The position numbers and the translations under genes are program-made. Below, one piece after another: positions 1 to 64,000 of a stretch of DNA of 64,000 nucleotides. The stretch lies in assembly GCA_017938765.1 (NCBI GenBank), contig JAGBAX010000028.1, forward strand, positions 190,490 to 254,489, written 5' to 3'. The notes beneath the pieces are model-generated. The model did no database searches, was not told the DNA's origin, and saw nothing but the letters and a program-made list of their open reading frames with translations. How positions within the stretch are numbered: the first letter of the stretch is position 1; every line of letters starts with the position of its first letter. This DNA comes from Alistipes sp. (GTDB taxonomy: Bacteria > Bacteroidota > Bacteroidia > Bacteroidales > Rikenellaceae).

Positions 1-362
1 ACTCTGTTCTGCAACTATGTAGTGCTTATGCGATTCTCACAAGATTTGGGGTTACCTCCCGCGTGTATCTCCGCACCACCACAAGTGGCGACTGCGGCAC
101 TTGGTCGGTGATGGCTTCGCCATTCAAATCCCCTATCCACTACAAAGAGAGTCAGCAAAAAGGTGTCAAACGACACCTTTTTTTTGTTTTAGAGCATCTA
201 TGTGCAAGTTCATTTGCAACAATAGATGCTCTAAACAAAGAAAGGGCGATAGCCCTCTTGCTGACTCTCTTTGTGAAGGCCTCGCGGCGAGCGAAGGGGA
301 TGGGCGTTACGGAGCGAGCAACAGCGAGCGCAGTAGCCAATCCCGCCCCCACAGCAAGGGGT

Positions 363-397
363 AAAAAAACAAGCACCTTGCGGTGCTTGTTTTTTTT
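363..397. terminator. Bidirectional intrinsic terminator at the rsmA 3' end
   Basis: AAAAAAAC-AAGCACC-TTGC-GGTGCTT-GTTTTTTTT hairpin with A and T tracts on either side, overlapping the rsmA stop. Confidence 0.75.
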
Positions 398-1181
398 ACA
401 TATGTTCGGCGACCCAGTTTGTGAGTTCTACGAATTGAGCGACGCTAAGTTGCTCGGCACGGGTCGTAAAGAGTGGGTGTTCTGCCCCACCGAAGTTCCC
501 AAAGACCGCCTTGAGCGAGTTTCTTAGCATTTTACGGCGCTGGCCGAAGGAGGCCTTGACGACTTTAACAAACAGTTGCTCATCGCAGCCCAACCGCTCT
601 GTACTATTTCTGCGCAGGCGAATAACGGCGCTCTTAACCTTTGGTGGTGGGTTAAAGACCCTCTCCGAGACGGTAAACAGGTACTCAATATCGTACCACG
701 CCTGCAGCAGAACGCTCAATATTCCATACTCACGAGAGCCTGGAGGCTCGGCAATACGCACAGCTACCTCCTTCTGAATCATTCCCACGCACTGGGGTAT
801 AAGGTCGCGGTTTTCAATAACCTTGAAGAATATCTGTGACGAGATATTATAGGGAAAGTTGCCTATCACGCGCACACCCTGAGGGAACATCTCCCTTAGA
901 TTCATCTTCAGAAAGTCGCCCTCAATAAGTCGAGGAGCAAAGTCTGGATAGTGGGCATGGAGATACTCTACGCTCTCGCTATCTATCTCGGCACCATAAG
1001 TTGTAATATCTGTACGGCGCAGAAGGTACTGCGTCAGCACACCCATACCACAACCGACCTCAAGCGTAGCCTCAGGGTCAGTCTCCGTGCGCTCAGTGAG
1101 CGAAGAGCATATCTTCTGGGCGATGTTAAGGTCAGTGAGGAAGTGTTGACCAAGTGCCTTTTTTGCGCGTACCTCTGCCAT
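396..1181 (-). CDS. rsmA: 16S rRNA m6,2A dimethyltransferase (KsgA/RsmA)
   Basis: KKALGQHFL N-terminus, LEVGCGMG SAM-binding motif, GNFPYNIS, FNPPPKVKSAV, FGQRRKMLRNSL. Confidence 0.97.
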   Translation of the reverse strand: MAEVRAKKALGQHFLTDLNIAQKICSSLTERTETDPEATLEVGCGMGVLTQYLLRRTDITTYGAEIDSESVEYLHAHYPDFAPRLIEGDFLKMNLREMFPQGVRVIGNFPYNISSQIFFKVIENRDLIPQCVGMIQKEVAVRIAEPPGSREYGILSVLLQAWYDIEYLFTVSERVFNPPPKVKSAVIRLRRNSTERLGCDEQLFVKVVKASFGQRRKMLRNSLKAVFGNFGGAEHPLFTTRAEQLSVAQFVELTNWVAEHM

Positions 1182-1182
1182 A

Positions 1183-1659
1183 CTACAAGAAGCGGCGTTG
1201 TGACTCGCTTACAACAGCACTGCGAGTAGACTGAGTGACAGAAGATGGTATTGTTGCCTTCTCGTACACAGAGACATCGTCTGTAAGGTCTACATTTGTC
1301 AGGGTCAGCTGTCCAGCCATATTGATAACAGCCTCGTATCCATTTGCTGCGCCCCAGCTCTTACCGTCAGAGTACTTACCAGTGATAATCTTATCCGTAA
1401 TAAGGTATGTGCCAGAGTAGTGCTCGTAATATAGCGGTGAGGCGAAGTCCTGCTGATAGAGGTCAAAAGTACCGTCAGACTTGAACTCTACATAGACATC
1501 AATTCTATCCTTTGTATCCTCTGTAATAAGCGGGCTTGACTTCAGCTGCCACTGACCAACAACGCCCTTGATAAGCGGATTCTCATTATTCTTACCAAAA
1601 CAGCCAGTCAGAGCAACGAGGCTCAACAGCAGTACGGCCGCCATTAAAATCTTTTTCAT
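1183..1659 (-). CDS. Lipoprotein, lipocalin-like beta-barrel family
   Basis: Signal peptide with LTGC lipobox; VVGQWQL and EFKSDGTF motifs typical of Bacteroidota lipocalin-like domains. Confidence 0.6.
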   Translation of the reverse strand: MKKILMAAVLLLSLVALTGCFGKNNENPLIKGVVGQWQLKSSPLITEDTKDRIDVYVEFKSDGTFDLYQQDFASPLYYEHYSGTYLITDKIITGKYSDGKSWGAANGYEAVINMAGQLTLTNVDLTDDVSVYEKATIPSSVTQSTRSAVVSESQRRFL

Positions 1660-1692
1660 GTCTAAATCTAAATTCTATTTACATTGTTACAA

Positions 1693-3750
1693 CTACAACC
1701 AAGCGCCATTTGATGCAAATGAACGAGAGAGGATTGCCATCTTACGAGTTACAAGCATACCACCAGTAGCCTCATTGCTACCAACAGCTGTTCCACCGGC
1801 AATAAATGATACTGAGATAATCGCAGAGCCTGGCTTAGTACACTTGAGCTGCATCTTACCAGTCTTTGAGATAACAATATCGCCCTCAACGCCGAGTTTC
1901 TGACGATCTGCCTGCGACATTGAGACAGTAATCGTTGAGTCTCCATCCGAGTCTGTCATACCTGTTGGATTGCCACCGATAACATCAGTAAGGTCTACGC
2001 TCAGACGATATCCAGTGCGGATAGTAACGCAAGGGATGCCCTCAACATTCATCAGCACCTTAAAGGCGTCAATATAACCCACACCCATCTTGTTCTTAAA
2101 TGTAGATAGTGACACACTTCCAATATTATTACCACTCTGGCTATGCTTTGTACCAGTGCAGTAGCGGTCAATCTCATGTGTTGAGCAAGCCAAGATATCA
2201 CGAAGCTCAAGTGCTGTAAGTTTCTTACCCAACTTCAGAGCGTGAGCCACAGCCAGAGCAGCAACACCAGTAACATGTGGACAAGCCATAGATGTTCCCT
2301 GCTTGTATGAGTAGTTGTAGCCTTCACTATAGGCTGTTGAGTATACCTCTGAGTTCATAAGACCAGAGTAGTTATCTGTCCAATACTTCTGCAAGTAGTC
2401 TCCACCTGGGGCTGCCAGTGTAGAGCCAGGACCATAGTTAGTGTAGTAGGCAGGAGTATAGTCGCAACTCATAGCTGTAACACAGATATAGTCACGATAT
2501 GCACCTGGATAGCTTGCATAGTCCAGCTTGTCATTTCCAGCCGCAAAGATTGGAATACCACCCTCAAGCACATCGCCACCGCCGTACTTTACAAAGTAAT
2601 CAATAGCCTTTCTCACAGCACTATTCTGCGGAGTAAAGACGCTATCAGATGTATAACGGCCTGGATATCCCCAGCTACAGTTTGCAATAGCAGCGCCATT
2701 ATCTGCTGCATACTGGAAAGCACGCGCAGCACCAGTATCCGTTCCTGAAGGCCATACATTGTAGAGTGGATCAGTCGTTGGAATCTCGTGGAATGTCTGG
2801 CAAGACATCAAGCGTACACCATCGCCCTTGCCCGTTCCACCTGCAACGCCACAACCGCCAATACCGTTATTGTTCACTGCCGCAACAGTACCTGCCACAT
2901 GTGTTCCATGGTCAGACTCATTCTCTGTAAGAGTTGTTGTGCCGTCATACTGATACTTCACAAAGTTTACACCGTGAACATCATCAATATATCCATTGCC
3001 ATCATCATCCTTACCTGCTACGCCACTCTTCTCAGCCTCGTTTACCCACATATTTGCAGCAAGGTCTGGGTGTGTAGGCTTTACAACATTGTCAATAATA
3101 GCCACAACAATACGATTGTCTCCAGCAGTAATATCCCACGCCTCGCCAGCATTGATATCTGCACCCTTCTTCACACCAGAGAAGACGTTTGTATCGCCAA
3201 TGTTGATATAGTGCCACTGCTTGTCAAGGTCTGGGTCGTTAAATGCCGCATAGAGCTTACCACGTGTTGCAGGCTCTGAAACTGCCTGTGATGCAGGCTT
3301 AGAGCTCTGGTTATCGCCAATATTCTCCAGCAGAGAGTTGAGCTGTACCACAGCCACCTCACCTACCGTAGCAAACTGCGCTGCTGCCTGATTGATATCC
3401 ACCTTCTGGTCAAAGTAGACAACATACCAGCAGTGCATACCCTCACTGCGCAGACGCTCCTCAAAACGATTTGAGATAAAGACGCGCTCCATTTTTACAC
3501 CACCAACTCTATCAAGCACAGAGTCGAAGCTCTCAATGCCTGAGCGGGTAGCCTCTGTGCGAGACACACCAGCCTCTACGCGCGTAATAGCCTCATCCTC
3601 AAAGCGAACAATAAGGCTTCCAGCCGCATTGTTATCCGAGAGACGGACAATCTTTGCAAGCTGCTGTTGCTCTACACTTACACTCTCGGTAAAGTCCTTT
3701 GTACAACTGAACGCCAGAGAGAGGCAGAGCAGGAAAAACATTTTCTTCAT
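1693..3750 (-). CDS. S8 (subtilisin-like) serine peptidase, lipoprotein
   Basis: AFSC lipobox; catalytic motifs VAIID, HGTHVAGT, GTSMACPHVTG; oxyanion AAGN. Confidence 0.93.
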   Translation of the reverse strand: MKKMFFLLCLSLAFSCTKDFTESVSVEQQQLAKIVRLSDNNAAGSLIVRFEDEAITRVEAGVSRTEATRSGIESFDSVLDRVGGVKMERVFISNRFEERLRSEGMHCWYVVYFDQKVDINQAAAQFATVGEVAVVQLNSLLENIGDNQSSKPASQAVSEPATRGKLYAAFNDPDLDKQWHYINIGDTNVFSGVKKGADINAGEAWDITAGDNRIVVAIIDNVVKPTHPDLAANMWVNEAEKSGVAGKDDDGNGYIDDVHGVNFVKYQYDGTTTLTENESDHGTHVAGTVAAVNNNGIGGCGVAGGTGKGDGVRLMSCQTFHEIPTTDPLYNVWPSGTDTGAARAFQYAADNGAAIANCSWGYPGRYTSDSVFTPQNSAVRKAIDYFVKYGGGDVLEGGIPIFAAGNDKLDYASYPGAYRDYICVTAMSCDYTPAYYTNYGPGSTLAAPGGDYLQKYWTDNYSGLMNSEVYSTAYSEGYNYSYKQGTSMACPHVTGVAALAVAHALKLGKKLTALELRDILACSTHEIDRYCTGTKHSQSGNNIGSVSLSTFKNKMGVGYIDAFKVLMNVEGIPCVTIRTGYRLSVDLTDVIGGNPTGMTDSDGDSTITVSMSQADRQKLGVEGDIVISKTGKMQLKCTKPGSAIISVSFIAGGTAVGSNEATGGMLVTRKMAILSRSFASNGAWL

Positions 3751-3813
3751 AAGTATCTATTTTTTAGTCAATATTCCGCCGTAAAGTTAATAAAGATTTT
3801 ACAAACCTCAAAA

Positions 3814-3845
3814 TTTGGCACTCTCAACATTTATCACTATCTTTG
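3814..3845 (+). promoter_or_regulatory. Bacteroidota primary-sigma promoter for metK
   Basis: TTTG (3814-3817) and TATCTTTG (3838-3845) match the -33/-7 TAnnTTTG consensus. Confidence 0.7.
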
Positions 3846-3855
3846 CAGCGCAAAT

Positions 3856-3901
3856 GTGGAGAGATTTGGACTGATTGCAACCACAATAAAAAATCGCTAA
3901 A
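3856..3901 (+). ncRNA. SAM-II riboswitch in the metK leader
   Basis: GTGG-aga-GATTTG-gact-GATTGCAACCAC-AATAAAA-AATCGCTAAA fits the SAM-II layout (P1 GTGG/CCAC, GAUUUG loop, UUGCA, 3' GCUAAA); lies just after the promoter and before metK. Confidence 0.8.
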
Positions 3902-3972
3902 CCAGCAATTCTTTATTTAGGCCCTCTCCACGTGTTATTTTGTAGAAGTTTACTTAAAAAATATAAAACACA

Positions 3973-5220
3973 ATGGGTTTCTTATTTACATCCGAGTCTG
4001 TGTCCGAGGGACATCCAGATAAGGTTTCAGATCAGATTTCAGACGCCATTCTTGACGAGTTTCTTCGCCGTGACCCAGAGTCAAAGGTCGCTTGTGAGAC
4101 CCTCTGCACTACGGGTCTTGTTGTAGTGGCTGGCGAGGTGCGTTCAGAGGCTTATGTAGACATTCAGCAGACCGCCCGCCGCGTTATTGACCGCATAGGC
4201 TACAACCGCAGTGAGTATCAGTTTGATGCCGCTTCATGTGGCATTCTCTCGGCTATCCACGAGCAGAGTTCAGACATCAATCAGGGCGTTGTTCGCGCTA
4301 CAGAGGAGGAGCAAGGTGCTGGCGACCAGGGTATTATGTTCGGTTATGCAACACGCGAGAGCCGCGAGCTTATGCCTGCAACGCTTATTCTATCACATGT
4401 TATCCTTAAGGAGCTTGCCGACATTCGTCGCGAGGGCAAGACAATGACCTACCTGCGCCCAGATGCAAAGAGTCAGGTAACTATTGAGTACGACGACAAC
4501 CGCCACCCACTGCGCGTGCATACTATCGTTGTCTCTACACAGCACGACGAGGATGTTGATGCTCCGCAGATTAAGGAGGATGTACGCACAATACTTATCC
4601 CACGCGTAAAGGCTCGCCTTGAGCGCGCACACGACGAGTTGGCGGCCCTTATTGGCGAGGATTATATCTTGCACGTAAACCCTACTGGCAAGTTCGTTAT
4701 CGGTGGTCCTCACGGAGATACAGGTCTTACTGGTCGCAAGATTATCGTAGATACTTACGGTGGTCGTGGTGCACACGGCGGTGGCGCATTCTCTGGCAAG
4801 GATTCATCTAAGGTTGACCGCAGTGCCGCCTATGCGGCTCGCCATATTGCAAAGAATATGGTCGCTGCAGGTGTTGCTGACGAGGTACTTGTACAGCTCA
4901 GCTACGCCATTGGTATTGCCGAGCCGCTATCAGTATATGTAGAGACTTACGGCACTAACCGCTTGTCTATCAGCGAGGGAGAGATTGCTCGTCGCATAGC
5001 AAAGCTCTTTGACCTGCGCCCTGCAAGCATTGTTCGCCGCTATGGTCTTAAGAATCCGATTTTTGAGGCTACCGCTTCATACGGTCACTTCGGTAACCGC
5101 CCTTATACAAAGCCAGTTGTCTTTATTGAGAATGGAGTAGAGGTTACGCGCGAGGTTGAGTTCTTCGGCTGGGAGAAGCTTGACGCTGTGGATGATATCA
5201 AGCGCGAGTTTGGTCTCTAA
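3973..5220 (+). CDS. metK: S-adenosylmethionine synthetase
   Basis: [28 protein letters not shown] signatures. Confidence 0.98.
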
Positions 5221-5236
5221 AAGAGTGATAACAAAG

Positions 5237-5267
5237 AAAATAGAGCCTTTCGGGGCTCTATTTTTTT
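5237..5267. terminator. Bidirectional terminator between convergent metK and catalase
   Basis: AAAATAGAGCC-TTTCGG-GGCTCTATTTTTTT. Confidence 0.8.
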
Positions 5268-5269
5268 GT

Positions 5270-6748
5270 CTACTCGTCTGATGCTGCTAACGCCTGCTCA
5301 AGGGATATGCCAAGTGCCGAGGCTACACCCCGACCATAGGCAGTATCGGCGCGATAGCAATTTCTTACGTGTCGCTGCTTTATATGTAGCTCAACACCCT
5401 CCATTGCACGAGCCGTATTCTCGCAAGTCGCCTTTTGGTCCTCTGCTGTCATCAGTCGCCACAACTTCCCCGGCTGCGTGTAGTAGTCACTGTCGTACTC
5501 ACGCTCTGGGTAGTTATCTACCGCGCCAGAGATTTTCAGCGGTGGCTCTTTAGCAGATGGCGTCTGCTGCCACTCTCCATAACTATTTGGCTCATAGGCT
5601 ATTGTTCTGCCGCCATTGTTATCTGTACGCATCTGACCATCGCGGTGGTAGATGTTTGTAGCACAGTGCGGACGGTTTACTGGTATTAGATGGTGATTTA
5701 CACCGAGACGATACCTCTGCGCATCGCCATATGAGAATAATCTACCCTGCAGCATCTTGTCGGGCGAGAAGCCTATGCCCTCAATAATATTCATCGGGTT
5801 GAATGCCGCCTGCTCCACCTCAGCAAAGAAGTTCTCTGGGTTGCGATTAAGCTCCAGTATACCCACATCGTGAAGCGGAAAGTCGCCGTGATACCACACC
5901 TTTGTAAGGTCAAAGGGATTTATATGATACCTCTCCGCCTCACTCTCTGTCATCAGCTGCACCTGCATCTTCCAGCGAGGGTACTCCCCGCGCTCAATAG
6001 CCTCAAAGAGGTCGCGCTGATTTGACTCCCTATCCTTTGCCACAACAGCCTCAGCCTCGGCATCAGTAAGGTTTTTAATCCCTTGCAGTGTCCGCAGGTG
6101 GAACTTTACCCAAGTGCGCTCATTATCAGCATTATAGAAGCTGTATGTATGACTACCAAAGCCGTGCATATGGCGAAACGAAGCGGGTATACCACGCGGC
6201 GACATCGTTATTGTCACCTGATGCAGAGCCTCTGGCAGCAGAGTCCAGAAGTCCCAGTTGCTATTTGCACTACGCATACCCGTTCTGGGGTCTCGCTTTA
6301 TGGCGTGGTTAAGGTCGGGGAACTTGAGCGGGTCACGCAGAAAGAATACTGGCGTGTTATTACCCACCAAATCCCAGTTGCCCGTATCAGTGTAAAACTT
6401 AATGGCAAAGCCGCGAATATCCCTCTCTGCATCTGCCGCACCGCGCTCGCCCGCAACCGTAGAGAAGCGCACAAAGCAGGGGGTTACCTTGCCCACCTGA
6501 CTAAAGATAGATGCGCGCGTAAACGCTGTAATATCGTGAGTAACAGTAAACGCCCCATAGGCTCCCGACCCCTTGGCGTGCATTCTTCGCTCTGGAATTA
6601 CCTCGCGGTCAAAGTGCGCCAGCTTCTCTATAAGCCAGGGGTCTTGCATTGTCACTACACCGCGCACTCCTGCCGTCTGTGTGTTCTGATTGTCTGCTAT
6701 CGGACGGCCATTTTCGGCTGTCAATCTCTTTTTGTCAAACTTGCCCAT
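5270..6748 (-). CDS. katA: Monofunctional heme catalase (small-subunit)
   Basis: [17 protein letters not shown] and [14 protein letters not shown] signatures; start placed at ATG 6748 (MGKFDK). Confidence 0.96.
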
Positions 6749-6793
6749 ACCATTTCTGATTTTTAGATAGACCTCTACCAAAATCGTGCCGAC

Positions 6794-6826
6794 AAAAAAG
6801 GGTCGCACCCATCAAGATGCGACCCT
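6794..6826 (-). terminator. Intrinsic terminator after the nucleoside permease
   Basis: Minus strand reads AGGGTCGCATC-TTGATG-GGTGCGACCCT-TTTTT. Confidence 0.75.
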
Positions 6827-6845
6827 ATATTATATATAATGTATA

Positions 6846-8105
6846 CTAAGCCTTCTCTGGCTCGTGCTTATACTTGAACACAACAGCAAAGAGCAGTGCC
6901 ACAACAAGAGCATAGGCAGCAAAGATGAGCCAAGAGTGCGACCAGCCCTCCATACGAGCTACGCCCGTGCTATCGCCCACAAAGTGGTTAATAACCTGCT
7001 GCGCACCCAGCGTACCTATAGTAGCACCAATACCATTTGTCATCATAATAAACAATCCCTGTGCTGATGAGCGGAGAGACTCGTCAGTCTCCTTGTCTAC
7101 AAACAGCGAGCCAGAGACATTAAAGAAGTCAAATGCCACACCATACACAATCATCGAGAGCAGGAACATCCACACGCCTGCGCCTGGGTTACCAAGTCCG
7201 AACAATCCAAAGCGGAGCACCCATGCAAACATAGCCAACAGCATAACCTTCTTTATACCAAAACGCTTGAGGCAGAATGGTATAAGCAGAATGCAGAGGG
7301 TCTCTGACACCTGCGAGAGCGATATGAGGATATTTGCGTGCTGTACACCAAAGGTATTTGCATACTCTGGCACTTGACCAAAGTCAGAGATAAATGGATT
7401 TGCAAAGCCGTTTGTAATCTGCAACGACACGCCAAGAAGAACAGAGAAGATAAAGAACAGCGCCATCTTCTTCTGCTTAAAGAGCGCAAAGGCATTAAGA
7501 CCCAACGCCTCAACAAGCGACTTCTTACTCTGCGACTTGTTTGTAGGACACTGCGGCATTGTAAAGGCATAGAGACCAAGCACCACGCCGACCGTTGCAC
7601 TCTGAACAAACTGCCAAGCTGTAGCCTGGAAGCCCAACAAATCACAGCACCACATTGCGCAGATAAAACCTATAGTACCCCAAATACGAATTGGCGGGAA
7701 GTGCTTCACCGTATCAAGACCTGCACTGCCAAGACCCGTATATGCCACAGAGTTACTAAGACCCAGAGTAGGCATATAGAACGCAACACTCAGAGAGTAG
7801 AGCGTAAAGAGCACCCCAAACTCAACCTGCGCAGCAGTGAGAGCATAGTAACCTGTTGCCGCCATAAACGTTGCCGCCAGCAGATGGCAAATACCGAGCA
7901 ACTTCTGAGCCTGCACCCAGCGGTCAGCCACAATACCAATCAACGCCGGCATAAATAGCGACACAATACCCTGCATAGCGTAGAATAGTCCGATATTCTC
8001 GGCTAAACCTATGCCAAAAAGGTATGTACCCATAGATGTGAGGTACGATCCCCAAACGGCGAACTGCAGGAAGTTCATAGCCGTTAAACGAAGTTTAATA
8101 TTCAT
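6846..8105 (-). CDS. MFS nucleoside:H+ symporter (NupG/XapB family)
   Basis: About 12 hydrophobic helices; FLQFAVWG, FPPIRIWGTIGF and SAQGLF motifs. Confidence 0.9.
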   Translation of the reverse strand: MNIKLRLTAMNFLQFAVWGSYLTSMGTYLFGIGLAENIGLFYAMQGIVSLFMPALIGIVADRWVQAQKLLGICHLLAATFMAATGYYALTAAQVEFGVLFTLYSLSVAFYMPTLGLSNSVAYTGLGSAGLDTVKHFPPIRIWGTIGFICAMWCCDLLGFQATAWQFVQSATVGVVLGLYAFTMPQCPTNKSQSKKSLVEALGLNAFALFKQKKMALFFIFSVLLGVSLQITNGFANPFISDFGQVPEYANTFGVQHANILISLSQVSETLCILLIPFCLKRFGIKKVMLLAMFAWVLRFGLFGLGNPGAGVWMFLLSMIVYGVAFDFFNVSGSLFVDKETDESLRSSAQGLFIMMTNGIGATIGTLGAQQVINHFVGDSTGVARMEGWSHSWLIFAAYALVVALLFAVVFKYKHEPEKA

Positions 8106-8175
8106 ATATTTACAGCTTTAAAATTGTTGTTCGTCAAAAAACTTTAACAAAAATAGCACTTTTTTTTGAAAAAAC

Positions 8176-8206
8176 TTTGCAAAAGAAAAAAAATGTTGTA
8201 CTTTTG
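8176..8206 (+). promoter_or_regulatory. Promoter for tRNA-Gln
   Basis: TTTG 8176-8179 and TACTTTTG 8199-8206. Confidence 0.65.
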
Positions 8207-8216
8207 CACACGCAAT

Positions 8217-8287
8217 TGGGCTATGGTGTAATGGTAACACGACAGATTCTGGTCCTGTCATTCTAGGTTCGAATCCTGGTAGCCCAA
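8217..8287 (+). tRNA. tRNA-Gln (CTG)
   Basis: TGGGCTA/TAGCCCA acceptor stem, anticodon loop TT-CTG-GT, GGTTCGAATCC T-arm. Confidence 0.97.
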
Positions 8288-8322
8288 CTAAAAAGGGGAG
8301 ATGAAACATCTCCCCTTTTTAG
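8288..8322 (+). terminator. Terminator after tRNA-Gln (possibly bidirectional)
   Basis: CTAAAAAGGGGAGATG-AAA-CATCTCCCCTTTTTAG perfect hairpin. Confidence 0.8.
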
Positions 8323-8335
8323 TTGGCATATGTTA

Positions 8336-8371
8336 CCCACCCCCTAAATCCCCCTCCTGTGAGGGGGACTT
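8336..8371. repeat. Short REP-like palindrome (family D, copy 1)
   Basis: CCCACCCCCTAAATCCCCCTC-CTGT-GAGGGGGACTT; same layout as the reverse complement of 15493-15528. Confidence 0.5.
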
Positions 8372-8456
8372 ATGTTTCTGGCGGTGATATACAGGGTCGT
8401 TAAACTTAGCCTGCAAATGTTAGCCTTACTAATAACGATTAAGTAAGTTTGTTACA

Positions 8457-9425
8457 CTAGTCTTTTTTCCAACTACCATCATATTTTCTGTAGTATCTGT
8501 TACCATTTCCATCATAAAAGTTATCTCCATGGAAGTTTCCCGTAGCAACTGTCCGACCGCTACCATCAACAAGTGAGCCAGGTACTGGCATTGAAGCGCC
8601 ACCGCCCACACCAGGAAGTGCTGCAAGACCAAATAACAAAAGTAGCCCTAAGAAAGTGTCAGATGCTTGATTATAAAATTGAGGAAGACAAAGGTAGAAA
8701 TAGTATACCCAACACCCAGCTCCTACAATATAGCACAAATTAAATGACGGCCAGCTCCAATCTGTAAAGAACTGTTTTAAGGAATTGAATATCAAAACTA
8801 TGGCAACAAACGACACAATAAGCCACAGTATAAATCCTATCCACCCATAGCCATTGGCATTTAACACAAACCAAAACGATTTGTTGGGATTAAAGTAGAA
8901 ATATTGGCATAATATACAAGGAGATGCTATTGGCATAAAATGAAACAAAAAGCCCCCCAAATTAAACATGAAGTTAGAGCCTATTTCATCAGTCAATAGT
9001 ATAAAAATAAAGAATAAAACGATTGACACAACAAAGGCAATCATTGTCCACAGAAAATGCTGTTTAGCCTTGTATAAAGATGGGTAGAAGGCCTTTGTCA
9101 AAGTACGTTGTGAGTAATTTGATGTTATATTTTTTAGATATTTTTCCTTTGCCCACCCATGAGGATGATTGTTCCCTCTCTTAGTCTTATGATTCGGACT
9201 CCAACCGACCCAGCACCATCTTTCGCCATTTCCAACACACTCTACATCTGTGACATACACAGTATCGCCTTTGAAAACTTGAAACCTAACATCGCCTGTT
9301 TGAGGTCTTACTCGCAGGTTGAGCTTATCAGCCTTCACAATATACACTTTTTCCCCATCTGCGAATGAGGACTGCCCAACAAATATAGACAAAAATAATA
9401 AAATAAGCAGTCTCTTCATATTCAT
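8457..9425 (-). CDS. Hypothetical membrane protein with N-terminal SH3b-like domain, AT-rich
   Basis: Signal peptide; VKADKLNLRVRP...WCWV...GWAKEKYL SH3b pattern; about 5 TM segments; Gly/Asp-rich tail. Confidence 0.7.
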   Translation of the reverse strand: MNMKRLLILLFLSIFVGQSSFADGEKVYIVKADKLNLRVRPQTGDVRFQVFKGDTVYVTDVECVGNGERWCWVGWSPNHKTKRGNNHPHGWAKEKYLKNITSNYSQRTLTKAFYPSLYKAKQHFLWTMIAFVVSIVLFFIFILLTDEIGSNFMFNLGGFLFHFMPIASPCILCQYFYFNPNKSFWFVLNANGYGWIGFILWLIVSFVAIVLIFNSLKQFFTDWSWPSFNLCYIVGAGCWVYYFYLCLPQFYNQASDTFLGLLLLFGLAALPGVGGGASMPVPGSLVDGSGRTVATGNFHGDNFYDGNGNRYYRKYDGSWKKD

Positions 9426-9449
9426 CTTTTACTATATTAGTAAATTTAT

Positions 9450-9512
9450 GCAAAAAAATCCCTTATATTTTCTCGTTAGCGGAAGTAAATACCCATTTTC
9501 ACGACAAAATTA
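9450..9512. repeat. Truncated family-B palindrome (right part)
   Basis: GTTAGCGGAAGTAAAT is identical to the 18.3 kb copy and TCACGACAAAAT is identical to the 55.4 kb copy; abuts the lipid kinase stop. Confidence 0.6.
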
Positions 9513-10475
9513 CCTTGAGGATAAAAACTCTTTGGTAACTACTACCCTAATTGCGCGGGGGACAATCTCTATATCAACAGTTGTCTCGCCCATCATCTCG
9601 CCATCGCACTCAAGCATAATAGGGGGTGCGGAGACGATGCTGATATGCTTTCCCTGTGCGTGTTTGACGTGGCCGATAGAGTAGATACCACCATTGAAGA
9701 GTCGGCGCAGGCGGAAGACTATATGCCACCAGTGCAGAGGCTTAATAAGTGTAATATCGAGCAATCCATCATCAGCCACAGCCTTTGGCAGCTGCTGCAC
9801 ACCACCGCCGTTATACTTACAGATACCGACAGCGATACTGAAAATCAGGTTGTTAAATATCTCCTCGCCATCAACGACAATCTTCACACCAGAGGCCTTG
9901 TATGTAAAGTAGGCCTTCAAGATACTGGCAAAATAGAGCCAGCGACCCTTACATCCCTTAGCCTTCCAGTGGTTAAAAATTGAGATAACAAAGCTATCAA
10001 ATCCCAGTCCCGCCACATTTGCCATGTAGCGGGTCTGGCGATATTTTGACTCTGTATATGTCACTGCTCCCACATCCTGCAGAAAGGTCTTTCCCTCCTT
10101 AATGGCGCGGATAGCCTCCGAATATCGGGAGGCGATGCCGAAAGTACGCACCCAGTCATTTCCCGTACCTACGGCGATAACGGCAAGGCTGATATCCTTA
10201 GGCTCGCACTGCTGCTGGATAAAGAGTCCATTGACCACCTCATTAAGCGTTCCATCGCCGCCGACGACAATAATCTTACGATAGCCCTTATTGACAGCCT
10301 CTACAGCGAGCTCTGTAGCGTGGCACTTATGCTCAGTAAAGACCGCATCGTGGTAGATATTGTTGTCGCGCAGCAGCTTAGCAATCTGCGGATAGTCCTT
10401 CAGACCATGTCCCGCGCCTGCTGTTGGGTTTACAATGGCAAACCAGTGTTCTGTATTTATCTGATCGGCAGTCAT
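9510..10475 (-). CDS. Diacylglycerol/lipid kinase family protein (DAGK/YegS-like)
   Basis: IVNPTAG, VGGDGTLNEV, GTGNDW, ECDGE motifs. Confidence 0.92.
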   Translation of the reverse strand: MTADQINTEHWFAIVNPTAGAGHGLKDYPQIAKLLRDNNIYHDAVFTEHKCHATELAVEAVNKGYRKIIVVGGDGTLNEVVNGLFIQQQCEPKDISLAVIAVGTGNDWVRTFGIASRYSEAIRAIKEGKTFLQDVGAVTYTESKYRQTRYMANVAGLGFDSFVISIFNHWKAKGCKGRWLYFASILKAYFTYKASGVKIVVDGEEIFNNLIFSIAVGICKYNGGGVQQLPKAVADDGLLDITLIKPLHWWHIVFRLRRLFNGGIYSIGHVKHAQGKHISIVSAPPIMLECDGEMMGETTVDIEIVPRAIRVVVTKEFLSSR

Positions 10476-10476
10476 A

Positions 10477-11931
10477 CTACTTCAGCGGAGCATTTGCCAG
10501 TGTGTGGAGCAGGAATGAGTAGAACTTCTCTACCGAAGCAATCTCAACCTTCTCATCTGGAGAGTGTGGATAGCAGATTGTCGGGCCAAACGAAATCATA
10601 TCCAGTCCCTCGTACTTACCGCCGATAATTCCGCACTCAAGACCTGCGTGGATAGCCATCACTGCAGGCTTCACGCCATAGAGCGACTCGTACGATGCGA
10701 GCATAGTGTGCAGAATTGGCGACTCCATATTTGGCTTCCAGCCGTCATAGTCTCCCGACAGCTCAACAGTAGCACCTGCAAGCTCAAACACACCCTTAAT
10801 AGCCTCGCCCAAAGCGTGCTTCTCGCTATTGACAGAGCTACGGAGCAGACACTGAATCTTAATGCACTCGCCATTGCTAACTACGCGAGCAAGGTTAGAC
10901 GAGGTCTGCACAAGGCCCTCCATCTCTACGGACATCTTAACAACGCCATTAGCTGCGCCGATAACCGCCTTAGCAAGCTTTGTTGCAACATCTGCTGGGA
11001 TAACCTGCTCTGGCATAGCAGTAGATAGAGCCTTCACAGAGATATTGTCCTCAATATTTGCATACTCAGCCGTAAGTGTCTTCTCAAATGCTGCAACCTC
11101 AGCCTCAAAAGCAGCCACATCGCCATTTGCCACAAGTACAACAGCCGTAGCCTCGCGCGGAATAGCGTTGCGAAGGCCTCCACCATCTACACTTGCCAAG
11201 CGAACATCGCAAGCCGTATGGTTCAGCAGACGGAACAACTCACGGTTAGCATTTGCCCTTTGATAGCCAATCTGAATACCAGAGTGGCCACCCTTAAGTC
11301 CCTTAACCTCAACAGCATAAGCTCTATATCCCTCTGGTGCAGCCTCAGCAGTATAAGGCAGTGTAATATTTGCATCAAGACCACCTGCGCAACCTACATA
11401 GAGCTCGCCCTCGGTCTCAGAGTCAAGGTTGAGCAGGATATCACCCTGAAGCAGTCCACCCTTAAGACCAAAGGCTCCATCCATACCAGTCTCCTCCGTT
11501 GCTGTAAAGAGAGCCTCCACAGGGCCGTGAACAAGAGTCTTATCCTCAAGCACTGCCAGTATAGCCGCTGCGCCGATGCCGTTATCAGCACCCAGAGTAG
11601 TGCCGTTAGCAGTCACCCACTCGCCGTCAATATAGGCCTCAATAGGGTCGGTCTCAAAGTCAAAACTCTTGTCGTTATTCTTCTGTGGCACCATATCAAG
11701 GTGAGCCTGAATAACGATACCCTTACGATTCTCCATACCCGCTGTAGCAGGCTTACGGACATAGACATTATTTGCCTCGTCTACGGAGTACTCAAGCCCC
11801 TGAGCCTCTGCAAAATCTACAACATACTGACGAATCTTCTCCTCGTGGTGAGAAGGGTGCGGAATATTACAAATAGCCGCAAAATGTTTCCAAACAAGCG
11901 CTGGACTAAGCGCATTAAAATCTTTGTTCAT
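10477..11931 (-). CDS. pepD: Aminoacyl-histidine dipeptidase (M20C)
   Basis: QAHLDMV, TTLGADNGIG, TEETGMDGA, IHAGLECG, PHSPDE. Confidence 0.95.
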   Translation of the reverse strand: MNKDFNALSPALVWKHFAAICNIPHPSHHEEKIRQYVVDFAEAQGLEYSVDEANNVYVRKPATAGMENRKGIVIQAHLDMVPQKNNDKSFDFETDPIEAYIDGEWVTANGTTLGADNGIGAAAILAVLEDKTLVHGPVEALFTATEETGMDGAFGLKGGLLQGDILLNLDSETEGELYVGCAGGLDANITLPYTAEAAPEGYRAYAVEVKGLKGGHSGIQIGYQRANANRELFRLLNHTACDVRLASVDGGGLRNAIPREATAVVLVANGDVAAFEAEVAAFEKTLTAEYANIEDNISVKALSTAMPEQVIPADVATKLAKAVIGAANGVVKMSVEMEGLVQTSSNLARVVSNGECIKIQCLLRSSVNSEKHALGEAIKGVFELAGATVELSGDYDGWKPNMESPILHTMLASYESLYGVKPAVMAIHAGLECGIIGGKYEGLDMISFGPTICYPHSPDEKVEIASVEKFYSFLLHTLANAPLK

Positions 11932-11943
11932 AGTTTAGTTGTT

Positions 11944-13509
11944 TTAATCTATATTTTTTCGTTGTTTTTGCTCCTCTTTCATCAACTTTTTATAGTGGTC
12001 ATACTGGTCAAAGATAATTCCGTTACATATATCCTCCCAAACCTTTGGCTGCCTATTTTTAAGATAGTATCGCAGGCGATTCTCCTCCTTGTAGATGTCG
12101 GAGAGCTTTCGCTCTGTGCGGTCAGCAAGTCCCGCATCGCTATGCTCACTCTGCCAGTGGTCCATATAGCCACGCATACGCTCAAGCACCCCTCTATACT
12201 CAGCCTTATCTGCCAAATTATTGATGCAGTGCGGATCTGCGATGTAGTCATACAACTCCTCCACAGGCTTTGTGTCGGCCATAAAGAGCATCTGAGCATC
12301 GTTCAGTTCGCCCTTAGCCTTTAGTTTTCGCATAATATGTAGCGATGGACGATGCAGGTCCATATACATCTGCGCGCGGTCATATGGATAGTCTGGGAAG
12401 TGGTTGCGGATGTATGTATATCGGTCACTATGCACCGCGCGGAAGCACTCTATAATATCGTCAAAATTATCAGCAGCCGTATATAGATACTCATACGGTT
12501 TTTGCTGCTTATACTCTGGCAATAGGGCATTTAGCACACGACCCTGATAATATTTCGGTTGCTCAACCCCTGCAAGATAGAGGAACGAGGCCGGCAGGTC
12601 AAGCTCGCTTACAAGGTCACTTACAACATCATTTTTAACCCCCTTACCCCAGACAATCATCGGTACGCGCGTGCCAGGCTCATATAGGTAGGACTTTGCG
12701 CGGATGTCGCAACGACCATTATCGGCAACAAAGAAGACTACAGTATTATCCAGCAGACCCTTACGCTCAAACTCCTCTAAAATCATACCTACCTCACCGT
12801 CCATATACTCCACCTGGTCAAGCAGCGTGGCTATATCGTGGCGCACAACAGGATGGTCGGGCATATATGGCGGAAGGGCAACCTTCTGAGGGTCTACAGG
12901 GTCTGCCGAGGCGTTGCGCACGCGATTCCAGTGGTCTCCACGATGAGTTATGTAGAGCGAAATCTGGCAGAAGAATGGCACATCTTTAGGCTCTACATCG
13001 TGCAGTTTGTCAAACAGCCCGAAGTTCTGCTTGCCGTCATACTCGCCTACCATATCCCAGCGGAAGTTGCAGTCAATCTTTCGGCTGCTCTGCACATCGT
13101 TATTCTTGATATTGCGATTCTCGTAGCAGTTTTTATTGCCCAAGATGCAGGTATATCCCGCATCACGAAGATAGGATGTCACTGGCAGAATACCTGCAGG
13201 CAGAGGGGTATTTCGGTTGCTGCGGTGGTTGTGTGCATCTATTGTTGTCTGGTGCATACCCGTCATCATCGCCGAGCGAGTAGGCGAGCTGATAGAGGAG
13301 CAGCAGCGGGCATTTGTATACATAACACCCTCACTGGCCAATCTATTGAGATTTGGCGTCTGCACACCCCTACAGCCGTAACACTCAAGGTCAAGACTCA
13401 TATCCTCGGCAATGATAAATAGGATATTAGGTCGCTGCTCTTCTGTAGCCTCCCCACTGCACCCCGTAAGGCATAAACCTGCCGACAAAAGTCCTGCTAT
13501 TCTTCTCAT
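11944..13509 (-). CDS. Ser-type formylglycine-dependent sulfatase, lipoprotein
   Basis: LTGC lipobox; PNILFIIAED; SSPTRSAMMTG (S-x-P-x-R); ADNG; ELYD...DP. Confidence 0.92.
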   Translation of the reverse strand: MRRIAGLLSAGLCLTGCSGEATEEQRPNILFIIAEDMSLDLECYGCRGVQTPNLNRLASEGVMYTNARCCSSISSPTRSAMMTGMHQTTIDAHNHRSNRNTPLPAGILPVTSYLRDAGYTCILGNKNCYENRNIKNNDVQSSRKIDCNFRWDMVGEYDGKQNFGLFDKLHDVEPKDVPFFCQISLYITHRGDHWNRVRNASADPVDPQKVALPPYMPDHPVVRHDIATLLDQVEYMDGEVGMILEEFERKGLLDNTVVFFVADNGRCDIRAKSYLYEPGTRVPMIVWGKGVKNDVVSDLVSELDLPASFLYLAGVEQPKYYQGRVLNALLPEYKQQKPYEYLYTAADNFDDIIECFRAVHSDRYTYIRNHFPDYPYDRAQMYMDLHRPSLHIMRKLKAKGELNDAQMLFMADTKPVEELYDYIADPHCINNLADKAEYRGVLERMRGYMDHWQSEHSDAGLADRTERKLSDIYKEENRLRYYLKNRQPKVWEDICNGIIFDQYDHYKKLMKEEQKQRKNID

Positions 13510-13518
13510 AATCTACTA

Positions 13519-14547
13519 CTATTTACTCTCACTTTCGCGAGCCTCACGCGCCTCACGGCGGCGTTGCTCCTCAATCTTATCTTGGCGGTCAAAGGCATCA
13601 ACAATATGCTTTACAAGCTCGTGGCGCACAATGTCCGAGCGGTCAAACTCCACAAAGCCAATGCCCTGAATATCCTTTACCGTATTCATCGCCCTGACAA
13701 GACCGCTGTCAGACTTATGTGGAAGGTCTACCTGCGTAACATCGCCCGTAACGATAAACTTGGCATTGCGACCCATACGGGTAAGGAACATCTTTATCTG
13801 CGAGCGGGTGGTATTCTGCGCCTCATCAAGAATCACAAAGGCGTTGTCAAGCGTACGACCACGCATATAGGCCAGCGGCGCAATCTGCACCGTGCCATCC
13901 TCAATAAACTTCTGCAACTTCAGCGGCGGAATCATATCGTTCAACGCATCGTAGAGCGGCTGTAGATATGGGTCAAGCTTCTCCTTCATATCGCCAGGCA
14001 GAAAGCCGAGCTTCTCGCCCGCCTCAACAGCTGGTCGGGTGAGTATCACGCGGCGCACCTGTCGCTCACGCAACGCTCTAACTGCCAGAGCAATAGCCGT
14101 ATAGGTCTTACCCGTTCCTGCAGGGCCTGTGGCAAAAATAAGGTCGCACTTGTCGTATATATTTACCAGCTTGCGCTGATTCTCTGTGCGTGCCTTGACA
14201 ACAACTCCATTGTTGCCATAGACAATAACCTCACTATCGCGCGGAGCAGCACTGCCACCCTCCTGCGGTGCATCGCCCGTAGTAAAGCCCGCTGCAAAAG
14301 ATTGGTCTACAACCTCCTTGGATATATGCCCATAGCGGTCGTAGTAGTCAATGAGCGACTGCATACGGCGCTCAAATCGCTCAATATCCCCCTTTGCACC
14401 AAGCACCTTGAGCGTATGCCCGCGCGCAATAATCTTCAATTTCGGATGCAGAGCCTTTATCTGCTCAAGATAGACATTCTTTGCGCCATAAAGCTCTCTG
14501 GTATCTATATTCTCTACCGATATTGTCTTACCCTCTGTCTCTATCAT
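13519..14547 (-). CDS. phoH: PhoH-family ATPase
   Basis: GPAGTGKT, LTRPAVEAGEKLGFLPG, MRGRTL, DEAQN. Confidence 0.95.
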   Translation of the reverse strand: MIETEGKTISVENIDTRELYGAKNVYLEQIKALHPKLKIIARGHTLKVLGAKGDIERFERRMQSLIDYYDRYGHISKEVVDQSFAAGFTTGDAPQEGGSAAPRDSEVIVYGNNGVVVKARTENQRKLVNIYDKCDLIFATGPAGTGKTYTAIALAVRALRERQVRRVILTRPAVEAGEKLGFLPGDMKEKLDPYLQPLYDALNDMIPPLKLQKFIEDGTVQIAPLAYMRGRTLDNAFVILDEAQNTTRSQIKMFLTRMGRNAKFIVTGDVTQVDLPHKSDSGLVRAMNTVKDIQGIGFVEFDRSDIVRHELVKHIVDAFDRQDKIEEQRRREAREARESESK

Positions 14548-15167
14548 TAGAATAGTATTCCTACTTTTAGTTGTGCATTAAACATTGTTGTCTTGATATA
14601 CTCCCCCTCGGCGGCAATGTCGTACGACAGACAGTTCTCCACAGCCTTAAATCCACCACCTACGCGCGCATCTATAAGCAGTCGCCTTAGCAGACACACA
14701 CTTACGCCCGCGCTATAGGATACCGTCGGATAGAGCCTGCCAAACATAACCTTCTCTCCCTTGCGGTCAAGATATGTCGGATTATCCATCAGCGTAAATA
14801 CAGGACCTACATTGAGCCTGACAAGACCAAACTTAAGCGACACAAGCACAGGCACTTGCAGCGTGTTGCACTTTATGTCGGCCTTAAACTTTTGAGGCTC
14901 GTCTGTAAGGGCAATCTTGTTGTAGGAGTAGATAATCTCTGGCTGAATGCCGAGAATACCCACAATTCTAAGCCCCATATGAACTCCCGCCGCAAAGCCA
15001 GTGTTAGCCTTCAGCTCTGCTGTTGAGCTACCCATATTAAATTTCGCTAACGGATGGTGCACACCCGCTACAACGCCCCACTCGGTCCTCACGCCAGGCA
15101 CTCCTCCGCCCGCATATGCCGCCACTGCAATCAGCAACGCCACCAGTATAACTATACATCTTCTCAT
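14547..15167 (-). CDS. Outer-membrane beta-barrel (porin-family) protein
   Basis: Signal peptide, alternating beta-strands, IQPEIIYS, C-terminal Phe; TAATG coupling to phoH. Confidence 0.7.
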   Translation of the reverse strand: MRRCIVILVALLIAVAAYAGGGVPGVRTEWGVVAGVHHPLAKFNMGSSTAELKANTGFAAGVHMGLRIVGILGIQPEIIYSYNKIALTDEPQKFKADIKCNTLQVPVLVSLKFGLVRLNVGPVFTLMDNPTYLDRKGEKVMFGRLYPTVSYSAGVSVCLLRRLLIDARVGGGFKAVENCLSYDIAAEGEYIKTTMFNAQLKVGILF

Positions 15168-15257
15168 AATCACTCCAAAAATAGTAATTTTTTATTAAAC
15201 AGCCATATAAATAGGTATCAATCTTGCCAAAAATTTTGTTCTCCCGATGCTTTTCAC

Positions 15258-15265
15258 TACCTTTG
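15258..15265 (+). promoter_or_regulatory. -7 promoter element upstream of the der leader
   Basis: TACCTTTG with upstream TTTG. Confidence 0.6.
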
Positions 15266-15273
15266 CACCGAAA

Positions 15274-15430
15274 TTGGCCGTTAGCCGTTGGCCATTGGCC
15301 ATTAGCTGGCTAACGCAGAATAGAGAATTTAGTGAAGTTAGGGAATTTAGGGAAATCCTTAATCTCCCTAAATTCCTTAAACTCCTTATTAACAAAAAGC
15401 CAATAGCCAATGGCTAAAGGCTAAAGGCTA
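15274..15430. repeat. Nested inverted heptamer (TTRGCYR) and nonamer (GAAKTTAGG) tandem repeats
   Basis: ttggccg ttagccg ttggcca ttggcca ttagctg ... gaatttagt gaagttagg gaatttagg ... ccttaatct ccctaaatt ccttaaact ... agccaat agccaat ggctaaa ggctaaa. Confidence 0.8.
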
Positions 15431-15492
15431 CAAATTATAAACAGTAAAAAGGGGCATACCATTTGGCACCCGTTTCGCTAATTAGCGAAACA

Positions 15493-15528
15493 AAGCCTCC
15501 CTTTGCCAAAGGGAGGTTTGGAGGGAAT
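15493..15528. repeat. Short REP-like palindrome (family D, copy 2)
   Basis: AAGCCTCCCTTTG-C-CAAAGGGAGGTTTGGAGGG. Confidence 0.5.
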
Positions 15529-15626
15529 GTCAATATGACAGCATTCAACGAATGCTTGTTTTTTGGAGCAAATGTCCCGAATAAATTATAAACAGCAAAA
15601 AGGGGACATTTGCCCCAAAAAACACT

Positions 15627-16931
15627 ATGAGTTTAGTTGCAATCGTTGGTCGCCCGAATGTGGGCAAAAGTACACTGTTCAACCGTCTTGTGGGTCAGCG
15701 TCAGGCTATTGTAGACGCTACTGCAGGCACTACGCGAGACCGTCACTACGGCAAGACAGACTGGTCTGGTCGTGAGTTTTCGGTTATTGACACTGGCGGT
15801 TATACGGTCAACAGTGACGATATTTTTGAGGACGAGATTCGCCGTCAGGTGCTACTGGCTATTGAAGAGGCGGATGTTATTCTGTTCCTTGTAGAGGTAG
15901 GCACTGGTGTGACAGACCTTGATATGATGATGGCGGAGATTCTGCGCCGTGCAAAGAAGCGCGTGATTCTTGTCTGCAACAAGGTGGACAACTACGAGCT
16001 TATCTACAACTCGCACGAGTTCTACACCCTCGGCCTTGGCGACCCATTCTGCATCAGCTCTATGTCGGGCAGTGGCACGGGCGAGCTGATGGACCAGATT
16101 CTGAAGCTACTGCCAGAGGATTGCACCGCCGAGGAGCTTGAGGACCTGCCACGCATCACTATTGTGGGTCGTCCAAATGTCGGCAAGTCCTCTATGACCA
16201 ACGCCCTGCTGGGTCAGGAGCGCAACATTGTAACAAATATCGCTGGTACTACGCGCGACTCTATCCACACCCGCTATAACAAGTACGGCATGGACTTCTA
16301 CCTCGTTGATACCGCAGGTATGCGCAAGAAGGGCAAGAGTATGGAGGACCTTGAGTTCTACTCTGTTATGCGCTCTATCCGCGCCATTGAGGCGTCAGAT
16401 GTCTGCATACTTATGCTTGACGCACAGCAGGGCATTGAGTCTCAAGACCTAAATATCCACAACCTCATTGTCCGCAACCGCAAGGGCTGTGTTATTGTTG
16501 TCAATAAGTGGGACCTTGTAGAGAAGGAGAACAACACGATGAAGGAGTGGAAGGAGTTCCTTGAGAAGAAGCTCGCTCCATTTAGCGATATTCCGATTAT
16601 CTTCACTTCGGCACTGCACAAGCAGCGCATCCTTGAGGTGCTGCAGACAGCTATCCGTGTCTGCAACTCTCGCTCACGAAGAATACCTACCTCGGAGCTG
16701 AACGACTTTATACTTCCAATCATTGAGAACACCCCACCACCAACAGTCAAGGGTAAGTATATCCGTATAAAGTACGCTATGCAGCTGCCAACACCTACTC
16801 CGCAGTTTGCCTTCTTCTGCAACCTGCCACAGTATATCCGCGAGAACTACCGCCGCTTCCTTGAGAACCATATCCGCGAGCAGTACGACTTCTCCGGCGT
16901 ACCTATCCAGATATACTTCCGCCAGAAGTAG
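15627..16931 (+). CDS. der: Ribosome biogenesis GTPase Der
   Basis: Two GRPNVGKS G-domains, GTTRD, DTGG/DTAG, KH-like tail. Confidence 0.98.
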
Positions 16932-17137
16932 CTACGCAGAACTGCCCGCTTTTTGAAAAAAGCAGGGCATGCAAAAACTTTCGGCGAAACCTTGTTTCGC
17001 TTATCTCTGATGCGGATTTAGGATAGCCTTATGGCTATTACGATAAAAAATAGAGCCATTCACTTTCAAGCAAGCTTGAGTGAGGCTCTATTTTCATCGT
17101 ACCATCTGCGATGGATAACCCAAATCCGAATAAACGC
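16931..17137. repeat. Structured intergenic element family A, copy 1
   Basis: Shares CTGATGCGGATTTAGG, TCAAGCnAGCTTGA and AAATCCGAATAAAC blocks with 44165-44419 (inverted) and 55085-55326. Confidence 0.9.
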
Positions 17138-18186
17138 TACCCCACAATAATTCCACCACCGAGGATTGTGTTGTCGCGGTAGAAGGCGGCTGCTTGACCT
17201 GCAGCTACGGCTGTAAGTGGTTCAAAAAGAGCAACTTGCAGGGTGTTATCTGGTAGCAGTGTTACTCGGCAGCGATTTGCTTGTTTGCGGTAGCGGATTT
17301 TTACGATAACATCGTCTCTGTCAAGTAGTTGTGCAGGATTTGTGATATTCCAATCCTTGAGGCGAAACTCTGTACGCTCTAATGACTTAAGGTCTCCCAG
17401 CACGACACGATTCTCTGCTGGAACAATCTTTTTTACGAAGGTCGCTTTGTTAAGGTCAATGCCCAGACCGCGCCTCTGACCGATAGTGTAGAATGGATAA
17501 CCCTCGTGCCAAGCGATAAACTCCCCATTTTCATCCACAAACTCCCCCCTCTGAATAGCCTCCGTTGGGACATTGTCGCTAAGAAATGTGCGGTAGTCCA
17601 TCGGGCAGAAGCAGACGCCGAGGCTATCTTTTTTCTGCGCAGCCTTCATAAATCCGCGCTCCAATGCAATTTCGCGCACGCGCTGCTTTGTCAGCGCACC
17701 CATAGGCAGGAGCATCCGCTCTAATATATCTTGTGGCAGCCCCCACAGAAAGAAAGATTGGTCTTTATCTGGGTCTGCACCCGCCGTAATGTGCCAATGG
17801 TTATCTATAAACTCCTTTTGCACATAGTGCCCCGTAGCGATATGATAAATTCCCCGCTCGTCGGCCAACTGGCGAAGAAGAGGCCACTTTAAGTAGTTGT
17901 TACACAGCGTACAAGGCACTGGCGTGTGGCCGTCCATATACTCGCGGATGAAGTAGCCTATAATAGTCGTCTTAAAGAGTTCTCTCTGGTCAGAGACTAT
18001 ATGCTCAATGCCAAGACGAGAGCATAGCTCCCGCGCATCATCAAGATACTCCGTAGAGCCGTCTGTCTCATAGAAGCGGAAAGTCACGCCCGTAACTTCG
18101 TATCCAGCATCCTGCAACAGCAGCGCTGCCACAGAGCTGTCCGTGCCACCACTCATCCCCAATAAAACTCTCCGACTCGGTTTCAT
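17137..18186 (-). CDS. mnmA: tRNA 2-thiouridylase MnmA
   Basis: [39 protein letters not shown]; start MKPSRR at 18186, TATCTTTG promoter at 18191-18198. Confidence 0.96.
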
Positions 18187-18214
18187 ACCACAAAGATAGT
18201 CACAAAATAGAAAA

Positions 18215-18249
18215 AGCCAATGGCTAATGGCCAACAGCAAATAGCAAAT
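18215..18249. repeat. Heptamer repeat arm
   Basis: agccaat ggctaat ggccaac agcaaat agcaaat. Confidence 0.65.
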
Positions 18250-18274
18250 CTGATTTTAGGTGAGTTCCTCACCA

Positions 18275-18403
18275 TAAATTTCATTTTAAGTCGGAAGTTA
18301 CAACGCTCGGCAAAAAATCCCACCGATGGATAGTACTAAAACGTACAGCCATTGGTGGGACTTTTTTGTTAGCGGAAGTAAATTCCACTTAAAATGAAAT
18401 TTA
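18275..18403. repeat. 129-bp palindromic element family B, copy 1
   Basis: Perfect 17-bp terminal inverted repeat TAAATTTCATTTTAAGT/ACTTAAAATGAAATTTA; core GGATAGTAC-N6-GTACAGCC; right end overlaps the mdh stop codon. Confidence 0.85.
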
Positions 18404-19354
18404 CAATGCGCCGATTTCGTAGAGAGCACCGTTTACCTTGCGTACTGCCTCTGCAGCTGCATCGAACTTAGCCTTCTCCTCCTTAGTGAGGTCTACCTTA
18501 ACGATCTTCTCAATACCCTTCTTACCGAGAACTACAGGTACGCCGAGGCAGATATCCTCCTGACCATACTCGCCCTCAAGAAGAACTGAGCAAGGAACGA
18601 TAGCCTTAGTGTCGTTGATAATAGCGTCAACAACATAAGCACCTGCAGAACCTGGAGCATACCAAGCAGAGGTACCAAGAAGGCCAGTAAGAGTAGCACC
18701 ACCAACCATAGTATCAGCAGCAACCTGCTCAAGCTTCTTCTTTGAAAGGAACTGAGATGCAGGAACACCCTTGATAGTAGCCTTAGATGTGAGCGGCACC
18801 ATAGTAGTATCGCCGTGACCACCGATAACCATACCGTCGATATCCTGAATACCTACGCCAGTAGCCTTAGAGAGGTAGCAGCGGAAACGAGAAGAGTCAA
18901 GAGCGCCACCCATACCGATGATGCGGTTCTTCTTAAGACCTGTAGCCTTGAGAGCAAGGTAAGTCATTGTATCCATAGGGTTAGAGATAACAACAACGAT
19001 AGCCTTTGGAGACCACTTCAGTGCGTTACCAACAACGCCCTTAACGATACCTGCGTTGATACCGATAAGCTCCTCACGAGTCATACCTGGCTTACGAGGA
19101 ATACCAGATGTAACAACAATTACATCAGAGTTTGCAGTTGGCTTGTAGCCCTCTGCATCTGTAGCTGTAACACCAACGAGCTTAGTCTTGTAGCCCTGAG
19201 TAGCAGCAGCCTGGAACATATCCAGCATCTTACCCTCTGAAAGACCGTCCTTGATATCAACCAGAACAACCTCGCTTGCAACGCCTCGGCAAGCCAATAC
19301 ATTTGCACAAGTTGCACCTACTGCACCTGCGCCGATAACTGTAACTTTTGACAT
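18401..19354 (-). CDS. mdh: Malate dehydrogenase (LDH-like)
   Basis: GAGAVG, GIPRKPGMTREEL, SNPMD, GGHGD. Confidence 0.96.
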   Translation of the reverse strand: MSKVTVIGAGAVGATCANVLACRGVASEVVLVDIKDGLSEGKMLDMFQAAATQGYKTKLVGVTATDAEGYKPTANSDVIVVTSGIPRKPGMTREELIGINAGIVKGVVGNALKWSPKAIVVVISNPMDTMTYLALKATGLKKNRIIGMGGALDSSRFRCYLSKATGVGIQDIDGMVIGGHGDTTMVPLTSKATIKGVPASQFLSKKKLEQVAADTMVGGATLTGLLGTSAWYAPGSAGAYVVDAIINDTKAIVPCSVLLEGEYGQEDICLGVPVVLGKKGIEKIVKVDLTKEEKAKFDAAAEAVRKVNGALYEIGAL

Positions 19355-19384
19355 AGTTTTTGTGTGTTTAGTATAAAATGTTGA

Positions 19385-19768
19385 TTACTTCTCAATAAGT
19401 GCTGTGTACTGCTCTGCTGTAAGGAGAGCCTCAACCTCCGCTGGGTCAGACATCAGAACCTTAACCATCCAGCCCTCGCCATATGGGTCGCTATTTACCA
19501 GAGCAGGGTCGGCATCAATAGCAGGGTTTACCTCCTCTACAACGCCAGATACTGGCAGGAACGCATCAGAGACGGTCTTTACAGCCTCAATAGTACCGAA
19601 AACATCGCCTGCAGCAAGGGTCTCGCCCTCGGTTGGGATGTCTACAAATACGATATCGCCAAGCTCGCTCTGAGCAAAATCGGTAATGCCCACATAGGCA
19701 TACTCGCCCTCTACACGACACCACTCGTGGTCAGTAGAGTACTTCAATTCAACAGGAATGTTAGCCAT
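19385..19768 (-). CDS. gcvH: Glycine cleavage H protein
   Basis: HEWCR, GITDFAQ, EAVKT lipoyl-Lys, DPYGEGW. Confidence 0.97.
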
Positions 19769-19825
19769 AGTTTATTGTTTGTTTTTAGGTTTTTACACTT
19801 TTATCGTACAAATGTAACATTTTTT

Positions 19826-20551
19826 TCAATTCTTTGCAATAACAAACTCAATTTCTTTGAAAAGATAGCCATTTTTAGCACCTTTTCTATCCTCAACTAT
19901 CAATTCTCCCGTCGGTTGCACGCCCCGAATAGCCCCCTCAAAGAGTTTTCCGTCGGGCAGAGCATAGGTATGCCACTCGTTAAGGCGATAGAGCGATGCG
20001 TGATAGTCGCGCTGTAATCTATCCCACTCTCCCTCGCGCAGTTGGCGGTATCGCTCAGCAAGGCAATGCTCAAAACTACGAAGCAGAGAGTCAAGGTCGT
20101 AGTTTTTTCCCGTCAGCAGCTTGAGCGAAACAGGATTTGGGATGTCGGCAGAAAACTCCGTCTGATTGACATTTATGCCTATGCCGACAACGGTGCGAGC
20201 AAGGCTACTTCCAGAGTAGGTATGCTCAATAAGAATACCCACCGCCTTACGGTCGCCAACATAGATGTCGTTTGTCCACTTTACGGCCGTATCAACCCCC
20301 TGCTCGGCAAAGAAATCAACAAGCGCGAGAGCTACTGCCTCAAGCAGCATAAACTGCTCTTTTACAGGCAGAAAGGTCGGCTCAAGGAGAACCGAGAATG
20401 TGAGATTTTCGCCCGAATGACTCTCCCAAGTGTGTCCCCTCTGACCGCGCCCCGCTATCTGAAAATCTGCCCACACAATATCCCCGTCGTGATACTGAGC
20501 ACCACGAGCAACATCATTTGTTGAGCCGACTGTTCCTAAATGGTAAATCAT
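19826..20551 (-). CDS. birA: Biotin-protein ligase (no HTH)
   Basis: STN, QIAGRGQRG, KWTNDI, KAVGILIE, GIGINVN. Confidence 0.93.
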   Translation of the reverse strand: MIYHLGTVGSTNDVARGAQYHDGDIVWADFQIAGRGQRGHTWESHSGENLTFSVLLEPTFLPVKEQFMLLEAVALALVDFFAEQGVDTAVKWTNDIYVGDRKAVGILIEHTYSGSSLARTVVGIGINVNQTEFSADIPNPVSLKLLTGKNYDLDSLLRSFEHCLAERYRQLREGEWDRLQRDYHASLYRLNEWHTYALPDGKLFEGAIRGVQPTGELIVEDRKGAKNGYLFKEIEFVIAKN

Positions 20552-20558
20552 TTTTTTC

Positions 20559-20652
20559 TGGCTTTTGGCCGTTGGCCATTGGCCATTGGCTTGTCTGCGA
20601 CAAAACTAATAGACAAAAAAGCCAATGGCTAATTGCTAACGGCTAATGGCTA
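20559..20652. repeat. Inverted heptamer-repeat arms between dapD and birA
   Basis: ttggccg ttggcca ttggcca ttggc ... agccaat ggctaat tgctaac ggctaat ggcta; the right arm supplies the dapD stop. Confidence 0.8.
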
Positions 20653-21471
20653 ATTTATCCCAAAGTCGCGCAGTGCATCGTTAAGGGTTGTCTTTTTGTC
20701 TGTAGACTCCTTGCGCTGGCCGATAATAAGGGCGCAAGAGACATTGTATACGCCTGCAGGGAACTGCTTTGGATATGTACCTGGGATGACTATTGAGCGA
20801 GCAGGAACATAACCCTTATAAGTCTTTGGTTCAGAGCCCGTTACATCAATAATATGGGTAGAGCCAGTAATGACCACATTAGAGCCAAGCACAGCCTCAC
20901 GACAGATGTGCGCACCCTCAACAACGATAGCCCTACTGCCGATAAAGCAGTTATCCTCAATAATCACTGGCGCAGCCTGCACTGGCTCAAGCACACCACC
21001 GATACCTACGCCACCGCTCAGGTGTACATTCTTACCAATCTGTGCACATGAGCCGACAGTAGCCCAAGTATCAACCATCGTTCCGCTATCTACATATGCG
21101 CCGATATTGACATACGACGGCATCATAACAGCACCTGGGGCGATATAAGCGCCATAGCGGGCAATGCCGTGCGGAACAACTCTCACGCCAAGGTCGTGGA
21201 AGTTATGCTTCAGCTCCATCTTATCGTACCACTCAAGCTCGCCAGCGCGCATAGTTCTCATCTTCTGAATTGGGAAGTAGAGGATTATCGCCTTCTTAAC
21301 CCACTCATTTACCTGCCACTCACTCCTGTCAAGGTCTACCGGCTCGGCACAACGAAGCTCTCCCTTATCTACCGCCTCAACAACAGCGCGGATAGCTGTG
21401 CGAGTAGCCTCGTCCTCCAGCAGCGCGCGATTCTCCCACGCCGCCTCTATAATTTTCTGTAAATCTTTCAT
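20650..21471 (-). CDS. dapD: Tetrahydrodipicolinate N-succinyltransferase
   Basis: WVKKAI, MPSYVNIGAYVD, TVGSCAQIG, IGGVLEP. Confidence 0.96.
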   Translation of the reverse strand: MKDLQKIIEAAWENRALLEDEATRTAIRAVVEAVDKGELRCAEPVDLDRSEWQVNEWVKKAIILYFPIQKMRTMRAGELEWYDKMELKHNFHDLGVRVVPHGIARYGAYIAPGAVMMPSYVNIGAYVDSGTMVDTWATVGSCAQIGKNVHLSGGVGIGGVLEPVQAAPVIIEDNCFIGSRAIVVEGAHICREAVLGSNVVITGSTHIIDVTGSEPKTYKGYVPARSIVIPGTYPKQFPAGVYNVSCALIIGQRKESTDKKTTLNDALRDFGIN

Positions 21472-21488
21472 ATGCTAAAAATTTTTCC

Positions 21489-21548
21489 CAAAGGTACAAA
21501 AAAGTTACCATTTAATAAAGGTAATGCAAAGAGTTTTTTGTATCTTTG
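21489..21548. promoter_or_regulatory. Divergent promoters for dapD and the prolyl oligopeptidase operon
   Basis: TACCTTTG on minus (21489-21496); TATCTTTG on plus (21541-21548). Confidence 0.65.
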
Positions 21549-21570
21549 TACGCAAATTATTTATATTGGT

Positions 21571-23727
21571 ATGGCAAAGGTATTAAAAAGCATTGCAATA
21601 GTCTTTGTCGCAATAGCTATTTGCTATGCGGCGGGGTATGGTTGCGGTAGAGTGATGAAGAGTATGATGATAAAAAATATTGAATATCCAGCTACAGCAC
21701 GAGAGGGTGTTGTAGACAACTATTTCGGCACAGAGGTTGCCGATCCGTATCGTTGGCTTGAGGACGACAATTCAGAGGCTACAGCGCAGTGGGTGGCGGA
21801 GCAGAATCGTGTCACCTTTGACTATCTGCACTCTCTGCCAGCACGAGAGAAGATTAAAGCGCGCCTTGAGCAGCTGTGGGACTACCCTACACAGAGTGCG
21901 CCATCCAAGCACGGTGAGTGGTACTACATCTCGCGCAACAGCGGACTGCAGAATCAGAGCGTGATATACCGCAAGCGCGACCTTGCAAGCGCAGAGGAGG
22001 AGATATTCCTCGACCCTAACGCCCTATCGGAGGATGGCACGGTGGCTCTAAACACCTCCACCTTCTCTAAAGACGGCAAACTCTTTGCCTACTCGCTCGC
22101 CTCGGCAGGTAGCGACTGGGTGGAGATTTTCGTTATGGATGCTGAGAGCAAGACTCTACTCCCAGACCATATTAAGTGGGTAAAGTTCTCTGGCGCAAGC
22201 TGGGCCCCAGATGGCAAGGGCTTCTACTACAGCGCATATGACGCTCCAAAAGAGGGCGAGGCGCTCTACTCGGCACAAAACACAAATCAGAAGGTGTACT
22301 ACCACCGCATAGGCACTGCGCAGAGCGAGGATAGGCTTATCTATGCCGACCCATCACGCCCGCTACACTACTTTCACGGTGGCGAGAGCGAGGATGGCCG
22401 TTGGATTTTTGTCACTGGCTCGGCTGGAACATCTGGAACGGAACTGCTCTACAAGCGCAAGGGCGAGAGGCGCTTCAAGACCCTCTTTGAGGGCTTTGAG
22501 TACGACTATATGGTGCTTGACTGCTACGACGACACTGCCCTTGTGATGACAAATAACGATGCGCCAAACTACCGCCTTGTCTCTGTAGACCTCAACACAA
22601 GGGTCTGCCACGACCTTATTCCGCAGACAAACAATCCACTGGAGGGGGTAGGCACTGTGGGCGAGTATCTGTTTGCCTTCTACCTTATAGATGCGCAGAA
22701 CAAGGTGTTGCAGTACGACCGCAAGGGTAACCTCATCCGCGAGGTTGAACTGCCTGCCATAGGTAGCGTAGGTGGCTTTGACTCTCGCCGTGAGGATAAG
22801 GATACATACTACGCTGTGGCAAACTACACTACACCGGGCAATATCTACCACTACGACCCTGAGACTGGCGTCTCTACACTCTACCACGCCTCGGAGGTTA
22901 AGTTTGATGGGGAGCAGTACACCACTTCGCAAATCTTCTTCACAAGCAAGGATGGCACTCGCGTACCGATGTTCGTCTCTCACAAGAAGGGGCTGAAGCT
23001 TAACGGTAAAAACCCTTGCTACCTCTATGGCTATGGTGGTTTCCAGATAAACCTCACCCCATCGTTCAGCACTACGGCGGCGATGTTTATGGAGCAGGGT
23101 GGCGTCTACTGCGTGGTAAACCTTCGCGGAGGTACGGAGTATGGCGAGCAGTGGCATAAGGCTGGTATGCTTGAGAATAAGCAGAATGTCTTTGACGACT
23201 TTATCGCCGCTGCCGAGCATCTTATTGCCCAGGGTTATACATCATCCGAGAAACTCGCCATTGCGGGTGGCTCAAATGGAGGTCTACTCGTAGGTGCTTG
23301 TATGACACAACGCCCAGAGCTCTATGCCGTAGCACTGCCTGCTGTGGGTGTTATGGATATGTTGCGCTACCACCTCTTTACTATCGGTCACGGCTGGGTC
23401 GTAGAGTACGGCAGTTCGGAGAATGAGGAGCAGTTTAACTACCTCTACAAGTACTCTCCACTGCATAACCTCAAGGAGGGTGTATCTTATCCTGCAACGC
23501 TTGTCACTACTGCCGACCACGACGACCGCGTGGTGCCAGCGCACTCGTTTAAGTTCGCTGCTACACTTCAGCACTGCCACGCAGGAGATGCTCCAGTGCT
23601 TATCCGCATAGATACCAATGCTGGTCACGGCGCAGGTAAGCCTACGGCAAAGCGTATTGAGGAGGCAGCAGATGTCTACGCATTTATCTTTGAGAATACT
23701 AACACCAAATATAAGACAATCAAGTAA
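21571..23727 (+). CDS. Prolyl oligopeptidase (S9A)
   Basis: VADPYRWLED, GGSNGG, DHDDRV, AGHG; start placed at ATG 21571, downstream of the promoter. Confidence 0.95.
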   Translation: MAKVLKSIAIVFVAIAICYAAGYGCGRVMKSMMIKNIEYPATAREGVVDNYFGTEVADPYRWLEDDNSEATAQWVAEQNRVTFDYLHSLPAREKIKARLEQLWDYPTQSAPSKHGEWYYISRNSGLQNQSVIYRKRDLASAEEEIFLDPNALSEDGTVALNTSTFSKDGKLFAYSLASAGSDWVEIFVMDAESKTLLPDHIKWVKFSGASWAPDGKGFYYSAYDAPKEGEALYSAQNTNQKVYYHRIGTAQSEDRLIYADPSRPLHYFHGGESEDGRWIFVTGSAGTSGTELLYKRKGERRFKTLFEGFEYDYMVLDCYDDTALVMTNNDAPNYRLVSVDLNTRVCHDLIPQTNNPLEGVGTVGEYLFAFYLIDAQNKVLQYDRKGNLIREVELPAIGSVGGFDSRREDKDTYYAVANYTTPGNIYHYDPETGVSTLYHASEVKFDGEQYTTSQIFFTSKDGTRVPMFVSHKKGLKLNGKNPCYLYGYGGFQINLTPSFSTTAAMFMEQGGVYCVVNLRGGTEYGEQWHKAGMLENKQNVFDDFIAAAEHLIAQGYTSSEKLAIAGGSNGGLLVGACMTQRPELYAVALPAVGVMDMLRYHLFTIGHGWVVEYGSSENEEQFNYLYKYSPLHNLKEGVSYPATLVTTADHDDRVVPAHSFKFAATLQHCHAGDAPVLIRIDTNAGHGAGKPTAKRIEEAADVYAFIFENTNTKYKTIK

Positions 23728-23731
23728 CACG

Positions 23732-24988
23732 ATGAAAGTATATAAGTTTGGAGGAGCATCGGTAAAAAATGCCGATGGCGTAAGAAACCTAAAGCATATT
23801 ATTGAGGGTCAGAGCGAGCTATTTGTAATCGTCTCGGCTATGGGCAAGACCACAAATGCCCTTGAGGAGGTCTTTGACTTCTACCGCACAAGCAACATTG
23901 AGGGTGCGCAGAATAAGATTGACCAGATAGCGGCATACCATCAGCAGATTATTGACGAACTTTTTGGCGAGCCACGCCAGCTTGGGCAGGTAGAGGCACT
24001 GCTGAGCGAGCTGCACCGCTTTGTTACTACCGTGCCTTACGACCCTTCACGCGCCGAGGAGCGATATGACCGCATGGTTGCCTTTGGCGAGCTTATCTCA
24101 ACATCAATTATCTCCGAGTGGCTCAACTTCGTAGGCATTGCCAACCACTGGGTAGATATGCGCCGTTGCTTTGTGACTCAGTTCCGCCATAAGGATGCCA
24201 ATGTGCTTATTGAGGAGTCTACTCCACTGCTTCGCCGCGAGGTTGCAGGCTCTGCCGAGCGCGTATTTATCGGTCAGGGATTTATCGGCTCTGCCGCCGA
24301 CGGAAGCACTACGACACTGGGTCGTGAGGGCTCTGACTACTCGGCAGCCGTTGTTGCCCATATCCTTGATGCGGAGTCTATGACCGTGTGGAAGGATGTA
24401 GATGGCATCCTTAATGCCGACCCAAAGATTTTCCCAGAGGCGCAGAAGATTGACGCGCTGAACTATGTAGACACCATTGAGCTTGCATATAGCGGTGCGC
24501 AGATTATCCACCCAAAGACTATCAAGCCGCTGCAGAACAAGAGTATCCCGCTCTATGTTCGCCCATTTGGCAATAAGGAGGCTGCCGGAACGCGTATTGA
24601 CGGCACAGCGGAGGATGTCAAGGTGCCAATTATCATCCTCAAGCGCAACCAGAGCCTGCTCACGCTGCGTTCACGCGACCTGTCGTTTGTTCTTGAGGAG
24701 AAGTTCCCTATTGTCTTCTCAATCTTGGAGCGTTTCCGCATCAAGACAAACCTTATCCACAACTCGGCTGTAGACCTTAACCTCTGCACCGAGAGTAGCT
24801 GGCGTCTTGAGGAGGCCGCAGCAGCACTTCAGGCCGAGGGCTTTGATACGACAATAAACAACGATGTTGAGTTGCTCACTATCCGCAACCATACCGAGCA
24901 GTCGCTCAAGGCGCACACCTTCTCGGAGCGCAACATCGTAAAGCAGATAGACGCTCGCACCGTCAGAGTAATACTTCGTAAAGAGTAA
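23732..24988 (+). CDS. lysC: Aspartate kinase
   Basis: MKVYKFGGASV, VSAMG, TTLGREGSDYSA, DVDG, IHPKT. Confidence 0.93.
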   Translation: MKVYKFGGASVKNADGVRNLKHIIEGQSELFVIVSAMGKTTNALEEVFDFYRTSNIEGAQNKIDQIAAYHQQIIDELFGEPRQLGQVEALLSELHRFVTTVPYDPSRAEERYDRMVAFGELISTSIISEWLNFVGIANHWVDMRRCFVTQFRHKDANVLIEESTPLLRREVAGSAERVFIGQGFIGSAADGSTTTLGREGSDYSAAVVAHILDAESMTVWKDVDGILNADPKIFPEAQKIDALNYVDTIELAYSGAQIIHPKTIKPLQNKSIPLYVRPFGNKEAAGTRIDGTAEDVKVPIIILKRNQSLLTLRSRDLSFVLEEKFPIVFSILERFRIKTNLIHNSAVDLNLCTESSWRLEEAAAALQAEGFDTTINNDVELLTIRNHTEQSLKAHTFSERNIVKQIDARTVRVILRKE

Positions 24989-25890
24989 TGAGTAGTTATC
25001 ACACCCCCGTACTGCTTGAGCAGGCAGTAGCAGAGCTTGACATAAAGAGCGATGGAGTATATGCCGACCTTACTTTCGGTGGTGGAGGTCACTCGCGCCG
25101 TATATTGGAGTGTTTGGGCGAAAATGGCCGTCTCTACAGCTTTGACCAAGACTCTGACACCAAGGCCAATGCACCTGATGATAGCCGATTTAACTATGTA
25201 GAGAGCAACTTCCGCTTTCTGCGTAGCGCACTGCGCCTGCGTGGGGTGACAGAGGTGGACGGCATACTTGCCGACCTTGGCGTATCGTCCCACCACTTTG
25301 ACGCCCTGCCACGAGGTTTCTCGTTTCGCGGTGAGGCTCCCCTTGATATGCGTATGAATCAGCGCGGTGGCGAGACGGCTGCCGATGTAGTAAACAACCG
25401 CACCGAGGAGCAGTTGGCGACAATATTTTCGCAGTATGGCGAGTTAGAGACCACTTGGAAGATTGCCGCCTGCATCGCTCGTGCAAGGGCCGTAAAGCCT
25501 ATAACGACCACTGCCGAGCTTGTAGCCGCCGTAGCCCCATGTACGCCGAAGAAAGATGAGTCAAAGTTTTTAACAAAACTCTTTCAGGCGTTGCGCATAG
25601 AGGTCAATGGCGAGATGGAGGCACTCAAGATGGCTCTTGAGCAGAGCCTTAAGGTGCTTAAGCCTGGGGGACGACTTGTTGTTATCTCCTACCACTCGCT
25701 TGAGGATAGGATTGTGAAAAACTTTATCCGTAGCGGAAATACGGAGGGGAGAATAGAGAAGGACTTTTTTGGTCGTAGCACCACGCCACTGCGCGTTATT
25801 ACCCGCAAGGCGATAGTCCCAACCGCCGAGGAGGTGGAAGAAAATCCACGCTCTCGCTCGGCAAAGATGAGAGTAGCAGAGAAGTTATGA
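24988..25890 (+). CDS. rsmH: 16S rRNA C1402 N4-methyltransferase
   Basis: HTPVLL, DLTFGGGGHS, DLGVSS, FQALRIEVN, SYHSLEDR. Confidence 0.97.
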   Translation: MSSYHTPVLLEQAVAELDIKSDGVYADLTFGGGGHSRRILECLGENGRLYSFDQDSDTKANAPDDSRFNYVESNFRFLRSALRLRGVTEVDGILADLGVSSHHFDALPRGFSFRGEAPLDMRMNQRGGETAADVVNNRTEEQLATIFSQYGELETTWKIAACIARARAVKPITTTAELVAAVAPCTPKKDESKFLTKLFQALRIEVNGEMEALKMALEQSLKVLKPGGRLVVISYHSLEDRIVKNFIRSGNTEGRIEKDFFGRSTTPLRVITRKAIVPTAEEVEENPRSRSAKMRVAEKL

Positions 25891-26354
25891 GTAACAGTGA
25901 CTATATAGACAACAGCACACTTAGCACAACAGATGCCAAGCCTACAGCCGATGATAATACCACCACCCCTCAGGCAGAGCCAGAGATGGATCAGGTGGTA
26001 ATCACTATGCCGGCAAAGCTCAAGCGTGCGCTGATTGCTACCGTACAATTTATTCGCAGCCTTTTTACGGGCGAGGTTATTATCAACCCTACCGTATCAA
26101 AGGGCTACGACTATCTTGCCTATATAGCCTTTCTGATGCTTATAAGCATTGTCACACTCTTCTCGTCACTGCATATGCAGATACGCGAAAATCACCTCTC
26201 GGAGCAGGTACGCCTCACTCGTGAGCGCGCTGTAAGGACGGAGGAGCAGAGAATCAAGGCCACAACGCACTCAGCCATTGTTCGTGCCCTTGCCGAGCGT
26301 GGTATAGATATAACAGACTGCTACGAGCCAGTAACAATAATCAAGAAGGAGTAG
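25887..26354 (+). CDS. FtsL-like cell division protein
   Basis: Single TM followed by a coiled coil; sits between rsmH and the class B PBP. Confidence 0.65.
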   Translation: MSNSDYIDNSTLSTTDAKPTADDNTTTPQAEPEMDQVVITMPAKLKRALIATVQFIRSLFTGEVIINPTVSKGYDYLAYIAFLMLISIVTLFSSLHMQIRENHLSEQVRLTRERAVRTEEQRIKATTHSAIVRALAERGIDITDCYEPVTIIKKE

Positions 26355-26357
26355 ACG

Positions 26358-28619
26358 ATGGCAGACCTTAACAAGAGTTGGCAGAGCCAGATGCACCGTA
26401 GGCTCAATGTGATAAAGTGGGTAATCATACTACTCATTGCAGCCATCTTTGCGCGCCTTGTCTACATCCAGTTCTACGACAAAAATCTGAGCAAGCAGTC
26501 TGCTCGCGTACATAAAAAGCTCATCTCCACCCAGCCTGTATATGCAAAAAATGGGCGTATCCTTGCTCGTGACGGCTCACTGCTTGCCACTACCGTTGAG
26601 CGCAAGAGGCTCTTTTTTGATATGGCAAGTCACGGCTTTGACCGCGAGGAGCGCTTTGTGGAGCACGCAGACTCATTGAGCAAGTTGCTTAGTGCCTACT
26701 TTGGCGAGCACGGCCCTATGTGGTACGCTGATACGATGAAACATATCCACAAGCGAGCTGTAAGGCGCGACTCAATAGACTTCAAGGTTGTAGACCGCCG
26801 CTCGCTCTTTGGAAAGCTCTTTGGCAGCAAGAGGAATATCGACACCCTGCCCATCTACAAAGTCACTCGTCGCCATACATACACCCGCCTATTCCGCGAT
26901 GTAGATGCAAACGAGTGGGCAGAGATAAGCCGCTACCCTATTCTGAACGAGTCTATGGGCGAGGTATACAACGACACAACGACCTTTATTCGCATATATC
27001 CACACGGAGACCTTGCTCGTCGCGTTATTGGTCGCACGAATGTTGAAAAGCCATACGGCATTGAGTACGCCTACAGGGATACCTTGACGGGCAAAAATGG
27101 CAAGGTACACCTGCAGTATATGGCGCCAAACTTCAAGGCAAAGATTGAAAACGACACCCTCAAGACCACCCCTGCCATAGATGGTGCAGATGTTGTGACT
27201 ACGCTTGATATGGAGCTTCAGGATGTTGCCGACCGCGCCCTGCGCCAGAGCCTTACCGAGCAAGGTGGCGAGTGGGGTACTACTGTTGTTATGGAGTGCG
27301 CTACGGGCGACATCCTTGCAATGGTAAACCTACGCCGAAACTCTAAGGGTCAGTATAGCGAGGGTATAAACTACGCCGTTGCGCAACGCATGGAGCCAGG
27401 CTCTACGATGAAGCTCGCCACGACAATCCTTCTGCTTGACAAGGCACATATGTCACCAGAGCAGAAGTACAACTCTGGCTATGGCAGAAAGGTCAAGGTT
27501 GGCAAGTATAACGAGGTTGCCGATTCTCACCCTATCGGCACTCGCAGAAATCCACAGATAGACCTTCGTACCGCCTTTGCCGAGTCAGCAAATGTATATT
27601 TCCTCAAGGCGGTAATAGAGAACTTCAAGGGTCGTGAGACAGAGTACTACAACGCCCTCTGTAGCCTCTACCTTGACCGTCATCCGGGTCTTACAGAGCT
27701 TGAGCAGGGCGCAAATGCCGTCTTTCTACCAAAGCCAGGCAGTGCAAAGTGGTACGGCTCTACGCTGGGTCTACTGAGCTACGGCTATGGCCTTGAGATT
27801 ACCCCTATGCAGACCCTTACGCTCTATAATGCCGTTGCCAATAACGGAACTATGGTAGCGCCACGCCTTGTAAAGAGTATCAAGAAGGGAGATAAGGTTA
27901 TTGCCGAGAATCCCGTAAAAGTGCTCTCTAATCAGATTTGCACCCCGACTACCCTCGCCCTTGTGCGTGAGTATCTGGAGCAGGTGGCACTTACAGGTAC
28001 AGCAAAGGGTTGCTTCTCGGAGGAGCAGACTCCATTCCGCGTAGGAGCAAAGACTGGCACAGCAACAGCAGCTAAGGGTGTAGTATATGGCGAGGGCTAC
28101 CACTTGGGCTCTATGGTTACATACCTGCCTGCCGACAATCCTCGCTACACCTTTATCACTGCCATATACAAAAAGAAGGGCAAGGGTTCAGTGGCAGGAG
28201 CCAATGTCGCAGGACCTGTGCAGAAGCGCGTAGCCACATACCTCTACAATCGTGAGGAGGAGTGGGCCGAAAGGCTTATCGTAAGCGATGTAAAGCAACT
28301 TCCAGTAGATGTTAAGGGCGGAAGCATTGAGCATATCGGCAATGTGGCAAGCCACTTTGACCTTGCTACTACATATACCTCCCCTACGGGCTGGGGAACT
28401 ACCACTACGGGCATAAACAGCATTAGCATCCGCTCCACTACAGCTGACGGTCGCCTTGTGCCAGATGTTATTGGCATGGCTCTGTCGGATGCTATCTTCC
28501 TGCTTGAAAATAGAGGTCTGAAGGTGGAGTTCAGTGGCAATGGAAAGGTTGTATATCAGAGCATTGAAGCTGGCAGTCAGCTTCAACAGGGCGATAAAAT
28601 TAAAATTAGATTAGAATAG
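26358..28619 (+). CDS. ftsI: Class B penicillin-binding protein (FtsI) with PASTA domain
   Basis: N-terminal TM, EPGSTMK (SxxK), SAN, KTGT, C-terminal VPDVIGM PASTA. Confidence 0.9.
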   Translation: MADLNKSWQSQMHRRLNVIKWVIILLIAAIFARLVYIQFYDKNLSKQSARVHKKLISTQPVYAKNGRILARDGSLLATTVERKRLFFDMASHGFDREERFVEHADSLSKLLSAYFGEHGPMWYADTMKHIHKRAVRRDSIDFKVVDRRSLFGKLFGSKRNIDTLPIYKVTRRHTYTRLFRDVDANEWAEISRYPILNESMGEVYNDTTTFIRIYPHGDLARRVIGRTNVEKPYGIEYAYRDTLTGKNGKVHLQYMAPNFKAKIENDTLKTTPAIDGADVVTTLDMELQDVADRALRQSLTEQGGEWGTTVVMECATGDILAMVNLRRNSKGQYSEGINYAVAQRMEPGSTMKLATTILLLDKAHMSPEQKYNSGYGRKVKVGKYNEVADSHPIGTRRNPQIDLRTAFAESANVYFLKAVIENFKGRETEYYNALCSLYLDRHPGLTELEQGANAVFLPKPGSAKWYGSTLGLLSYGYGLEITPMQTLTLYNAVANNGTMVAPRLVKSIKKGDKVIAENPVKVLSNQICTPTTLALVREYLEQVALTGTAKGCFSEEQTPFRVGAKTGTATAAKGVVYGEGYHLGSMVTYLPADNPRYTFITAIYKKKGKGSVAGANVAGPVQKRVATYLYNREEEWAERLIVSDVKQLPVDVKGGSIEHIGNVASHFDLATTYTSPTGWGTTTTGINSISIRSTTADGRLVPDVIGMALSDAIFLLENRGLKVEFSGNGKVVYQSIEAGSQLQQGDKIKIRLE

Positions 28620-28628
28620 ACAAACAAT

Positions 28629-30086
28629 ATGAGACTAAGCGAACTACTAAAAGGGGTAGAGTACTCGGCCATAGAGGGAGAGGCCGACGTAAGGGTTGAT
28701 AACCTTACATTTGACTCCCGCACTGTGACCTCTGGCAGCTGCTTCTTCGCCATTGAAGGAACAGTGTCAGATGGCCATAACTACATAGCAAGCGCCGTAG
28801 AGAGTGGTGCTACGGCCGTTGTATGTATGCGCCTACCAGAGAGTATAGAGACCACATCTACAACATATATCGTTACAGAGGATAGCGAGAAGGCTATGGC
28901 TACTATGGCAGCTACCTTCTACGGCAATCCGAGCCATAAGCTGAAGGTTGTCGGCGTTACTGGCACCAATGGCAAGACCACTATCGCCACACTGCTCTAC
29001 GACCTTGTCCGCAGCATGGGATATGAGGCAGGACTTATCTCAACGGTGGTATATAAGATTGGAAATGAGGAGATTACTTCAACCCACACCACCCCAGACA
29101 CTATCCGCCTCAACGCAATGCTTGCCCAAATGGTAGAGTGCGGATGCCAGTACTGCTTTATGGAGTGTTCGTCACACGCCATAGTTCAGCGCCGCATATA
29201 TGGCATCCACTTCGCCGGCGCGCTCTTTACAAACCTCACGCACGACCACTTGGACTACCACAAGACCTTTGCGGAGTATATCCGCGCTAAAAAGCTCTTC
29301 TTTGACAACCTTACAAAGGATAGCTTCGCCATTGTCAATAGCGACGACCGCAACGGAGCAGTGATGTTGCAGAATACTGTGGCTCAATGCTTTACGCTCT
29401 CTCTGCGCAGCTTTGCTGACTACCGCTGCAAGATTATGGAGAGTAGTGCTGAGGGCATGATGCTCCGTATTGACGATACAGATGTGTGGGTAAGTTTCTT
29501 GGGGCGTTTTAATGCCTATAATCTGCTTACTGTCTACGCTGCGGCTCTGCAGTTGGGCTTTGAGAAGAGCGAGGTCTTGGTACACCTCAGTATGCTCCGC
29601 CCTGTAGATGGTCGCTTTGATATTGTCCGCGCAGCAGATGGCACTATTGCCATTGTCGATTATGCCCATACGCCCGATGCGCTTGAGAATGTACTAAAGA
29701 CGGTTGATGAGATTCGCACAAAGGGTCAAAACGTAACCGTTATCTGCGGCTGTGGTGGCGAGCGCGACACAACAAAGCGCCCAGAGATGGCACAGATAGC
29801 TGTCCGATATGCCGACCGCGCGATTTTTACATCCGACAACCCTCGTAGCGAGGACCCAGAGTCTATACTCCACCAGATGGAGCAGGGTGTGAGCGTGGGC
29901 GATAACTACCTGAAGATTGCCGACCGCGATAGCGCAATAAAGACCGCCATTATGCTCAGCAGTGCAGGCGACATTATTGTCGTGGCAGGCAAGGGTCACG
30001 AGAACTACCAGATTATCGGCAGCCAAAAGCTACCATTTAATGATAAGGAACGAGTAATTTATTGGTTTTCAACATTTAACAGATAA
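28629..30086 (+). CDS. murE: UDP-MurNAc-dipeptide:mDAP ligase
   Basis: GTNGKTT, DHLDYH, DYAHTPD, DNPR. Confidence 0.97.
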   Translation: MRLSELLKGVEYSAIEGEADVRVDNLTFDSRTVTSGSCFFAIEGTVSDGHNYIASAVESGATAVVCMRLPESIETTSTTYIVTEDSEKAMATMAATFYGNPSHKLKVVGVTGTNGKTTIATLLYDLVRSMGYEAGLISTVVYKIGNEEITSTHTTPDTIRLNAMLAQMVECGCQYCFMECSSHAIVQRRIYGIHFAGALFTNLTHDHLDYHKTFAEYIRAKKLFFDNLTKDSFAIVNSDDRNGAVMLQNTVAQCFTLSLRSFADYRCKIMESSAEGMMLRIDDTDVWVSFLGRFNAYNLLTVYAAALQLGFEKSEVLVHLSMLRPVDGRFDIVRAADGTIAIVDYAHTPDALENVLKTVDEIRTKGQNVTVICGCGGERDTTKRPEMAQIAVRYADRAIFTSDNPRSEDPESILHQMEQGVSVGDNYLKIADRDSAIKTAIMLSSAGDIIVVAGKGHENYQIIGSQKLPFNDKERVIYWFSTFNR

Positions 30087-30097
30087 CAGACGACACT

Positions 30098-31300
30098 ATG
30101 CTATATACACTTTTTAAGTACCTTGACAGAGTATACGACCTTCCAGGCTCTGGAATGTTCCAGTACATTACCTTTCGTGGCGTTGCGGCATTTATCATCG
30201 CCATGCTCATTGTAATTTATATCGGCAAGCCTATTATCCGCAAGTTGCAGAAGTTACAGATTGGCGAGGAGATTCGCGACCTCGGTCTTGAGGGTCAGAT
30301 GGCAAAAAAGGGTACTCCAACTATGGGAGGCATCCTTATTCTGCTTGCGATACTTATCCCTGTGCTGCTCTTTGCTCGCCTTGACAATGTCTATATCCTG
30401 CTGATGATTATCTCTACTGTTTGGTGCGGTGCTATCGGCTTTTTAGATGATTATATCAAGGTCTTCCGCCACAATAAGGAGGGACTAAAGGGTAAGTTTA
30501 AGATTGTCGGTCAGGTAGGTCTGGGAATTATCGTTGGTACGGTGATGTGCTTTTCAGAGGATATTGTTGTGCGCGAAGAGCAGAGCAACGACCCTAACCA
30601 CACAGTGACTATTGAACGATATGAGGATGTCAAGACCACGCAGACTACAATTCCATTCTTCAAGGAGAATGAGTTTGATTATAGCTATCTTACTGGTGGA
30701 AATCAGAGTCTTGCGTGGGCGGTCTATGTGCTTATCGCAATCTTTATCGTTACGGCAGTATCAAATGCTGCAAACCTTACAGACGGCATAGATGGACTAC
30801 TCACGGGAGTCTCAATACCTATTGTTGTGGTGCTGGGTGTGCTGGCATACCTCTCTGGCCATATTATCTATGCCGACTACCTCAATATTATGTTTATCCC
30901 AGACAGCGGAGAGCTTCTTGTCTTCGCCCTTGCGATGATTGGCGCTCTACTTGGTTTTCTGTGGTACAACTCCTTCCCTGCGCAGATATTTATGGGCGAT
31001 ACGGGCTCACTTGCTATTGGCGGCATTATCGCCGTCTTTGCGCTCTGCATCCGCAAGGAGCTGCTGCTACCAATTATGTGCGGAATATTCTTGGTTGAGG
31101 CCGTCTCAGTGATTATCCAGCGCCGCTACTTCATCTACACAAAGCGCAAGTATGGCGAGGGTCGCCGTGTGTTCCTCATGGCGCCTATCCACCACCACTA
31201 CCAAAAGCAGAATATTCCAGAGAGCAAGATTACAATGCGATTTATCATCATCTCGCTACTCCTTGCTGCCGTTAGTCTTATAACCCTTAAAATCCGATAG
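30098..31300 (+). CDS. mraY: Phospho-MurNAc-pentapeptide transferase
   Basis: KKGTPTMGG, NLTDGIDGL, FMGDTGS, APIHHH. Confidence 0.97.
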   Translation: MLYTLFKYLDRVYDLPGSGMFQYITFRGVAAFIIAMLIVIYIGKPIIRKLQKLQIGEEIRDLGLEGQMAKKGTPTMGGILILLAILIPVLLFARLDNVYILLMIISTVWCGAIGFLDDYIKVFRHNKEGLKGKFKIVGQVGLGIIVGTVMCFSEDIVVREEQSNDPNHTVTIERYEDVKTTQTTIPFFKENEFDYSYLTGGNQSLAWAVYVLIAIFIVTAVSNAANLTDGIDGLLTGVSIPIVVVLGVLAYLSGHIIYADYLNIMFIPDSGELLVFALAMIGALLGFLWYNSFPAQIFMGDTGSLAIGGIIAVFALCIRKELLLPIMCGIFLVEAVSVIIQRRYFIYTKRKYGEGRRVFLMAPIHHHYQKQNIPESKITMRFIIISLLLAAVSLITLKIR

Positions 31301-31302
31301 TT

Positions 31303-32661
31303 ATGGCAAAGCGTATAGTAGTCCTAGGTGGAGGTATTAGCGGATATGGAAGTGCAATATTAGCAAAAAAGCATGGATTAGATGTCTTTCTCTCTGATGC
31401 AGGGTCAATCTCCCCTCTCTACCGCTCACGCCTTGAGCAGTGGGGCGTAGAGTTTGAGGAGGGCGGACATACAGTAGATAAAATTCTCAATGCTACGGAG
31501 GTTATCAAGTCTCCGGGCATACCCGATAAAGCCCCTATTGTTGTGGCTATTCGCCAGAAGGGCATACCAGTAATCTCAGAGATGGAGTTTACCCACCGTT
31601 ATATCGGTAGCGCAAAAACAGTCTGCATCACTGGTAGCAACGGTAAGACCACAACTACCTCGCTAATCTACAAAATTCTCTCTGATGCGGGATATAATGT
31701 GGCATTAGGTGGCAATATCGGCGAGAGCTTTGCCTATAGCGTGGCTACGGGGGCTTACGACTGGTATGTTCTTGAGCTGAGTAGTTTCCAACTTGACGGT
31801 ATGTTTAACTTCAGGGCAAATATCGCCGTGCTGATGAACATCACTCCCGACCACCTTGACCGCTACAACTACTGCTTCCAGAACTATGTAGATAGCAAGA
31901 TGCGCATCGTGCAGAATCAGAAGAGCAACGACTGCTTTATCTACTCAGCCGACGATAGCACCATTATGGCGGAGCTAACAAAACACCCTCTGCGCTCGCG
32001 CGAACTGCCATTTATGGCAAAGAGTGCCGTTGCAAGTGGCGCAGGCGATGCATTTCTCGCTGGCAATAGTTTTACTGCTCGCGTAGGCGATGTTTCGGTA
32101 GATATTAATACCGAGAAGATGCAGATAAAGGGTCTGCATAACGCCTATGATGCTATGGCAGCAGCCTTGGCAGCCCTCGCTGCAGGCGTAGCACCAGAGC
32201 AGGTGGCAGAGTCTATCTACGACTTCTCGCCCGTTGAGCACCGCCTTGAGCCTGTGGCAGAGATTGACGGTGTGCAGTATATCAACGACTCTAAGGCTAC
32301 AAATGTAGACTCTGTCTGGTACGCCCTTGAGAGTATGACCCGCCCAGTGGTGTGGATTGCAGGCGGAACAGATAAGGGAAACGACTATACCCCACTTATG
32401 GAGTTCGCCCGCGCAAAGGTGCATACGCTTATATGTATGGGTGTAGATAACACAAAGTTAGAGCGCGACTTTGCAGGTGTTATCCCGACAATAGTCTCAA
32501 CCGATAGCCTTGACAGCGCTATGCGCGCAGCTGTAGCAGCAGCAAAGAGTGGCGATACGGTGCTACTCTCCCCTGCTTGCGCGAGCTTTGACCTATTTAA
32601 GAACTACTGCCAGCGTGGCGAACTGTTTAAGGAGTGGGTCAATACAAACCTCAAAAAGTAG
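31303..32661 (+). CDS. murD: UDP-MurNAc-Ala:D-Glu ligase
   Basis: GSNGKTTT, ELSSFQL, DHLDRY, NDSKATN, LLSPACASFD. Confidence 0.97.
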   Translation: MAKRIVVLGGGISGYGSAILAKKHGLDVFLSDAGSISPLYRSRLEQWGVEFEEGGHTVDKILNATEVIKSPGIPDKAPIVVAIRQKGIPVISEMEFTHRYIGSAKTVCITGSNGKTTTTSLIYKILSDAGYNVALGGNIGESFAYSVATGAYDWYVLELSSFQLDGMFNFRANIAVLMNITPDHLDRYNYCFQNYVDSKMRIVQNQKSNDCFIYSADDSTIMAELTKHPLRSRELPFMAKSAVASGAGDAFLAGNSFTARVGDVSVDINTEKMQIKGLHNAYDAMAAALAALAAGVAPEQVAESIYDFSPVEHRLEPVAEIDGVQYINDSKATNVDSVWYALESMTRPVVWIAGGTDKGNDYTPLMEFARAKVHTLICMGVDNTKLERDFAGVIPTIVSTDSLDSAMRAAVAAAKSGDTVLLSPACASFDLFKNYCQRGELFKEWVNTNLKK

Positions 32662-32666
32662 AAACG

Positions 32667-33944
32667 ATGGAAGACAACAGAGCAGCAGTCCCCTCAATAC
32701 TCTCAAAGGTTACTTTTTTCAACGGCGACAAGGTGTTGATGGTCATCGTGCCTATACTCTTTGTGCTCTCGGCACTTGTTGTCTACTCGTCAGTGGCCAA
32801 AATGGGCTATGCCCATATGGGAACGGAGACCAACGCTATTTTCACAAAGCACCTTGTAGTCATCATCTTAGCAGCCGCTACGCTTATGGGTTGCTACTTT
32901 ATGGGCGCAAAGTTCCTCTATAAGATTGCGCCATATGTATATGGCATCTGCTGGCTGCTTACCCTTGGTGTCTACTTCTTCGGCTCAACAAATGGAGGTG
33001 CTGCCCGCTGGTACGACTTCGGCTTCTCTGTTCAGCCGTCAGAACTCCTTAAGGTCGCAACAATACTGCTCCTTGCTCGCACCCTTGATGATGCACAACC
33101 AACAATCGGCCACCAGCGACTCCTGCCCTCATTCAACCCTTGGAAGTGGACAAAGAAGGGGCGCAAAAAACAGCTTGATATACTCTGGAACGGCACTTGC
33201 AAGATTGTTATGCCCGTGCTATCATCTGTTGCAGTGATTATCAAGGCGCATAACTCTACAGCCCTGCTTGTCTTCGGCATTGGCCTTATTATGATATTTA
33301 TCGGTCGCGCACTGAAGATGGAACTTACAAAGGTTTTCTTGCTTGTCGCCGCTGCAGGTGCTATATACTTTGCCGCAGGTGCTGGTCGCGCACATACAGC
33401 CACAAACCGTATTACAAACTTTGTCAAGGAGTGGACCAGCCCCGCCGATACAACAGCTACACGCACCCTTACAGATGCCGACCACGCCATGATAGCTATC
33501 TACGACGGAGGTCTTTTCGGCGTTGGCGCAGGCCAGTCTGTTATGCGCGCAAAGATTACCCACCCAGAGAGCGATTATATCTTCTCATTCTTTGTTGAGG
33601 AGTACGGAATTATTATGGGTATGATACTCATTATCCTCTACGCGTGGATTTTCGCCCGCGCCATTGCTATATTCAGGTCAAGCCGCTGGTTCTTTGGCGG
33701 TATCCTTGTGCTGGGGCTGGCGCTGATGATAACAGTTCAGGCCCTGCTCCACTTTATGGTCTCCACACACCTATTTATAGAGACGGGACAAAACCTGCCA
33801 CTTATCTCACACGGTGGAACATCAATGATATGCACCGCTGCCGCACTGGGTATCATCCTGAGCATCAGCCGCCAAGCCAATAACCGCACCCTTGAGCCAC
33901 CAGTCGGCACCGCCACTATGACCGCCGAGGATAATGATGAATAA
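32667..33944 (+). CDS. ftsW: SEDS protein FtsW
   Basis: QPSELLK, ESDYIFS, TGQNLPLISHGGTS; dcw position. Confidence 0.9.
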   Translation: MEDNRAAVPSILSKVTFFNGDKVLMVIVPILFVLSALVVYSSVAKMGYAHMGTETNAIFTKHLVVIILAAATLMGCYFMGAKFLYKIAPYVYGICWLLTLGVYFFGSTNGGAARWYDFGFSVQPSELLKVATILLLARTLDDAQPTIGHQRLLPSFNPWKWTKKGRKKQLDILWNGTCKIVMPVLSSVAVIIKAHNSTALLVFGIGLIMIFIGRALKMELTKVFLLVAAAGAIYFAAGAGRAHTATNRITNFVKEWTSPADTTATRTLTDADHAMIAIYDGGLFGVGAGQSVMRAKITHPESDYIFSFFVEEYGIIMGMILIILYAWIFARAIAIFRSSRWFFGGILVLGLALMITVQALLHFMVSTHLFIETGQNLPLISHGGTSMICTAAALGIILSISRQANNRTLEPPVGTATMTAEDNDE

Positions 33945-34515
33945 TATGGTCAAAAAAAGTATGGTCAAAAATCCCGAACATAGAGCTTGGCAAGTACTGT
34001 CAAGCGAGTATTTAGGCAACCAACCCTGGTTTACCGTGCGCAAAGAGCGCGTTCAACTTCCTACGGGCGTTGTCGTTCCTGAATGGTACATCTTTGAATT
34101 TCCTCGTTGGGTGCAGGTCATAGCTATCACAAAAGATGAAAAATTTGTGATGATTAGCCAATATCGCCACGGACTCGGAGCAACAAACTACGAGCTAGTC
34201 GCAGGAGTATGTGAGGAGAATGAAGATATAGAGCAAGCTGCTCGTCGTGAACTGCTTGAGGAGAGTGGTTATGGAGGTGGCGAGTGGAGAGAATTTATGC
34301 ACGCCTGCCCAAATCCGACAAACCACAACAATATCGCCTATACTTTTCTGGCTGTGGGAGTAGAGCAAGTTTCGGAACAAAATACAGAGCCGAGCGAAGA
34401 TATTGACGTTCACCTACTTAGCCGAGAGGAGGTACGCTATCTCCTTGATAATAATATGATAATCCACGGACTGCACTCTGCCCCACTATGGAGATGGTTT
34501 GCAGAGAATAGATAA
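33934..34515 (+). CDS. NUDIX hydrolase
   Basis: Nudix box G-x5-E-x7-RELLEESG; start Met uncertain. Confidence 0.9.
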   Translation: MMNNMVKKSMVKNPEHRAWQVLSSEYLGNQPWFTVRKERVQLPTGVVVPEWYIFEFPRWVQVIAITKDEKFVMISQYRHGLGATNYELVAGVCEENEDIEQAARRELLEESGYGGGEWREFMHACPNPTNHNNIAYTFLAVGVEQVSEQNTEPSEDIDVHLLSREEVRYLLDNNMIIHGLHSAPLWRWFAENR

Positions 34516-34520
34516 TACCG

Positions 34521-34798
34521 TAACGCCGCAAAAAGCTGCTCAAAATAGCACCATTTTGTTATTTTGAGTGAGATTTTGCAAGGCTTGCGAAGTAGAGAAA
34601 AGCGGAGCATACTAAGCGTATGTGAGCATTTGTAAGACGAGTGCAACGCAGTACAACCGCTCAAAATAGCACCATTTTGTTATTTTGAGTGAGATTTTGC
34701 AAGGCTTGCGAAGTAGAGAAAAGCGGAGCATACTAAAACGTATGTGAGCATTTTTGAAACGAGCATAACGCGGCAAAAGCCACTCAAAATAACAAAAT
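34521..34798. repeat. Tandem array (about 2.3 units, 121-bp period) of an ERIC-like palindrome, family C
   Basis: Unit 34674-34798 has a perfect 18-bp TIR ATTTTGTTATTTTGAGTG/CACTCAAAATAACAAAAT and core AAGGC...GGAGCATAC-N5-6-GTATGTGA...AACGC. Confidence 0.88.
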
Positions 34799-34807
34799 AA
34801 CAAAATT

Positions 34808-35221
34808 ATGGAGGTTAGACTAGATAAATACCTATGGGCAGTACGCATTTTCAAGACAAGGAGTGATGCTGCCGATGCAATAAGAAATAACCGTGTGACG
34901 GTTAATGGTAGCTACGCCAAGCCGTCGCGCGAGGCGAAGGTTGGGGATAAGATAGATGTTAAGAGGGGTATGATAACCTACTCATACCTTGTCACCGAGC
35001 TTGTAGCTAACCGCCAGCCGGCGAAGAGTGTTCCGCAGTTCTGCCAGAATATAACTCCACAGACGGAGCTTGACAAGCTCAATGTACCTCGCGAGACCAT
35101 CTTCGTCTTCCGCGAGCGTGGCACCGGCCGCCCAACAAAAAAGGAGCGCCGCGAAATTGACGCCGTCATGGACGAGATGTTTGTTTACGACGAGGATTTT
35201 GAGATTGACGACGAAGATTAG
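34808..35221 (+). CDS. hslR: S4-domain RNA-binding protein (Hsp15)
   Basis: RLDKYLWAVRIFKTRS, GRPTKKERRE. Confidence 0.9.
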   Translation: MEVRLDKYLWAVRIFKTRSDAADAIRNNRVTVNGSYAKPSREAKVGDKIDVKRGMITYSYLVTELVANRQPAKSVPQFCQNITPQTELDKLNVPRETIFVFRERGTGRPTKKERREIDAVMDEMFVYDEDFEIDDED

Positions 35222-35227
35222 CATCTT

Positions 35228-36502
35228 ATGAGAGTAAGGGTACTATACAAGCTATCGGTTATCTGTTGCGCTGTGGCGGTACTATATGGCTGTAGTGCAA
35301 CCAAAACCGCAGCACCACAGCTCTCGCCCGACCAGATAGAGATAAACAACAGCATAGTCTCTGGCAACCCATTCAAAATAATGGATAGCTACTTCCGCTA
35401 TGAAGAGCATCGTGATTTTCTTGCCGACTATCTGCTCAGCGAGGTCGGCTACAGCGACTACACATACTCTGAATTGGAACATTTTGCCCAGTATGCTAAG
35501 CGCGACACAACACTCTACGAGGGGTACAACTTTATTATTAAGCAACGAGAAAATCAGGTGCGCGACCACATTGCAACGCTAACGCTACCAGCTATGGCCG
35601 AGTACTACATCAACAACACCGATGAGAGAGTATTCTTGCGGCCACTACTGCAAAAGAGCCTTATAAGCACCCTTGCAGACAAAGAGTATCCATTTATACG
35701 CGAGGCACACAAGTCATTCACTGGCAGCGACTTATCACATCAGATAGACTCAATATACCAGATAAAGAGGGCTGAAATACTTCCCAAAGTCATAAAAATG
35801 GTTGACCAGCACTGCGCTGTTGAGCGTCAGCTACTGTCACAGATGCAGAGTAGTGCAATGAGCGACATTGCCACATATCTTGAGCGTGGACTGCCCATTG
35901 TACTTGAGGATGGTTTGGATAAGATAAATCGCGGAATTTTAGATGAGATATTAACCCGAGAGGCGACTGACTCACTCTCTATACGCGAGTATTTTGAGTA
36001 CAAAGTGGGCGAGGTGTTGAATCAGGAGCATATCGCCAATCAGATTTTCGGTGCAGCAAACGACTTTAAGCAGAGTATTGACTCTTGCCGAGCAAATATC
36101 GCCGAGCAGCTGCTTTCAGATTACACCGCAGACAAGAAGTTAGGTCTACAGCAGAGCTATAGTGCAGAGGATTACCAGCTCTTACCGTTAGACTGGCAGC
36201 CAATAGAGAAGATAGAGCAGATAAAGAGCAAAATAGATTGGGTAAGCTGGGGGCTTACTATCGTATCGCTTATCCCAGGCGTTGGCATTGCCGCCGATGC
36301 TGCTGACCTAATATACGGTCTATGGTCAGAGAGTGACAAGAGCAAAGGTATAAATGAGCAACTTGAGACCTTTGCAACGCAGATAGGCAAGGTGCTTAAC
36401 AAGAGCATTACCGACAACACAACAGCTCTTTTTGACACTCTTAATAGCGACCTACTCTCTACTCAAGACTCCTTCAAACAGTATATCTATGAGAACTTCT
36501 GA
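35228..36502 (+). CDS. Hypothetical helical lipoprotein
   Basis: LYGC lipobox; 424-aa ORF; C-terminal hydrophobic SLIPGVGIAADAADLIY motif. Confidence 0.75.
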   Translation: MRVRVLYKLSVICCAVAVLYGCSATKTAAPQLSPDQIEINNSIVSGNPFKIMDSYFRYEEHRDFLADYLLSEVGYSDYTYSELEHFAQYAKRDTTLYEGYNFIIKQRENQVRDHIATLTLPAMAEYYINNTDERVFLRPLLQKSLISTLADKEYPFIREAHKSFTGSDLSHQIDSIYQIKRAEILPKVIKMVDQHCAVERQLLSQMQSSAMSDIATYLERGLPIVLEDGLDKINRGILDEILTREATDSLSIREYFEYKVGEVLNQEHIANQIFGAANDFKQSIDSCRANIAEQLLSDYTADKKLGLQQSYSAEDYQLLPLDWQPIEKIEQIKSKIDWVSWGLTIVSLIPGVGIAADAADLIYGLWSESDKSKGINEQLETFATQIGKVLNKSITDNTTALFDTLNSDLLSTQDSFKQYIYENF

Positions 36503-37946
36503 ACCCACCATACTATTTGTTCTACTCTGCACTCTGTGCATAGCCATTACCTCTACGGCCGATGCGCAGATATTGGGCAAACTACTAAAGCGCACCGCCA
36601 AAAAGAGCCTCAAGACCGCCGTTGTTAAGAAGACCACAAAGGAGATTGCAGAAGATATAGCTGTAAAGGCTGTAGGCAAAGAGTTTGGACAGGATATAGC
36701 TACGCGAGTACTTGCACGCGAGGCAGCACAGAACTCAATTAAAAGAGGAGCAAAACGCGAGGCGACACAGAAACTCACTCGCGAGGTGTTAGAGTCCAAT
36801 GCAGACAATATTCTGATTAAGAGTTTAGGGCGTGAGGCTGCTGAGCATGGTGTTAGCCGCATAGCCCATAGCGCCACCACAGAGATTACCCAGAGAGTAA
36901 CATCTAAGAGTATAGCCGAATCCTCACAGCGCGCTGTGCAGAAGGCCATCAAAAAGAGCAGTGAGCAGGCCACAAAGCGCGTAGTGTTAGATGCCGGTCA
37001 GCAGGCCTTAGAGAGCCAGCTGAAAGATATTGTGGGGTCGGGTGTCAACAAGGTGTTGAGAGACAAATGCACTAAAGAGTCCCTTGAGCATTGTTCAAAG
37101 CAGCTGCTTAAAGATGTTGCCGCAGACCCAGCTCTGGCACAGCATATTAAGAGAAACCCTCAGTTTGTAAACAGCTATCTACAGGCTATAGATGCGCCAT
37201 CAGTGCGCACCGATATCAAGATGTTGCGCTACCTCCATAATGGTGCCGACAAGTTTGTGGATGCGGGATATCTCAAAAAGTGGGGTAAAGGAGCAGACCT
37301 TATCTTTAAGGAGCAAAATGGCGTATGTAAGATTTTTGATGCTAATGGCGACTTATTGGGCAATATTGTCAAAAATGCCGATGGCTTGGTTACTATCAAC
37401 TGCTCGGCAAAAAACCGCAAGCTGCTCAACCTCTACCCTATGAACAACGCGACCTACATCTGTGGCAACCATAAGTGGGTCACCGACCGCTACGGCCGCG
37501 TTCGCCAAGCCTCGTACACGGTATATGGCGACGAAAAAATCCTCACTCGTGAGGCTGGTAAAAGTATTACCACAAGTGTCCGCGACCTCAAAAATAGACA
37601 TAACCGCCTGGGGCTAATGACCTCCAATAAGCTCCCGTTCAACGACGACGGAGGCCACCTTATACCACGCTCAGCAGGAGGCACAAATGATGCTATAAAC
37701 ATCATCCCGCAAAACCAGAAGAGCAATAGAGGAGGTGTGTGGAAGCAGTGCGAGAATATGGCGACAACTAAAAAGGCCGCCAAAATGGGCAAGAGTATCG
37801 AGTGTAATATAGACCTGCACTACAACGACAATATGTCACTGCGCCCATCTGCTCTCTCTCGCACCCATACCATAGATGGCCAGGCTCAAAGACTCAAAAA
37901 CGGAGTAACAATCCAGCACTGCCATATCAACAACCCTGTAGAGTAG
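36489..37946 (+). CDS. Secreted protein with C-terminal DNA/RNA non-specific (beta-beta-alpha-Me) endonuclease domain
   Basis: Signal peptide ending ADA|Q; Lys/Ala-rich helical linker; WVTDRYGRV, DDGGHLIP..AGG..DAINIIPQ...SNRG.WKQCE. Confidence 0.8.
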   Translation: MRTSEPTILFVLLCTLCIAITSTADAQILGKLLKRTAKKSLKTAVVKKTTKEIAEDIAVKAVGKEFGQDIATRVLAREAAQNSIKRGAKREATQKLTREVLESNADNILIKSLGREAAEHGVSRIAHSATTEITQRVTSKSIAESSQRAVQKAIKKSSEQATKRVVLDAGQQALESQLKDIVGSGVNKVLRDKCTKESLEHCSKQLLKDVAADPALAQHIKRNPQFVNSYLQAIDAPSVRTDIKMLRYLHNGADKFVDAGYLKKWGKGADLIFKEQNGVCKIFDANGDLLGNIVKNADGLVTINCSAKNRKLLNLYPMNNATYICGNHKWVTDRYGRVRQASYTVYGDEKILTREAGKSITTSVRDLKNRHNRLGLMTSNKLPFNDDGGHLIPRSAGGTNDAINIIPQNQKSNRGGVWKQCENMATTKKAAKMGKSIECNIDLHYNDNMSLRPSALSRTHTIDGQAQRLKNGVTIQHCHINNPVE

Positions 37947-37959
37947 AGTATCATTCCCA

Positions 37960-38447
37960 AGCGATGTGAATTGCTTGCAATGGTTGGCGTAAAGAGTGGC
38001 GAGGGAGCTTGCTCACTAAAGCCAATCTTTGCGACAAGCGTAGTCGCGCTGCGACTCACATCGCGCCACACCATACCGCCGAGAACACAATACACAACAA
38101 AAAAAGGATAGCATAACTGCTACCCTCTATCTTGTGCCCAGAATAGGACTCGAAGGTCAAGCGACAGCTTGAGCTCGCGCGGATACCTTTAGCGCAGGGC
38201 AAAGCCCGAGCAATAATATCTTATATCCGCGCAACCTACGCCCTGTGAGCAGGGCTATTCTGAACGCTGAGCGATGTGAATTGCTTGCAATGGTTGGCGT
38301 AAAGAGTGGCGAGGGAGCTTGCTCACTAAAGCCAATCTTTGCGACAAGCGTAGTCGCGCTGCGACTCACATCGCGCCACACACAAACACAAAAAAAAGAG
38401 AGACTCAACCGTCTCTCCATAACCTTGTGCCCAGAATAGGACTCGAA
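37960..38447. repeat. tRNA-Leu-linked repeat: 112-bp identical duplication plus 24-bp duplicated tRNA 3' end
   Basis: 37960-38071 = 38270-38381; CTTGTGCCCAGAATAGGACTCGAA at 38131-38154 and 38424-38447. Confidence 0.9.
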
Positions 38448-38508
38448 CCTACACGTCTCTCAACACTCGCACCTGAAACGAGCGCGTCTACCATTTCGCC
38501 ATCTGGGC
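38428..38508 (-). tRNA. tRNA-Leu (CAG)
   Basis: GCCCAGATGGCGAAATGGTAGACGCG-CTCGT-TTCAGGT-GCGAG, long variable arm, GGTTCGAGTCC. Confidence 0.96.
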
Positions 38509-38513
38509 CCGTG

Positions 38514-38584
38514 AGGTCTGAAGCGGATTCGAACCGCTGTACGAGGTTTTGCAGACCTCTGCCTAGCCACTCGGCCATCAGACC
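38514..38584 (-). tRNA. tRNA-Cys (GCA)
   Basis: GGTCTGATGGCCGAGTGG...GAGGT-CTGCAAA-ACCTC...GGTTCGAATCC. Confidence 0.97.
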
Positions 38585-38704
38585 ATTTTTACCCTTTTAT
38601 CCTTTTGGGTGTGCAAATATAATGCGTTTTTATTTTAAAACCAAAAAAAATTGTATCTTTACGCTGAAAATTTAAAAAATTTTTACTTTATCGGCGAAAA
38701 AACT

Positions 38705-39583
38705 ATGAAAATTGAGGATATCGCTCTCACTCTTATCCCAAATTTAACTCCACTGGCGGTGGCTCATCTGCTGGAGGTATTTGGCTCTGCTGAGGCTATT
38801 TACGCCGCTTCGGAGGCTGAGCTTATCTCGCGCGCGGGGCTTCGGGCCGATATAGCAAAAAAGATTGCAGTGGGCTATGGGCTACCTCAAGCCGCAAGGG
38901 AGATAGAGTCTTGCCAGAGGGCTGGTATCACTGTTGTTGCCTCTTGCGATGGGGCATATCCTGAAAGAGTACGATTCTGCGCCGACTATCCCCATATTAT
39001 ATATATGGTAGGCGATACCTCGCTGCCAAATAGCTCTACGCTTCTTGCCATTGTGGGCGAGAGGCAGAGTGTCAGCGGATATGGCAACAAGATGATATTA
39101 AAACTTATTGAACAGATTGCCGAGCTAATGCCAGAGGCTGTAATTGTCGGAATGTTAGAGAGTTGCACCGATACAACAGCTCTACGCATAGCCTCAACAT
39201 ACGGTTTGCAAACTATCGCTATTTCAAGTGTTGCGCTGTCTGAGCTTTCATGCAGCGAATATAGCAGACTTGCTGAGGAGATTCTCACTTCAGGTGGCGC
39301 GATAGTTAGCGAGGTGGGTAGCACTTCCGCTCTGCGCGAAGATGGCTACAGTGCCGACGAGCGCATTGTTGCTGGGTTGTCAGATGGCGTTGTGGTGGTT
39401 GAGAGTGGAGAAATTCCCAACATTGCCAAGTGCGCCGACAGCTACGGCCGAATGCTCTTTGCTCTGCCTGGCAGAGCTACAGATGTAACCTCATGGGGCA
39501 CAAACCGTATGATAGCCTCATCTATGGCGCACCTTGTATGTTCGGGACGAGATATTGTTAATATTTTAGATTCTGAGTTATGA
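38705..39583 (+). CDS. dprA: DprA-like DNA-processing protein, degenerate
   Basis: LLEVFGSAEAIY SAM-like N-terminus, YPERV, AIVG, RIVAGLSDGVVVVE, ALPG; several signature residues substituted. Confidence 0.75.
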   Translation: MKIEDIALTLIPNLTPLAVAHLLEVFGSAEAIYAASEAELISRAGLRADIAKKIAVGYGLPQAAREIESCQRAGITVVASCDGAYPERVRFCADYPHIIYMVGDTSLPNSSTLLAIVGERQSVSGYGNKMILKLIEQIAELMPEAVIVGMLESCTDTTALRIASTYGLQTIAISSVALSELSCSEYSRLAEEILTSGGAIVSEVGSTSALREDGYSADERIVAGLSDGVVVVESGEIPNIAKCADSYGRMLFALPGRATDVTSWGTNRMIASSMAHLVCSGRDIVNILDSEL

Positions 39584-40368
39584 TTATAGATACCCATTCA
39601 CACCTATACGAGCCGGAGTTTGACAATGATAGAGAGCAAGCCGTTGCTCGGTGCCACGAGGCGGGCGTAGAGCGCATTATGCTCCCTGCTATAGACAGAG
39701 AGAGCTATGAGAGGATGTTCAACCTCGCGCGCCAGTACCCCAACTTTGCACTGCCGATGATGGGGCTGCACCCAACATCCGTCAACGAGAACGACCACTG
39801 GCGTCAAGACCTTGATTTGGTTGAAAAGTACCTACAGCAACCACCAGAGGGTATCTCTCGCTTCTGGGGTGTGGGCGAGATTGGCCTTGACCTCTACTGG
39901 AGCAGCGACTACCGCAATGAGCAGATAGAGGCATTCAAGGCGCAGGTGGAGATGGCTATTAAGTACGACCTGCCAATAGTTGTCCACACGCGCAACGCAT
40001 GGGCAGAGATGGTAGATACTATGGAGAGCTTCGCCGGCAGAGGCGTTAGAGGCATCTTCCACGCCTTCTCGGACGGTGTGGAGAGCTACGAGCGTCTCAA
40101 AGGCTGCGGAGAGTTCCTCTTTGGCATCGGTGGCGTGGTGACCTTCAAGAAAAGTAAGCTCGTGCCCGTTGTTGAACAGATGGCACTCACAGATATCCTC
40201 CTTGAGACCGACTGCCCCTACCTCACCCCTGCACCACATCGCGGCGAGCGCAACGAGTCAAGCTATGTAAAATATATCTGTGCAAAAATTGCAGAGATAA
40301 AAGGTGTTGATTATCAGATAGTTGCTAATCAGACAACAGCTAACGCAAAACGCATATTTAATTTGTAA
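39580..40368 (+). CDS. tatD: TatD-family DNase
   Basis: DTHSH, GLHP, GEIGLD, LETDCPYLTP. Confidence 0.95.
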   Translation: MIIDTHSHLYEPEFDNDREQAVARCHEAGVERIMLPAIDRESYERMFNLARQYPNFALPMMGLHPTSVNENDHWRQDLDLVEKYLQQPPEGISRFWGVGEIGLDLYWSSDYRNEQIEAFKAQVEMAIKYDLPIVVHTRNAWAEMVDTMESFAGRGVRGIFHAFSDGVESYERLKGCGEFLFGIGGVVTFKKSKLVPVVEQMALTDILLETDCPYLTPAPHRGERNESSYVKYICAKIAEIKGVDYQIVANQTTANAKRIFNL

Positions 40369-40372
40369 CACT

Positions 40373-41419
40373 ATGAATACAAAACCCTCAATTCTAATCA
40401 TTTATACCGGTGGAACAATCGGTATGCAACGCGACCAGAGTGGCACGCTCATACCCTTTGACTTCAACTCAATAGAGAAGGAGTTCCCCGCAGTGCGCCA
40501 CCTTAATGTGCATATAGATGTGCATAAAATGCCGCCTATAGACTCGTCCAATGTCACCCCGGCACTGTGGCACGAGCTGGCGCACACTGTTCGCGACAAC
40601 TACGACAAGTACAACGGTTTTGTAATCCTGCACGGCACAGATACAATGTCCTACACCGCCTCTGCGCTCAGTTTTATGTTTGAAAATCTACAGAAGCCCG
40701 TTGTCTTCACTGGTAGCCAGATACCTATGGGTATTATGCGCACAGATGGCCGCGAAAACCTTATCACAGCCATTGAGATTGCCGCAGCGAGCAGAAATGG
40801 TTACCCTGTCGTGCCAGAGGTGTGCCTCTACTTCCAAAATAAGCTCTTCAGAGCCAACCGCACCTCAAAGCTCTCTGCCGAGGCACTCAACGCCTTTGAC
40901 TCACGAAACTATCCGCCACTGGCAGAGGTCGGCGTGAACATCAACTACAACACCGCCTATATCCACTACGAAGATGGTTGGTTTGAGGGTCAGTTTAACC
41001 CAGAGCCACTACAGGTCACTGAGGGCTTTGATACAAATGTAGTAATACTAAAAATCTTCCCAGGCATCTCGGAGACCACACTTAAGGCTGTTCTCTCTGT
41101 AGATGGACTTCGCGGAGTAATCCTTGAGACCTTCGGCACTGGCAATGCCCCTACCGCCGACTGGTTTATCAACCTTCTCAGCCAGACCATTGCTCGCGGT
41201 GTGACGATAGTAAATGTCACACAGTGCGTAGGCGGAGGCGTGGCAATGGAGCTCTATGAGACAGGCAAGCGACTTCAGCAGGCAGGTGTAATCAGCGGAC
41301 ACGATATGACAACCGAGGCGGCCGTTACAAAGTTGATGCTACTTCTTGGAAATTGCCCACAAAAAGATGGGGTCGCACAGAGTATGTTGATATCAAAAAA
41401 TGGAGAATTTGGCAGTTAG
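40373..41419 (+). CDS. ansA: Type I L-asparaginase
   Basis: YTGGTIGM, HGTDTM, TGSQ, DMTTEAA. Confidence 0.95.
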   Translation: MNTKPSILIIYTGGTIGMQRDQSGTLIPFDFNSIEKEFPAVRHLNVHIDVHKMPPIDSSNVTPALWHELAHTVRDNYDKYNGFVILHGTDTMSYTASALSFMFENLQKPVVFTGSQIPMGIMRTDGRENLITAIEIAAASRNGYPVVPEVCLYFQNKLFRANRTSKLSAEALNAFDSRNYPPLAEVGVNINYNTAYIHYEDGWFEGQFNPEPLQVTEGFDTNVVILKIFPGISETTLKAVLSVDGLRGVILETFGTGNAPTADWFINLLSQTIARGVTIVNVTQCVGGGVAMELYETGKRLQQAGVISGHDMTTEAAVTKLMLLLGNCPQKDGVAQSMLISKNGEFGS

Positions 41420-41656
41420 CCTTTGCACAAACAAAAAATTTTTTGTACATTTGGGACTGATAAGGTATGCAAAATGTGGCGAACAAGCCCGTTTTGCGTC
41501 CGTATCGCGCTGATACACTGTCAGTTATATGTTTTTTGATGCGAAATTTTGAAAAGATGACAAAATCTCGCGAGTGGCACAAAAACAACTAAAAATACTA
41601 ATAGAGAGAAATTTTTACAAAAAACTATTCAAATTTTTTAACTTATTAAAAACACT

Positions 41657-42466
41657 ATGAAAAAATTATTTTTGGTTTTGGCAGTTGCTGCTCTGTCGTT
41701 CAGCACTGCAATCGCACAGGACGCTGCAGCTGCAGCACCTGCTGAAGAGGCAACCGTAGAGAACGCTGAGGCTGCACCAGTAGCAGAGGAGGCTGTTGTT
41801 GAGGAGGCTATTAATCCTGAGGTTGAGATCGCTGGTGATTCACTCCACTACGTTCTTATGCAGAAGTTCCTTGAGGGTGGCTGGGGATGGATGCTCCCAA
41901 TCCTTATCGTACTTGTTCTCGGTCTTGCAATTGCAATTGAGCGTATCCTCTTCCTCGGTCTTTCAACTATCAACACAAAGAAGTTTATTGCTGCTGTTGA
42001 GAAGGCACTTAACGAGGGTGGTATTGAGGCTGCAAAGGCAGTTTGCCGTGACACAAAGGGTCCAATCGCATCTATCTACTGGCAGGGTCTTGACCGTTAT
42101 GAGCAGGGTCTTGATGCAGTTGAGAAGGCAGTTGTTTCTTACGGTTCAGTACAGACAGGTCAGCTTGAGAGCGGTCTTGGTTGGTTGTCACTCTTCATTG
42201 CTCTTTCTCCATCACTCGGATTTATGGGTACTGTAGTAGGTCTTGTACAGTCATTTGACTCTATCCAGGCTGCAGGTGACATCTCTCCAGCACTCGTTGC
42301 AGGTGGTATGAAGGTGGCGCTGCTTACTACATTGTTGGGTCTGATTGCTGCAATGGTTCTTCAGGTGTTCTACAACTACGTAATCGTAAAGATTGACGGT
42401 ATTGTAAATGAGATGGAGGATGCTTCTATCACCCTGATGGATATCCTTACAGTTTACAAGAAATAA
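41657..42466 (+). CDS. exbB: MotA/TolQ/ExbB proton channel
   Basis: IAIERI, PSLGFMGTVVG, GMKVALLTT; TACATTTG promoter at 41446-41453. Confidence 0.93.
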   Translation: MKKLFLVLAVAALSFSTAIAQDAAAAAPAEEATVENAEAAPVAEEAVVEEAINPEVEIAGDSLHYVLMQKFLEGGWGWMLPILIVLVLGLAIAIERILFLGLSTINTKKFIAAVEKALNEGGIEAAKAVCRDTKGPIASIYWQGLDRYEQGLDAVEKAVVSYGSVQTGQLESGLGWLSLFIALSPSLGFMGTVVGLVQSFDSIQAAGDISPALVAGGMKVALLTTLLGLIAAMVLQVFYNYVIVKIDGIVNEMEDASITLMDILTVYKK

Positions 42467-42499
42467 TTAGACCAAAACAATAATCGTACACAGAAAATT

Positions 42500-42922
42500 A
42501 TGAAAAAGATGTTAAATATACTGTTGGGACTTCTGTTCGCTATTACTGCCGTTATGGTAGGCTGGGCAGTAGTTTCTGGCGGATCTGAGGTTGCCATCAG
42601 CTGGAACCTGGTTTGGGGCTATGCCCTGCTCGTAGGTGCAGTGCTGAGCGTCTTGCTCTCTGCTATCAAGGGTACGATTACTAATCCTGCAGGTTTGAAG
42701 AAGACAATGTTAGCTATTGTGCTTGTAGTAGTTGTAGTAGGTGCTGCGCTATTCATTGCACTTGGTCACGATGGTCTTACAATTCCTAACTCTGCGGGTG
42801 GTGTATTCGATGATCCATTCGATTTGGTTATCTCAGAGGTTGGTATCCTTGTTACATACGTTGTTGCAGCCGCTTCAATCGTAGTAACACTATATACCGA
42901 GGTTCGTAACCTGTTCAAATAG
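42500..42922 (+). CDS. Hypothetical 4-TM protein in the exbBD operon
   Basis: Four hydrophobic helices; lies between exbB and exbD. Confidence 0.8.
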   Translation: MKKMLNILLGLLFAITAVMVGWAVVSGGSEVAISWNLVWGYALLVGAVLSVLLSAIKGTITNPAGLKKTMLAIVLVVVVVGAALFIALGHDGLTIPNSAGGVFDDPFDLVISEVGILVTYVVAAASIVVTLYTEVRNLFK

Positions 42923-42933
42923 TAAGGTAATTT

Positions 42934-43524
42934 ATGGCAAAAAGTAAGAAAATACCTGAAATCAACGCTTCGTCACAGGCGGATATCGCGTTTACAGTGC
43001 TTATCTTCTTCCTTGTGGTTTCTACAATGGATGTTGATACCGGTATCGTGCGCGTACTCCCACCAATGCCAGATCCAAATGTAAAGCAGGAGGATATCAA
43101 GGTTAAAGAGCGTAACCTCTTCCTTGTATTCGTATCTGGTAGCGGTCAGCTTATGGCGGGTGGTCAGGTCATGGATCTTCATTATCTGAAGGATAAGGCA
43201 AAGGAGTTTATCCTTAATCCTTACAATGATGAGAATCTTCCAGAGAAGAAGGAGCAGACCTTTGATATGCCAGATGGCTCAAAGTGGACCTTCCCAGTAA
43301 GCGAGGGAGTAATCTCACTTCAGAATACCCGTGACACTGATTATCAGGTTTATATCCGCGTACAGAACGAGCTTACTCGCGCATTCAACGAGGTGCGTGA
43401 TGATGTCTCAATGGCAAAGTTCGGCAAGAAGTTCGCAGACCTTGCCGAGGAGGAGAGAAAAGTAGTAACCAAGGCAGTACCTTTGAAGATTTCAGAGGCT
43501 GAGCCACGTAAAATGGGTAAGTAA
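42934..43524 (+). CDS. exbD: ExbD/TolR-family protein
   Basis: EINASSQADIAFTVLIFFLV. Confidence 0.9.
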   Translation: MAKSKKIPEINASSQADIAFTVLIFFLVVSTMDVDTGIVRVLPPMPDPNVKQEDIKVKERNLFLVFVSGSGQLMAGGQVMDLHYLKDKAKEFILNPYNDENLPEKKEQTFDMPDGSKWTFPVSEGVISLQNTRDTDYQVYIRVQNELTRAFNEVRDDVSMAKFGKKFADLAEEERKVVTKAVPLKISEAEPRKMGK

Positions 43525-43525
43525 T

Positions 43526-43996
43526 ATGGCAGTAATGAAGAAAAAGGGCGATCGCGAGGTTCCTGCAATGTCAACCACCTCCCTGCCCGATGTAGTGTAT
43601 ATCATCCTGTTCTTCTTTATGCTCTCTACCTCAATGCGTGATCAGGAGCTGATGGTTAAATACCGTCTCCCAGAGGCTACTGAGGTTCAGAAGCTTGAGA
43701 AGAAGAATCTCGTGAGCTACATTCACATTGGTGTACCAGTTCTGCATATGCAGGCAAAGTATGGTACTGCACCACTGATTCAGCTCAACGATTCGTATAA
43801 GACAACTAAGGATATCCTTGATTTTGCAGCAGCAGAGCGCGATAAGCTTTCAGAGGCAGACCGTGCATCAATGACCATCTGTCTTAAGGCAGACGGTGCT
43901 ACAAAGATGGGTATCATCGCCGACGTAAAGCAGGAGCTCCGCCGTGCTAACGCACTGAAGATCTCTTATGCTTCATCAAAGGTGCTGGGTTACTAA
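43526..43996 (+). CDS. exbD: ExbD/TolR-family protein
   Basis: SLPDVVYIILFFFM, LKADG..MG.I.DVKQELR. Confidence 0.9.
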   Translation: MAVMKKKGDREVPAMSTTSLPDVVYIILFFFMLSTSMRDQELMVKYRLPEATEVQKLEKKNLVSYIHIGVPVLHMQAKYGTAPLIQLNDSYKTTKDILDFAAAERDKLSEADRASMTICLKADGATKMGIIADVKQELRRANALKISYASSKVLGY

Positions 43997-44017
43997 TAAC
44001 TCAGAGCGTACAAGAAG

Positions 44018-44043
44018 AAGGAGAGGGCGACCTCTCCTTTTTT
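44018..44043 (+). terminator. Terminator after exbD
   Basis: AAGGAGAGG-GCGA-CCTCTCCTT-TTTT. Confidence 0.8.
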
Positions 44044-44057
44044 ATTTTGCTGTCAAA

Positions 44058-44419
44058 TTGGCTATTAGCCATTGGCCATTAGCCGTTGGCTTGCCTTCGG
44101 CAACCCGACCCTGCTCCGCCTCGGCAATTCAAACAAGTTTGATTGCTCTCGGCTTAATCGCAGCGTTGGCCTTACAGAGGTACAGACTTCGTCTGTTTGC
44201 GTTTATTCGGATTTAGGTTGCTGCCGCAAGGCAGTGAAAGAGAAAATAGAGTCTAACACTCAAGCTCGCTTGAAGGTGGAAAGACTCTATTTTTTATTTC
44301 AATAACTCGTAGAGTTACCCTAAATCCGCATCAGCACGGAAGAAAAACGAAGTTTTTCGCGAAAGTCTTTTGGGTCACTTTTCTTCAGAAAAGGGACGGT
44401 ACACGCTTTCTGCGTAGCC
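44058..44419. repeat. Composite: heptamer arm (44058-44092), about 70-bp hairpin module, family A copy 2 (44165-44419, inverted)
   Basis: Reverse complement aligns to 55085-55350 with compensatory changes. Confidence 0.9.
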
Positions 44420-44428
44420 AAAGCTGGC

Positions 44429-44713
44429 CTATGCTTGACCCTTAGGGGTAAATCCAGGGGCTTGGTTTACGTTTATTGTGCCGAACTTGCTCTCGTAGTT
44501 ATGGAGGTTCTCCTGCAGTGAGAGCAGCAGTCGTTTTGCGTGTTCTGGAGTGAGGATTATTCTACTACCCACCTTAGCCTTAGGCATTCCTGGTAGTATA
44601 GATGCAAAGTCAAGTATCACCTCGCTTGGCGAGTGGGCTATAATTACGAAGTTAGAGTAGTGACCCTGGGCTACTGCTGGGTCAAGTTCAAATTCAATCT
44701 TATTCTCTGCCAT
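44429..44713 (-). CDS. DUF3467-family protein
   Basis: GHYSNFVIIAHSPSEVILDF, SRIILTPEHAKRL. Confidence 0.85.
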   Translation of the reverse strand: MAENKIEFELDPAVAQGHYSNFVIIAHSPSEVILDFASILPGMPKAKVGSRIILTPEHAKRLLLSLQENLHNYESKFGTINVNQAPGFTPKGQA

Positions 44714-44717
44714 AGTT

Positions 44718-45491
44718 TTATACTGTTATAAGTTCAATACCTGCCTCTTCAATAATCTCAACCATCTCTGGGGATATGTCTGAGTCTGTGATTATCACAT
44801 CCACCTCGTCAATAGATGTTATGCGACCAAAGCCGTGATGTCCGAACTTTGACGAGTCTGCAATAACAATAGTCTTTGACGATGCTGCCATCATCTTGCG
44901 CGAGAGCAGTGTCTCCTCTATCGTTGATGTAGTAATACCGAAGTCGGGGTCAAAGCCGTCCACGCCGAGGAAGAACTTAGAGCATACCATATCTCCGAGA
45001 CTTGAACAAGCCTGCTCTCCACGTGTAGCGAAGGACTTTTTATATACCGTACCTCCGAGTTGTTGCACCTGTATTGTCTCCACCTCATTCAGAAGGGCGG
45101 ATACTTTGAGGAAAGGTGTTACCACATTTATTGTCGGCGATGGCGATAGGGCGTGTATAGCCTCGGCAAGGGCGTATGTTGTAGAGCCTGCCGAAATCAT
45201 AATAGAGTCGCCCTCCTCAATCATCTGCGCTGCGCGCTGTGCGATACGATACTTTGCCTCGCGGTTGAGTGACGATTTTGTCATCAGGTCGCGGTCGGCA
45301 ATATGCGGATTAGCTAATCGCGCACTACCGTGTACCTTATAGAGCAGACCTTTGCTCTCAAGAATCTTCACATCCTTGCGGATAGTTACCTTTGTTACGC
45401 CAAGCTCCTCGGCAACATCTGTGATACGGATAAAGCCGTACTTTTCAAGTTTTTCGAGTATATACTTGTGTCTCTCTGCAATACTTAACAT
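44718..45491 (-). CDS. DeoR/GlpR-family transcriptional regulator
   Basis: ERHKYIL...VTIRKD...VHG HTH; GSTT; DSSKFG; TAATG-coupled start. Confidence 0.93.
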   Translation of the reverse strand: MLSIAERHKYILEKLEKYGFIRITDVAEELGVTKVTIRKDVKILESKGLLYKVHGSARLANPHIADRDLMTKSSLNREAKYRIAQRAAQMIEEGDSIMISAGSTTYALAEAIHALSPSPTINVVTPFLKVSALLNEVETIQVQQLGGTVYKKSFATRGEQACSSLGDMVCSKFFLGVDGFDPDFGITTSTIEETLLSRKMMAASSKTIVIADSSKFGHHGFGRITSIDEVDVIITDSDISPEMVEIIEEAGIELITV

Positions 45492-46624
45492 TACCAAATC
45501 TCCTTTTTAACTGTTTTACGACCAGCGTAGCAATTTACAAAATCAAGAACTGTACCCTTCGGGATTGTTATGCGAATAGCTGTGCGAGGGCGGAAGAGTA
45601 CAGGGTTCATTCTCTCGCCAAAGAGGGCACGAAACTCAATGTCAGATATATTTGTAATCTGCAACACACCCTTCTTTGCATCTATAACCTTCACCTCAAG
45701 CGATGCGTCAATGAGCTGCTCAATGTACTTACTATCGCCAGCAAGGGTGTTGTTAAACAGCGCCACCATACGACCTGCAAACAGAGCCTCGCGAAGAGAG
45801 GTAAGGGTATACTCCTTTGCAAACACAAGGGTCATTGGGCGAATCTGATTTCCGTACATATAGCGCGAAGTGTCGTGAATATCGCTGTTTGCCATCATTG
45901 GCAGGCCGTACTCGTCAAACCAATCAAGCACCTTTGGATACCACTCCGAGCCGTTGAAAAGTTCTACCGCGTGGATTCTACCCTCCTTAATAAGCTGTTT
46001 CTGAAGCGGATAGAGTGTACACTTCTTATCTGGCCAACCCGGATGGTTCCAGAGCATAAAGCAACCCTGCTCCTCGGCCTTTCTAAAGTCATCCATCTCT
46101 GTAGGGTTAGGTATTCGGTTCCCATCCTTGTCGCGCAACAACTTACCATTCTCATCTACCTTGTAACGCACCTGCTCAAAGACATTTGGGTCCTTGATAA
46201 ACAGAGCATTCATATGTCCAAAAGGCTTTGTGCGGGTAATCTCAACTGCTGGCACGACCAAAAATCCGAACTTCTTACCCTCCTTTACAGCCAGCTCAAT
46301 AGGCAGGTTGTAGTCCTTAAGACGGATACCCTTATTCTTGTGTACAGCGTTGTGCTCAGACATAGCAATCACATCTAATCCATCCTGCCACGCCTCACGC
46401 ACGCGACCTACAGGCGAAACCTGTGCATCGGCAAAGACAGTGTGCATATGAAAATCGCACTTAAGAGTCAGATACTCGCCGATGTTAGGGATAGAGATAA
46501 CTCGGCGCACAGCCTTCTCAAGCTCATAGCAAACAGTTCTGTCGTCAGAGTTCTCTGGTGGATTCTTTGCATCAACGCTTGTCGCAATAAGGGCAAGACC
46601 CAAAATTAAAAAAAACTTCTTCAT
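45491..46624 (-). CDS. Secreted PHP-domain phosphoesterase
   Basis: Signal peptide; DFHMHT, SEH, HMNALF, WNHP, NSDIH. Confidence 0.85.
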   Translation of the reverse strand: MKKFFLILGLALIATSVDAKNPPENSDDRTVCYELEKAVRRVISIPNIGEYLTLKCDFHMHTVFADAQVSPVGRVREAWQDGLDVIAMSEHNAVHKNKGIRLKDYNLPIELAVKEGKKFGFLVVPAVEITRTKPFGHMNALFIKDPNVFEQVRYKVDENGKLLRDKDGNRIPNPTEMDDFRKAEEQGCFMLWNHPGWPDKKCTLYPLQKQLIKEGRIHAVELFNGSEWYPKVLDWFDEYGLPMMANSDIHDTSRYMYGNQIRPMTLVFAKEYTLTSLREALFAGRMVALFNNTLAGDSKYIEQLIDASLEVKVIDAKKGVLQITNISDIEFRALFGERMNPVLFRPRTAIRITIPKGTVLDFVNCYAGRKTVKKEIW

Positions 46625-46642
46625 CGTAGTATAGTTTTAGTT

Positions 46643-47980
46643 TTATTTATCTAACAGTTTCTCAAGTTTATTATAGCAACCTATCTCGTACATCTGAGGG
46701 ATTAGCTCGCGGTAAAACTTCAGCACATCCTCCCAGCGGTAGTATGGCGCCATAGAGCCGTCAATCTGCTTCGGGAAGGCTATCTCCTCCTCATTAAGGA
46801 GCATCTTTACAAGAGTCTGTCCCTCCTTATTGCGGTAGAAAATCCACTGCAGGTTACATCCCATCGGAATGTTGTAGTCCTGAAAGACCTTCTCTATCTG
46901 CTCATAGTCATGCACCTCTTCGCACCAACCTGGGATGCGCATTGTATTTAGCAGACCCATAATGTTTCCGTCGTGACCAAAGCGAAGGTCTACAGCCGCC
47001 ACACCCTCGTTTACTCTACGCTCGGCATCGTTAATAATCTGCTCAAGCAGAGGTGTTGATACTCCATTGAGGAACTTCTCCTTAATACCTGACGGGCCCT
47101 TCTCGTGGTAGAAGATGATATTTACAAGCCTCCACTGCTGATATAACTCCTCTGGCGTGAAAATGTCAAGAATACTCTCCTCCGTAGGTGTTCCTGGCAG
47201 CGAAGTGGCTGTCTTAAAGAGATGAAACACAAAGTCGTGTGGGAAAGGCATACTCTTCACATAGTCTGGCTTAAAGAGCGAGTGTAGCAATCGTGATATA
47301 TCTACATTCTCACGACGGTAACGCCTCCACTGCTGCATCCACTCACAATTTGTGTTGTGGCGATATAGGTCAATATACTTTGCTAAACGAGGGTCGTTAT
47401 CCTTGTAGTAAGGGTTGAGCCACCTCTGGAACGGTTTTCCGCACTCGTAGTGGATATCTAACTTGTTGTCGTGGCGCATCAGCTCATCGCAGAAGGCAGT
47501 CATACTCATCAGTACGCGCGGAACAATTGTCGCCTTGGTATCAATATACTCTGCCTTCTTGAAAATAGGCTTGTAGTTGTTGTACATACGACGCGCAATC
47601 TGTCGATGCTGCTCCTGACCCTTGAGAGTAAGCTCTCCGCCACGACCATAGGCATCCCTCTTTGCGCGTGTCAGTCGGTCATAAATCTCCTTGCCATAAG
47701 GAGTTAGCTTGCCAAAATATGCTGCATCCTCAAATACTCTATATGCTCGGTCGTACTTCTCATCACGAAGCACATATCGCGAGCCGTGACGACCATAGTG
47801 GCTGATATAGAATGGCTTATAACCCTTTGGCGCTGGCGTCTGCTCCTTAAACTGAGTCGGATAGAGACGGTATACGCCAAGGGCGTAGCTACTATCTGAC
47901 AGTATCAGCTCGCGAGCACTCTGCGCCGTAGCCGTAAAGGCTAAAATTATCGCTACTGTAGTAATAAAAAATCTTCTCAT
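46643..47980 (-). CDS. Secreted histidine acid phosphatase
   Basis: HYGRHGSR and RFGHD motifs; signal peptide from MRRFF. Confidence 0.88.
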   Translation of the reverse strand: MRRFFITTVAIILAFTATAQSARELILSDSSYALGVYRLYPTQFKEQTPAPKGYKPFYISHYGRHGSRYVLRDEKYDRAYRVFEDAAYFGKLTPYGKEIYDRLTRAKRDAYGRGGELTLKGQEQHRQIARRMYNNYKPIFKKAEYIDTKATIVPRVLMSMTAFCDELMRHDNKLDIHYECGKPFQRWLNPYYKDNDPRLAKYIDLYRHNTNCEWMQQWRRYRRENVDISRLLHSLFKPDYVKSMPFPHDFVFHLFKTATSLPGTPTEESILDIFTPEELYQQWRLVNIIFYHEKGPSGIKEKFLNGVSTPLLEQIINDAERRVNEGVAAVDLRFGHDGNIMGLLNTMRIPGWCEEVHDYEQIEKVFQDYNIPMGCNLQWIFYRNKEGQTLVKMLLNEEEIAFPKQIDGSMAPYYRWEDVLKFYRELIPQMYEIGCYNKLEKLLDK

Positions 47981-48007
47981 ATAGTCAGTTTTTAGGTTCA
48001 AATCGGT

Positions 48008-50875
48008 TTAATGTGCCTCAAGCCAGTTTTTTCCTATGCCTATATCTACCACAAGCGGTATAGAGAGCTTTGCCGCACCCTCCATCTGCTCACGCACAAT
48101 GCGCTCCACAGCCTCGCGCTCTGTCGGCGCAAGGTCTACGACAATTTCGTCGTGTACCTGAAGGATAAGCTTTGAGCGAATGCCCTGCTCCTTAAAGGCG
48201 CGGTAGACACCCACCATAGCAATCTTCATAATGTCGGCAGCACTACCCTGTATCGGCGCATTTATAGCATTTCTCTCGGCAAGGGCACGGGTATTTGCGT
48301 TGCGCGAGTCAATACCCTCAAGATATCTGCGACGGGCAAAGATGGTCTCCACCCAACCAGTCTGCACAGCATCGGCAATTGTCTTCTCCATATACTGCTT
48401 AACCTTCGGATAGGATGCAAAGTAGCCATCAATCAACTCTTTAGCCTCCGAGCGAGGGATATCAAGTCGCTGCGCCAGTCCAAAGGCAGAAATGCCGTAT
48501 ATAATGCCGAAGTTAGCAGTTTTAGCGCGCCTACGCTCCTCTGCGGTTACCTCATCTATCGCCTTGCCGAAAATCTTGGCTGCCGTAGCGGCGTGAATAT
48601 CCTCTCCGTTGCGAAACGCCTCACACAGCGACTCATCGCCACTTAGGTGCGCCATCAGTCTGAGCTCCACCTGCGAGTAGTCTGCCGAGAGCAACAGCCC
48701 ATCCTCGCGCGAAGGTATAAATGCCTCACGAATAGGTCGGCCTATAGCATCGCGGATAGGGATATTCTGCAAGTTAGGGTTAGAGGAGGAGAGTCTACCT
48801 GTAGCCGTAACTGCCTGATTATATGATGTATGAATATGCCCCGTTACTGGATTTACCAACTCTGGCAGTGCGTCAATATATGTAGAGAGCAGTTTTTTCA
48901 CACCGCGATACTCAAGTATCAGTCGCACAATCTCGTGCTCGGCAGCAAAGCCCTTCAGATACTCCTCGTCTGTGCAGAACTGCTTTGTCTTTGTCATCTT
49001 CGGCTTCTCTGCAATGCGCATCTTTGCAAAGAGCAGTTCGCCAATCTGTCTTCCCGAATTTACATTCAGCCCTGGGGTGTCAGCCATAGCGCAAATTCTC
49101 TGCTCAAGGTCACGAAGTTGCATCGTTAGCGTTACCGAGTAATCCTTAAGTCGCTCACTGTCAATCTTTACGCCATTCCACTCCATATCGGCAAGCACAG
49201 CAACCATCGGCTCCTCAATCTCGTGATAGAGGCGCAAAAGCGACTGACTCTCAATCTGTGGGCGCAGTGCGTAGTAGAGCTGTAGCGTTATATCCGCATC
49301 CTCACATCCATACTCCGAAATAGGCTGTAGACCCACCATATCCATAGTCATCTGCTCGCGACCCTTGCCAATAAGGGTCTGGATAGATATTGGCGAGTAG
49401 TTCAAATACCTCTCCGAGAGCGCATCCATATTGTGTCGCGACTCTGGGTCAAGCAGATAGTGAAGCAACATCGTATCCCACTTCTCTCCGCGCACCTCAA
49501 TGCCTAATGTCCGTAGAAAGAGTATGTCGAACTTCATATTCTGACCCACCTTGGCAATCTTTGTATTCTCAAATAGTGGGCGTAGTATCTCGGCATAACT
49601 ACTCTCAAGGGCGTTTCTGTCACTGCCGATAGTAAAAGGTATATACCACGCCTTGTGTGGCTCAATAGCGAGCGAAATTCCCACAATGCGGCTTGTGAAT
49701 ATATCCAATCCCGAAGTCTCAATATCAAAGCATAGAATAGTACTGCCCATACAGATATCCACCACCTTGCGTAGCTCACACTCGCTCATAACGGTGGTAT
49801 AACAGTGCTCAACAGTAGCAATTGTCGCAAAACCGCTCTGCTCTACTGCCGCAACAACACTCTCTACTGGCACAGCGGGGTTATCAAACATATCAAAGAG
49901 CGTTCCCTGCCCCTCCATAGACTTTCGTCGCGCAGCCCCCGCCTTCATTCGCGCCATATTGGCAAGCTGTGTCTGCTCCGCCTGATGAGGCGTAGTTGTA
50001 TCCTCAACGGGTGCCATATTCTGCACATCGTTCAGAAAAGCCTTAAAGTCAAGCTCCGTAAAGAGCGACTTGAGCATATCAATCTTCGGACAGCAGACAG
50101 TAAGTGCCGCCTCATTAAACTCTATCGGCACATCAAGGGCAATCTTTGTAAGGGCCTTTGAGAGTCGGAGTTGCTCTACACTGGCAGCAATATTTGCACC
50201 TGCGCGACCCGTTATCTGGTCTACATTTTCAATTATTGACTCTATATCTCCCCACCTCTGCACCAGCTTACAAGCCCCCTTCTCGCCTATGCCCGCAACA
50301 CCCGGAATATTATCCGACGCATCGCCCCACAGAGCAAGAATATCACTCACAAGCATCGGGTCATCAATGCCGTACTTATCCTTAATCGCCTGACTATCAA
50401 CAATCTCTATCTGGTCGCCCTTCTGCTTGTATATCTTACGATTTGTGCCGACAAGCTGCCCATAGTCCTTATCTGGTGTGACCATATATACCTCATAGCC
50501 CGCCTCTGCGCCCTTAAAGGCGAGAGTTCCGATAACATCGTCAGCCTCGTAGCCCTCAACCTCAAGGATAGGTATGCACATAGCCTCCACAATGCGCTTC
50601 ACATAAGGCACTGACTGGATTATATCCTCTGGCGTCTGTGGACGGTTAGCCTTGTACTGCTCAAACATCTGACGGCGGAACGAGCCCCCCTCAGGGTCAA
50701 AAGCCACGCCGAGCAGGTCTGGCTTCTCGCGCTTCTGAATATCCCTCAGAAACTTCGTAAAACCAAAGACTATAGATGTGTTCATTCCCGCACGATTACG
50801 CATCGGACGACCGTAGAATGCGTAATAGTACTTGAATATCAGCGCATAAGCGTCTATAAGGAATAGTTTTTTCAT
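48008..50875 (-). CDS. polA: DNA polymerase I
   Basis: EADDVIGT 5'-3' exo, DIETSG 3'-5' exo, DYSQVELR, RRRAKTANFGIIYG, QVHDE. Confidence 0.98.
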   Translation of the reverse strand: MKKLFLIDAYALIFKYYYAFYGRPMRNRAGMNTSIVFGFTKFLRDIQKREKPDLLGVAFDPEGGSFRRQMFEQYKANRPQTPEDIIQSVPYVKRIVEAMCIPILEVEGYEADDVIGTLAFKGAEAGYEVYMVTPDKDYGQLVGTNRKIYKQKGDQIEIVDSQAIKDKYGIDDPMLVSDILALWGDASDNIPGVAGIGEKGACKLVQRWGDIESIIENVDQITGRAGANIAASVEQLRLSKALTKIALDVPIEFNEAALTVCCPKIDMLKSLFTELDFKAFLNDVQNMAPVEDTTTPHQAEQTQLANMARMKAGAARRKSMEGQGTLFDMFDNPAVPVESVVAAVEQSGFATIATVEHCYTTVMSECELRKVVDICMGSTILCFDIETSGLDIFTSRIVGISLAIEPHKAWYIPFTIGSDRNALESSYAEILRPLFENTKIAKVGQNMKFDILFLRTLGIEVRGEKWDTMLLHYLLDPESRHNMDALSERYLNYSPISIQTLIGKGREQMTMDMVGLQPISEYGCEDADITLQLYYALRPQIESQSLLRLYHEIEEPMVAVLADMEWNGVKIDSERLKDYSVTLTMQLRDLEQRICAMADTPGLNVNSGRQIGELLFAKMRIAEKPKMTKTKQFCTDEEYLKGFAAEHEIVRLILEYRGVKKLLSTYIDALPELVNPVTGHIHTSYNQAVTATGRLSSSNPNLQNIPIRDAIGRPIREAFIPSREDGLLLSADYSQVELRLMAHLSGDESLCEAFRNGEDIHAATAAKIFGKAIDEVTAEERRRAKTANFGIIYGISAFGLAQRLDIPRSEAKELIDGYFASYPKVKQYMEKTIADAVQTGWVETIFARRRYLEGIDSRNANTRALAERNAINAPIQGSAADIMKIAMVGVYRAFKEQGIRSKLILQVHDEIVVDLAPTEREAVERIVREQMEGAAKLSIPLVVDIGIGKNWLEAH

Positions 50876-50881
50876 TAGCAG

Positions 50882-51325
50882 TTAGTTTTCATCGTTGTAC
50901 CACTCGGCATATGATGTGGCTGTCTCGTGCAGGCGTAGGCTGTGCAGCGTAACAGCAGCAGGCAGTGCCGCCTTAAGGCGAGCGGCGAAGTCCACAAGCA
51001 TATTCTCGCAAGTAGGCTGATACTCCACAAGTATCACATTTGTAAACTGACTCTGCATAGCCTCTGCCAGCGCCTCTGCCTCTGCTGTGCGACGCATAAC
51101 AAAGGAGTGGTCAAGGCGGTCGGTAATCTCACGAGCAACAATAGCCTTCAACTCACCAAAGTCCATAACCATACCGAGCTTTGGGCTTGTTGGGTCGGTA
51201 ACAGGCTCGCCCTTGACCGTCACAAAGAGGCGATAGGAGTGGCCGTGAATCTCACGACACTTGCCATCATACCCCCACAGCGCGTGGGCAGACTCAAACG
51301 AAAACTCCTTGGTAAGGCGAATCAT
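50882..51325 (-). CDS. queD: 6-carboxytetrahydropterin synthase
   Basis: FESAH, CREIHGHSY, LDH, PTCEN. Confidence 0.93.
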   Translation of the reverse strand: MIRLTKEFSFESAHALWGYDGKCREIHGHSYRLFVTVKGEPVTDPTSPKLGMVMDFGELKAIVAREITDRLDHSFVMRRTAEAEALAEAMQSQFTNVILVEYQPTCENMLVDFAARLKAALPAAVTLHSLRLHETATSYAEWYNDEN

Positions 51326-51813
51326 CGGTGTGGCAGTTTATCAAGGTAGTCAATATACGGCTCACGCTGAAACGCCTCATTAAGCGAGATATATGTCTGG
51401 GTGTTGCTAATGCCCTGCACACGCAGAATACCGTCAAATATTGTACGCATAAGGTGGTCGTTATCAACGCAGTAGAGCTTCAGCATAGCGTTGTAAGTAC
51501 CAGTAATAAAGTGGCACTCCACAACCTCAGGGATATTTTTAATCTTCTCCGCTACAGCAGTACTCATAATAGGGTCTTGAATGCGGATGCTGATAAATGC
51601 GCAGACGTCAAAGCCGAGCATCTTTGGGTTTACCATCATTCGGCTACCCATAATCACACCCCAATCTTCAAGTTTATTTATGCGCTGATGTATCGCCGCG
51701 CCTGAGATGCCACACTCACGTGCAATCTCAAGGTACGGCATACGCGCATTCTTCACAAGAAACTTCAGTATCTTGCGATCTGTTGAATCTAATGTTACTT
51801 TTCGGTTGCTCAT
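51322..51813 (-). CDS. Lrp/AsnC transcriptional regulator
   Basis: LDSTDRKIL..NAR..EIARECGIS; EVVECHFITG. Confidence 0.93.
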   Translation of the reverse strand: MSNRKVTLDSTDRKILKFLVKNARMPYLEIARECGISGAAIHQRINKLEDWGVIMGSRMMVNPKMLGFDVCAFISIRIQDPIMSTAVAEKIKNIPEVVECHFITGTYNAMLKLYCVDNDHLMRTIFDGILRVQGISNTQTYISLNEAFQREPYIDYLDKLPHR

Positions 51814-51828
51814 CTCCTAATAGTAATT

Positions 51829-53016
51829 TTACTTTAACACTCCTAATTCCTTACCTACCTCAACAAAGGCATCTACGCAACGCTGAAGCTGCTCTACAGT
51901 ATGACCTGCAGATACCTGCACACGAATACGCGCCAGCCCCTTAGGCACTACTGGATAGTAGAAACCAGTCACAAATACGCCACGCTGCTGAAGTGCTGCT
52001 GCAAACTCCTGCGACAACTTCGCATCATAGAGCATCACTGCGCATATAGCCGAGTCTGTAGGCTTAATATCAAAGCCCGCCTCAATCATCTTCGCGCGGA
52101 AATACTCCACATTTGCTACAAGGCGGTCGTGGTGCTCATTGCTCTCCTCCAACATCTTGAATAGCTCAATACCCGCGCCAACCACTGCTGGTGGCAGAGA
52201 GTTAGAGAACAGATATGGACGAGAACGCTGACGCAGCATATCAATAATCTCCTTGCGACCAGTAGTAAAACCACCCACAGCGCCACCAAAGGCCTTGCCA
52301 AGTGTACCAGTGATAATATCCACCTCGCCACGAAGGTTATACAGCTCTGTAATACCGCGACCTGTAGCGCCCAGAACACCTGCCGAGTGACACTCGTCAA
52401 CCATCACAAGGGCGTTATACCTCTTTGCAAGCTCGCAGATTTTATCCAGCGGAGCGGCATTGCCATCCATCGAAAAGACACCGTCTGTACAGATAATTCT
52501 AAATCGCTGAGCCTGTGCGCGCTTCAGACAATCCTCAAGCGACTCCATATCTGCATTTGCATAGCGATATCTTACCGCCTTACAAAGGCGCACACCGTCA
52601 ATAATTGACGCATGGTTCAGTGCATCAGAGATAATAGCATCCTGCTCTGTAAACAGAGGCTCAAACACGCCACCATTTGCATCAAAGCAAGCAGCATATA
52701 GAATTGTATCCTCAGTACCGAAGTAGTCAGCAATAGCCTTCTCAAGCTGCTTGTGAATATCCTGACAGCCACAGATAAAGCGCACCGATGACATACCGTA
52801 GCCTCGGCTATCCATTGCACTCTTTGCCGCCTCAATAAGACGAGGGTTGTCAGAGAGTCCCAAATAATTGTTAGCACAGAAGTTTAGACAAGGCTTGCCC
52901 GCAACCTCAATCTCTGCGCTCTGTGGAGAGCAGATTACTCGCTCGGTCTTATATAGACCGGCATCCTTAATGCTCTGAAGTTCTTGCTCCAGAAACTCTT
53001 TGAAATTTCCGTACAT
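51829..53016 (-). CDS. kbl: Glycine C-acetyltransferase
   Basis: FCANNYLGL, SVRFICG, NHASIIDG, GTLGKA, RIRVQVSA. Confidence 0.95.
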   Translation of the reverse strand: MYGNFKEFLEQELQSIKDAGLYKTERVICSPQSAEIEVAGKPCLNFCANNYLGLSDNPRLIEAAKSAMDSRGYGMSSVRFICGCQDIHKQLEKAIADYFGTEDTILYAACFDANGGVFEPLFTEQDAIISDALNHASIIDGVRLCKAVRYRYANADMESLEDCLKRAQAQRFRIICTDGVFSMDGNAAPLDKICELAKRYNALVMVDECHSAGVLGATGRGITELYNLRGEVDIITGTLGKAFGGAVGGFTTGRKEIIDMLRQRSRPYLFSNSLPPAVVGAGIELFKMLEESNEHHDRLVANVEYFRAKMIEAGFDIKPTDSAICAVMLYDAKLSQEFAAALQQRGVFVTGFYYPVVPKGLARIRVQVSAGHTVEQLQRCVDAFVEVGKELGVLK

Positions 53017-53110
53017 AGTTGTAGTTATTTATTGTTTTATATCATTGATTTTCAATCTGTTACATATACATACTCAGGCAAAAGATTACAAATTCAAACT
53101 TTTACCTACG

Positions 53111-53238
53111 CAAAGATAACATTTTTACGCTATTTTTTGCAATAAACGGGCATTTTTTCGCACTTATGCTTACAATTTTTTATAATAAAGAAAATTATTC
53201 AAAATATGTACATATATGATATTTTTTTCATACCTTTG
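53111..53238. promoter_or_regulatory. Divergent promoters for the kbl operon and sppA
   Basis: TATCTTTG on minus (53111-53118); TACCTTTG on plus (53231-53238). Confidence 0.6.
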
Positions 53239-53265
53239 TTACATTAATTTATAAATATAGAAGGT

Positions 53266-55074
53266 ATGAAATTTTCAAAGGTTTTTTGGGCAGCTCTACT
53301 TGCCGTTGTTGTAGGTAGCGTTATCTCTGGCCTCTTTTGGCTATTCACATTCATCGGAGCCATCGGTGCTATGGGCAGTAGCGAGGCTGTTGCTGTAATG
53401 CCAAACTCAATTATTAAGATTGATCTTACAGACAACATCACAGACTCTCCAGTAATCAATCCATTTGCAAACATGGATTTTACTACAATGTCTTCATCGC
53501 GCACCTTGCCACTTCTTAAGGTGTTGCGTAGCATTGAGACTGCCGCTACAGACGAGCGCATTAAGGGTATATATATTAATGTAAACTACTCCGCTGCAGG
53601 TGCCATCTCTTCAGCAGCCCTTGAGGAGATTCGCACTGCCCTTGTTAAGTTCAAGGAGTCGGGCAAGTTTATCGTCGCCTATAACGACGTATACTCGCAG
53701 ACTGTATACTACTTAGCCTCTGTAGCCGACAAGATTTACATCCAGCCAGAGGGTAGCTTTGACTGGCACGGTATGGCATCGGTGCTGCTCTTCTACAAGG
53801 GCGCACTTGACAAGCTCGGCATCCACGCTGAGGCCTTCCGCCCTACTGTATGTAAGTACAAGAGCGCTGTAGAGCCTTACCTGCTCACTAAGATGTCTGA
53901 TGCAAACCGCCGCCAGATGGATGAGCTGGGCGATGGTATGTGGAACACTATCTGCACTACTGTTGCCGCTGCGCGTGGCATAACTGTAGAGGCTCTGAAT
54001 AAGATTGCCGACACCACACCAGTGCTCTTCCCAGAGCAGGCTGTAGAGCATAAACTCGTTGACGGAGTTATCTACCGCGACCAGATGGAGGATATCTTTG
54101 CTGAGTATGGCGTTACTCGTAACTTTATGAATGAGTTTGAGTTTATCACCTTGGGCGACTACTGCACCGCTGTGGGTGCTACCGTTGAGGACTTCTCAGC
54201 TCCTAAAATTGGCATTATCTATGCCGAGGGTGGTATCGTTGATGGTGATAACACCGCTATTGACGGCAATATCTACGGCACAACTCTGGCAAATACTATC
54301 GCTAAGGCTCGCAAGGATGAGAGTCTGAAGGCCGTAGTGCTTCGCGTGAACTCTCCAGGTGGTAGCGCACTGGCAAGTGATGTTATCTGGCGCGAGGTGG
54401 AGCTGCTGAAGAAGGAGAAGCCAGTAATCGTCTCTATGGGTGCATACGCTGCCAGCGGTGGATACTATATCTCTGCCCCTGCAGATGCTATTGTGGCTAA
54501 TAACCTTACAATCACAGGCTCTATCGGCGTATTCGGCATTATGCTTGAGGGTGGCGATATGCTCCGTAACAAACTCGGCATTACATACGATACAGTCAAG
54601 ACCAACCCATCGGCAGACTTCGGCGCAGGTGTGCTCGGTATGTCCCTACGTAAGCCTACAGCCGCTGAGCGCGCTACACTTATTAAGTCTGTAGATAAGG
54701 TCTACGAGGCCTTCACAAGCAAGGTTGCTGCAGGAAGAAACCTTGAGCTACAGAGGGTGCTTGAGATTGCCGAGGGTCGCGTGTGGAGCGGTACTGACGC
54801 CGTAAAGATTGGCCTTGCAGATGCAAACGGAGGTATCATCACCGCTATCGGCATCGCAGCCGATAAGGCCGGCATAGCAGATAACTTCCGCATTGAGGAG
54901 GTGCTGCCAGAGCTGGACCCTATGACCGCATTCCTCCAGAGCCTCAACACTCAGGTTAAGTACGCAACTATGGATAACGACCTTAAGGCTCTCTGCAACG
55001 ACTACCAGACCCTCAAGAACGACATCCTCCGCTCTGGCGTACAGACCTACTGCCCTTACCGCGTGTGGTTCTAA
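53266..55074 (+). CDS. sppA: Signal peptide peptidase SppA (67K type)
   Basis: YKSAVEP, RVNSPGGSA, AASGGYY, TGSIGV, GRVWSG. Confidence 0.95.
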   Translation: MKFSKVFWAALLAVVVGSVISGLFWLFTFIGAIGAMGSSEAVAVMPNSIIKIDLTDNITDSPVINPFANMDFTTMSSSRTLPLLKVLRSIETAATDERIKGIYINVNYSAAGAISSAALEEIRTALVKFKESGKFIVAYNDVYSQTVYYLASVADKIYIQPEGSFDWHGMASVLLFYKGALDKLGIHAEAFRPTVCKYKSAVEPYLLTKMSDANRRQMDELGDGMWNTICTTVAAARGITVEALNKIADTTPVLFPEQAVEHKLVDGVIYRDQMEDIFAEYGVTRNFMNEFEFITLGDYCTAVGATVEDFSAPKIGIIYAEGGIVDGDNTAIDGNIYGTTLANTIAKARKDESLKAVVLRVNSPGGSALASDVIWREVELLKKEKPVIVSMGAYAASGGYYISAPADAIVANNLTITGSIGVFGIMLEGGDMLRNKLGITYDTVKTNPSADFGAGVLGMSLRKPTAAERATLIKSVDKVYEAFTSKVAAGRNLELQRVLEIAEGRVWSGTDAVKIGLADANGGIITAIGIAADKAGIADNFRIEEVLPELDPMTAFLQSLNTQVKYATMDNDLKALCNDYQTLKNDILRSGVQTYCPYRVWF

Positions 55075-55084
55075 GCCTGGATGA

Positions 55085-55350
55085 CGCGTACTGCCCGCTT
55101 TTTGAAAAAAGCAGGGCGTGCAAAAACTTTTGGCGAAACTTTGTTTCGCTTCCGCGCTGATGCGGATTTAGGGTAACTCTGCGAGTTATTGAAATAAAAA
55201 ATATCCACCTTTGGTTTCAAGCGAGCTTGACCTTTGGTGGATATTTTCTCTTTCACTGCCTTGCGGCAGCAACCTAAATCCGAATAAACACTTTCAGACG
55301 AAGTCTGTACCTATGAAAGGCCAACGGCTAATGGCCAACGGCTAACAGCC
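55085..55350. repeat. Family A copy 3 followed by heptamer arm (55319-55350)
   Basis: Alignment with 16931-17137 and 44165-44419. Confidence 0.9.
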
Positions 55351-55351
55351 C

Positions 55352-55480
55352 ATTTTGTCGTCAGAGTGGTGCATTTACCACGCTCAATAAAAAAATGCCT
55401 GCGCAGGATAGTACCGAGTAGTACAGCCCAGCAGGCATTTTTTATTAGCGGCAGGAAATGTGCCACTATCACGACAAAAT
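55352..55480. repeat. 129-bp palindromic element family B, copy 2
   Basis: TIR ATTTTGTCGT/ACGACAAAAT; core GGATAGTAC-N6-GTACAGCC; ends 3 bp from the fba stop. Confidence 0.85.
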
Positions 55481-55483
55481 AAA

Positions 55484-56482
55484 CTATGCTTTGCCGTTAG
55501 ATCCAAGCACATTCACAATCTTGTGAATATACTGCTTCTTCATATTCTCACGAGCAGGACCGAGGTACTTACGAGGGTCAAACTCAGCTGGCTTAGTAGC
55601 GAATACCTCGCGGATAGCAGCGGTCATAGCAAGACGAGAGTCAGAGTCGATGTTAATCTTGCAAACTGCGCTCTCAGCAGCCTTGCGGAGCTGTGACTCA
55701 GGAATACCTACAGCAGCCTTAAGTGCGCCGCCATACTTGTTGATAGTATCAACCTCCTCCTGTGGCACTGAAGATGAGCCGTGAAGAACGATAGGGAAGC
55801 CAGGAAGCTCCTTCTCAATAGCAGCAAGAACGTCAAATGCCAATGGTGGTGGCACGAGGCGGCCAGTCTCTGGGTCAAGTGTGCACTGCTCTGGAGTGAA
55901 CTTAAACGCACCGTGAGAAGTACCGATAGAGATAGCGAGGCTATCGCAACCAGTCTTAGTTACGAAGTCTACAACCTCCTCTGGCTTAGTATAGTGGCTC
56001 TCCTCTGCGCAAACCTCGTCCTCAACACCTGCAAGAACGCCGAGCTCGCCCTCTACAGTTACGTCAAACTGGTGAGCATACTCTACAACCTTCTTTGTAA
56101 GAGCTACGTTCTCCTCATATGGGAGGTGTGAGCCGTCAATCATTACTGATGAGAAGCCCATATCGATACAGCTCTTGCAAGTCTCAAAGCTATCACCGTG
56201 ATCAAGGTGAAGAACAATCTGAGGGTTCTCCCAACCGAGCTCCTTAGCGTACTCTACAGCGCCCTCAGCCATATAGCGGAGAAGGGTCTGGTTTGCATAG
56301 TTACGAGCGCCCTTAGAAACCTGAAGGATTACTGGAGACTTAGTCTCTGCTGCAGCCATGATAATTGCCTGCAACTGCTCCATGTTGTTGAAGTTGAAAG
56401 CAGGAACAGCGTAGCCGCCGTCAATAGCCTTTGCGAACATCTCGCGAGTGTTCACAAGACCGAGATTCTTGTACGAAATCAT
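55484..56482 (-). CDS. fba: Class II fructose-bisphosphate aldolase
   Basis: HLDHG, VMIDGS, VEGELG, GTSHG, LHGSS. Confidence 0.96.
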   Translation of the reverse strand: MISYKNLGLVNTREMFAKAIDGGYAVPAFNFNNMEQLQAIIMAAAETKSPVILQVSKGARNYANQTLLRYMAEGAVEYAKELGWENPQIVLHLDHGDSFETCKSCIDMGFSSVMIDGSHLPYEENVALTKKVVEYAHQFDVTVEGELGVLAGVEDEVCAEESHYTKPEEVVDFVTKTGCDSLAISIGTSHGAFKFTPEQCTLDPETGRLVPPPLAFDVLAAIEKELPGFPIVLHGSSSVPQEEVDTINKYGGALKAAVGIPESQLRKAAESAVCKINIDSDSRLAMTAAIREVFATKPAEFDPRKYLGPARENMKKQYIHKIVNVLGSNGKA

Positions 56483-56560
56483 AGTGTTATAAATTTATGG
56501 TTTATAAATGTTTGTCTTTTTACGCGCCAAAATTACAAAATATTTTGCAAATACTCGCAT

Positions 56561-57859
56561 CTAGAAGATTAAATTCCACACAAATACCACACTTAGCAAT
56601 ATAGGTGCCACCCATTTAAGTGTAAAAACAAGGAGTGGGAATAGTTTTGCGGGCAGAGTGCCGTAGTTAGATATCTGCTCGCGGAAGACCTTGCGGTCAA
56701 ATACCCAGCCGGCGAAAACAGCCGTAAGCAGTCCACCCACAGGCATCAGCACATCGGCCGTAACGGTATCAAAGGCGCCGAAGAACCACTCCCACTTTAG
56801 GCAGACCATAGATAGAACGATTGTTGCCAAAGTAGTGATTCGTGCCGCATGCTTGCGAGCCACATTATGGTTCTCCTGCAGGTACTGCGTAAGCACCTCG
56901 TGGAACGATATTGTTGATGTAAGGGCAGCTAAAGCCACCAGCAGGAAGAATATTGTGCTCCAGAGCTCAGATGCTGGCATCTCGGCAAAGATAAATGGCA
57001 TAGTCTCAAAGAGCAGTGTCGGGCCTGCGGTAGGCTCAAGACCCTCAACGCTGAATACTGCTGGGAAGATAACCATACCCGATAGCATTGCCACCAGGAA
57101 AGTCATCAGACTCACTGATACAGATGTACGAGTGAGGTTTGTCCCCTCCTTAAAGTAGGATGAGTAGGCAATCATACAGCCTAAACCGATAGAGAGCGAG
57201 AAGAAGGCCTGACCTATAGCGCTGACAATAGTTTTTACTGTAAATGCCTTCTCAAAGTCTGGAGTAAAGAGAAAACGGTATCCCTCAGCCGCGCCAGACA
57301 TTGTTGCCGAGTGGACAACAAGCACAACGAGCATCAGCAGCAGTACGGGCATAACTATTTTGGAGATGCGCTCCAACCCCTGCTGCACACCCATAGCTAC
57401 AATGGCGTGTGTGAGCACCACAAAGACAACCGTATAGAACGGTTCGCGCCACGAAGATGTAAAGGCCGCAAAGTTGCTATGGAAGTCCGTTGCACTATAT
57501 AGTGAGCCATCTATTGAGCTAACAAAAAACTCCAACGACCAACCCGCCACGATGTAGTAGAATCCAGATATAAGCAGCGAGACAATCACGCTGTTATAGC
57601 CTAACCAAGTCCAACGCGGGGAGAGTGAATTGTAGGCTCTTACGGGGCTTTTACGCGTGTGAGTGCCTATAGCGAACTCGGCAAGCATAACTGGTATGCC
57701 GACAATAACCACGCTCAACAGATAGACAAGCAGAAAGGCACCACCGCCATTCTCTCCCGTCATATATGGGAAACGCCAGATGCTTCCCAGACCAATAGCA
57801 CTACCTGCCGCAACAAGTACTGCGCCAATTTTACTTCCAAAAGAGTCTCTTTTGCTCAT
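56561..57859 (-). CDS. Sodium-dependent transporter (NSS family)
   Basis: GSAIGLGSIWRFPY, GQAFFSLSIG, AALTS. Confidence 0.93.
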   Translation of the reverse strand: MSKRDSFGSKIGAVLVAAGSAIGLGSIWRFPYMTGENGGGAFLLVYLLSVVIVGIPVMLAEFAIGTHTRKSPVRAYNSLSPRWTWLGYNSVIVSLLISGFYYIVAGWSLEFFVSSIDGSLYSATDFHSNFAAFTSSWREPFYTVVFVVLTHAIVAMGVQQGLERISKIVMPVLLLMLVVLVVHSATMSGAAEGYRFLFTPDFEKAFTVKTIVSAIGQAFFSLSIGLGCMIAYSSYFKEGTNLTRTSVSVSLMTFLVAMLSGMVIFPAVFSVEGLEPTAGPTLLFETMPFIFAEMPASELWSTIFFLLVALAALTSTISFHEVLTQYLQENHNVARKHAARITTLATIVLSMVCLKWEWFFGAFDTVTADVLMPVGGLLTAVFAGWVFDRKVFREQISNYGTLPAKLFPLLVFTLKWVAPILLSVVFVWNLIF

Positions 57860-57877
57860 ATGTAACTAACCTAAACT

Positions 57878-58249
57878 CTAAAACTCGCCCTTCAGCGTAA
57901 CGCTAACCCTACTGACCTTACCACCTAAAGGTGGTGCAATCTTCACTACAGTACACTCCACAGATTTTATAGTGCTGAAGTGGCTGTGCAGTGCATTTAT
58001 AATATTTTGCGCCACTCGCTCTATGGTGTGTTGCACAATAGCCATCTGCTCACGAACTACCTCATATACAGTAAGATAGTTCACCGCCTGAGTAACATCA
58101 TCCTCCTCTGCCACCCTGCCCAAAGGCGACACAATCTTCAGATTTACCTCAAAGTGGCTACCTGTAAGGCGCTCAAGTTCATAACAACCATGAAAGGCAT
58201 GGAAATCCATACCCTCCAGATTGATTGTATAGTACTGACTGCTACTCAT
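57878..58249 (-). CDS. folB: Dihydroneopterin aldolase
   Basis: [22 protein letters not shown]. Confidence 0.9.
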
Positions 58250-59543
58250 TTACAATAACAAGGTAGTAGTTCTTCTTACCCTTCTGCACAAGCAGATACT
58301 TGCCAGCAATAAGGTCGTCTGCTGTCACTGTCGCAGCAATATCCGTAACCTTCTGCTTGTTCAGTGACACGCCACCACCCTGAATCATCTTGCGGCACTC
58401 GCCCTTAGATGGGAAGATAGCTGTCTTCTCTGCGCAAAGGTCAATAAATGTGCAACCGAGGTCTGCTGCAGCAATCTCATACTGTGGCACACCCTCAAAT
58501 ACCTGAAGAAGGGTCTGCTCATCAAGACTCTTCAGCGCCTCTGATGTCGCCTGACCAAAGAGGATGCCAGATGCCTCCACAGCCTTCAGATACTCAGCCT
58601 CAGAGTGAATCATCGTTGTAACCTCCTGAGCAAGACGCTTCTGCAGTACGCGCAGGTGCGGTGCAGCCTCGTGCTCAGCAATCAGAGCCTCAACGGTCTG
58701 ACGGTCAAGGAGCGTGAAAATCTTGATATATCGCTTTGCATCCTCATCAGATACATTGAGCCAGAACTGGTAGAACTTGTATGGAGATGTATAACGCGCA
58801 TCAAGCCATACATTACCGCTCTCGGTCTTACCAAACTTCGTACCGTCAGCCTTTGTAATAAGCGGGCAAGTGATTGCAAATGCCTCAGCCTCAGGGCCTA
58901 ACTTACGACGGATAAGCTCTGTACCCGTTGTGATGTTACCCCACTGGTCTGCACCACCGAGCTGAACTTTACAGCCCATAGTCTGGTAGAGGTGCAAAAA
59001 GTCGTAACCCTGAAGAAGCTGATATGTAAACTCAGTAAACGACATACCGTCACCCTCGCCATTAAAGCGCTTCTTTACCGAGTCTTTAGCCATCATATAA
59101 TTCACAGTGATGCACTTACCAATCTCACGCGCGAAGTCAAGAAACGAAAACTCCTTCATCCAGTCGTAGTTGTTCACAAGCACCGCTGCATTCTCCGCAT
59201 CAGAGTCAAAGTCAATAAGGCGCGCCAACTGAGCCTTTATCGCCTCCTGATTGTGACGCAGGGCTGCCTCATCGAGCAGGTTACGCTCCTGCGACTTACC
59301 ACTCGGATCGCCAATCATACCCGTAGCACCACCTACAAGCGCCACTGGACGGTGACCGCACATCTGAAGGTGCTTGAGAATCATCACACCCACAAGGTGA
59401 CCAATATGCAGTGAGTCTGCCGTAGGGTCAATACCCAAGTAGGCAGTTGTCATCTCCTTCTCTAACTGCTCCTCAGCGCCAGGCATCATCGTATGAATCA
59501 TACCGCGCCACTGAAGCTCCTCAACAAAATTCTTTCTTGCCAT
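58242..59543 (-). CDS. tyrS: Tyrosine-tRNA ligase
   Basis: [27 protein letters not shown]. Confidence 0.98.
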
Positions 59544-59545
59544 TA

Positions 59546-61389
59546 TTATAGTGTTAAATCAAACTTATTTATAAACATCTTTACTCCACGAGGGTTAATA
59601 TCCTCAATAAACTGATACCTATCCTCAATCTTCACTGGTAACAGTTTTACCTCCACCTCGTTCAGCACCACATTAAGCTCCAGACGGCCATCTACTTTCG
59701 CCTCGCGAGCAATAATCTCACAAATCTCTGTGCGTGAATCGTTTAGGTCAGTCTCAAGCACCGCCGTCGGAGCCTCAACTGTTATAACATTGCCCGAAAT
59801 TGCCACATTGCTAAAGGCTACATTAAAACGGGGATGGGCTCTGAGTACCGCCTCCACAAAGGCCTGCTGACTGCTCAGCAACTTCTCCTCACTCTGGGGG
59901 TCAATCTTCACCGTTCCGTCATCGGACGCCGCCTGCGTTGAGCGTGGTCGCTCCTTGTTGAGCGAACTTATAACCTTGTCTAAACTACCTATATCAAAAT
60001 TACCGCGAATCTTACTCTGCGGCAGAACTACCACCTGTCGTGGCTCATCCATAACCTTTTCCTGCTGCTGTGCCACCTGCTGAACAGACTGCGCTACTGG
60101 CTGAACATTCTGCACAACAGACTGCACTACTGGTTGCGCCACCTGCTGAACACTCTGCCCCTCTGGTTGCCCTACCGGCTGTGCCACCTGCCCTACTGGT
60201 TGCCCCACCTGTGCCACTGGTGTTGCGGTGGCTATAGGAGTGCCCCCAATGGTTGGCAGGGGGAAGGCTGCGGTTATAAAGTCGTCGGCGTCAAAGTTTT
60301 TTTTTTACTCAGCTCAGCGATTTTCATCAGCGTGAGCTCCACGAGTAGCCTCTGACTTGAGGCGGCACGGATTGCACCATCGGCGGCTGCAAGCAGAGAT
60401 ATCGCTCCAAAGAGCAGCTCCGTATCACACTGCGCCCCCTGCTCACGATAGCGAGAGAGTAGCGAGCCTGTGAACTCCGTCAGAGCCTCGGCATTACTCT
60501 TTGTAACGAGCAAGTCTCGCATATGCTGACTCAGTCCACTCATAAAGAGCTGACCCGAAAATCCTCTTGACAGAACATTATCAAAGACCAACAACGCATT
60601 TATATAATCTCCTGCGCGCAGATAATCCACAACAGTAAAATAAGTGTCATAGTCCAACACATTGAGCGTAGCTGCAACAGCCTTATACTGAAGCGTAGTG
60701 CCACAGAAAGAGACAGCCTTGTCAAACATCGACAGCGCATCGCGCATACCGCCATCTGCCTTCTGCGCAATGAGCGACAGCGACTCATCATCCGCCGTAA
60801 CGCCCTCACTACTTGCAATATACTTCAGATACTCAACCGCATCCTCAACACGAATACGATTAAAGTCATAAATCTGACAACGCGAGAGAATTGTCGGTAT
60901 AATCTTGTGCTTTTCGGTCGTTGCAAGGATAAAAATAGCGTGCTGTGGAGGCTCCTCAAGAGTCTTCAGGAAGGCATTGAAGGCCGCCTGCGAGAGCATA
61001 TGCACCTCATCAATGATAAATACAGAGTAGTGCCCCACCTGCGGGATTATTCTCACCTGCTCTATTAGGGCGCGAATATCCTCCACAGAGTTGTTTGATG
61101 CAGCATCTAACTCGTGAATATTGAGCGAGCGACCCTCGTTAAAAGTACGACAAGAGTCACACTCATTACACGCCTCTGCGCCATTTGGACTGAGGCAATT
61201 TATCGCCTTAGCAAATATTCGGGCACAAGTAGTCTTACCCACGCCTCTTGGACCACAAAATAGGTAAGCGTGTGCCAACTGATTTCTCTCAATAGCATTC
61301 TTGAGGGTAGAGGTGATATGCTTCTGCCCCACTACCGACGCAAATGTCGCCGGACGATACTTTCGCGCTGATACAATAAACTGCTCCAT
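59546..61389 (-). CDS. dnaX: DNA polymerase III gamma/tau, split by a -1 frame change at an A10 run
   Basis: Zero frame 61389-60274 (371 aa: [14 protein letters not shown], Cys zinc motif, DEVH, SRC); the -1 frame is open from the A10 run (60297-60306) to 59546. Confidence 0.93.
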
Positions 61390-61397
61390 ATACCCCG

Positions 61398-61517
61398 CAA
61401 AGGTAGAAAAAAAATGCGGTATACGCAAATTATTTATGGTGGGATTATATAATAATCACCTGCGACAAATAATAGTCAAAAGTAAATTTGTGAAATCACA
61501 AAATATTGCTACCTTTG
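61398..61517. promoter_or_regulatory. Divergent promoters for dnaX and the lysE-cmk-ispH operon
   Basis: TACCTTTG on minus (61398-61405) and on plus (61510-61517). Confidence 0.65.
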
Positions 61518-61525
61518 CGTTGATT

Positions 61526-62188
61526 ATGCTTATTACAATTTTGGAGATATTACTGCGCGGATTTGCAGTGGGTATGGCGGCATCTATCACGGTGGGTCCT
61601 GTGGCTGTGTTGTGTATACAGCGCACGCTTAGCAAGACTACTCGTGCGGGCGTTTTTTCTGGTTTGGGCGTTGCTTGTGCCGACACTCTTATGGCCATTA
61701 TCGCCTACTTCTTCTTTGCCATGATGCAGGCACAGATAGAGAAGTATAGCCACCTACTGAGCATTGTCGGCGGCATTTTTGTTGTTATTGTCGGTGTTTA
61801 TATCTTCTTTCAGAACCCAGTTCCGCAGATTCGTCGTAATCGTGCTGGAAACACTACGCTCTGGAAGGATTTTGCCTCAATGTTCGGCTTTACAATTGCC
61901 AATTTTGTTGTCGTTATTCCATATATCCTCGCCTTTTTTGCTATGTTTGGCGTAGGTGCTGAAGGCGATATCCGCGACACATCGTCCCTTGTTCGTGGCA
62001 CCTTTACTATTCTTGGTTTCTTTGGTGGTGCATGCGCATGGTGGACAACGCTGACCCTTGTAATCAGCCTCTTCCGTCGCAAGTTCCGTCCGCGACATAT
62101 GCTTACTATAAATCACGTTGCAGGCATTATTGTTGGTCTGCTCGGACTATATACAATACTTTCAATATTTATTAGCAACAATGGATAG
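61526..62188 (+). CDS. LysE-family transporter
   Basis: GPVAVLCIQRTL..G..SGLGVACAD; about 6 TM; start placed at ATG 61526. Confidence 0.88.
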   Translation: MLITILEILLRGFAVGMAASITVGPVAVLCIQRTLSKTTRAGVFSGLGVACADTLMAIIAYFFFAMMQAQIEKYSHLLSIVGGIFVVIVGVYIFFQNPVPQIRRNRAGNTTLWKDFASMFGFTIANFVVVIPYILAFFAMFGVGAEGDIRDTSSLVRGTFTILGFFGGACAWWTTLTLVISLFRRKFRPRHMLTINHVAGIIVGLLGLYTILSIFISNNG

Positions 62189-62882
62189 AGACTCTCGCAA
62201 GATAGTAATCGCCTTGGATGGACACTCTTCGTGTGGTAAGAGCACCTTTGCAAAGGCGATAGCAGCCCGCTTGGGCTATATTTTTATTGACACAGGCGCG
62301 ATGTACCGCTCTGTAACCCTCTACGCCCTTGAGAATGGCGGCATTGTGGATGGCATTGTGGACGAAGATGCTATTGTGGCACTTCTTGACCAGATAGAGA
62401 TCACCTTCCGCTTCAACCCCACTCGCGGGGCAAGTGACATATATGTCAATGGCGAGCTTGTAGAGGGCAAGATTCGCACTATTGAGGTTAGCAACTTCGT
62501 CAGTGCTGTCAGCTCTATTGCCGCTGTTCGCACAAAGCTCGTAGCCATGCAGCAGCAGATGGGTCGCAAGCGAGGCGTTGTTATGGATGGCCGAGATATC
62601 GGCACCGTTGTCTTTCCCGATGCAGAGCTGAAGATATTTATGACCGCCGAGCCTAAGGTACGCGCCGAGCGCCGCTATGCCGAGCTGAAGGCTAAGGGCG
62701 ACGATGTATGCTTTGAGGAGATTCTTGAGAATGTTATCGCCCGCGATAAGGCGGACTCCACCCGCGCCATATCTCCACTTCGCAAGGCCGACGATGCTAT
62801 TGTGCTGGATAATAGCTATATGACCGTTGAGCAGCAGATGGAGTGGTTTGATGCTCAACTTGCCAGAGTTCTTAGCCTATGA
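62181..62882 (+). CDS. cmk: Cytidylate kinase
   Basis: DGHSSCGKST, DTGAMYR, DGRDIGTVVFPDA. Confidence 0.96.
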   Translation: MDRDSRKIVIALDGHSSCGKSTFAKAIAARLGYIFIDTGAMYRSVTLYALENGGIVDGIVDEDAIVALLDQIEITFRFNPTRGASDIYVNGELVEGKIRTIEVSNFVSAVSSIAAVRTKLVAMQQQMGRKRGVVMDGRDIGTVVFPDAELKIFMTAEPKVRAERRYAELKAKGDDVCFEEILENVIARDKADSTRAISPLRKADDAIVLDNSYMTVEQQMEWFDAQLARVLSL

Positions 62883-63739
62883 GGGTCACTGTAGATAGCC
62901 ATTCGGGCTTCTGTCACGGCGTTGTGCGAGCTATTTCAGAGGCTGAGAGCGCAATTAAGAAGTGGGGCGGTGTGAGTTGTCTGGGTGATATTGTCCACAA
63001 CCGCATAGAGGTGCAACGCCTTGAGGCTCTGGGTCTTAAGACTATACACCACGACCAGATAAACACTCTTAACGAGGGTAGCCACCTGCTTATCCGCGCA
63101 CATGGAGAACCACCTGCAACATACGCCCTTGCAAAGAGTTGCGGTGTGGAGATTATAGATGCCACCTGCCCCGTTGTTGCGGCACTGCAACGCCGTGTAA
63201 AGCGCGCCTATGAGCAGATGCAACAGTGTGGAGGACAACTTGTTATCCTTGGCAAGCACGGACATGCCGAGGTTGTGGGTCTTATTGGTCAGGTTGGTGG
63301 CGATGCGGTTGTTATTGAGAGCGAGGCGGAGGTTAATGCTATAGACTTTAGCCGACCAGTCTACCTACTCTCGCAGACCACGCAGTCTGTAGCCCTCTTT
63401 GAGCGGGTCTGCCGAGCTATAGAGAGCAATCTTGCTGCGGGGTGTACCTTTACGGCAGACGATACAATCTGTCGCCGCGTCTCATCTCGCGAGGAGCACC
63501 TCAGAGAGTTTGCCAGCAGTAACGATGTTGTTATCTTTGTCTGTGGTCGCAAGAGCAGCAACGGCAAGGTACTATATAATATATGTCTTGAGGAGAATCC
63601 TCGCTCCTACAATATCGAGGAGGCGTCAGAGCTACTTCCAGAGTGGTTTTCTGGTGCAGAGAGCGTGGGCGTATGCGGAGCAACCTCTACCCCACTATGG
63701 TTAATGGAGAGTGTAGCAAAACAAATTGAGAAGTTATGA
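62879..63739 (+). CDS. ispH: HMBPP reductase
   Basis: GFCHGV, IVHN, RAHG, DATCP, QTT, TIC, SSN, GATSTP. Confidence 0.96.
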   Translation: MRVTVDSHSGFCHGVVRAISEAESAIKKWGGVSCLGDIVHNRIEVQRLEALGLKTIHHDQINTLNEGSHLLIRAHGEPPATYALAKSCGVEIIDATCPVVAALQRRVKRAYEQMQQCGGQLVILGKHGHAEVVGLIGQVGGDAVVIESEAEVNAIDFSRPVYLLSQTTQSVALFERVCRAIESNLAAGCTFTADDTICRRVSSREEHLREFASSNDVVIFVCGRKSSNGKVLYNICLEENPRSYNIEEASELLPEWFSGAESVGVCGATSTPLWLMESVAKQIEKL

Positions 63740-64000
63740 AAAAGTATCTATTGAGAAGTCTGAAATATTTTCTTACTTTGTGCGTTCTACTTGTGGCACT
63801 GATATGGATAAAGATTAAGTACGAGGATTTGCCGGTAACCTACCTTCAGATGCTTGAGATATACTTCAGCCAGTGGAATGGCTGGGCTATGGCGGCAACA
63901 ATCGTTCTGTTGAGCGCGACATATCCTCTCTTTGGCTTTGTCCGCCGTAGTGTCAGCGCAGATATTACTGCCGACCGCCAGCAGATTGAGGCAGCAATGG
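63736..64000 (+). CDS. Hypothetical membrane protein (partial, runs off window)
   Basis: ATGA overlap with the ispH stop; open frame MKKYLLRSLKYF...TYPLFGF with 2 hydrophobic segments. Confidence 0.7.
   Translation, partial: MKKYLLRSLKYFLTLCVLLVALIWIKIKYEDLPVTYLQMLEIYFSQWNGWAMAATIVLLSATYPLFGFVRRSVSADITADRQQIEAAM

Follow-up and report, generated by a model that had tools for sequence, protein, structure and literature searches.

We lean toward the view that Family A, a branched repeat with three copies in a 64-kb window of Alistipes DNA (the whole stretch analyzed), is a TLR-derived, nonautonomous single-stranded-DNA element: its four-armed core would come from a tRNA-linked repeat and would fold and move as single-stranded DNA on the lagging-strand template. 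Judged from distribution, descent likely ran from TLR to Family A; this direction, the enzyme, and the host benefit are points that we infer.

Copies in the window and across the source genome

The coordinates, stems, and arm variants that the initial annotation gave for the three copies were all present in the sequence. The copies and their modules are as follows.

16931 to 17137, minus strand (the folding strand): Family A copy 1, whole, from the der stop (ending at 16931) to the mnmA stop (17137)
Modules of copy 1: short end motif, 16931 to 16939; M1 hairpin, 16943 to 16969; CAAAAACTTT, 16972 to 16981; M2 hairpin, 16984 to 17000; four-way junction, 17013 to 17128
17013 to 17128, minus strand: four-way-junction core of copy 1, with the long-arm tip at 17066 to 17079 and a two-base bulge on the 3′ side of the tip (folding strand)
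44165 to 44419, plus strand (the folding strand): Family A copy 2, inverted; M4 hairpin, 44182 to 44196; junction, 44208 to 44328; M2, 44342 to 44358; M1, 44374 to 44397; end motif, 44410 to 44418
55085 to 55326, minus strand (the folding strand): Family A copy 3; M1, 55092 to 55118; M2, 55133 to 55149; junction, 55163 to 55282; M4, 55295 to 55307

The flanking gene pairs, identified by Pfam as der/mnmA, exbD/DUF3467, and sppA/fba, are all convergent. Copy 2 is separated from the DUF3467 stop by 10 nt and from exbD by 168 nt. Copy 3 starts 11 nt past the sppA stop; heptamer repeats and a further hairpin family fill the space between it and the fba stop. The window also holds a SAM-II riboswitch at 3850 to 3910 (Rfam, gathering level).

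The count of three copies stood for the window but not for the genome: BLAST and iterated nhmmer searches found 39 loci in the 2.1-Mb source genome (G000), 30 of them full length and the others partial or of a simpler subfamily. Full copies follow the order end motif, M1 hairpin, CAAAAACTTT, M2 hairpin, four-way junction, and variable tail. Placement always between convergent genes likewise held within the window and not genome-wide, where our simple gene caller classed 26 of 36 loci as convergent, 10 as tandem, and none as divergent, with 3 more at contig ends. Convergent gaps make up 174 of 1597 gaps overall and 64 of 332 among gaps longer than 200 nt, and the convergent enrichment of Family A has a P value of about 1e-11. 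The M1 end lies ≤40 nt from a co-directional stop codon in 22 of the 30 full copies. By Pfam, the 68 flanking open reading frames (ORFs) are unrelated and mostly housekeeping.

A DNA search gave matches in 5 of 41 genomes, all of the genus, and Family A is also expanded in related Alistipes/Rikenellaceae genomes. The exact closing-stem pattern occurs at at least 110 loci, and the 80 titles among the matches listed are all Alistipes or Rikenellaceae MAGs. Neither the closing-stem pattern nor a tRNA-adjacent palindrome matched viral contigs, where the tip and tail patterns matched unrelated sequence only; phage and plasmid collections gave no match. The 31-bp M1 end motif alone was found, exact, in metagenome contigs of 35 to 67% GC (L337-L461, L265-L268), often without the junction. 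There it sometimes forms the inverted ends of small cloverleaf elements, and the neighbors share no gene. No description of Family A was found in the literature, including PMC2864571, although a prior listing is possible in the supplements of PMC5737381 and in two files of PMC8040213.

Repeats account for about 41 kb of the 288 kb of G000 intergenic DNA; several repeat families are interleaved there, Family A among them. A second abundant family of long hairpins, with ends TTTTGTCGT...ACGACAAAA and a GTAC-n-GTAC tip, is found in the window at 55354 to 55480 and 18260 to 18403; its copies lie right behind stop codons, and four relatives carry it in place of Family A at the der site. A third family, "tail1" (GCGATTAAGCCGAGAGC..., window 44110 to 44165), has a similar CAAG/CAAA tip and at least 20 copies and is arranged in tandem in L090.

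Fold, loops, and strand

Each window core (~125 nt) consists of a closing stem and three arms (short, long, and second short) that meet in a four-way junction. Folded as DNA, these cores reached z-scores between −8.1 and −9.2, and none of 200 shuffles folded as well. With folding far beyond that of shuffles and three arms in 142 of 144 distinct cores, the four-way junction first proposed from the three copies was borne out. So was their covariation, which we examined on 37 genome cores against shuffles and slid controls: 95.1% of cells were paired, 19 of 36 pairs had changes on both sides, none of 500 shuffles scored as high, and slid controls were 34 to 49% paired. Because the copies are related, the shuffle result is not a probability. 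Their kinship, and the fact that both sides of a palindromic arm can change in one event, mean that a kept fold is what the data show, not many independent selections. In a MAFFT alignment of 50 diverse cores the long arm came out misaligned, and that alignment does not enter the pair counts.

The two-base bulge, the topology, and the loop classes are constant across genera with little stem sequence in common. The tip that had been called invariant varies, with loops of CTTG (72), CTCG (31), TTTA (25), and CGTG (5) among the 142 three-arm folds; on the folding strand these are two-base YNNR tips of the long arm. On the same strand, the first (5′) arm ends in C-GNA-G in 104 of 142 folds, with all four bases at N (GAA 36, GCA 27, GTA 23, GGA 18), and in C-GNAA-G in 20 of 142; the M2 hairpin has C-GNA-G in 97 of 123. 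The one-strand bias of C-GNA-G-type loops reported from the window also holds in this larger set of cores. As also reported, the copy 1 mismatch becomes G-T on the minus strand, and G-T pairs number 163 on the folding strand versus 59 on the other. Energy was lower on the folding strand in 33 of 37 copies folded as DNA and in 30 of 37 folded as RNA. In DNA, GNA triloops and two-base loops of these kinds are stable, as GNRA and CUUG loops are in RNA; the latter also occur in Family A. The fold most likely acts as single-stranded DNA. Rfam gave no gathering-level match on Family A or its relatives, in line with the initial view that this is not a named family.

Among the 32 copies with clear GC skew (7 with weak skew were set aside), the folding strand is the G-rich strand in 26; among convergent copies, the count is 18 of 21. 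The G-rich strand marks leading-strand sequence, and if that applies here, the folding strand is the lagging-strand template. The ribosomal-protein operon agrees with the skew convention, and gene-strand fractions agree in only 4 of 8 contigs, all draft. Judged from GC skew in draft contigs, under this partly validated convention, the folding strand would be the lagging-strand template. The lagging-strand template is the strand used by IS608-type elements, and a like bias has been reported for single-stranded-DNA transposons (PMC5027513). Four other repeat families in G000 showed no orientation bias; in a fifth, the neighboring tail1 repeat that is often attached to Family A, and in the M4 hairpin, the DNA-type loops are those of the opposite strand (17 versus 4).

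It is improbable, in our assessment, that Family A is instead a host-selected RNA module, that is, a 3′-end stabilizer, a terminator that acts in both directions, or a small RNA descended from a TLR, like RrA/B/F of E. coli. Such a role would suit the convergent placement (26 of 36 loci, none divergent), the stop codons close to M1 in 22 of 30 full copies, and the A and T runs that flank the long arm. According to excerpts of PMC8144298, transcripts of three E. coli TLRs bind Hfq and CsrA, and contigs of two RNA runs cover the copy 1 region, with strand and level not readable from them. Against an RNA role, the polarity of the element is independent of the direction of transcription, its sites differ between close relatives, and a simple terminator scan returned no sites at copies 1 and 3. 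The loops argue against it as well, since the C-GNA-G triloops that dominate accept any N, a signature of DNA stability rather than of RNA.

tRNA-linked relatives and a proposed origin

A covariance model, R1, was built from the G000 copies of Family A only. In the window, its next three matches after Family A all fell in tRNA-linked arrays. These three units belong to the tRNA-linked repeats, the nearest known relative of Family A, which the initial annotation had missed.

123 to 345, plus strand: tRNA-Glu-linked relative (R1 E value, 5e-4; z-score, −11.8), with the tRNA-Glu gene just upstream of the window
Parts of the tRNA-Glu-linked relative: imperfect copy of the tRNA-Glu 3′ end, about 123 to 142; four-way junction of the same design, 148 to 268; then a junction hairpin ending in AATCCC
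38267 to 38378, plus strand (folding strand antisense to the tRNA): tRNA-Leu-linked unit 1 (R1 E value, 0.0014)
37957 to 38068, plus strand: tRNA-Leu-linked unit 2 (R1 E value, 0.005)
38134 to 38154, minus strand: between units 1 and 2, a 21-bp direct repeat that matches the tRNA-Leu 3′ end exactly
38427 to 38508, minus strand: tRNA-Leu(CAG) gene, anchor of both units

At 8217 to 8370 of the window, a terminator and a CCCCCTAAATCCCCC-type palindrome come after a tRNA-Gln; this palindrome is found again behind several tRNAs, as well as behind simple copies of Family A.

R1 matched 16 of 120 other genomes of the bacterial family. In 9 of these the match lies behind a complete tRNA gene (Ser, Pro, Gln, or Thr) and in 2 behind a tRNA 3′ fragment; the rest comprise 1 single copy behind a stop codon, 1 independent expansion (G077), 2 M1-like ends, and 1 plain palindrome. 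Scores of the tRNA-linked units were modest (E values of 1e-10 to 5e-3), and the plain perfect palindrome (L166), at an E value of 1e-4, is probably a false match. No match was obtained in 150 other Bacteroidales genomes, with 22 candidates scored per genome. Of 400 other Bacteroidales genomes, 2, from two other families, contain an 18-base tip pattern, and in each it belongs to the same junction directly behind tRNA-Met. A generic search for the long arm returned 37 intergenic matches, of which 19 are Family A, 13 lie ≤450 nt behind tRNAs, and 5 lie elsewhere.

Tail modules also connect the two groups. BLAST with the tail module of a tRNA-Val unit gave 9 matches (6 behind tRNAs, 2 directly behind copies of a Family A subfamily, and 1 alone); the tail module of four G000 tRNA-linked loci and the query locus sits 13 to 15 nt behind two Family A copies.

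A copy of the tRNA 3′ end terminates many of the tRNA-linked units. At six tRNA loci of G000, these repeats measure 17 to 27 bp. Three loci (L164, L171, and L172) have an exact 18-bp tRNA-end repeat that starts at the T-loop purine, with no identity upstream; the repeat sits in a conserved hairpin whose outer stem varies with the tRNA sequence. A tRNA-end repeat is also present on contig C29 of G000 (18 to 19 bp) and at L488 (18 bp, one mismatch). The junction hairpin of the tRNA-linked units folds back on itself and contains an AAC/GTT pair and a small internal loop. Units with the folding strand sense to the tRNA and units with it antisense both occur.

Five tyrosine recombinases are encoded in G000. 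Only two tRNA-linked units have an integrase nearby: an Arm-DNA-bind_5 remnant lies 150 nt behind the repeat at L172, and on contig C16 of G000 a unit lies ~1 kb upstream of an integrase. Pfam found none in the ten ORFs beside eight other tRNA-linked or single-copy loci. The C16 island (54000 to 66900, L206) carries type I restriction genes, the integrase, and a HipA-like gene; inside it is a four-way-junction unit with a tRNA-end-like remnant and no tRNA upstream.

Folded single strands of the attC or CTX type are inserted by tyrosine integrases. By our model, the ancestral unit would have been a minimal integrative element that carried the last 18 to 21 bases of a tRNA, presented the crossover point in the T loop inside a fold-back hairpin, and was inserted at tRNA ends by a tRNA-targeting tyrosine integrase borrowed in trans. 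In some lineages the core may then have lost its tRNA tail and joined a widespread hairpin end (M1 plus CAAAAACTTT). The detached core would have spread to mRNA 3′ ends through block exchange at short shared repeats, at the fork and with no target duplication. Copies would be retained chiefly between convergent genes, a position in which they would cause little harm and might stabilize or end transcripts.

A broader proposal, offered tentatively, is that TLRs form a class of integrative elements without genes that, as folded single-stranded DNA, commandeer tRNA-targeting integrases, and that Family A is a core that escaped its tRNA anchor and founded a REP-like family, at least twice in the Rikenellaceae and without a RAYT. 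If true, it would supply a mechanism for TLRs and one birth route for new REP/BIME families. A TLR-like design with a precise anatomy (four-way junction, junction hairpin, and a repeat starting at a fixed T-loop base) occurs across the Bacteroidales, and its detached form is found at tens of mRNA 3′ ends without a RAYT, so that TLR origin and the origin and spread of a REP-like family become testable in one system.

Spread, rival mechanisms, and known systems

Among 113 matches in relatives, 52 have both flanks in G000 coding DNA, 25 of them syntenic and 27 rearranged. Of these 25 syntenic sites, filled in the relatives, 17 are shared with G000 and 8 lack the element there. The 8 filled/unfilled comparisons revealed no target duplication, and neither a clean empty site nor an excised circle was seen; the three closest pairs with an unfilled site show replacement of whole blocks, with the left junction at GGCT(A), which is common to the heptamer repeats. 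The der stop of 16 genomes shows the element in the G000 orientation (3 genomes) or inverted (3), a remnant of it (1), a different hairpin family in its place (4), or no element (5); both orientation and subtype differ between genomes at this site. Between tpiA and queA the element is kept at 9 of 9 loci while the subtype changes. The 30 full copies represent 28 module haplotypes, and four-gamete violations separate M1, M2, core, and tail, with almost none inside the core. In G022 (4 of 4 inspected) and G077 (2 of 2), copies form inverted doublets whose M1 ends point outward and which enclose no long cargo.

The mnmA gene (window 17137 to 18400) is inverted as a single gene: the order is der>mnmA><mdh in G300 and G304 and der><mnmA<mdh here, and the der><mnmA arrangement is also found in G296 and G297 (der and mnmA only). 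Family A copy 1 lies at one breakpoint and heptamer repeats at the other. Together with the 27 of 52 sites that are not syntenic, this inversion indicates that repeats mark rearrangement breakpoints in a common gut genus.

The initial annotation suggested an HUH- or RAYT-like mobilizer, a guess that our searches left unsupported. A Y1_Tnp domain was present in 2 of 51 genome entries (three duplicates included) and in none of 15 distinct carrier genomes, which are incomplete MAGs (G000, 87%); TnpB and Y2 were each absent from 5 of 5 genomes. The initial annotation had proposed looking for copies that flank a Y1/HUH gene, and none flank the three Y1 loci of the bacterial family. We regard it as unlikely that Family A is a REP/REPIN-type substrate of an HUH (Y1/RAYT-like) transposase, with the enzyme lost, unassembled, or too divergent for Pfam. 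For it speak the REP-like placement at 3′ ends (PMC3733652, in part), the inverted doublets in G022 and G077, the bulged hairpin tip, the lagging-template bias, the atypical flanking structures described in an excerpt of PMC6006769 for Bacteroidetes RAYT subclass 2.6, and the tRNA repeats that start without upstream identity, as homology-free strand transfer would allow. Against it stand the enzyme searches and the position of GTAG or CGTC, which on the folding strand occurs only 3′ of the M1 hairpin and never as a 5′ foot.

Searches for other mobilizers were also negative. DUF559 and Rpn/PDDEXK_2 were absent where tested (G000 or carriers), and GIY-YIG there was UvrC only. No mobile gene was common to the 68 flanking ORFs (Pfam), to the ORFs around copies in relatives, or to the ORFs around 125 metagenome M1 loci (clustering). 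Three candidates were rejected: the two reverse transcriptase (RT) genes of G000 and a four-helix-bundle protein, neither of which is codistributed with the element, and small GIY-YIG genes, which are flanked by repeats of their own and not by Family A. The four-helix-bundle (PF05635) gene (G000 contig C26, 80104 to 80415; L045) has on both sides GCTAATG-type heptamer repeats, which are abundant in intergenic DNA. One RT, of 402 amino acids with a YSDD motif (L209, 1166 to 2517; G000 C26), has a structured 140-nt leader and a close homologue in only one other of the 51 genome entries. The small (~95-amino-acid) GIY-YIG genes of the Rikenellaceae (L467-L473, L476, L477, L484, and L485) lie, in 11 of 11 cases, between inverted TGTC/CGTC-type REP-like hairpins. 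By analogy with the arrangement known for RAYT genes, their product is a candidate mobilizer of CGTC REPs; no description of this pairing was found in the literature.

We judge quite unlikely a purely mechanical origin of the covariation, in which template switching during replication copies arm onto arm and a self-renewing quasi-palindrome is spread by host recombination with no dedicated enzyme. Near-perfect long arms at L159, L162, and L374, distal strands that are complements of the local tRNA trailer at L486 and L488, block replacement at short shared repeats with no target duplication, and the negative mobilizer searches are all consistent with it. The fixed topology, loop classes, and two-base bulge across genera with little stem sequence in common argue otherwise, as does an 18-bp tRNA repeat that starts at the same T-loop position in different tRNAs. 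Spread through RNA by an RT, possibly with the four-helix-bundle (Avd-like) protein, is highly improbable: G000 has two RT genes, and its four-helix-bundle gene is flanked by heptamer repeats that also bound Family A blocks, but no RT adjoins any copy, close homologues of the 402-amino-acid RT occur in G000 and G302 only among 51 genome entries, and the four-helix-bundle family is below the cutoff in eight carriers (G003, G022, G077, G294, G295, G298, G299, and G304).

The TLR-derived element that we favor can be set against known systems. E. coli TLRs have been known since 1978; PMC8144298 (in excerpt) reports no function for them and gives as their hallmark an 18- to 19-bp copy of the upstream tRNA end. 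Those of E. coli K-12, including the tyrT/RtT units (PMC8144298, same excerpt; RF00391), resemble our tRNA-linked relatives in lying directly behind tRNAs, singly or in tandem, with an 18- to 21-bp copy of the tRNA 3′ end. Family A copies, in contrast, adjoin protein genes at mRNA 3′ ends in tens of copies, with no tRNA and no tRNA-end repeat at their ends. A four-way junction with DNA-type loops is not mentioned for E. coli TLRs in the excerpted text of PMC8144298. Rfam RtT (RF00391) exceeded the cutoff in 0 of 5 genomes; the best score (E value, 0.925; 17.4 bits versus 45) was behind a tRNA-Met of G000.

As described in parts of PMC3733652 and PMC6006769, REP, BIME, and REPIN sequences are, like Family A, multicopy, intergenic, and near the 3′ ends of convergent or tandem genes; they share with it mosaic modules, inverted doublets in some genomes (G022 and G077 for Family A), and lineage-specific expansion. 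A REP, by the same partial accounts, is a 20- to 40-bp palindrome with a 5′ GTAG/CGTC foot, whereas Family A has a branched core of 115 to 135 nt and such tetranucleotides only 3′ of M1; repeats flank RAYT genes, whereas the 15 Family A carriers (incomplete MAGs) yielded no RAYT. Family A resembles the ends of IS200/IS605 elements and their nonautonomous derivatives (PMC5027513, in part) in its strand-specific bulged hairpins and its bias to the presumptive lagging-strand template; it differs in that no TnpA or TnpB was found and in having no fixed tetranucleotide target and no precise ends. MITEs have terminal inverted repeats and target-site duplications, whereas single copies of Family A have unlike ends and the 8 comparisons showed block replacement.

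Integron attC sites and CTX-type folded attP sites are, like Family A, sequence-poor and structure-rich single-stranded folds (for attC, see also PMC5737381, in part). The likeness extends to the tRNA-linked units, whose junction sits in the fold-back hairpin described above (AAC/GTT pair, small internal loop); the Family A core differs from attC in being branched and in having no R boxes (R″/R′) and no gene cassettes or array. The Clostridiales-1 motif (RF01699) is also multistem, intergenic, of unknown function, and from gut bacteria, and gave one weak partial match on L171 (E value, 0.016; 29 bits versus 48). HMP2_4205, a palindromic Bacteroidetes candidate given for Porphyromonas and Prevotella in an excerpt of PMC8040213, is likewise multistem and intergenic, a likeness drawn from its description only. 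As a whole, Family A falls outside the TLRs, REPs, MITEs, IS200/IS605 derivatives, and attC sites, yet it works like a REP/BIME mosaic with TLR-type relatives.
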